From a virus: a stretch of 16,624 nt of DNA. The stretch lies in UHGV virus genome UHGV-0349119. One strand, given 5' to 3'. This document shows, in pieces, positions 1-16,624 of the stretch. The notes under the pieces were generated by a model. That model was not told where the DNA came from and did not search any database. It saw only the letters and a program-made list of their open reading frames with translations. How positions within the stretch are numbered: position 1 is the stretch's first letter; each line of letters starts with the position of its first letter. The position numbers and the translations under genes were made by a program.

Positions 1-117
1 CGTTACGCACCACCCCGTCAGTAGCTGAACAGGAGGGACAGCTGATAGAAACAGAAGCCACTGGAGCACCTCAAAAACACCATCATACACTAAATCAGTA
101 AGTTGGCAGCATCACCC
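1..117. other. p15A-replicon-like plasmid/vector backbone segment (reverse orientation)
   Basis: Reverse complement of nt 1-117 reads GGGTGATGCTGCCAACTTACTGATTTAGTGTATGATGGTGTTTTTGAGGTGCTCCAGTGGCTTCTGTTTCTATCAGCTGTCCCTCCTGTTCAGCTACTGACGGGGTGGTGCGTAACG. I recognise this from memory as the sequence just upstream of the p15A origin in pACYC184-family plasmids. Similarity stops at 117/118. Confidence 0.55.
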
Positions 118-227
118 TATGCATCGAAGAGTATTATTCTGCTACCGGAATTTATAATTATGATGATGCTGATGAGCAAACTGAGTTACTTAAAAATGCA
201 TTAAGGGACTATAAAATGGCTCACTAG
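118..227 (+). pseudogene. 3' remnant of an ORF truncated at the 117/118 junction (ends ...YDDADEQTELLKNALRDYKMAH*)
   Basis: Frame is open from the junction to TAG at 225-227 with no start codon in the retained part; AT-rich like the island cargo. The same frame hits a stop inside the vector-like segment, so it is not a fusion. Confidence 0.25.
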
Positions 228-302
228 TGAAAAGAGGCTAACTTGTATTAGCTCAAACTTGATCTTACACTTTTACTGCATAGGGCTTAACCTAAGCTGA
301 CA

Positions 303-326
303 GTCCGCTCTGTGCCAGAAGCGGAC
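303..326. promoter_or_regulatory. perfect inverted repeat GTCCGCT-N10-AGCGGAC upstream of ORF 549-1601
   Basis: 7-bp arms at 303-309 and 320-326 are exact reverse complements; overlaps the repeated 20-nt motif at 310-329. Confidence 0.5.
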
Positions 327-329
327 GTT
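310..329 (+). repeat. 20-nt motif CTGTGCCAGAAGCGGACGTT (copy 1 of 2)
   Basis: 18/20 identical to 3122-3141 (CTGTGTCAGAAGCGGACATT). Its last 10 nt are the reverse complement of AACGTCCGCT at 4311-4320. Confidence 0.6.
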
Positions 330-400
330 AGCCATAGTGAATAATGCACAATGCAGTGACTGGATACAGATATGGGAAACTATTACTTTTAAAGTCCGAC

Positions 401-431
401 ATTCTTGATTCTTGATTCTTGATTCTTGATT
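401..431. repeat. tandem heptamer repeat (ATTCTTG) x 4.4
   Basis: Four exact ATTCTTG units at 401-428 followed by partial ATT; about 120 nt upstream of the ORF at 549. Confidence 0.9.
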
Positions 432-440
432 ACTTAATCT
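412..440 (+). promoter_or_regulatory. weak candidate sigma70 promoter (TTGATT, 17-nt spacer, TAATCT) embedded in the heptamer array
   Basis: -35-like TTGATT at 412-417 is one of the repeat units; -10-like TAATCT at 435-440. Both hexamers are weak matches; by-eye only. Confidence 0.2.
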
Positions 441-548
441 AAGTAACCGTGCATTTTTATCCAGCTTCAACTATCCAATGAACCAGTATGTTCTGTAACA
501 TAAAAGCAGGCTATTTAGCCCACAATCAATTGATAATTAGGCACTTAT

Positions 549-1601
549 ATGAAACTAAAAAAAATGCTTGAAATGGATTTCATCAAGGAGTTTCAAGAGC
601 ACCTAGAAACTGACTTTGAGCATGAACTCTTACATGCCAGTCTTCGCAACTATTGTTCTCATGGTAATCCTCTGCGCTTCAACAACTTTGCATTTGCAAT
701 ACGTGAGCTAATAAATCATGTGCTGAAACGACTGGCACCAAATGACAGAGTTATGGCGTCTCCATGGTTCACTAAAAACAAAAATAACGCCACTGTTACC
801 CGTAAACAGCAAGCAAAATACATCGCCCAGAAGCATATACCCGATCAACTTCTTGATGATGTAGCTATCGAAAGACTAGATGATGGTATAGCATGGTTCA
901 ATAAAAACTATTCTTCTTTAAACGATTACACCCATATTAGCGAACATTCATTTGATAGTAACCCCAAACAGTTTTTTGAGAGTGCTAAACTAATAATAGA
1001 ACTGTGTAACATAATATTCGATACCTTCGATGAACTTGAGCGTGTTATTACCGAATCAATAATCGAGGAAGTACAGAATGAAGTTACTGACATCACAATG
1101 AATAATATCCCTGACGAACTGGATATATTATCTTCACAAACAACTGTTGATTGGTGCAATGTTGAATCCATTGAGTTGCTGAACCTTGACGAAAATTATA
1201 TTTATCTTTTGGTGCGCGGAATAGTTGAAATTACTAGGCAATACGGGCGTGGTGAGGATTACTTTGCACAGCAAGATTCTTATCCCTTCAAGTTTGCAGT
1301 CTCTATTCGCACTGATAATTTCAATTTAATAGCACCATTACTTAACACTGTAGTAGTGGATACAGGCTCATGGTATGACGATGGCGAAGGATCTGCTCAT
1401 TATGACACAATTTATACAACCTCCAGATTTTTGGAGATGATCTCACATATAAAAATTAAACCAAAAACAAAGAGAAGATTGTTTCCTGAGCTTAGTACAG
1501 TAGTAACACTAGGGATTCATGAAAGTGAAGGTATATCAGAATCGGTCGTCCCAGAAATATGTCATCTAAATCAAGGAAGCTTCAATTTAACTGAATTTTA
1601 G
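549..1601 (+). CDS. hypothetical acidic protein, 350 aa (candidate system gene A); no recognised domain
   Basis: Long ORF in AT-rich DNA, followed 16 nt later by the next ORF (operon-like). No Walker A motif. No clear Shine-Dalgarno at 549; in-frame ATGs at codons 5 and 9 are alternative starts. Confidence 0.6.
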   Translation: MKLKKMLEMDFIKEFQEHLETDFEHELLHASLRNYCSHGNPLRFNNFAFAIRELINHVLKRLAPNDRVMASPWFTKNKNNATVTRKQQAKYIAQKHIPDQLLDDVAIERLDDGIAWFNKNYSSLNDYTHISEHSFDSNPKQFFESAKLIIELCNIIFDTFDELERVITESIIEEVQNEVTDITMNNIPDELDILSSQTTVDWCNVESIELLNLDENYIYLLVRGIVEITRQYGRGEDYFAQQDSYPFKFAVSIRTDNFNLIAPLLNTVVVDTGSWYDDGEGSAHYDTIYTTSRFLEMISHIKIKPKTKRRLFPELSTVVTLGIHESEGISESVVPEICHLNQGSFNLTEF

Positions 1602-1617
1602 GATTATCTATGGAGAG

Positions 1618-3018
1618 ATGAAAATGTCTAATAAGATCTATAGCCTACAAAGAATGCCTACTGAAGCATTTAAGATATTTGCAATGTCATTGCCACATGG
1701 GCCTAATTATGGTAATGCGGAATTACTTTCCGCTTGGTCAAATGAAAAAGGGCTTGGATATGGTGCAGTCCTTCAATACAGCAAAAATTCATATGGCCTT
1801 GTTGTGCTCAGGCGACGGGAAGATTATGTGCTGGTACCTCTCGAGCATGAGATGTGTTTTACCGAGCAGGAGGCATTGGTGCATCTTGATAAGCACCTTT
1901 CAGCCGGAGGAGATTTATTACCGATTCCATCTGGGCAATCACGTAGAGCCCGACTGGATCATGTTGGTGAGCGGAATGTTTGTCAGGCATTTATACAATT
2001 ATCGTCCACGATAAAGTACCGAGGAGCATTTCATTTAATTGTCGAGCTCTATCTGGCATTACCAAAACCTGATGATAACTTCAGAACCGATCTCCAGACC
2101 CAAGGATTCAACTCTAGAATCTGGGAGCTATACCTTTTCGCATGTTTTAAAGAGCAGGGAATTAAAGTTTTTCAAGATTATCCATCTCCGGATTTTATGC
2201 TCATGAACGGTAATAACAAAGCATATGTTGAGGCGGTCACCGCGAATCCAACTGGTCCGGGCAGCCTAAAGTTGCCTCAAACACAATTCCCCCCCGGAGA
2301 TCGATTAGCTCGCACAGCAGGTGATATGGCAGCACGGTTCGCTAAGACCATCAGATCTAAACTCCAGAGAAAGTATGAAGAACTACCGCATGTTAAAGGA
2401 TTTCCATTTGCAATCGCTATAGCGGATTTTAGCGGTGGGGGCACTATGGTCTGGTCTCGCGAGTCACTTCCAACCTATTTGTATGGGCAAACCGCACATA
2501 CAGTCAAAACATCCAAAGGTATGAAGGCTGCTGCATTATCAATTGAAAAGCTTTTAGGCCATGTAAATATTCCGGCAGGACTATTTAACCACCCAGAGAT
2601 TGAAAATTTATCTGCTATCTTGTTTAGTAATGCTGGAACATTGCCAAAATTCCAGCGAATGGCAATCCAAGCTGAATTTTCCTCACCTATTGTGAAAGCC
2701 CGCAGGGTTGGGATTTTATTTGATAGGACTGAAGGGGCCTTGGAACCAATTGACTTCGATCTAGATATTCAATCGCCTGAATATATTAATCTTTGCGATG
2801 GCAAAGAATTTTGGTGTTTTGAACTTGAAGTATTTCATAACCCTAATGCTGCTTATCCAATGTCCCATGATTTCCTGCCGGGGGCAACACATTGGTTTGA
2901 ACACAATGGAGAGATCATCTGTGAGACCCAATGGAAAAACCAGGTACTTGCATCAGTAACCGAGTTTAGTATTGTTCCAGATGTCGCCGATAAACTCAAA
3001 GCCAAGGAAAAGCCGTGA
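1618..3018 (+). CDS. hypothetical protein, 466 aa (candidate system gene B); possible degenerate PD-(D/E)xK-like core
   Basis: GGAGAG at 1612-1617 is well spaced for the ATG at 1624 (the 1618 ATG is in frame). Residues E170, PD191-192 and E205 (WELYLFA...SPDFMLMNGNNKAYVEAVT) loosely resemble a nuclease core but lack the canonical Lys. No NTPase motif. Confidence 0.65.
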   Translation: MKMSNKIYSLQRMPTEAFKIFAMSLPHGPNYGNAELLSAWSNEKGLGYGAVLQYSKNSYGLVVLRRREDYVLVPLEHEMCFTEQEALVHLDKHLSAGGDLLPIPSGQSRRARLDHVGERNVCQAFIQLSSTIKYRGAFHLIVELYLALPKPDDNFRTDLQTQGFNSRIWELYLFACFKEQGIKVFQDYPSPDFMLMNGNNKAYVEAVTANPTGPGSLKLPQTQFPPGDRLARTAGDMAARFAKTIRSKLQRKYEELPHVKGFPFAIAIADFSGGGTMVWSRESLPTYLYGQTAHTVKTSKGMKAAALSIEKLLGHVNIPAGLFNHPEIENLSAILFSNAGTLPKFQRMAIQAEFSSPIVKARRVGILFDRTEGALEPIDFDLDIQSPEYINLCDGKEFWCFELEVFHNPNAAYPMSHDFLPGATHWFEHNGEIICETQWKNQVLASVTEFSIVPDVADKLKAKEKP

Positions 3019-3102
3019 TTGCTTGATGCAAGCATATTCTTGAAAGAAGAAAATTGACAAGATTTAAAACTAATAATGAAGGGGGGAATGTTACGAGGTT
3101 GT

Positions 3103-3124
3103 CAGGGCTGCAACAGCAGCCCTG
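3103..3124 (+). promoter_or_regulatory. stable hairpin (9-bp stem CAGGGCTGC/GCAGCCCTG, loop AACA) 85 nt after the ORF-B stop
   Basis: Exact reverse-complement arms seen directly. No immediate T-tract, so not a classic intrinsic terminator; could be an attenuator, RNA-stability element or protein-binding site. Confidence 0.35.
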
Positions 3125-3141
3125 TGTCAGAAGCGGACATT
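3122..3141 (+). repeat. 20-nt motif CTGTGTCAGAAGCGGACATT (copy 2 of 2), about 55 nt upstream of ORF 3195
   Basis: 18/20 identity to 310-329. Confidence 0.6.
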
Positions 3142-3194
3142 TTAAGCATTCGAGTGTAAGGTCTGTTTTTTAATTTGTAATTTTAGGAGGTAAC

Positions 3195-4148
3195 ATGCCA
3201 AAGAAAAGACGGTCTATTAGCCAGGTAAAAGAAGACATTTCAATCAGGGTTCTGCGGGAAAAACTACCTCGCGAATGGGTCGTACATAGCTATGGCGCTG
3301 ACTATGGTATTGATTGCGTTGTTGAATTATTTGATTTTATTGATGACAGTGAAAGTATTGCAGAAACCCTTGGTGAAAACTTCTTTGTACAACTAAAATC
3401 TTCAGATTGTATTGAATATTGTACACGTAAAGCCTATGCTCGTGGAAATGTAACCAAAGGAAAGTTAACAGAAGATAAAAGCGATTTTGTCGAAATCCCT
3501 GTCGCAAAATTCAAGTTAGATATATCAGACATTTTGACTGTTCAGTCTATAGGTATTGCAATTCCAGTATTATTGATACTAGTTGACACTAATACAGAAA
3601 AGGCATTTTTTATTTGCCTTAATGATTACATAGATAAAGTTCTCATACCAGAAGACCCGAATTATTCTAAAAAAGACTCAAAGACTATATATATACCTCT
3701 TGAAAATGAAATTCTGGATGATGAAGATGCGCTTGTTCCATTACGTGCATATGGTAAAAGATCAAAAATGTATGGCGCATTCTCACTTTTTAACTATCAA
3801 TTAAAAGAAATAAACCGATTACAAGGTAAAGCGGCCGTACAATTTCCTGTCTCTTTCGATGAAGCTATAGAGATGGTAAATAACTTTATTGTAATTGCTC
3901 TTAGACAAGATATATGGTCTGGTCATGAATTTTGGAAGCCGATGGTATCGAGCCAAAAGGAGTTGATCCAACTTCAAATAGATATTGATAAAGAGGTAAA
4001 ACCTGAACATTATGAACATTTTTTGAGTTACTGTTCCGAAGTGGTTTGGCATAAGTTAACAAATCTTTCAAATATGTATGAGGAGCTTGTTAGAGAATGG
4101 TTCATGCCAACCTTGCTAGCGACATTAACATCAGCCCGCCCTAAATAA
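3195..4148 (+). CDS. hypothetical protein, 317 aa, with N-terminal Mrr/DUF4365-like PD-(D/E)xK nuclease-fold motif (candidate system gene C)
   Basis: Strong RBS AGGAGG 4 nt before the ATG. N-terminal GADYGIDCVVEL...FFVQLK (D36/D40, E44, Q66-x-K68) matches the D...E...QxK pattern I recall for DUF4365 and Mrr-like restriction folds. Domain call is from memory. Confidence 0.7.
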   Translation: MPKKRRSISQVKEDISIRVLREKLPREWVVHSYGADYGIDCVVELFDFIDDSESIAETLGENFFVQLKSSDCIEYCTRKAYARGNVTKGKLTEDKSDFVEIPVAKFKLDISDILTVQSIGIAIPVLLILVDTNTEKAFFICLNDYIDKVLIPEDPNYSKKDSKTIYIPLENEILDDEDALVPLRAYGKRSKMYGAFSLFNYQLKEINRLQGKAAVQFPVSFDEAIEMVNNFIVIALRQDIWSGHEFWKPMVSSQKELIQLQIDIDKEVKPEHYEHFLSYCSEVVWHKLTNLSNMYEELVREWFMPTLLATLTSARPK

Positions 4149-4196
4149 TAATAGCAATGCTACGCAAAAGCATCCTAGCCCTAAATTCTTAAATAA

Positions 4197-4223
4197 GGGC
4201 TTCATATCAAATTGAAGCCTTTG
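4197..4223. terminator. candidate stem-loop between convergent genes (GGCTTCA, 8-nt loop, TGAAGCC, then TTTG)
   Basis: 7-bp exact inverted repeat at 4198-4204 and 4213-4219 with a short T-run; lies about 50 nt past the ORF-C stop. May serve both convergent transcripts. Confidence 0.3.
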
Positions 4224-4408
4224 TGAACAATAGAAACAACACTAAAAGACACCCCTATCACATTTAGTTGAATAGAAAAATAATAATGCGCCCACGACGA
4301 TACAATTACTAACGTCCGCTCCTCGCTCAAAGCAGACTGTCAGATTTGATTGCATTTTGCCTACGCAAACTGTCAGTTCGAGCCTGAGCTAATACAGCTA
4401 ACTGGATG

Positions 4409-4636
4409 TTAGCCTTTTTTAATTTTATTTTTAGATTGTTCAATGTGATGATTTAACACTTCTCTCTTTGCCTCTTCATAGGTTAGCTCTCCATTGATTA
4501 CCTTATTTTTTATTTCATTAAAAAATGAGGAGCCTTTGGGATCTTTACTTGATAAAAAAAGACTGGCTTCAGCTCTCCGAAAAGCTTCTTTCCTTGCTTC
4601 TATAGAAAATGAATTAGCAGGGTTATTTTTGTTCAT
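4409..4636 (-). CDS. small helical protein, 75 aa; loosely VbhA/YhfG-antitoxin-like but lacking the inhibitory Glu motif
   Basis: Overlaps the stop of the upstream membrane-protein gene by 14 nt (coupled). Segment RRAEASLFLSSKDP...VINGELTYEE resembles the pattern I recall for VbhA/YhfG small proteins; weak. Confidence 0.4.
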   Translation of the reverse strand: MNKNNPANSFSIEARKEAFRRAEASLFLSSKDPKGSSFFNEIKNKVINGELTYEEAKREVLNHHIEQSKNKIKKG

Positions 4637-5513
4637 AAGTTGAAGTGCCCTTATTATTTATATTCGGGATGTTTTTATCTACAAGAGTTAGTCTTAACTC
4701 CGAGAATTTATTTCCTGATATTTTATAACACTGATTTTCATTTTTTTCAATATAAAGAGATTTGCTTTCTGCGCTACCACATGTCGTAGATGTTCTTGCA
4801 TCAAGAAAAATAAACTTTTCTTGAAATCTTTCAATATATTTCATTGCTGTCATGCTAATAATAAAAAGAGCAACTGACACAGCAAAAAGGGATAAGCCTG
4901 ATACTAAACGATTAAAATTAAATTTCCTTTTAATAACTAATGAACTGGCTAGATTGACCATGTTATAGGGGACCATAATTATGAGTCCTATTAATATTAT
5001 TTTTTCAGGAAGATTGTTCACTTGTATATGATGTTGAGCCAAGTTTCCAATATATACTGAAATCATAGAGGATATTACTATTTTTGCTGGGGATACATCT
5101 CGCAAAAATATGTATATATAGACTGTAGTTGCACAAATCATTGCTCCTATTGGAAATGAGAGCATGAAAGCATAAGCTAATGTTGAGTAATTAAGATTTT
5201 CTGGGGCTATACCATAAGCTATGTCAAGCTTAAACTTTGCGATCCATAAGCATACTGAATATGTAAAGCCAGTTACGCCCCACTTAACCACTGTATTATT
5301 AAATACTTTATTTAATAAATCACGATATCCTATGTATACACTGGTTAATAAAGCTATAGATGATAGAAAAATTGGAGCGGCAATGTATATATTTTCTAGC
5401 CATAATGGGTTTTCTACAATCAAGTATCCAAAAGGTATTAAGTATATTATAGCCAATAGTTGAGGGTTGTTTAATTTGGATGATGCGTCAACCAAATTAT
5501 TTTTATATTCCAT
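4623..5513 (-). CDS. polytopic inner-membrane protein, 296 aa, unknown function
   Basis: Several long hydrophobic segments consistent with 7-8 TM helices and a polar C-terminal tail. AAGGA RBS overlaps the integrase stop; ATG at 5511-5513 is 9 nt after it (operon-like). Very AT-rich. Confidence 0.65.
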   Translation of the reverse strand: MEYKNNLVDASSKLNNPQLLAIIYLIPFGYLIVENPLWLENIYIAAPIFLSSIALLTSVYIGYRDLLNKVFNNTVVKWGVTGFTYSVCLWIAKFKLDIAYGIAPENLNYSTLAYAFMLSFPIGAMICATTVYIYIFLRDVSPAKIVISSMISVYIGNLAQHHIQVNNLPEKIILIGLIIMVPYNMVNLASSLVIKRKFNFNRLVSGLSLFAVSVALFIISMTAMKYIERFQEKFIFLDARTSTTCGSAESKSLYIEKNENQCYKISGNKFSELRLTLVDKNIPNINNKGTSTYEQK

Positions 5514-5522
5514 ATAACGTCC

Positions 5523-6596
5523 TTATTTCAACTTTAACGCCAAATCTTCAGCTTTTGGATGATAATACCGCATTAGCATTCTTGGATCTTTATGTCCTGT
5601 AATTTTGGTCAGTTCATGCATAGGGAAAATTTCAGCAAGTCGAGAAGTTGCTTCATGTCGAAGGTCATGAAATCTTAAATCTTTAAGGAATGATTCATCA
5701 CATAATGAGTTTGTTTTCTCGTATCGTTCTCTGGCTCGTTTTACAGCTCGGTCAAAAGCTCGGGTAATCGCGTCTGCACGCATATCAAAAACCTTATCAG
5801 CAGCTGGCTTAGAATGTTCCTTGAGACTGGACAGTATCGTGATGGCTTTCGTTGATAAAGGGACATCGCGGGCATTACCATTCTTAGTATCCGGCAGATG
5901 TGCAACTCGCCGATCAAGATCGATAAAGCGCCATCGAAGATCTGCGATTTCGCTACGGCGCATGGCTGTCTCTAACGCCAGAAGAATGATTGCTGGCAAT
6001 ACTAATGAATGTGTTGCGGCGATGATATGTTCGATCTCGTTGGCTATTTCCTTTCCTGACGTAACACCGGTTTTCTCAGAAACTACAGGCAGCGCTTCCA
6101 GGCGTCTGGTCCTGGAGTTCTTGGGTTGAGGTTTGCGAATGGCCTCTACGGGGTTCAGCAGGCTCTCCATGCCCCATTCTTTCCGCGAAACGTTGAATAC
6201 ATGAGAAAGTAAGGCCAAACGCCTTAAAACGGTTGCAGGGGCATAGATTTTCAACCATTCATCTCTCAGCTTGGCGACATCGGCACTCCTGATGCTGGCC
6301 ATATAGTTTTTCGCCAGCTGAGTGCCTTTTAGTATCCGCACCAATGATTGGTCTTGCACTGCCCCTTTTTTGTCGGGAACAATCTCTTTTTCATATCGCG
6401 TTAGGGCTTCATACAATGTCGTAGATTCCGCTTCGCTGCGGCTAAGCCAAACTCCTCTCGCCATTTCTGACTCGATCATTTTGGCCCAAGCTTCTGCTTC
6501 TACTTTGGTGTTAAAGGTTTTGGTTTGAGAGGGAAAACCTCGTTTACGGATTTGAGCTTCCCATTGGTAGTTACCACGTTTGCGTATAGTCGCCAT
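5523..6596 (-). CDS. tyrosine recombinase / phage-type integrase of the AT-rich island
   Basis: C-terminal HDLRHEATSRLAE...LMRYYH matches the catalytic R-H-R-Y box region. Preferred start is the ATG at 6594-6596 (MATIRKRGNYQWEAQ...) with an AGGAA RBS; the ORF track's start at 6626 is a TTG. Confidence 0.85.
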   Translation of the reverse strand: MATIRKRGNYQWEAQIRKRGFPSQTKTFNTKVEAEAWAKMIESEMARGVWLSRSEAESTTLYEALTRYEKEIVPDKKGAVQDQSLVRILKGTQLAKNYMASIRSADVAKLRDEWLKIYAPATVLRRLALLSHVFNVSRKEWGMESLLNPVEAIRKPQPKNSRTRRLEALPVVSEKTGVTSGKEIANEIEHIIAATHSLVLPAIILLALETAMRRSEIADLRWRFIDLDRRVAHLPDTKNGNARDVPLSTKAITILSSLKEHSKPAADKVFDMRADAITRAFDRAVKRARERYEKTNSLCDESFLKDLRFHDLRHEATSRLAEIFPMHELTKITGHKDPRMLMRYYHPKAEDLALKLK

Positions 6597-6684
6597 TTCT
6601 GTCTGATTCCTAACGAACTGTGGCAATATTGTGGCAAAAAATCCATTTAAATTCGATAGGTATTGATTTTACAAGATCAATTTA

Positions 6685-6733
6685 CGCATTCGTAATGCGA
6701 AGGTCGTAGGTTCGACTCCTATTATCGGCACCA
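6685..6733 (+). tRNA. thrW: 3' fragment (anticodon stem to CCA, about 49 nt) of tRNA-Thr(CGU); att core repeat, not an intact gene
   Basis: CGCATTCGTAATGCGAAGGTCGTAGGTTCGACTCCTATTATCGGCACCA carries the anticodon loop with CGT, the T-arm GGTTCGACTCC and the acceptor 3' end plus CCA. The preceding sequence (aagatcaattta) is not a tRNA 5' half. thrW is the att site of P22/SfV-type phages. Confidence 0.75.
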
Positions 6734-6747
6734 TTTAAATCAATAAG

Positions 6748-16320: not shown

Positions 16321-16624
16321 ATGCATCGTATAGACACGAAAACCGCGCAGAAGGATAAGTTCGGCGCGGGTAAGAACGGTTTTACCCGTGGTAACCCCCA
16401 GACCGGCACGCCTGCCACCGATCTGGATGATGACTACTTTGACATGTTGCAGGAAGAGCTTTGTGGCGTGGTGGAGGCATCCGGTGCCAGCCTGGAGAAG
16501 GGGCGGCATGACCAGCTGCTTACCGCGCTTCGTGCGCTGCTGTTAAGCCGCAAGAATCCGTTTGGCGATATCAAATCGGATGGCACCGTGAAAACGGCTC
16601 TCGAAAACCTTGGTTTGGGAGAAG
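16321..16624 (+). CDS. side tail fibre protein, N-terminal part (runs off the window end)
   Basis: ATG at 16321 with a GGAG RBS, not in the supplied ORF track because it has no stop in the window. [47 protein letters not shown]... is a conserved enterobacterial prophage tail-fibre N-terminus as I recall it. Confidence 0.75.

Follow-up and report, generated by a model that had tools for sequence, protein, structure and literature searches.

Inverted repeats that enclose variable lysogenic-conversion or anti-phage cargo are known from the Z/fun region of phage P2, located between the tail genes G and FI (as in our locus L006). These repeats reportedly permit site-specific recombination (Nilsson, Karlsson and Haggard-Ljungquist 2004, in the summary of PMC8987985). 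In the literature, as far as it is searchable, we found no candidate recombinase, two-class sites or cassette arrays. The window analyzed here, a stretch of 16,624 nucleotides from the virus genome UHGV-0349119, contains an element that likewise encloses such cargo and is situated in a conjugative element instead. Both of its ends, ~86 bp long, are homologues of the Z/fun repeats annotated as left and right (AJ512681 and AJ512677), and a blastn search with the P2-type left end retrieves an annotated "left inverted repeat". When the P2 Z region and the window are set side by side, the termini, the CTGACAG sequence and the core GTCYGCT-N10-AGCRGAC are common to both ends. The window element differs from Z/fun in its 7-bp direct repeat, its two cassettes and a relic internal site.

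Other described systems share some of these features. Integrons have promoter-poor cassette arrays with recombination sites between cassettes, an array-encoded tyrosine recombinase, a precise insertion/excision footprint (here seen in the comparison of Escherichia coli Nissle and SE15) and anti-phage-rich cargo. However, the integron integrase IntI has ~320 aa and an IntI-specific insertion, whereas the recombinase considered here consists of a 200-aa catalytic domain only and scores far below both the IntI and Xer cut-offs. The attC sites are long, structure-conserved and single for each cassette, whereas here short, sequence-conserved 7-10-7 palindromes occur as two inverted copies per cassette. 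Finally, the integrase gene is divergent at one end of an integron, whereas here the recombinase gene lies between cassettes, with cargo on either strand. In the pdif modules of Acinetobacter plasmids, short inverted XerC/XerD sites flank modules in alternating orientation, and the modules recur across replicons. The dif sequence is GGTGCGCATAA-TGTATA-TTATGTTAAAT (11-6-11), from which our sites differ in both sequence and geometry. The pdif modules rely on host XerC/D and carry resistance genes, whereas here we observe a dedicated small recombinase gene and defence cargo. Engineered cassette exchange with heterospecific lox or FRT sites also uses two variants, two central bases apart and inverted around a cassette, a laboratory design that forces exchange and prevents excision; here the system would be natural, with a presumed incompatibility of the two variants. 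The rAID-1 arrays of Bacteroidales, described by Ross and colleagues in 2019 (a study cited in PMC13552941), reportedly link a tyrosine recombinase to repeat-separated arrays of acquired protective genes, and from what is reported they differ from our case in phylum, recombinase family, repeats and cargo (toxin immunity rather than phage immunity).

The way in which defence systems pass from one mobile element to an unrelated one is a gap that has been openly acknowledged. The answer offered here combines 24-bp sites at all cassette edges, a candidate enzyme, a natural footprint and cassettes shared across contexts. We consider it fairly probable that the repeated motifs of the window, which bound cargo cassettes, are parts of site-specific recombination sites on which a 200-aa tyrosine recombinase acts.

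An earlier note on this DNA described a 20-nt motif upstream of two cargo transcription units, with a partial third copy downstream. Both full copies are indeed present (CTGTGCCAGAAGCGGACGTT at 310-329 and CTGTGTCAGAAGCGGACATT at 3122-3141, 18/20 identical), compared with 0.01 matches expected, and two matches were reached in none of 200 shuffles. The shorter AGCGGACRTT occurs three times (320-329 and 3132-3141 on the plus strand, 4311-4320 on the minus strand), with 0.04 expected and three reached in 0/200 shuffles. The perfect 7-bp inverted repeat GTCCGCT (303-309)/AGCGGAC (320-326), as well as the hairpin before the middle copy (Table 1), had also been recognized correctly; the spacer of the inverted repeat is 10 nt long. 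Three features had been missed: the third copy, too, is a 7-10-7 palindrome (GTCCGCT-CCTCGCTCAA-AGCAGAC, 4314-4337), the element has ~86-bp terminal inverted repeats with copies 1 and 3 at their inner ends, and, compared with other strains, all of 244-4396 has been inserted. In an independent repeat search, 303-326, 3115-3138 and 4314-4337 fall into one 24-nt family, whose middle member together with its extension spans 3115-3141. The 20-nt motif is the centre and cargo-facing arm of a 24-bp palindromic site.

Table 1. Features of the cassette element and its surroundings in the window.
Feature	Position	Strand	Description
IS1A end	1..116	-	Cuts short a small ORF downstream of trbL; context, outside the cassette element
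Left direct repeat	237..243		GCTAACT, 7 bp; insertion point in the terminator palindrome of the conjugative element
Left terminal inverted repeat	244..329		~86 bp; terminus TGTATTAGCTCA (244-255), CTGACA (297-302), L site
L site	303..329		GTCCGCT-CTGTGCCAGA-AGCGGAC + GTT; copy 1 is the loop, cargo-facing arm and extension; fits the 39-site L consensus
Cassette 1	330..3097	+	ORF-A and ORF-B; Pfam and PADLOC matches
ATTCTTG repeat	401-428		Four units, in cassette 1
ORF-A	549-1601	+	pPIWI-associated nuclease domains
ORF-B	1618-3018	+	PD-T7-1-like
Terminator-like hairpin	3020-3034		In cassette 1; terminator scan
Deletion junction	3096..3101		2-3 nt microhomology; three-way alignment, BLAST end points 3101 and 3096
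X site	3103..3141		Hairpin CAGGGCTGC-AACA-GCAGCCCTG (3103-3124), then L-type loop, AGCGGAC and ATT; contains copy 2
Cassette 2	3142..4310	+	ORF-C, 3195-4148; DUF4365 (Pfam), predicted restriction-endonuclease-like
R site	4311..4337		AAC + GTCCGCT-CCTCGCTCAA-AGCAGAC; copy 3 is the extension and cargo-facing arm; fits the 31-site R consensus
Right terminal inverted repeat	4311..4396		~86 bp; R site, CTGTCAG twice (4337-4343, 4370-4376), terminus TGAGCTAATACA (4385-4396)
Right direct repeat	4397..4403		GCTAACT, 7 bp; followed by the rest of the bidirectional terminator (4397-4420)

Beyond the window, the motif is found in many genera and in unrelated mobile elements. Palindromic 7-10-7 sites number 125 across the retrieved loci, compared with 23-43 in shuffles. 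The consensus is GTCYGCT-N10-AGCGGAC-RTT, a 24-bp palindrome (24-27 bp with the extension) that occurs in two forms distinguished by two bases in the centre, L (TGTGCCAG) and R (TGAGCGAG). The 70 distinct sites from enterobacteria fall cleanly into two classes, 39 of type L and 31 of type R. At loop position 4, T is found in 37/39 L sites and A in 29/31 R sites; at loop position 7, the corresponding bases are C (34/39) and G (30/31). The near-invariant G3, G5, C6 and A8 and the RTT extension are common to both classes. Among these 70 sites the bases of loop and arms are nearly invariant. Because the loops are conserved like the stems and fall into two discrete classes, this pattern fits recognition by a protein and not mere hairpin formation. 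The arms themselves vary by clade, both of them changing (GTCCGCT/AGCGGAC, GGCCGCT/AGCGGCC, GACTGCT/AGCAGTC). Base-pair covariation was considered as evidence for a hairpin and rejected: in the 70 enterobacterial sites the distal arm often has a T at position 4 with no compensating change in the partner arm, and a dimer-binding site would be expected to show the same shift of both arms between clades, which leaves the test without discriminating power. A composite fold of the R-linker-L unit, similar to attC, was rejected as well, a long hairpin being preferred at one of six junctions and two small hairpins at the others.

The sites are boundaries of cargo cassettes. A pair of L and R flanks the cargo in 23 of 26 intervals, the two sites being inverted around each cassette with the AGCGGAC-RTT arm pointing inward, and neighbouring cassettes are joined as R, a 15-18-nt linker and then L. 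Homology between loci breaks exactly at the sites. Sequence similar to the left end of the window element is found at 3004 places in 2014 of 5426 E. coli genomes, and these matches stop at window positions 326-331. At one conjugative-element locus, three different cargos are found in identical repeats; the variants diverge right after AGCGGAC(RTT) and rejoin at (G)TCCGCT, and the conserved right flank begins at the R site. Both cassettes of the window are reused elsewhere. Cassette 1 occurs in an unrelated prophage contig (L096), 98.3% identical over window positions 298-3101, where the copy begins at an L site and ends with an R site, linker and L site. Cassette 2 occurs in a different island (L004), 97.4% identical and bounded by X and R sites. 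Similarly, a block of L, cargo, recombinase gene and X is 99.6% identical within different flanks in strain 488. The footprint of insertion or excision is observed in E. coli Nissle, where a 4.27-kb array (L010, 5456-9747) sits exactly between two direct L sites. In E. coli SE15, the same flanks enclose one L site and no cassette array, and the Nissle and SE15 alignments overlap by 15 nt, GTCCGCTTTGTGCCA.

The cargo between sites is typically anti-phage and includes Shedu, SIR2-HerA, DUF4365, a Lit-like protease and P2 Z-region genes. Relative to the site, its genes are found on both strands, which often places the motif at the 3' end of a gene, as for Shedu in L002, where this position is occupied by the L site.

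The sites are associated with the gene of a small tyrosine recombinase (WP_001305361.1 in Nissle). The protein has 200 aa, with PF00589 covering residues 35-184 and a score of 52 bits compared with the 220-bit cut-off of the Xer/integron model. In many arrays its gene occupies the linker position between R and L. In L004, L010-L012 and the loci from enterobacteria (L013-L021), an X-type site comes directly after its stop codon. Of the 930 matches of the gene in E. coli, most among those listed have their end at query positions 663-670, and the site ends at 666. Relatives of more than 60% identity make up at least 7998 protein clusters and occur in at least 547 species genomes. In all relatives, a hairpin and the motif GCCA-RR-AGCGGNC are present 3' of the gene. 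Inverted copies of the site, 15-25 bp long, lie on both sides of the gene in Pseudomonas, and the site sequence tracks the recombinase clade. Against a role of the recombinase, the sites are commoner than the gene among 5426 E. coli genomes (2014 vs 924 genomes), and the element of the window carries no recombinase gene. A sequence search of the PDB with the recombinase found no relative, and a full-text literature search, extended to the literal sequences of the sites and to the accession of the protein, turned up neither the recombinase nor its sites.

As judged from these sequence patterns, the recombinase would act on L and R sites. Recombination of L with L, or of R with R, would integrate or excise a circular cassette, and paired L-by-L and R-by-R exchange would replace one cassette with another. 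The two central variants, by their discrete sequences, might keep L from recombining with R, as in heterospecific lox sites, although this is a speculation. In the window, the corresponding L and R sites are the inner ends of the repeats of the element inserted in the conjugative element. Strand exchange is presumably positioned within the sites. A gap of 10 nt between arms of 7 bp is uncommon for a tyrosine recombinase, and the geometry has to be read differently, roughly with arms of 8-9 bp and a crossover region of 6-8 bp between them.

The sites probably mark where anti-phage cassettes are swapped among prophages, conjugative elements, genomic islands and plasmids. A more tentative, possible generalization is a widespread cassette-exchange system of Proteobacteria with a catalytic-domain-only recombinase and two heterospecific 24-bp sites, which would serve as a route for anti-phage systems and of which the window would be a recombinase-less, decayed array. 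Anti-phage systems would then hop between P2-like and lambdoid prophages, conjugative elements, islands and plasmids. If the reading of the motifs as parts of recombination sites is confirmed, the rapid turnover of hotspots would be explained, cassette edges would be predictable from sequence, allowing unknown defence genes to be found between L and R, and genome engineering might profit from so small a recombinase with two sites that are apparently orthogonal.

The middle copy of the window has a history of its own. At the internal junction, the sequence ceases to match the cassette-1 donor and starts to match the 3' flank of the recombinase gene. This junction arose by illegitimate deletion and not at a site, and the deletion removed the recombinase gene together with the R site of cassette 1, leaving the middle copy as a relic. 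The contrast between conserved sequence and variable structure, emphasized in the earlier note, is simply explained: the middle copy differs as the relic of a site 3' of the deleted gene.

The outer parts of the element suggest a different reading, that the sites are the inner parts of non-autonomous transposon ends (MITE-like or similar to mobile insertion cassettes) served by a transposase in trans, the recombinase being a passenger or a selfish insert that targets palindromes. The element lies inside a terminator (terminator-like match at 4397-4413) of a conjugative element that carries P-type transfer genes and adjoins tRNA-Ser; its neighbours are vbhA and the small ORF that follows trbL. 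The empty site in L003 and L094 reads GAGGCTAAC|TGGATGTTAGCCTTTTTT with a single GCTAACT, whereas in the window this 7-bp sequence is present on both sides. The terminal repeats start with TG and end with CA (78% complementary between 289-338 and 4302-4351, 80% between 244-273 and 4367-4396), and the CTGACAG repeats within them could be binding sites. The R-linker-L position of the recombinase gene is also what an insert might show. On the other hand, no transposase with these ends was found, P2 copies have no clear consistent target-site duplication, and most sites, namely those at cassette junctions in L010, L011 and L013-L027, occur without the outer 60 bp of the repeats. Moreover, the Nissle/SE15 difference and the cargo swaps map to the 24-bp sites and not to the outer termini, and a passenger recombinase is at odds with site sequences that follow its clade. 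We regard the transposon reading as unlikely for the sites. Since the outer termini (TGTATTAGCTCA and the 7-bp repeat), which were used when the element entered the conjugative element, are unlike L and R, a second mechanism or enzyme may nevertheless be involved in insertion of the element.

It is quite unlikely that the palindromes are terminators, insulators, mRNA stabilisers or REP-like repeats that provide mere short homologies for RecA-type, phage-recombinase or illegitimate exchange. Such a role would agree with the intergenic position of the sites, the insertion of the element inside a terminator, the folding of the single-stranded L copy (-11.9 kcal/mol, z -5.2), the strong X hairpin and the internal junction, which shows that illegitimate events occur here. 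However, the R copy folds no better than shuffles, and L, X and R fit no terminator pattern, having 10-nt loops and no T-run; they are followed by GTTAGCC, ATTTTAA or TGTCAG. An intrinsic terminator was thus rejected: the scan picked out 3020-3034 and 4397-4413, and no copy of the motif was among its hits. An Rfam scan of positions 1-4800 at E<=1 gave two chance snoRNA-like matches only and nothing at the motifs. The conservation of loops and their two classes also count against a structural element, which would leave unexplained why the sites are obligatorily paired, across phyla, with a recombinase gene that is itself conserved. In addition, efficient recombination by RecA usually takes at least 24 bp, if not more.

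Finally, an operator bound by an island- or host-encoded transcription factor that co-regulates the cargo units, as the earlier note proposed, is very improbable: copy 1 does lie 220 nt upstream of ORF-A and copy 2 54 nt upstream of ORF-C, and the site is a dyad, as in many operators, conserved in sequence and not in fold, but the element contains no regulator gene or domain detectable with Pfam or PADLOC, promoter-like matches are no commoner than in shuffles with no hexamers between the motifs and the ORF starts, the cargo is unrelated and on either strand in unrelated elements of many genera, a lone site stands at the SE15 locus, and the motif always coincides with homology breakpoints. Of that proposal, protein recognition of a conserved DNA site, rather than an RNA fold, agrees with the near-invariance of the 70 sites.

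Outside the cassette element, the left edge of the window carries an end of IS1A. Its transposase is annotated at positions 1..116 in E. coli TUM10008, base 116 is presumably the IS1 terminus, and other strains align to the window only from base 117.

The 20-nt motif that the earlier note reported upstream of both cargo transcription units is present at both places, and these two matches compare with 0.01 expected; 0 of 200 shuffles gave two. The third, inverted copy was also borne out, with AGCGGACRTT occurring three times in the window versus 0.04 expected, and the 7-bp inverted repeat and the 9-bp hairpin are both as described. An unbiased repeat search united the copies in one 24-nt family and placed copies 1 and 3 within long inverted repeats. 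The observation is confirmed; its interpretation as a protein-binding operator coordinating the cargo genes is replaced here by recombination sites at cassette boundaries.

Features of the window and their positions
Feature	Window position	Remark
End of IS1A copy	1-116	Source annotation
Direct repeat GCTAACT (7 bp)	237-243 and 4397-4403	Flanks the insert
Insert	244-4396	Starts with TGTATTAGCTCA, ends with TGAGCTAATACA
Outer ~60 bp of terminal repeats	244-302 and 4338-4396	Carry the termini and CTGACAG repeats
Long inverted repeats	289-338 vs 4302-4351; 244-273 vs 4367-4396	Unbiased repeat search
7-bp inverted repeat	303-326	
9-bp hairpin	3103-3124	
20-nt motif, copy 1	310-329	CTGTGCCAGAAGCGGACGTT
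20-nt motif, copy 2	3122-3141	CTGTGTCAGAAGCGGACATT
Motif copy 3, inverted	4311-4320	
24-nt repeat family	303-326, 3115-3138, 4314-4337	Unbiased repeat search
ATTCTTG tandem heptamer	401-428	Four copies, ~120 nt 5' of ORF-A
ORF-A		Two pPIWI-associated nuclease domains
ORF-B		Match to PD-T7-1 defense protein
ORF-C		DUF4365 protein
VbhA-family antitoxin gene (75 aa) and 296-aa ORF	4409-5513	Overlapping genes
Integrase genes of 367 and 387 aa	~5523-7911	Either side of annotated tRNA-Ser (source genome)
Adjoining prophage	~10805-16317	

The motif marks the boundaries of cassettes, which can be seen directly in variants of the element and is stated with high confidence. In other strains the same ~86-bp ends enclose quite different cargo in the same place, namely Shedu on the opposite strand in locus L002 and a 1386-nt ORF in locus L093. 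All three variants have common sequence up to AGCGGAC(RTT) at the left and again from (G)TCCGCT at the right; therefore, motif copies 1 and 3 are the inner edges of the ends, where the variable cargo starts and stops. The left end has 3004 matching places, all unannotated, in 2014 of 5426 complete E. coli genomes, and these matches break off at window 326-331. Examples are provided by a P2-like prophage hotspot between the tail-fiber assembly and sheath genes (L006) and by CP4-like islands (L007). The P2-type end matches 97 records in the phage collection; these include P2 "Z-region" entries of 2004 in GenBank, in which the same stretches carry the annotations "left inverted repeat" and "right inverted repeat." Placed side by side, the P2 Z-region repeats and the window ends have in common the termini, the CTGACAG repeats, and a GTCYGCT-N10-AGCRGAC core. 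The window element is a new member of the P2 Z-type repeats, in a new host element. Both these repeats and the proposal that they allow site-specific recombination at the P2 Z locus go back to Nilsson et al. 2004 (Mol Biol Evol 21:1), as summarized in PMC8987985; in a 2026 analysis of P2 and P4 hotspots, the mechanism of exchange is described as still unknown.

The fetched loci contain 125 palindromic sites of the 7-10-7 type that have G.C.GC. arms, versus 23-43 in shuffles. For 70 distinct enterobacterial sites, picked solely by the loop and the cargo-facing arm, the other arm is complementary in 52-66 sites at each of six positions, the seventh being C or T opposite G, and RTT directly follows the cargo-facing arm in 40. 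The loops form two discrete classes, L (YYGTGCCARR, 39 sites) and, in the same reading orientation, R (NTGAGCGARR, 31 sites). G3, G5, C6, and A8 are common to both classes, whereas position 4 is T in 37 of the 39 L sites and A in 29 of the 31 R sites, and position 7 is C in 34 L sites and G in 30 R sites. Most site-bounded intervals (23 of 26) have L on one side of the cargo and inverted R on the other, and neighboring cassettes are joined in the order R, a 15-18-nt linker, L, with the recombinase gene, where present, in the linker position. Both arms vary by clade (GTCCGCT/AGCGGAC, GGCCGCT/AGCGGCC, and GACTGCT/AGCAGTC). Cargo genes lie on either strand, and their products within the L/R intervals include Shedu, SIR2-HerA (three loci), DUF4365, peptidase U49 (Lit-like), HD phosphohydrolase, and a UvrD-like helicase.

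The middle copy leads to the recombinase gene. The ORF-C cassette (cassette 2) occurs at 97.4% identity in another island (L004), where the hairpin and motif come directly after the stop codon of a frameshifted gene for a small tyrosine recombinase. In L004, too, the cassette ends at the same R-type palindrome, beyond which the window and this island diverge. The intact recombinase has 200 aa, consists of the catalytic domain only (PF00589, residues 35-184), and scores far under the cut-offs of the Xer, integron, and invertase models. Its gene was found in 924 of 5426 E. coli genomes, on both chromosomes and plasmids, and the matches, among those listed, mostly end at query 663-670, the end of the motif being at 666. 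Relatives with more than 60% identity are spread over at least 547 species genomes, which belong to Gamma- and Betaproteobacteria and to a few further phyla, and fall into at least 7998 protein clusters.

In the 80 fetched loci, a recurrent hairpin 5' of the gene pairs both the ribosome-binding site and the start codon, and a GC-rich hairpin of variable sequence 3' of the gene is followed by the conserved GCCA-RR-AGCGGNC. The upstream hairpin of E. coli Nissle 1917 (L010 6985-7023) has a folding energy of -14 kcal/mol (z -8), and the E. coli stem that pairs the Shine-Dalgarno sequence and the start codon is 15 bp long. Across loci L013-L092 the stem sequence varies by clade while the structure upstream of the gene persists, a pattern suggesting that translation of the recombinase is tightly controlled. 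In Pseudomonas, inverted site copies of 15-25 bp flank the gene; around 8001-8650 of L059, L044, and L057 they are near-perfect, matching at 24 of 25 bases in L059 (TGTCCGCTTCTGGCCGGTTAGCGAC), and here the recombinase gene with its sites looks like a tiny insertion-sequence-like unit.

A footprint of recombination is provided by the Nissle array, 4.27 kb long, which contains cargo, the recombinase WP_001305361.1, an ETEC_3214-family gene, and another ORF and is bounded by two direct L sites (L010 5456-5479 and 9724-9747). In strain SE15, one L site stands between flanks that match those of Nissle on either side. The alignments of the two flanks share 15 nt, GTCCGCTTTGTGCCA, and the SE15 site has the loop end and inner arm of the right-hand site of Nissle. 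Such a difference is what would be left by conservative site-specific integration of a circle at the L site, or by excision. In strain 488, a block comprising L, cargo, recombinase, and X (the site that normally follows the recombinase stop codon) is present at 99.6% identity, with other flanking sequence on each side. Across E. coli, sequences that match parts of the Nissle array have their end points at 157, 198, 1661-1669, 2367-2370, and 4439-4449, which are site positions.

Given the constant physical association, the clade-specific site variants, the footprint, and the dyad geometry, the sites are, on balance, probably substrates of the small tyrosine recombinase. The dyad can be read as arms of roughly 8-9 bp around an asymmetric center of 6-8 bp. 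With one central variant on each side of every cassette, in inverted orientation, the arrangement resembles the heterospecific lox sites employed in cassette exchange, and L and R may be mutually incompatible. On this model, arrays would grow by integration at L or R, and cassettes would be replaced by paired exchanges; arrays lacking a recombinase, such as that of the window, could be served in trans or be decaying. Neither the 24-bp site with its two classes, nor the arrays of cassettes, nor the very widely distributed 200-aa protein that is the candidate recombinase was found described in the searchable literature, an earlier description elsewhere being possible.

The recombinase model does not account for the entry of the whole element into the conjugative element. 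The window comes from E. coli TUM10008 (100% match), and from base 117 onward it is part of an integrative conjugative element (traJ, trbJ, trbL ... vbhA, the 296-aa ORF, integrase) that adjoins tRNA-Ser. Many strains (L003, L094) have only a bidirectional terminator, GAGGCTAAC-TGGAT-GTTAGCCTTTTTT, between the small ORF after trbL and vbhA; in the window, the same terminator is split by the insert. The outer termini and the GCTAACT direct repeats show that the whole element inserted into the terminator palindrome, and its entry used these features, not the L or R sites. They resemble the end of a transposon (TG...CA) or else the 12-7-12 core of a different recombinase. A non-autonomous transposon driven by a transposase in trans may account for the outer termini, but it leaves the exchanges at the 24-bp sites unexplained.

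As an explanation of the 24-bp sites themselves, terminators or REP-like elements serving as short homologies are unlikely, as the motif copies fail the terminator pattern, the R copy folds no better than shuffles, and the loop, with its two discrete classes, is as well conserved as the stem. The operator is unlikely too: there is no regulator, promoter-like sequence does not adjoin the motifs, cargo is found in either orientation, and SE15 has the site at the same locus without a cassette array.

The contrast between a conserved sequence and a non-conserved upstream structure, from which the operator had been argued, stands as observed and is explained by a deletion. The ORF-A/B cassette (cassette 1) occurs at 98.3% identity in an unrelated prophage contig (L096), where the L-type site at its start lies in another flanking sequence. 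From the position of window 3101, it runs on for 40 nt, reaching an R site, a linker of 18 nt, and then the following L site. In a three-way alignment, the window switches from L096-like to L004-like sequence at 3096-3101, with 2-3 nt of microhomology. Thus, the window formerly contained cassette 1, R, recombinase, X, and cassette 2, and a deletion took out the R site and the recombinase. The ATTCTTG heptamer of cassette 1 is present in three (L096), four (window, L001), or five (L005) copies in otherwise near-identical cassettes, and full-length matches whose lengths differ by +7 and +14 nt fit this variation. The repeat may provide slipped-strand phase variation of the promoter region of the defense operon.

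Several observations concern the surroundings of the element. Two IS1A copies bracket trbL (L095, the source-genome locus, 2984-3681 and 5220-5917), and one of them truncates the small ORF downstream of that gene. In TUM10008 the conjugative element is probably transfer-defective. The VbhA-family gene and the 296-aa ORF, for which no family match was found, occupy the stretch that separates the cargo hotspot from the conjugative element's integrase and are conserved in all variants; they may form a toxin-antitoxin or Fic-like stabilization module. The tRNA-Ser locus between the two integrase genes is abutted by both the conjugative element and a CPS-53-like prophage remnant (yfdR/S/T). The adjoining prophage appears decayed as well as chimeric: according to the source annotation, a truncated antitermination gene runs straight into a "DNA circularization" gene that is also truncated, and Mu-like baseplate genes come next.

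Follow-up and report, generated by a model that had tools for sequence, protein, structure and literature searches.

A Copy-Number-Variable Heptamer Array at the Candidate Promoter of a Mobile Three-Gene Nuclease Cassette

Enterobacteriaceae are usually thought to be sparing users of repeat-based contingency. A perfect array of 7-nt repeats upstream of a nuclease operon, found in the 16,624-nt stretch of DNA analyzed here (hereafter the window), raises the question of whether repeat copy number controls the operon and, if it does, whether it acts as an ON/OFF switch or as a graded element. The array is a simple-sequence repeat that is hypermutable, and it lies in the cassette-borne regulatory region of a mobile three-gene nuclease cassette, which is probably anti-phage.

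Sequence, Copy-Number Variation, and Origin of the Array

Tandem Repeats Finder describes the array as (ATTCTTG)x4.4 with a period of 7, 100% matches, no indels, and a score of 62, and a pattern of three heptamer units, allowing up to two mismatches, is absent from the rest of the window and from all of 200 dinucleotide-preserving shuffles. The array is the sole repeat in the 16.6-kb window with a unit of 4–9 nt and at least three copies; other enterobacterial loci, covering approximately 80 kb, yielded no repeats of this kind except the same array in related cassettes. As a perfect tandem short repeat, it has the basic form of a simple-sequence-repeat contingency locus. The hexamer TTGATT is read at every unit junction (405–410, 412–417, 419–424, and 426–431), and the gap between the end of the array at 431 and the ATG of ORF-A at 549 is 117 nt. 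The initial annotation of this DNA had placed an (ATTCTTG)x4.4 array at 401–431, about 120 nt upstream of ORF-A, with a −35-like TTGATT in each unit; the repeat-finder and shuffle results and the measured distance agree with this description, and one of the hexamers forms the top-scoring promoter candidate upstream of ORF-A (see below). A scan of 185,579 species genomes for (ATTCTTG)3 returned at least 120 unrelated arrays from many phyla, mostly in metagenome-assembled genomes; such arrays also occur in Helicobacter and in Xenorhabdus, where their contexts differ from that of the cassette.

Copy number was compared among approximately 27 cassette-carrying loci from E. coli, Klebsiella variicola, another Enterobacteriaceae background, and one IMG/VR viral contig. 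Every locus with an identical ORF-A or with the exact flanks carries the array, the flanks being identical and the array lengths different. An identical ORF-A is present in roughly 971 public assembly blocks. The loci hold three (L009, L013, L018, L139, L140, L141, and L163), four (the window, with L001 being the same locus, L003, L010, L011, L142, and L157–159), five (L004, L008, L015, and L017), six (L002, with L014 being the same locus, L005, L006, L007, and L012), or seven copies (L016). A metagenome scan with a pattern of the flank plus two copies found four loci only, with three, three, three, and four copies. Apart from the array, the cassettes differ by 0–4 SNPs over the shared 4 kb (at least 99.9% identity). 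The haplotype with 3161A only is found with five, six, and seven copies on identical 4 kb, and the haplotype with 1834A and 3161A is found with four and five, its one-SNP derivative L140 having three.

Parsimony requires at least ~6 copy-number events versus ~14 point substitutions in 4,000 bp, and the mutability of the array locus is at least ~1,700 times the per-base rate, a lower bound that may still fall well below the mutability of classical contingency loci. Gain and loss of complete 7-nt units in the array far outpace point mutation, and the array shares with contingency loci a copy number that varies among near-identical genomes faster than point mutation. Assembly error is an unlikely source of the length differences, since arrays of 21–49 bp sit well inside read length. 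The initial annotation had described a slipped-strand-prone repeat and had suggested a comparison of copy number across related strains; the finding of three to seven copies in cassettes otherwise at least 99.9% identical supports that description. None of the ~27 array-bearing loci has fewer than three copies, a floor that could be a sampling effect or could reflect the stickiness of short arrays. No preference for a helical phase is seen among the loci, all phases (three, four, five, six, and seven copies) being present.

The outgroup cassette L143, in which ORF-A has 94.7% nucleotide identity and the upstream region is homologous, has at the array position only ATTCTTGATT followed by AGATTG, a degenerate remnant that may be either a proto-repeat or a decayed repeat. 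The sister lineage L157–159 (ORF-A 97.5% and upstream region 93% identical at the nucleotide level) has four perfect copies, and its 401–450 segment is unchanged, with flanks differing at 7–8% of sites. The repeats are absent from the distant ORF-A homologues of Rahnella (83%), of Serratia and Klebsiella (67–77%), and of one P2-like prophage; distant homologues, including those of Klebsiella pneumoniae, share at most the last 60–75 bp before the ATG and are otherwise unrelated upstream. Since L143 has a remnant only, L157–159 have perfect copies, and distant homologues are without repeats, the array is a lineage-specific expansion that has been kept since, and not a conserved feature of the ORF-A gene family. 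On this comparison, a sequence of ~1.4 copies expanded in an ancestor shared by the lineages of E. coli, Klebsiella, and Enterobacter, and the array has been perfect ever since; it is perfect, with at least three copies, in lineages that differ by ~7% in the non-coding DNA around it.

The Mobile Cassette, Its Island, and Its Cargo

The array lies within a discrete, self-contained cassette (~303–4328; Table 1) that is at least 99.9% identical in a wholly different K. variicola chromosomal context, and the term "cargo operon" used in the initial annotation is a fair one for a unit so conserved in unrelated chromosomal contexts. A third Enterobacteriaceae context and one IMG/VR viral contig hold slightly diverged copies of the cassette. 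The hairpin motifs at its edges, which have the consensus GTCCGCT-N10-AGC(G/A)GAC and inverted CTGACAG and CTGTCAG flanks, are the points at which homology to other genomic contexts begins and ends. Positions 4308–4377 match a P2-phage variable-region boundary annotated as "right inverted repeat," and variants of the hairpin motif are present upstream of the 67% Klebsiella homologue and in L157 and L163. The edge motifs are possibly a recombination or insertion signal for the cassette. Variants of the motif also lie ahead of cargo, homologous or otherwise, in Klebsiella, Enterobacter-type, and viral-contig loci.

Positions 117 to ~302 are the backbone of an integrative island, in relatives of which traJ, trbJ, and trbL lie upstream. 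Downstream of the cassette, on the other strand, are a VbhA-family antitoxin gene, a hypothetical gene, an integrase gene, and a tRNA-like attachment site. The slot that holds the cassette is bounded by a small hypothetical gene that follows trbL and by the gene for the VbhA-family antitoxin. Another strain, E. coli CT282, has a Shedu (SduA) gene in this slot (L162 4265–5485; ~228–4408 in the window), which is therefore an exchangeable hotspot for defense cargo.

Several further features of the island were observed. The IS1 copy interrupts the small hypothetical gene that precedes the cassette, a gene that PSS-13 and other strains have in intact form; trbL has an IS1 copy on either side in strain TUM10008 (L001 128–825 and 2364–3061), and ORF-B is truncated by another IS1 in strain ES3. 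RefSeq annotates a 112-nt "tRNA-Ser" at 6622–6733 beside the integrase. ARAGORN found no tRNA anywhere in the window, the Rfam tRNA model is sub-threshold at 6659–6726 (22.3 bits, threshold 29), and the segment is probably a degenerate tRNA or attachment-site remnant. Beyond the tRNA-like site, at 6748–16624, are another integrase gene and, from ~9796, a long series of ORFs in the same orientation that look like phage structural genes.

With respect to the cargo, the match of ORF-B to the PADLOC profile for PD-T7-1 covers profile positions 114–447 of 452, with the N-terminal ~113 residues unmatched, and indicates that ORF-B is homologous to the PD-T7-1 defense protein. ORF-B is a member of a large, widespread uncharacterized family, the alignment of which has an invariant aspartate (D190) and glutamate (E203) in the context ...PSPDF...IEAVTAN..., which looks PD-(D/E)xK-like. 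The possibility that ORF-B is a hidden Argonaute was ruled out by PDB sequence search, an AlphaFold model, and Foldseek: the model, a confident one (pLDDT 89.7), has no Argonaute or other PDB match at E ≤ 0.001, the best having E = 0.14. DUF4365, the domain of ORF-C, is described as a nuclease domain in short-pAgo partner proteins (PMC10810196). No PIWI- or MID-domain protein is present in the operon, where ORF-A and ORF-C hold only pAgo-associated nuclease domains. Because ORF-B has neither a Pfam hit nor an Argonaute fold match, the cassette is not an Argonaute system, despite the name of ORF-A. The cassette thus places two Argonaute-associated domains, pP_pnuc (ORF-A) and DUF4365 (ORF-C), beside a PD-T7-1-like protein without a PIWI protein; homologues of ORF-A are also found by themselves, within P2-like prophage hotspots of Serratia and as lone genes in Klebsiella. 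The cassette is AT-rich (30%–44% GC).

Table 1. Positions of the Cassette Features and Neighboring Elements in the Window
Feature	Position	Strand	Basis and remarks
IS1 end	1–116		IS1 copy inserted in island backbone; outside cassette
Hairpin motif GTCCGCT-N10-AGCGGAC	303–326	+	Left edge of shared cassette
Perfect heptamer array (ATTCTTG)x4.4	401–431	+	Tandem Repeats Finder, shuffles, copy counts; 3–7 copies in related loci
Predicted −35 hexamer TTGATT	412–417	+	Position-weight matrix; one of four junction hexamers (405, 412, 419, 426)
Perfect inverted repeat TTACTTA-ATC-TAAGTAA	430–446		Read from sequence; overlaps predicted −10
Predicted −10 hexamer TAATCT	435–440	+	Position-weight matrix; 17 nt from −35; kept in L143, L157, and L163
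Dyad GGCT-ATTT-AGCC	509–520		Alignment; shared by upstream regions of ORF-A homologues with identities as low as 83%
10-bp palindrome ATCAATTGAT	525–534		Alignment; directly before ribosome-binding site
ORF-A	549–1601	+	350 aa; pP_pnuc_1 and pP_pnuc_2 ("pPIWI-associating nuclease"); PADLOC Aga_Nuclease, 1.4e-58; RefSeq annotation
ORF-B	1624–3018	+	464 aa; no Pfam domain; PADLOC PD-T7-1 (PDLC04073), E = 3.8e-83; PD-T7-5, 3.7e-38
ORF-C	3195–4148	+	317 aa; DUF4365 nuclease domain
Second, direct copy of hairpin motif (1 mismatch)	4314–4337	+	Right edge of shared cassette

Candidate Promoter and Predicted Effects of Copy Number

Because the cassette, array included, sits in at least four unrelated contexts (E. 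coli, K. variicola, and other Enterobacteriaceae), it must, on this comparative evidence, carry its own promoter. A simple sigma-70 position-weight matrix (PWM) of our own was applied to alleles with 0–10 copies. The top candidate within 300 bp upstream of ORF-A is TTGATT(412–417)-17 nt-TAATCT(435–440), whose score of 10.3 (next best, 7.6) is reached by 15% of random 300-bp windows and whose −10 hexamer matches the consensus at three of six positions; it predicts a start site at ~447 and a 5′UTR of ~100 nt. A built-in promoter scan found no promoter within the array. The combination TTGATT-17-TAATCT exists only with at least three copies, the smallest number observed, and the equivalent site in L143 has a PWM score of 5.6. 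With five or more copies, the PWM scan yields extra, weaker TTGATT-17-GATTCT sites.

Since the array is periodic, with the −35 hexamer inside and the −10 hexamer outside it, neither the −35/−10 spacing nor the distance to the ATG varies with copy number once three copies are present. The proposal in the initial annotation that a 7-nt unit changes promoter spacing is therefore not supported for the candidate core promoter, TTGATT always being 17 nt from TAATCT at three or more copies, and what stands of its proposed slipped-strand switch is the slippage (three to seven copies). The array, at 21–49 bp, is too long for a −35/−10 spacer. The repeats of ON/OFF contingency loci lie in an ORF or between the −35 and −10 elements; here the plus strand of the array has a stop in every frame, and the array overlaps or precedes the predicted −35. 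Copy number does shift the distal upstream sequence, including an A/T-rich block at 381–394, by 240° of helical phase per unit, and it alters the count of competing −35-like hexamers and the length of the AT-rich tract. Because only distal distance and phase, extra hexamers, and AT-rich tract length change, the predicted effect of copy number is graded tuning and not an ON/OFF spacer switch.

We infer a regulatory effect in which the array supplies the −35 element of the promoter and acts as a graded tuning element, the most likely of the readings considered, although we hold it at about even odds. The TTGATT unit junctions would provide the −35 of TTGATT-17 nt-TAATCT, with a start near 447; three copies would be the minimum that places TTGATT at the right distance, and beyond three the core promoter would be unchanged. 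With each added unit, the A/T-rich block at 381–394 would move seven bases farther upstream, and there would be one more weak TTGATT-17-GATTCT site and one more AT-rich unit open to nucleoid proteins. In that case copy number, being heritable and reversible, would work as a volume control on a nuclease operon that is potentially costly, as opposed to an ON/OFF spacer switch, and a higher copy number would most likely mean lower expression. More tentatively, the array may be a de novo evolved promoter element and heritable tuning knob for an anti-phage nuclease cassette that moves between E. coli, Klebsiella, and Enterobacter; in this fuller and, taken as a whole, rather doubtful scenario, growth from ~1.4 to at least three copies would have created the −35 box, and later slippage would dial a costly defense up or down.

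Other candidate elements lie between the array and ORF-A. The 430–446 inverted repeat, a putative operator-like dyad or small hairpin, abuts the array, is identical in the L157 lineage, differs by two transitions in L143, and is the sole stable element of the centroid RNA fold. The 509–520 dyad reads GGGCT-N4-AGCCC in L143 and L144. The half-site TTGAT of the 525–534 palindrome recurs at each repeat junction, and the palindrome is mutated to ATTAATTGAT in the L157 lineage. Because the upstream segment most conserved in distant homologues is the last 60–75 bp before the ATG, which contains the 509–520 dyad and the palindrome, and not the array, essential control elements may lie in that segment. 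In the E. coli lineage of the window, a SNP at position 536 changes GATACT to GATAAT, which is the better −10-like hexamer and lies 12 nt upstream of the ATG; GATACT is present in the three-copy Klebsiella haplotype (L009/L013/L018) and in L143, L144, L155, L157, and L163, and GATAAT is a possible second or alternative promoter element.

Known Repeat-Controlled Systems and Alternative Readings

The closest analogues of the array are the heptad repeats of Vibrio cholerae ctxAB, the nearest of all, and the heptamers of Haemophilus influenzae hmw; both are graded controls. On the CTX prophage, ctxAB has 3–8 perfect TTTTGAT heptads, variable between strains, of which at least three are needed; activity drops 5.9-fold from three to eight copies, a drop for which the authors propose H-NS binding to the distal repeats as the cause, and the proximal repeats lie in the core promoter region, which has two ToxT-binding toxboxes (bioRxiv 10.1101/2021.05.14.444153). 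As at ctxAB, the array consists of perfect 7-nt tandem repeats in the candidate promoter of a mobile-element operon, with strain-variable copies in AT-rich DNA, and the two units differ at one base when rotated (TTGATTT in ctx, TTGATTC here). In contrast, ctx has another host and other cargo, it depends on ToxT/ToxR, which are missing in E. coli and Klebsiella, and its homology to the array is limited to the short unit.

The heptamers of H. influenzae hmw1A and hmw2A (ATCTTTC) lie ~100 bp upstream, with expression inverse to their length; these arrays, of 11–38 copies, are transcribed and act via a long 5′UTR hairpin cut by RNase III (PMC2651432; PMC12721329). The array is similar in having a 7-nt repeat ~100 bp before the start codon with strain-variable copies (hmw copy number also varies within strains and grades expression), but the hmw arrays are much longer, are transcribed, and form an RNase III-cut hairpin of a kind that is not predicted here. 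At Neisseria meningitidis nadA, a TAAA repeat upstream of the core promoter is described as re-spacing distal elements and not the −35/−10 spacer (PMC2791445). The array is alike in lying upstream of the core promoter with a length that shifts distal elements, whereas the nadA unit is a tetranucleotide and depends on NadR operators flanking the tract, with no equivalent operators or repressor identified here. Heptanucleotide slipped-strand variation on acquired DNA in E. coli has a precedent in neuO on the CUS-3 prophage of E. coli K1 (PMC9659370); unlike the array, which is non-coding, the neuO repeats lie in the coding region and cause a translational frameshift. In anatomy and polymorphism, the array resembles the ctx/hmw class, being a strain-polymorphic 7-nt array ~100 bp upstream of a start codon.

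The main rival to the tuning-element reading is that the array is a neutral variable-number repeat, a chance microsatellite in AT-rich acquired DNA that hitch-hikes without effect on expression and is of use only as a strain-typing marker. This is possible, although on balance unlikely. The broad copy-number spectrum with no favored phase is what such a repeat would show; the promoter prediction is statistically weak, the cassette encodes no regulator, and L143 and the distant homologues have an intact ORF-A (L143 also an intact ORF-B) without the array. A neutral repeat, however, would have to lie where the cassette's own promoter must be and hold the best −35 candidate there, and would have to have stayed perfect and never below three copies across lineages with ~7% flanking non-coding divergence; at ctxAB and hmw, an almost identical arrangement is functional. 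We consider it improbable that the array acts chiefly as a protein-binding array, with AT-rich units (TTGAT half-sites) that recruit a nucleoid or transcription factor, e.g. H-NS, such that more units give stronger silencing and the −35 is secondary. A global AT-binding protein such as H-NS on the array, as at ctxAB, is possible by analogy: the 30%–44% GC of the cassette is typical of H-NS-silenced acquired DNA, and the rotated unit TTGATTC is identical at 6/7 positions to the ctx TTGATTT, whose distal copies are proposed to be H-NS-bound. The perfect 430–446 dyad abutting the array and the recurrence of TTGAT in the conserved palindrome could likewise point to binding, but a coincidence of a 5-mer counts for little, the L157 lineage keeps the array with a mutated palindrome, and a 7-bp period does not put the sites on one helical face.

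It is very unlikely that the array acts post-transcriptionally, through RNA structure or processing, after transcription from a promoter upstream of position 400. The hmw1A heptamers are part of a 5′UTR (PMC12721329), a weak upstream candidate promoter is available (TGGATA-17-TACTTT, 361–389, PWM score 7.6), and both L143 substitutions in the 430–446 stem are wobble-compatible on the plus strand; against these, the RNA fold of 395–575 is no better than that of shuffled sequence (z = 0.65), the array is essentially unpaired, with no complementary purine-rich arm with which to form a stable long hairpin of the hmw type, and the leader has no Rfam family match at the gathering threshold or at E ≤ 1. 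A frameshift switch for a small minus-strand gene can practically be dismissed, even though the array is open in all three minus-strand frames and a 65-aa ORF (470..273) that crosses it varies in length from 24 to 72 aa with copy number. This ORF was rejected: it has a TTG start that lacks a convincing ribosome-binding site, natural alleles fall freely into all three frame classes, and it is unannotated in every RefSeq record examined.

To our knowledge, and according to a literature search, no repeat-length rheostat on a defense-system promoter has been reported in Enterobacteriaceae. If copy number tunes the operon, as the graded-tuning reading proposes, the locus would represent a mobile defense cassette with built-in, mutation-driven expression control. 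Such control would help to explain how the cost of nuclease immunity is balanced against phage pressure, and would extend repeat-based control to the defense islands of E. coli and Klebsiella, where it is rarely considered. Even if neutral, the array would provide a clean, fast-evolving marker of the spread of the cassette between genera.

Follow-up and report, generated by a model that had tools for sequence, protein, structure and literature searches.

We consider it likely that positions 330–4314 of the window (i.e., the whole 16,624-nt stretch of DNA analyzed) represent the cargo slot of a decayed E. coli island, integrative (ICE-like) and located at an att site derived from thrW, and, as part of the same explanation, that the three ORFs found there represent two independently mobile cassettes stacked side by side in one slot, each an autonomous nuclease-type defense. 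These co-directional ORFs (549–1601, 1618–3018, and 3195–4148, all on the + strand; here designated ORF-A, ORF-B, and ORF-C) had been noted as large ORFs in a preliminary description of this DNA; all three showed dN/dS ratios of 0.11–0.40 against orthologues, indicating purifying selection, and are therefore genes rather than chance ORFs. ORF-A and ORF-B had been described as an operon with a 16-nt gap and ORF-B as a 466-aa protein; while the two genes do represent a conserved, co-inherited pair, the likeliest start of ORF-B is an ATG at 1624, which is favored by the spacing of a GGAG sequence (1612–1615; 8 nt) as well as by RefSeq and orthologues, so that ORF-B encodes 464 aa and the gap is 22 nt. 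The strong ribosome binding site attributed to ORF-C was confirmed as AGGAGG, 5 nt upstream of the ATG at 3195, and, as had been stated, Pfam found no NTPase or helicase domain in any of the three proteins. None of the three had a match in NCBIfam, and phmmer searches of all three against PDB sequences returned nothing meaningful.

The evidence for two cassettes comes from DNA comparisons (blastn), which placed a clean junction at 3096–3101. Cassette 1 (297–3101, + strand) comprises the upstream region, ORF-A, ORF-B, and a further 83 nt, and recurred with matching edges in five further hosts or replicons, in each case without ORF-C: Enterobacter asburiae (303–3101, 96.5%), an IMG/VR sequence (298–3101, 98.3%), Proteus plasmid Rts1 (297–417 and 439–3101), Rahnella victoriana (305–3089), and Moellerella. 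Cassette 2 (3096–4335, + strand), the ORF-C unit, was found at two loci from which ORF-A and ORF-B are absent, one in Enterobacter adelaidei (3096–4333, 98.4%) and one in E. coli A134_1EC (3096–4338, 97.4%). Among 5426 complete E. coli genomes, the trio was present in seven, ORF-A with a truncated ORF-B in one, and ORF-C alone in one; ORF-C stands beside ORF-A and ORF-B only in the single E. coli lineage represented by these 7/5426 genomes, and the nearly identical A-B-C block was also present in three metagenome contigs. Relatives of ORF-C in GTDB were solo in 13/13 other genomes, with ORF-A and ORF-B absent and no neighbor conserved at any of these loci, and no fixed-order A-B-C operon was found across unrelated genomes. 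The three-gene module proposed in the preliminary description thus did not hold up; in other genomes the genes do not co-occur as a trio, and the pair without ORF-C and ORF-C without the pair are found instead.

The slot lies in an AT-rich stretch, as previously noted, with a GC content of 0.33–0.45 across 500–4500 compared to 0.55–0.60 where the window contains prophage. On the left, the window opens with the end of an IS1A copy (1–117, − strand; annotated by RefSeq at the identical TUM10008 locus), which interrupts trbL of the island backbone and is 100% identical by blastn to the IS1 copy of strain ES3; this element and a tyrosine integrase gene (5523–6626, − strand) represent the flanks, a mobile-element junction and an integrase, between which the cluster had been placed. 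The integrase gene belongs to a block of island backbone outside the cargo (4409–6626, − strand) that shows 97–99% identity in approximately 630 E. coli genomes with any cargo and that also includes genes encoding a VbhA-like protein (75 aa; 4409–4636, − strand) and a multi-TM protein (296 aa; 4623–5513, − strand). Because these two genes are present regardless of the cargo, they were rejected as members of a defense system. In blastn comparisons with the Shedu-carrying strain CT282, the backbone matched at 117–329 and 4315–6735, with homology stopping at 329 and restarting at 4315; Shedu fills the same slot in CT282, showing that slot content is variable between strains. The slot is bracketed by imperfect inverted repeats, with a left arm at 244–338 (repeat search) and a right arm at 4302–4396 (repeat search and blastn), within which the repeat search identified two pairs (289–338 and 4302–4351, 78%; 244–273 and 4367–4396, 80%). 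We also identified the 3′ half of a tRNA-Thr gene (6659–6735, + strand; Rfam tRNA score of 22.3 bits, below the gathering score), an att-site remnant that we take to be the thrW known from K-12; ARAGORN found no tRNA in the window, and Rfam found no RNA gene at gathering score anywhere in it. A 55-nt stretch overlapping this remnant (6685–6739) adjoins the integrase of the E. asburiae island that carries ORF-A and ORF-B (blastn). The prophage at a tRNA hotspot that had been described is indeed located downstream of the integrase and the tRNA-derived att remnant, but of the tRNA gene, presumed to be thrW, only the 3′ half is present. The island also carries HigA and a gene pair that looks Septu-like, as read from its AAA ATPase and HNH annotation; with the variable slot and Shedu in CT282, this agrees with the defense-type setting suggested previously.

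A conserved backbone around strain-variable content (i.e., Shedu or the cassettes described here) and the stacking of several unrelated small systems are features that this slot shares with the P2 gpA–gpQ and P4 psu–int hotspots described by Rousset 2022 (gpA–gpQ definition, PMC9122126) and with the ICE hotspot of defense genes in Vassallo 2022 (PMC9519451). Unlike these hotspots, the slot sits in an ICE-like island that has decayed, between trbL and the VbhA-like gene, is bracketed by imperfect inverted repeats of ~95 nt, and contains cassettes that are each opened by a common 23-nt motif. This motif is a direct repeat, GCTCTGTGCCAGAAGCGGACGTT, with one copy (307–329, + strand) at the 5′ edge of cassette 1 and the other (3119–3141) inside a 45-nt element (3096–3141, + strand; repeat and motif searches) that also includes the hairpin CAGGGCTGC-AACA-GCAGCCCTG; the motif CAGAAGCGGAC was found at two sites in the window, compared to 0.2 occurrences expected. 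The 45-nt element is common in E. coli, where small site-specific integrase genes carry it at their 3′ end, with variable cargo following. We tentatively suggest that the 23–45-nt cassette-edge motif and the inverted repeats of the slot may mark cassette-shuffling recombination near small integrases. Other sequence features include a tandem heptamer, (ATTCTTG)x4, upstream of ORF-A (401–433, + strand; found in the sequence and by repeat search) and a terminator-like hairpin directly after ORF-B (3020–3034, + strand); the promoter/terminator scan that identified this hairpin found no terminator between ORF-A and ORF-B.

ORF-B (1624–3018, + strand; phrog_8571; longest ORF from 1618) is clearly a member of the PD-T7-1 family and, on sequence grounds, a predicted nuclease-type protein. 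It matched the PADLOC PD-T7-1 profile (PDLC04073) with an E-value of 3.8e-83 (residues 115–451 against positions 114–447 of 452) and the PD-T7-5 profile with an E-value of 3.7e-38; a named system therefore does match, although the preliminary description could match none to the trio. No Pfam match was found for ORF-B. Among 36 homologues, E170, P191–D192, E205, K248, and Y253 are invariant and Q250 is conserved in at least 90%; the nuclease label is that of the literature. PD-T7-1 (ECOR46 RCQ85672.1, annotated as “Nuclease”) has been validated in E. coli as a single-gene anti-phage system that protects against T7 and T-even phages (Vassallo et al. 2022, PMC9519451). ORF-B resembles PD-T7-1 in being a single protein of ~450–460 aa (the validated ECOR46 gene has 1351 nt) and in its carriage on mobile elements and in defense islands; it is diverged from the ECOR46 protein, with the N-terminal ~114 residues outside the HMM alignment, and blastn found no match to it in other E. 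coli lineages. Unlike the PD-T7-1 genes described, ORF-B follows a pP_pnuc gene with which it is co-inherited.

This pP_pnuc gene, ORF-A (549–1601, + strand; 350 aa; phrog_29508; dN/dS 0.12–0.17), contains both pP_pnuc_1 and pP_pnuc_2 domains (“pPIWI-associating nuclease”; Pfam E-values of 1.2e-34 and 5.3e-17), ends in a clade-specific tail of ~70 aa, and matched the PADLOC Aga_Nuclease model over its full length (E = 1.4e-58). While these matches correspond to those of Argonaute-associated nucleases, no Argonaute or PIWI gene was found among the scanned or annotated genes of the window or in the Pfam-annotated contexts of the relatives examined, and no Argonaute-sized neighbor recurred at 80 metagenomic ORF-A loci; the pP_pnuc family consists overwhelmingly of stand-alone proteins of 270–320 aa. 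The two largest neighbor clusters at the metagenomic loci were a T4SS coupling protein and a ~450-aa ORFan, the latter of which says little because it represents a single near-identical lineage. This ORFan, encoded upstream of the pP_pnuc gene in a distant clade, was considered as a possible PD-T7-1 relative and rejected (hhalign probability of 0.1%; no PADLOC match). The AF2 model of ORF-A (pLDDT 85) shows a helical bundle and a small beta-sheet domain; this predicted fold matched no solved structure and no known nuclease, and contains no recognizable nuclease fold. A literature search turned up no described function for ORF-A, and tblastn found no match in cultured phage genomes. ORF-A is usually solo and found in P2 or P4 hotspots and defense islands; an orthologue (76%) stands alone in the gpA–gpQ hotspot of a Serratia P2-like prophage, beside a CBASS-type SMODS gene, and relatives are found in a P4-like satellite and in Shewanella defense islands.

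Because their junction is tight and conserved and they have diverged in step, ORF-A and ORF-B could be one two-gene system. It is possible, if rather doubtful, that the two form an obligate defense system in this clade, separate from ORF-C, with the pP_pnuc protein serving the PD-T7-1-type nuclease as a sensor, a regulator, or a second effector. This is consistent with the 22–24-nt junction and identical cassette edges in E. coli, Enterobacter, Proteus (Rts1), Moellerella, and Rahnella, with the matching dS of the two genes against the same partners, with the uninterrupted stretch between them (i.e., no terminator), and with the overlap of the pP_pnuc gene and an upstream ~450-aa ORFan in the distant clade mentioned above. 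However, ORF-A is intact in three Rahnella assemblies with a pseudogenized ORF-B and in E. coli ES3, where IS1 interrupts ORF-B; ORF-A is found solo at 76–77% identity and ORF-B solo at 82% identity in an ICE, and an ORF-B relative is absent from 77 of the 80 metagenomic ORF-A loci; moreover, ORF-A was present in 56 and ORF-B in 89 PLSDB plasmids, with both in only four, and PD-T7-1 works alone (Vassallo 2022). Similarly speculative is the broader suggestion that pP_pnuc may be an Argonaute-independent immune protein with no solved relative of its fold that was recruited, in this enterobacterial clade, as a co-inherited partner of a PD-T7-1-type nuclease, which would represent an undescribed two-gene system.

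ORF-C (3195–4148, + strand; 317 aa) contains a DUF4365/DREN PD-(D/E)xK domain (residues ~1–180; Pfam DUF4365, E = 2.8e-15) followed by a conserved helical C-terminal domain (residues ~185–317), and its AF2 model (pLDDT 86) matched the DREN-APAZ chains of SPARDA (9qcc, 9vx6, and 9jt2) with a Foldseek probability of 1.00 (E = 4.4e-5 for 9qcc_A), supporting the restriction-endonuclease-like N-terminus previously proposed. D36, G38, D40, E44, and K68 are invariant in an alignment of 56 sequences, in which Q66 is conserved in at least 90%; Q66 is invariant in a set of 52 sequences. Hence ORF-C is predicted from sequence to be a PD-(D/E)xK-type nuclease with an intact catalytic motif; in EAT16 and TmuRE, toxicity or DNase activity depends on the same motif. 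With ORF-A and ORF-C carrying curated Pfam or PADLOC domains and ORF-B belonging to the PD-T7-1 family, the cluster, which had been put forward as a candidate undescribed module, is not wholly undescribed. ORF-C shares with SPARDA the DUF4365/DREN nuclease fold (~180–190 alignment columns) and the DxGxD...QxK motif; unlike SPARDA, it is a stand-alone gene with no Argonaute gene nearby and has no APAZ, its C-terminal 130 aa forming a helical bundle with no Pfam or solved-structure match. No PIWI or Ago domain was found in the genes scanned (window 549–7911), and none is annotated at the identical TUM10008 locus. A closer parallel in described architecture is Divona, a single-gene DUF4365 system of the Vibrio cholerae chromosomal integron (Darracq et al., bioRxiv 10.1101/2024.07.02.601686; homologues close to integrases are reported in E. 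coli), which likewise has an N-terminal DUF4365 and a non-APAZ C-terminal domain. Unlike in Divona, no Crr6-like domain (PF08847) was detected by Pfam at E ≤ 10 in ORF-C or 51 aligned relatives; the domain may have been assigned to Divona by a more sensitive method, as HHpred and Foldseek are among the tools its authors list. ORF-C had no match in PADLOC or IMG/VR and no tblastn match in cultured phage genomes. One relative adjoins Hachiman-type genes (HamA and a DEAD/ResIII helicase) in P. syringae, and another is located at the end of a Yersinia prophage. A further DUF4365 protein of E. coli (L051; 284 aa) was rejected as a member of this family; unrelated DUF4365 proteins exist in E. coli islands.

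In the two-cassette explanation, the unit of each cassette would represent an autonomous innate defense with a putative anti-phage role. ORF-B and ORF-C may be inactive until their non-catalytic domains sense infection and, once triggered, may cut DNA; cutting by ORF-C would probably be indiscriminate, by analogy with the SPARDA nuclease domain, which is switched on through oligomerization. ORF-A, a stand-alone pP_pnuc member with no Argonaute nearby that forms a co-inherited pair with ORF-B in cassette 1, may be a further single-gene defense or an accessory to ORF-B. It is unlikely that the genes instead serve selfish ends, as addiction or toxin genes, or encode nucleases with which mobile elements such as plasmids or satellites compete with one another; carriage on plasmids, ICEs, prophages, and phage-plasmid-like replicons, the toxin role of the DUF4365 domain in the eCIS effector EAT16, and the reported action of SPARDA against plasmids would fit such functions, but anti-phage activity has been validated for the PD-T7-1 family, the genes are found in recognized phage-defense hotspots, and none of the three has a conserved adjacent antitoxin-like partner. 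A single system of all three genes, as first proposed, is very improbable, given that each part is found without the others at at least 97% identity, that the junction (3096–3101), the terminator-like hairpin, and a separate ORF-C ribosome binding site divide them, and that no partner of ORF-C is conserved across 13 species, even though the genes are adjacent, co-directional, and part of a near-identical block in seven E. coli genomes and three metagenome contigs.

Adjacency within a defense island does not equate to one system, and DNA comparison allows cassette boundaries to be read directly. Our analysis identified ORF-B as a previously unannotated PD-T7-1 relative. It also indicates that pP_pnuc and DREN/DUF4365, mainly known as Argonaute-linked effectors, are widespread as stand-alone genes in phage-defense hotspots; the most poorly understood among them is pP_pnuc, which can reasonably be taken as a candidate for a new defense of one or two genes. 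The recurrent junction motif hints at the mode of cargo exchange in such slots.

The three plus-strand ORFs at 549–1601 (ORF-A, 350 aa), 1618–3018 (ORF-B, 466 aa as first read), and 3195–4148 (ORF-C, 317 aa) were borne out as given in the preliminary description, as was their AT-rich setting (33–45% GC across the three ORFs vs. 55–60% further right); dN/dS values of 0.11–0.40 against orthologues indicate that all three are constrained genes. Their grouping as one undescribed three-gene module was not upheld; the region is defence-type cargo of known kinds that had been mis-grouped as a trio. A blastn comparison of the window with the fetched loci gave sharp boundaries, which place ORF-A and ORF-B in one cassette (about 297–3101) and ORF-C in another (3096–4335). 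Homology covering only ORF-A and ORF-B, from about 297–305 to 3089–3101, was found in Enterobacter asburiae (96.5%), an IMG/VR contig (98.3%), the Proteus IncT plasmid Rts1 (96.7%), and a Rahnella victoriana megaplasmid (90.6%); homology covering only ORF-C, from 3096 to about 4335, was found in Enterobacter adelaidei (98.4%) and E. coli A134_1EC (97.4%). The trio occurred in seven of 5426 complete E. coli genomes, with ORF-A and an IS1-truncated ORF-B in one further genome and ORF-C alone in another. The trio was present in none of the 13 GTDB species with ORF-C relatives (41–98% identity); in all 13, ORF-A and ORF-B were absent nearby, and no neighbour was conserved.

Strain CT282 has Shedu at this position; its backbone homology with the window spans 117–329 and 4315–6735, and the cargo slot therefore extends from about 330 to 4314. 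Imperfect inverted repeats of ~95 nt flank this slot on either side (244–338 vs. 4302–4396), and a 23-nt direct repeat, GCYCTGTGYCAGAAGCGGACRTT, lies at the 5′ edge of both cassettes (307–329 and 3119–3141). About 800 E. coli genomes contain a 45-nt element found here at 3096–3141; in most cases it is located at the 3′ end of a small site-specific integrase gene and precedes variable cargo, one example being a dynamin-like pair. The left-arm sequence of the inverted repeats was found in ~2000 genomes, with up to 5 copies per genome.

Positions 120–5600 are 100% identical to the chromosome of E. coli TUM10008, where the surrounding decayed ICE-like island contains traJ, trbJ, and trbL disrupted by IS1. 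Further island genes in TUM10008 encode a DUF4297 protein, an AAA-ATPase/HNH pair, which looks Septu-like by our reading (the record gives no such name), and HigA. Upstream of the window, TUM10008 carries a DUF4297 and coiled-coil gene pair as well as the AAA ATPase and HNH endonuclease pair (L001:1–5243), and at the equivalent site CT282 encodes the S8 peptidase IteS, which suggests that the island has a second variable defence slot. Three minus-strand genes lie downstream of ORF-C, for a VbhA-like protein, a membrane protein of 296 aa, and a tyrosine integrase; these are followed by the 3′ half of a tRNA-Thr and then a second integrase and prophage genes. The product of the VbhA-like gene (4409–5513 with its neighbour) is 75 aa long and annotated as an antitoxin of the VbhA family, with weak Pfam hits only; the gene overlaps that of the multi-pass membrane protein by 14 nt, and a Fic toxin partner is absent. 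This pair belongs to the island backbone and is conserved in ~630 E. coli genomes. The tRNA-Thr sequence between the two integrases (6659–6735), an att-site remnant present as the 3′ half only, is presumably that of thrW; ARAGORN finds no tRNA there, the Rfam score is below threshold, and RefSeq labels it as a 112-nt "tRNA-Ser". An overlapping 55-nt stretch (6685–6739) also flanks the integrase of the E. asburiae island that carries ORF-A and ORF-B.

ORF-C has its own ribosome-binding site (AGGAGG), and the nuclease-like N-terminus noted in the first reading agrees with a DUF4365 match (E 2.8e-15) and with its modelled fold. In a confident AlphaFold model (pLDDT 86), the N-terminal ~180 residues matched the SPARDA DREN-APAZ nuclease chains 9qcc, 9vx6, and 9jt2 with a probability of 1.00; the helical C-terminal domain had no structural match in the same comparison. 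Residues D36-x-G38-x-D40, E44, and K68 are invariant in 56 aligned sequences, and Q66 is conserved in at least 90% of these and invariant in a 52-sequence set. The toxicity of the eCIS effector EAT16 depends on this DUF4365 motif, and the DNase activity of TmuRE depends on its QxK part. The DREN nuclease domain is common to ORF-C and SPARDA, but the lack of both an APAZ domain and an Argonaute places ORF-C outside SPARDA. Its architecture resembles that of Divona, a validated single-gene DUF4365 system with homologues reported near integrases in E. coli (Darracq et al., bioRxiv 10.1101/2024.07.02.601686), but this likeness is one of architecture, and Divona's reported Crr6-like domain was not found in ORF-C. 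In P. syringae, a relative of ORF-C adjoins Hachiman-type genes (HamA and a DEAD/ResIII helicase); in Yersinia, one lies at a prophage end. Another DUF4365 protein (284 aa), encoded in E. coli NIID080884 (L051:4199–6188) and unrelated to ORF-C outside the domain, is preceded by a protein of 332 aa that weakly matches a HEPN-like domain; the slot-flank element has a copy upstream of this pair, and the island, presumably CP4-44-like, also carries an Ag43 adhesin and a GTPase-family gene.

ORF-B most probably starts at ATG 1624, because a GGAG at 1612–1615 is spaced 8 nt from it and the protein is 464 aa long in RefSeq and in orthologues; a terminator-like hairpin (3020–3034) lies just 3′ of the gene. 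No Pfam domain was found in ORF-B. The trio could initially be matched to no named defence system, but PADLOC assigns ORF-B to PD-T7-1 (E 3.8e-83, residues 115–451; PD-T7-5, E 3.7e-38), and by its sequence ORF-B is a new member of this family. PD-T7-1, annotated as "Nuclease", is a single-gene system from ECOR46 that was isolated by selection with T7 and gives stronger protection against T-even phages (PMC9519451); a review counts it among PD-(D/E)xK systems (PMC10952713). Across the ORF-B family, E170, P191-D192, E205, K248, and Y253 are invariant and Q250 is nearly so. An ICE carries an 82% homologue of ORF-B on its own.

In ORF-A, both Pfam pP_pnuc domains were recognised (pP_pnuc_1, E 1.2e-34; pP_pnuc_2, E 5.3e-17), and the PADLOC model Aga_Nuclease matched its full length (E 1.4e-58). 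Its family falls into about 1112 clusters at 50% identity; nearly all of the best-scoring representatives are stand-alone proteins of 270–320 aa. ORF-A is a pP_pnuc family member, yet it is not next to an Argonaute, and none was seen beside any family member examined. In a P2-like prophage of Serratia, solo orthologues (76–77%) occupy the gpA-gpQ hotspot (defined in PMC9122126), adjoining a CBASS-type SMODS gene; a 67% homologue is solo in Klebsiella, as are remoter relatives in a P4-like satellite, Shewanella defence islands, and replicons resembling phage-plasmids. Distant pP_pnuc relatives of ORF-A (about 30% identity; L104–L113, L129, and L134, e.g., L134:4655–6861) form a clade in which the gene shares 4 nt with an ORFan of 449–457 aa upstream of it, for which Pfam and PADLOC gave no match; an E...PD...D motif like the ORF-B core can be made out by eye in this ORFan, but hhalign gave a probability of just 0.1%. 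Upstream of ORF-A, within the mobile cassette, the heptamer ATTCTTG is repeated four times in tandem (401–433); in Rts1, an IS5 is inserted directly beside these heptamers, with a homology break at 417/439.

ORF-A and ORF-B form a pair, but not an obligate one. The pair occurs in five genera and on several replicon types with a gap of 22–35 nt, and the two genes diverge in step (dS for ORF-A and ORF-B of 0.098 and 0.064 vs. Rts1, 0.075 and 0.064 vs. E. asburiae, and 0.241 and 0.232 vs. R. victoriana). Obligate coupling is disfavoured by loci with an intact ORF-A and a broken ORF-B: in three independent assemblies of Rahnella sp. (L010:9075–10464, L011, and L012), ORF-B is broken up into three reading frames, and in E. 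coli ES3 it is cut by IS1. Among 80 metagenomic loci with ORF-A relatives, a relative of ORF-B or ORF-C was present only in the three identical to the window, and in PLSDB ORF-A was found on 56 plasmids, ORF-B on 89, and both on four. The broken Rahnella ORF-B is followed by an AAA_15/AAA_21 ATPase and UvrD-helicase pair that looks Gabija-like.

ORF-A may be an autonomous defence gene or an accessory to ORF-B. ORF-B and ORF-C would act as nuclease effectors, with their extra conserved domains probably sensing infection or controlling activation. For ORF-C the best analogy is SPARDA, with the helical domain in place of APAZ and Argonaute; the SPARDA nuclease domain, the same as that of ORF-C, stays inactive until assembly, after which its degradation of DNA is indiscriminate. 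The conserved pairing of ORF-A with ORF-B and the Argonaute-less pP_pnuc family are worth an experiment.

Follow-up and report, generated by a model that had tools for sequence, protein, structure and literature searches.

An exchangeable membrane-protein cassette in the integrase operon of a thrW-inserted mobilizable island of Escherichia coli

The window analysed here is a 16,624-nt stretch of DNA recorded as a virus genome (UHGV-0349119). ORF reading located three minus-strand genes in it (Table 1): a tyrosine integrase gene (int), a gene for a 296-aa membrane protein and a gene for a 75-aa protein, in agreement with the positions and order that an earlier sequence-only reading of this DNA had given. 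The longest possible int ORF spans 5523-6626 and begins with a TTG start. At the minus-strand junction between int and the membrane gene (...GAAATAAGGACGTTATATG), the AAGGA Shine-Dalgarno (SD) sequence of the membrane gene overlaps the TAA stop codon of int, and the ATG follows after 9 intergenic nt. The 75-aa ORF begins inside the end of the membrane ORF, 14 nt ahead of its stop, giving a 14-nt overlap. This geometry agrees with the translational coupling proposed earlier, the coupling itself being a prediction from the geometry. The AT-richness noted by that reading is also borne out, as both smaller genes have a GC content of 0.31, compared to 0.46 in int. A scan for promoters and terminators upstream of int and between the genes gave nothing exceeding shuffled expectation.

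Table 1. Features at and around the int operon (window coordinates)
Feature	Position	Strand	Basis or remark
Strain-specific cargo	549-4148	+	Pfam and PADLOC: pPIWI-associated nuclease, PD-T7-1-like 466-aa protein, DUF4365 protein
Flank following the small gene, shared between islands as far as the cargo hotspot	4311-4408		
75-aa small-protein gene	4409-4636	-	ORF; PGAP name 'antitoxin VbhA family'
296-aa membrane-protein gene (7TM-A allele)	4623-5513	-	ORF and translation
int stop TAA/RBS junction	5514-5525	-	Direct sequence reading
Tyrosine integrase gene int, 357 aa	5523-6596	-	PGAP start 6596; first gene of the operon
Island attR	6685-6733	+	49 nt identical to the 3' half of tRNA-Thr(CGU) thrW
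Neighbouring prophage's own integrase	6748-7911		

The int/membrane/small trio is conserved across at least six genera, with identical geometry in the copies from Dickeya, Pectobacterium, Lonsdalea, Enterobacter and Pantoea. The arrangement of int stop and SD is shared by loci L004-L006, L013, L023 and L027, and even with a membrane allele that is 27% identical, the SD still overlaps or adjoins the int stop. In Lonsdalea, the trio has been retained where the remaining island has decayed. The dN/dS ratios relative to the Dickeya and Pectobacterium copies are 0.21–0.26 for the membrane gene, 0.29–0.36 for the small gene and 0.09–0.11 for int. Judged by sequence comparison, the membrane and small ORFs are real genes, under purifying selection.

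The sequence-only reading likened the two genes to morons placed next to int, and the setting that this implies has to be revised. The integrase gene is part of a thrW-inserted, mobilizable genomic island of E. coli, which carries IncP-type traJ, trbJ and trbL and is not a phage; the adjoining prophage has an integrase of its own. The int product matches Pfam Phage_integrase (E = 3.7e-26), is named 'site-specific integrase' by PGAP and is 89–98% identical across all island variants. The island backbone, as annotated by PGAP, consists of traJ-trbJ-trbK-like-trbL, with a Pfam match for TrbL and a NikA-like TraJ in relatives. The attR, found as the longest common substring with Lonsdalea thrW, lies 88 nt from the int start. 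An intact thrW is located 19.6 kb leftward in the same genome, next to proA, and the island is 19.6 kb long. The locus thus has the layout of a tRNA-integrating island: an intact tRNA gene marks one end, the 3' part of this gene recurs as a direct repeat at the opposite end, and int lies beside att. The same thrW/att/int arrangement is found in Lonsdalea. ARAGORN detected no tRNA at attR, where the Rfam tRNA model scores 22.3 bits, below its gathering score of 29. The 112-nt 'tRNA-Ser' annotated by PGAP at 6622-6733, beside the integrase, was rejected as a gene; it is an att-site chimera of the thrW 3' copy and island DNA, an annotation correction that holds in any case.

The thrW insertion site is shared with StmGI_0323 of Salmonella Typhimurium (PMC5575072), which has the same gene order: HigA, 97-aa, TraJ, TrbJ, 57-aa, TrbL, 70-aa, hypothetical, putative membrane protein, and recombinase. 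ORF12-ORF14 of StmGI_0323 are the counterparts of the trio, matched by gene order rather than by sequence identity, and in both cases a prophage adjoins the island in tandem, at the end where thrW is duplicated. The island described here differs by its extra cargo of IS1 copies, pPIWI nuclease, PD-T7-1-like, DUF4365, and DUF4297 plus coiled-coil proteins. The StmGI_0323 ORFs are listed merely as hypothetical or putative membrane proteins, with no analysis of function or variation (PMC5575072). A further likeness is to PIMEs, IncP-dependent integrative mobilizable elements of Pseudomonadota, mostly Enterobacteriaceae, whose large accessory regions beside the transfer module are reservoirs of immune systems (bioRxiv 10.64898/2026.01.12.698999). 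PIMEs share with this island an integrase and traJ, trbJ, trbK and trbL without a full T4SS. Their definition also needs alpA and a replicase, neither of which is annotated between thrW and attR in E. coli TUM10008; the only AlpA-like candidate is a 93-aa island ORF with an HTH_17 match of 13.5 bits, which is at chance level. The island may be a reduced relative. Neither the membrane protein nor the VbhA-like gene is mentioned in the PIME preprint (bioRxiv 10.64898/2026.01.12.698999).

Behind the small gene, homology with other E. coli islands starts at ∼4311-4316, and ∼80–90 nt of this flank also occur in unannotated plasmid DNA. A cargo hotspot separates the small gene from the 70-aa and trbL genes of the backbone; at this position, other strains have different cargo, or none with a ∼50-nt gap. 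An Rfam match to snoU43 at 4127-4205 was dismissed as chance. The remaining island is mostly defence-like, with a DUF4297 protein and a coiled-coil protein, an HNH protein and an AAA ATPase, the pPIWI nuclease and the PD-T7-1-like protein. The hotspot in other loci also holds BCCT and MFS transporters and DUF2254. PADLOC gave no matches for the hotspot cargo of these other loci and their Pfam content is mixed; thus, 'defence hotspot' is not a general description.

Comparison between islands also reveals exchange behind int. Islands of the window type and the L013 type are 93% identical in int, 73% in TrbL, 80% in TrbJ and 77% in TraJ, while their membrane proteins are 27% identical. Among islands with TrbL 96–97% identical, the slot behind int contains 7TM-A, 7TM-B (the two share ∼25% identity) or, again followed by the small gene, an unrelated membrane and coiled-coil protein of 465 aa; the small protein is 48–57% identical between these islands. 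DNA identity is 52–75% over the small gene and increases up to 97–98% ∼60 nt downstream, while the left breakpoint of cassette homology is the int stop codon. The segment from the int stop to the cargo hotspot is swapped as a unit between near-identical islands. Its membrane component is highly variable, and its small component stays homologous and diverges with the partner. The alternative that the small gene is part of the backbone and the membrane gene alone is swapped was rejected, since the small gene diverges too in the islands with near-identical TrbL.

An initial AF2 model of the 296-aa protein based on close homologs had a pLDDT of 39 and was discarded; a rerun with distant homologs (pLDDT 77.6, pTM 0.73) shows seven long helices and a small C-terminal beta domain. 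The positive-inside rule applied across the family indicates an N-in/C-out orientation. The protein is thus modelled as a 7-TM inner-membrane protein, predicted N-in/C-out, and both lines of evidence support the polytopic nature recognized from sequence. The C-terminal beta domain (∼residues 240–280) is predicted to be periplasmic and contains two of the family-invariant residues, Cys245 and Cys262, the others being W78, I102, Y109 and D238. The conserved parts, TM3, periplasmic loop 3 and the C-terminal domain, are all on the predicted periplasmic side.

The 7TM family is small, with 18 matches among 1.84 billion representatives. The membrane protein has no match in Pfam, NCBIfam, PADLOC or the PDB, and falls into PHROG 26661, annotated as unknown function. 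PADLOC-DB 2.0 gave no match for the window proteins, seven distant 7TM homologs, the 465-aa alternative or the small-protein variants. Fold searches with the 7TM protein were uninformative, and a profile scan of genome contigs with a narrower alignment returned close relatives only. Matches of TM7 and the C-terminal domain to TIGR03982 (E = 0.029, two of 12 members) and phrog_15965 (E = 0.12) were treated as chance. The searches turned up no homology to a transporter or enzyme, which leaves the functions considered by the sequence-only reading as candidates. One of them is the modification of LPS or O-antigen by an enzyme comparable to those encoded by int-adjacent genes of Shigella and Salmonella phages. 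The gtr and oac loci contain AT-rich polytopic membrane genes beside int/att, and periplasmic segments of the 7TM protein contain potential catalytic residues, the invariant Asp238 and a conserved Pro-Glu. However, a search of 12 members for Acyl_transf_3, GT-C, Wzy_C and GtrA gave no match except one at chance level. Furthermore, such enzymes are usually larger than this protein of 296 aa, whose loops are very short, and gtrA/gtrB partner genes are absent from the island annotation. Due to the lack of a GT-C or acyltransferase signal, surface modification is the least favoured of the functions proposed earlier, and we consider it highly improbable.

Distant 7TM homologs outside the island slot, all without the small gene, are found in P2-like prophages, on a plasmid, and in Kingella and Advenella. 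E. coli, Salmonella and Cronobacter widely carry a 309-aa 7TM allele, again with no small gene. Two of the homologs, P0072 (Rahnella) and P0055, which share 35% identity, occupy the P2 orf30 locus, where they lie between the tail genes for gpV and gpS on the opposite strand; Pfam assigns the flanking products to Phage_base_V/Phage_spike and Phage_tail_S. These two homologs are therefore P2 orf30 morons, but the window gene is not. Three regions of P2-like phages are known to have been acquired horizontally, the orf30 locus among them (PMC3091744); the other two hold the exclusion genes old/tin and fun (PMC3091744; PMC6823313). A tblastn search of 50,697 phage records with the window protein and a P2-prophage homolog returned no match, indicating that P2's own orf30 is not a detectable homolog. 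The plasmid homolog, from Pantoea, adjoins a NotI-type RM system. The replacement of the membrane gene at a fixed slot, together with its distant homologs at the P2 orf30 locus, supports the moron-like, accessory character that had been ascribed to it. The claim that the two genes form a pair holds for the geometry at this locus; however, pairing is not obligatory for the 7TM protein, and the small gene is also found behind the unrelated 465-aa protein.

The small size of the polytopic inner-membrane protein and the extreme divergence of its alleles at a fixed locus would also suit an orphan immunity protein against a membrane-targeting bacteriocin, CDI or T6SS toxin, kept on mobile elements and diversifying with the toxin types. 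The occurrence of homologs on several kinds of mobile elements and the conserved surface on the periplasmic side are in line with this idea. Nevertheless, none of the contexts examined contains an adjacent toxin gene, known immunity families are far more common than this one, and no similarity to known immunity proteins was detected, making this explanation very unlikely.

A role in conjugation is suggested by the location of the gene in the int operon of an element with traJ, trbJ, a trbK-position ORF and trbL. The membrane protein would then mediate entry or surface exclusion of related islands or helper plasmids, or interact with the IncP helper T4SS, with the alleles representing specificity groups. 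Exclusion determinants are typically polymorphic inner-membrane proteins, with TraS of F and Eex of SXT as examples. The 7TM protein has its conserved face on the predicted periplasmic side, and the Kingella homolog is located near TrbM, as well as prophage-like regulators. The cassette type, however, is uncoupled from the T4SS alleles, as TrbL is 96–97% identical across islands with 7TM-A, 7TM-B or the 465-aa protein; thus, there is no co-variation with a putative T4SS target. In addition, the island already has a candidate exclusion gene at the trbK position, and two of the alleles are in P2-like prophages without conjugation genes. A conjugation role is, therefore, quite unlikely.

The 75-aa protein is basic and hydrophilic, with the invariant motifs AEASLxLS and INGxLTYEEA. 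Its similarity to the class I Fic antitoxins VbhA/FicA (YhfG; PDB 3SHG, 3ZC7) extends to a similar size and the colinear motifs AxAS..L.G..P and V..GEL. PF18495 (VbhA/FicA) aligns with residues 36–61 alone, at 12.8 bits compared to a cutoff of 25.9 (E = 0.12), and matches at E<1 in three of 12 family members. An hhalign comparison with the VbhA sequence, checked against PDB 3SHG and 3ZC7, gave E = 0.077 with 30% identity over 43 columns. No match for the small protein was found in NCBIfam or in a PDB sequence search. The inhibitory motif of VbhA is [S/T]xxxE[G/N], in which the Glu keeps ATP from binding to the Fic partner, whereas the equivalent segment here is S25-L-F-L-S29-S/G, with a serine at the Glu24 position in all 12 members. 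VbhA is partnered with a Fic toxin, whereas the upstream partner of the small protein is a membrane protein, and no Fic product is annotated in the 19.6-kb island or in the other island variants examined. Thus, of the loose VbhA resemblance proposed by the sequence-only reading, the absence of the inhibitory Glu is confirmed, while the likeness itself is below every threshold applied and the Fic partner is missing. On these comparisons, the name 'Antitoxin VbhA family protein' over-annotates this subfamily. Eleven of the 12 members also match the SHOCT-like PF22746 over ∼20 residues (NEIKNKVINGELTYEEAKRE), a short low-information motif, at 19.7–20.6 bits compared to a cutoff of 27. An excisionase role is unsupported, as there is no HTH_17 or Xis signal.

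The PGAP label, which refers to an antitoxin-fold family, raises the question of a toxin-antitoxin (TA) or abortive-infection module. A latent membrane-damaging toxin would be held in check by a VbhA-like antitoxin, whose loss upon phage infection or loss of the island kills or arrests the cell, thereby stabilizing the island. The gene order, with overlaps of 4–14 nt or short gaps, is typical of toxin-upstream TA operons. The small protein varies with the type of membrane partner while the backbone is 96–98% identical, as cognate pairs would, and the trio persists in decayed islands. Antitoxin families are shuffled among unrelated toxins, which would fit the 465-aa alternative partner. However, the widespread 309-aa allele and all non-island homologs do without the small gene, which implies that the 7TM protein is not lethal in itself. 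Conserved positions are concentrated on the periplasmic face, whereas a cytosolic antitoxin would be expected to bind the cytoplasmic loops. By the tests above, the small protein is not a VbhA member. We consider a TA module rather improbable.

We tentatively propose that the membrane and small genes constitute an accessory cassette of the int operon with an envelope-acting exclusion or defence function, a possibility that falls short of being probable. The 7TM protein would act at the cell envelope to shield the host and the element from incoming DNA, most likely by a superinfection-exclusion-type block of phage genome entry, and less likely as an infection-triggered membrane effector. The small cytosolic protein may be a cognate modulator or stabilizer, either derived from VbhA/FicA or convergent, in which the Fic-inhibiting Glu would have been lost. 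The position behind int would allow expression without a promoter of its own. The stand-alone homologs in moron contexts and the mostly defence-like cargo of the island are consistent with an envelope defence. The Sie proteins (P22 SieA, T4 Imm and HK97 gp15), as well as P2 old, tin and fun(Z), are likewise AT-rich, non-essential and variable accessories of mobile elements; the Sie proteins share the inner-membrane location, and orf30, where 7TM homologs reside, is a P2 moron locus of the same kind as old/tin and fun. No sequence or fold similarity was detected between the 7TM protein and the Sie or P2 exclusion proteins. Classical Sie proteins are smaller than the 7-TM protein.

Several observations weigh against an envelope defence. 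Neither protein is linked to phage exclusion by homology. Co-transcription with int could mean that the cassette is expressed mainly at excision or integration and less in the resting state, which would fit element transfer better. The hotspot cargo is not all defensive (BCCT, MFS, DUF2254). The role of the small protein is purely inferred, its gene being absent at many 7TM loci and present beside the unrelated 465-aa protein. A more specific version, which we regard as doubtful, is that the locus encodes an unrecognized two-component membrane defence or addiction cassette. In this version, a constant degenerate subunit of the FicA/VbhA fold (Glu to Ser, AEASLxLS helix) would be combined with interchangeable membrane effectors (7TM-A, 7TM-B or the 465-aa protein), tied to the island integrase and shuffled as a unit.

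If the 7TM protein does block phage or plasmid DNA at the envelope, it would represent a new family among the few single-gene exclusion determinants, one with no Pfam, NCBIfam or PADLOC model and ∼18 sequence clusters worldwide. The small protein would be an instance of a Fic-antitoxin-like fold outside Fic biology. The int operon of IncP-hitching islands would then be a slot for exchangeable protective genes.

The window is matched at 100% identity by the E. coli TUM10008 chromosome. The island integrase gene (int) and the genes encoding a 296-aa membrane protein (7TM protein) and a 75-aa small protein form a compact trio. An AAGGA ribosome-binding site overlaps the int stop codon (TAA) and lies 6 nt ahead of the start codon (ATG) of the 296-aa ORF; the two ORFs are 9 nt apart, and the 75-aa ORF starts 14 nt ahead of the stop of the 296-aa ORF. 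This layout and coupling geometry, proposed in the sequence-only reading, were reproduced, as was the AT-richness of the membrane gene (GC 0.31, as in the small gene, vs 0.46 in int). The trio occurs with identical spacing in Dickeya, Pectobacterium, Lonsdalea, Enterobacter, Pantoea and many metagenome contigs. Both small ORFs are genuine genes, since dN/dS against 85%-identical copies is 0.21–0.26 for the membrane gene and 0.29–0.36 for the small gene (int, 0.09–0.11).

Coordinates of features in the window and in the compared genome loci (each locus numbered on its own)
Feature	Sequence	Coordinates	Strand	Description
Hotspot cargo	window	549-4148		pPIWI-associated nuclease, 466-aa protein, DUF4365 protein
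Shared downstream sequence	window	4311-4402		~90 nt just downstream of small gene; start of homology to other islands; two CTGACAGT repeats
Small gene	window	4409-4636	minus	75-aa ORF
Membrane gene	window	4623-5513	minus	296-aa ORF
int	window	5523-6626	minus	Tyrosine integrase, longest ORF; PGAP start 6596 (5523-6596, 357 aa)
PGAP "tRNA-Ser"	window	6622-6733		112 nt, between int and second integrase; so annotated in every genome with the island
attR	window	6685-6733		Exact 49-nt copy of thrW 3' half
Second tyrosine integrase	window	6748-7911		Opens separate prophage remnant in duplicated thrW end
Prophage remnant	window	6748-16624		Second integrase, then HTH, yfdT/S/R-like, baseplate and tail genes
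Left island arm	L029 (TUM10008)	17805-23218		DUF4297 and coiled-coil proteins; HNH endonuclease and AAA ATPase
trbK-position ORF	L001	4622-4795		56-57 aa, between trbJ and trbL
trbK-position ORF	L025 (GCA_041417135.1)	7905-8078		56-57 aa, between trbJ and trbL
465-aa gene	L025	4599-5996		Slot occupant unrelated to the 7TM protein
Minimal island	L006 (Lonsdalea)	4041-8475		thrW, ~2.1 kb without convincing ORFs, small-7TM-int, att copy

The 296-aa protein has no family match in Pfam, NCBIfam or PADLOC, and PHROG 26661, whose function is listed as unknown, is the protein itself. Among 5.8 billion proteins, a word-indexed search returned relatives only at ≥83% identity, all from Enterobacterales. 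HMMER, run against the full set of 1.84 billion cluster representatives, gave 18 matches, from Pantoea, Rahnella, Leclercia/E. coli/Salmonella/Cronobacter, Pseudescherichia, Providencia, Advenella and Kingella. The AF2 model (pLDDT 77.6, pTM 0.73), whose alignment included the distant homologs from the HMMER scan, contains seven long helices plus a short amphipathic one that follows TM2; a three-stranded C-terminal domain spans ~residues 240–280. Family-wide K+R counts predict an N-in/C-out topology, in agreement with the polytopic membrane protein proposed earlier. Conservation peaks in TM3, predicted periplasmic loop 3 (N97, Y100, I102, Y109), TM4 and the C-terminal domain. The latter holds D238 and an invariant pair, C245/C262, which would fit a periplasmic, disulfide-bonded domain.

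The slot between int and the downstream cargo has different occupants in related islands. Behind a 93%-identical integrase, other islands of E. coli, Salmonella and Cronobacter have a 309-aa homolog at precisely this position; TrbL, TrbJ and TraJ of these islands are 73–80% identical to those of the window island, whereas the two membrane proteins share only 27% identity, and the 309-aa gene has no small gene after it. In Pseudescherichia and E. coli, a 66-aa small-protein homolog comes after a 315-aa allele, which is 55% identical to the 309-aa allele and ~25% to the protein in the window. In L025, the slot behind a 91%-identical integrase holds an AT-rich gene for a 465-aa protein, in which two TM segments at the N-terminus are combined with a long coiled coil and an acidic C-terminus; the protein has no match in Pfam or PADLOC, and a 62-aa small-protein homolog lies 4 nt after its gene. 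The small proteins are only 48–57% identical among islands whose TrbL proteins are 96–97% and integrases 91–94% identical. DNA identity is 52–75% over the small gene and leaps to 97–98% ~60 nt downstream, and on the other side homology ends at the int stop codon. These two breakpoints show that the membrane and small genes move as a single unit, or cassette.

The right-hand breakpoint coincides with the insertion point of strain-specific cargo. The small gene is separated from a convergent 70-aa gene by ~50 nt in many copies and by 3–8 kb in others, and the cargo is mixed across copies, partly defence-like and partly transporters. In the window, the nuclease matches pP_pnuc_1/2 and PADLOC Aga_Nuclease (1.4e-58), and the 466-aa protein, with no Pfam domain, matches PADLOC PD-T7-1 (3.8e-83). 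The region may be a short-Argonaute-like defence locus, with its usual PIWI partner replaced or too diverged to recognise. The shared sequence just downstream of the small gene is also found, at 81–98% identity, in unannotated intergenic plasmid DNA of Klebsiella, Salmonella, Yersinia, Serratia and Citrobacter.

The annotated tRNA-Ser was rejected: ARAGORN finds no tRNA there, the Rfam tRNA score (22.3 bits) is below the gathering score of 29, and the feature is chimeric, joining island DNA to the copy of the thrW 3' half. Intact thrW adjoins proA, 19.6 kb to the left of the attR copy in the same genome. This pair of sites, with the copy beside int, shows that the integrase closes an island inserted at thrW. 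The initial framing as morons next to a phage integrase was corrected, given the thrW/attR span and the presence of traJ, trbJ and trbL: the element is a mobilizable island and not a prophage.

From thrW to attR, the island encodes a DUF4297 protein and a coiled-coil protein, HNH and AAA ATPase proteins, HigA, TraJ, TrbJ, a 56-aa ORF at the trbK position and TrbL, followed by a remnant of the 70-aa gene, the cargo and the trio; trbL is flanked by IS1 copies on both sides. Given the content of the left arm, most non-backbone genes of the TUM10008 island look defence-like; that the DUF4297 and coiled-coil proteins form a Lamassu-like pair is a guess from domain names. The trbK position is that of the IncP entry-exclusion lipoprotein gene, and Pfam lipoprotein-like matches of the ORF are at chance level only. 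In the minimal Lonsdalea island, the trio has outlasted the remainder of the element; its small gene may be in decay, as dN/dS is ~0.9 and the INGELTYEE motif carries E50Y. Beyond attR lies a degraded prophage that integrated at the duplicated thrW end, in tandem with the island; GC rises to 0.55–0.60 in its structural genes.

StmGI_0323 of S. Typhimurium shares the insertion site and gene order of the window island, and its trio is listed as ORF12 (hypothetical), ORF13 (putative membrane protein) and ORF14 (recombinase) (PMC5575072). It was reported in tandem with a P22-like phage, as the window island is with a prophage. IncP-dependent PIMEs, whose accessory regions harbour immune systems, also resemble the island (bioRxiv 10.64898/2026.01.12.698999); their definition requires alpA and repA, neither of which is evident here.

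PGAP names the 75-aa protein "antitoxin VbhA family protein", an assignment that was not reproduced. The Pfam VbhA score is 12.8 bits (cutoff 25.9), with 3 of 12 family members matching; NCBIfam gives no match, sequence searches of the PDB did not retrieve VbhA, and hhalign against a verified VbhA sequence gives E=0.077. A SHOCT-like match over the second motif is also below threshold (11 of 12 members). The alignment with VbhA is nevertheless colinear (AEASLFLSGKDP vs ALASQRLEGLEP; VINGELTYEE vs VVVGELETSD), and the most conserved stretch is a helix that would correspond to the Fic-inhibiting one. The loose resemblance noted earlier survives as a colinear alignment, although every score is below threshold and no Fic gene is present in the island. 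The absence of the inhibitory Glu was confirmed, with an invariant Ser at that position in all 12 members. We think it unlikely that the cassette is a genuinely new two-component module at the membrane, based on a Fic-antitoxin-like protein that has been repurposed.

Outside the island, distant 7TM homologs occur in moron contexts. In P2-like prophages, two alleles that share 35% identity are encoded on the opposite strand between spike gene V and tail-completion gene S. This is the P2 orf30 locus, one of three P2-like regions known for horizontally acquired genes (PMC3091744); the remaining two hold the exclusion genes old/tin and fun (PMC3091744; PMC6823313). Other homologs adjoin a NotI-type RM system (Pantoea plasmid), IS fragments (Advenella), or TrbM and prophage-type regulators (Kingella). 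No small-protein homolog was found near any of these genes. The 7TM protein can therefore act without its small partner, and its gene behaves like a mobile accessory gene. The main rival explanation is a TA/Abi-type pair of 7TM and small proteins, for which the order and overlap of the two genes, their joint divergence and the survival of the trio where islands have decayed all speak; it is weakened by the large number of 7TM genes that stand alone. A role of the cassette in conjugation exclusion is weakened by the P2 contexts, as well as by the uncoupling of cassette type from TrbL alleles.

The 7TM protein would act protectively at the envelope, with the small protein as its putative cognate cytosolic modulator; surface modification or an orphan immunity function is less likely. 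We favour an exclusion-type block on incoming DNA: the conserved surface is predicted to face the periplasm, the 7TM protein lacks a cytoplasmic domain, and it works alone in prophages. The trio genes, as listed hypotheticals, and the island type were already known; the literature searched seems to contain no description of how the cassette behaves, no definition of the family and no mention of the VbhA mis-annotation. We rank the cassette with the accessory or exclusion-type morons of mobile elements.
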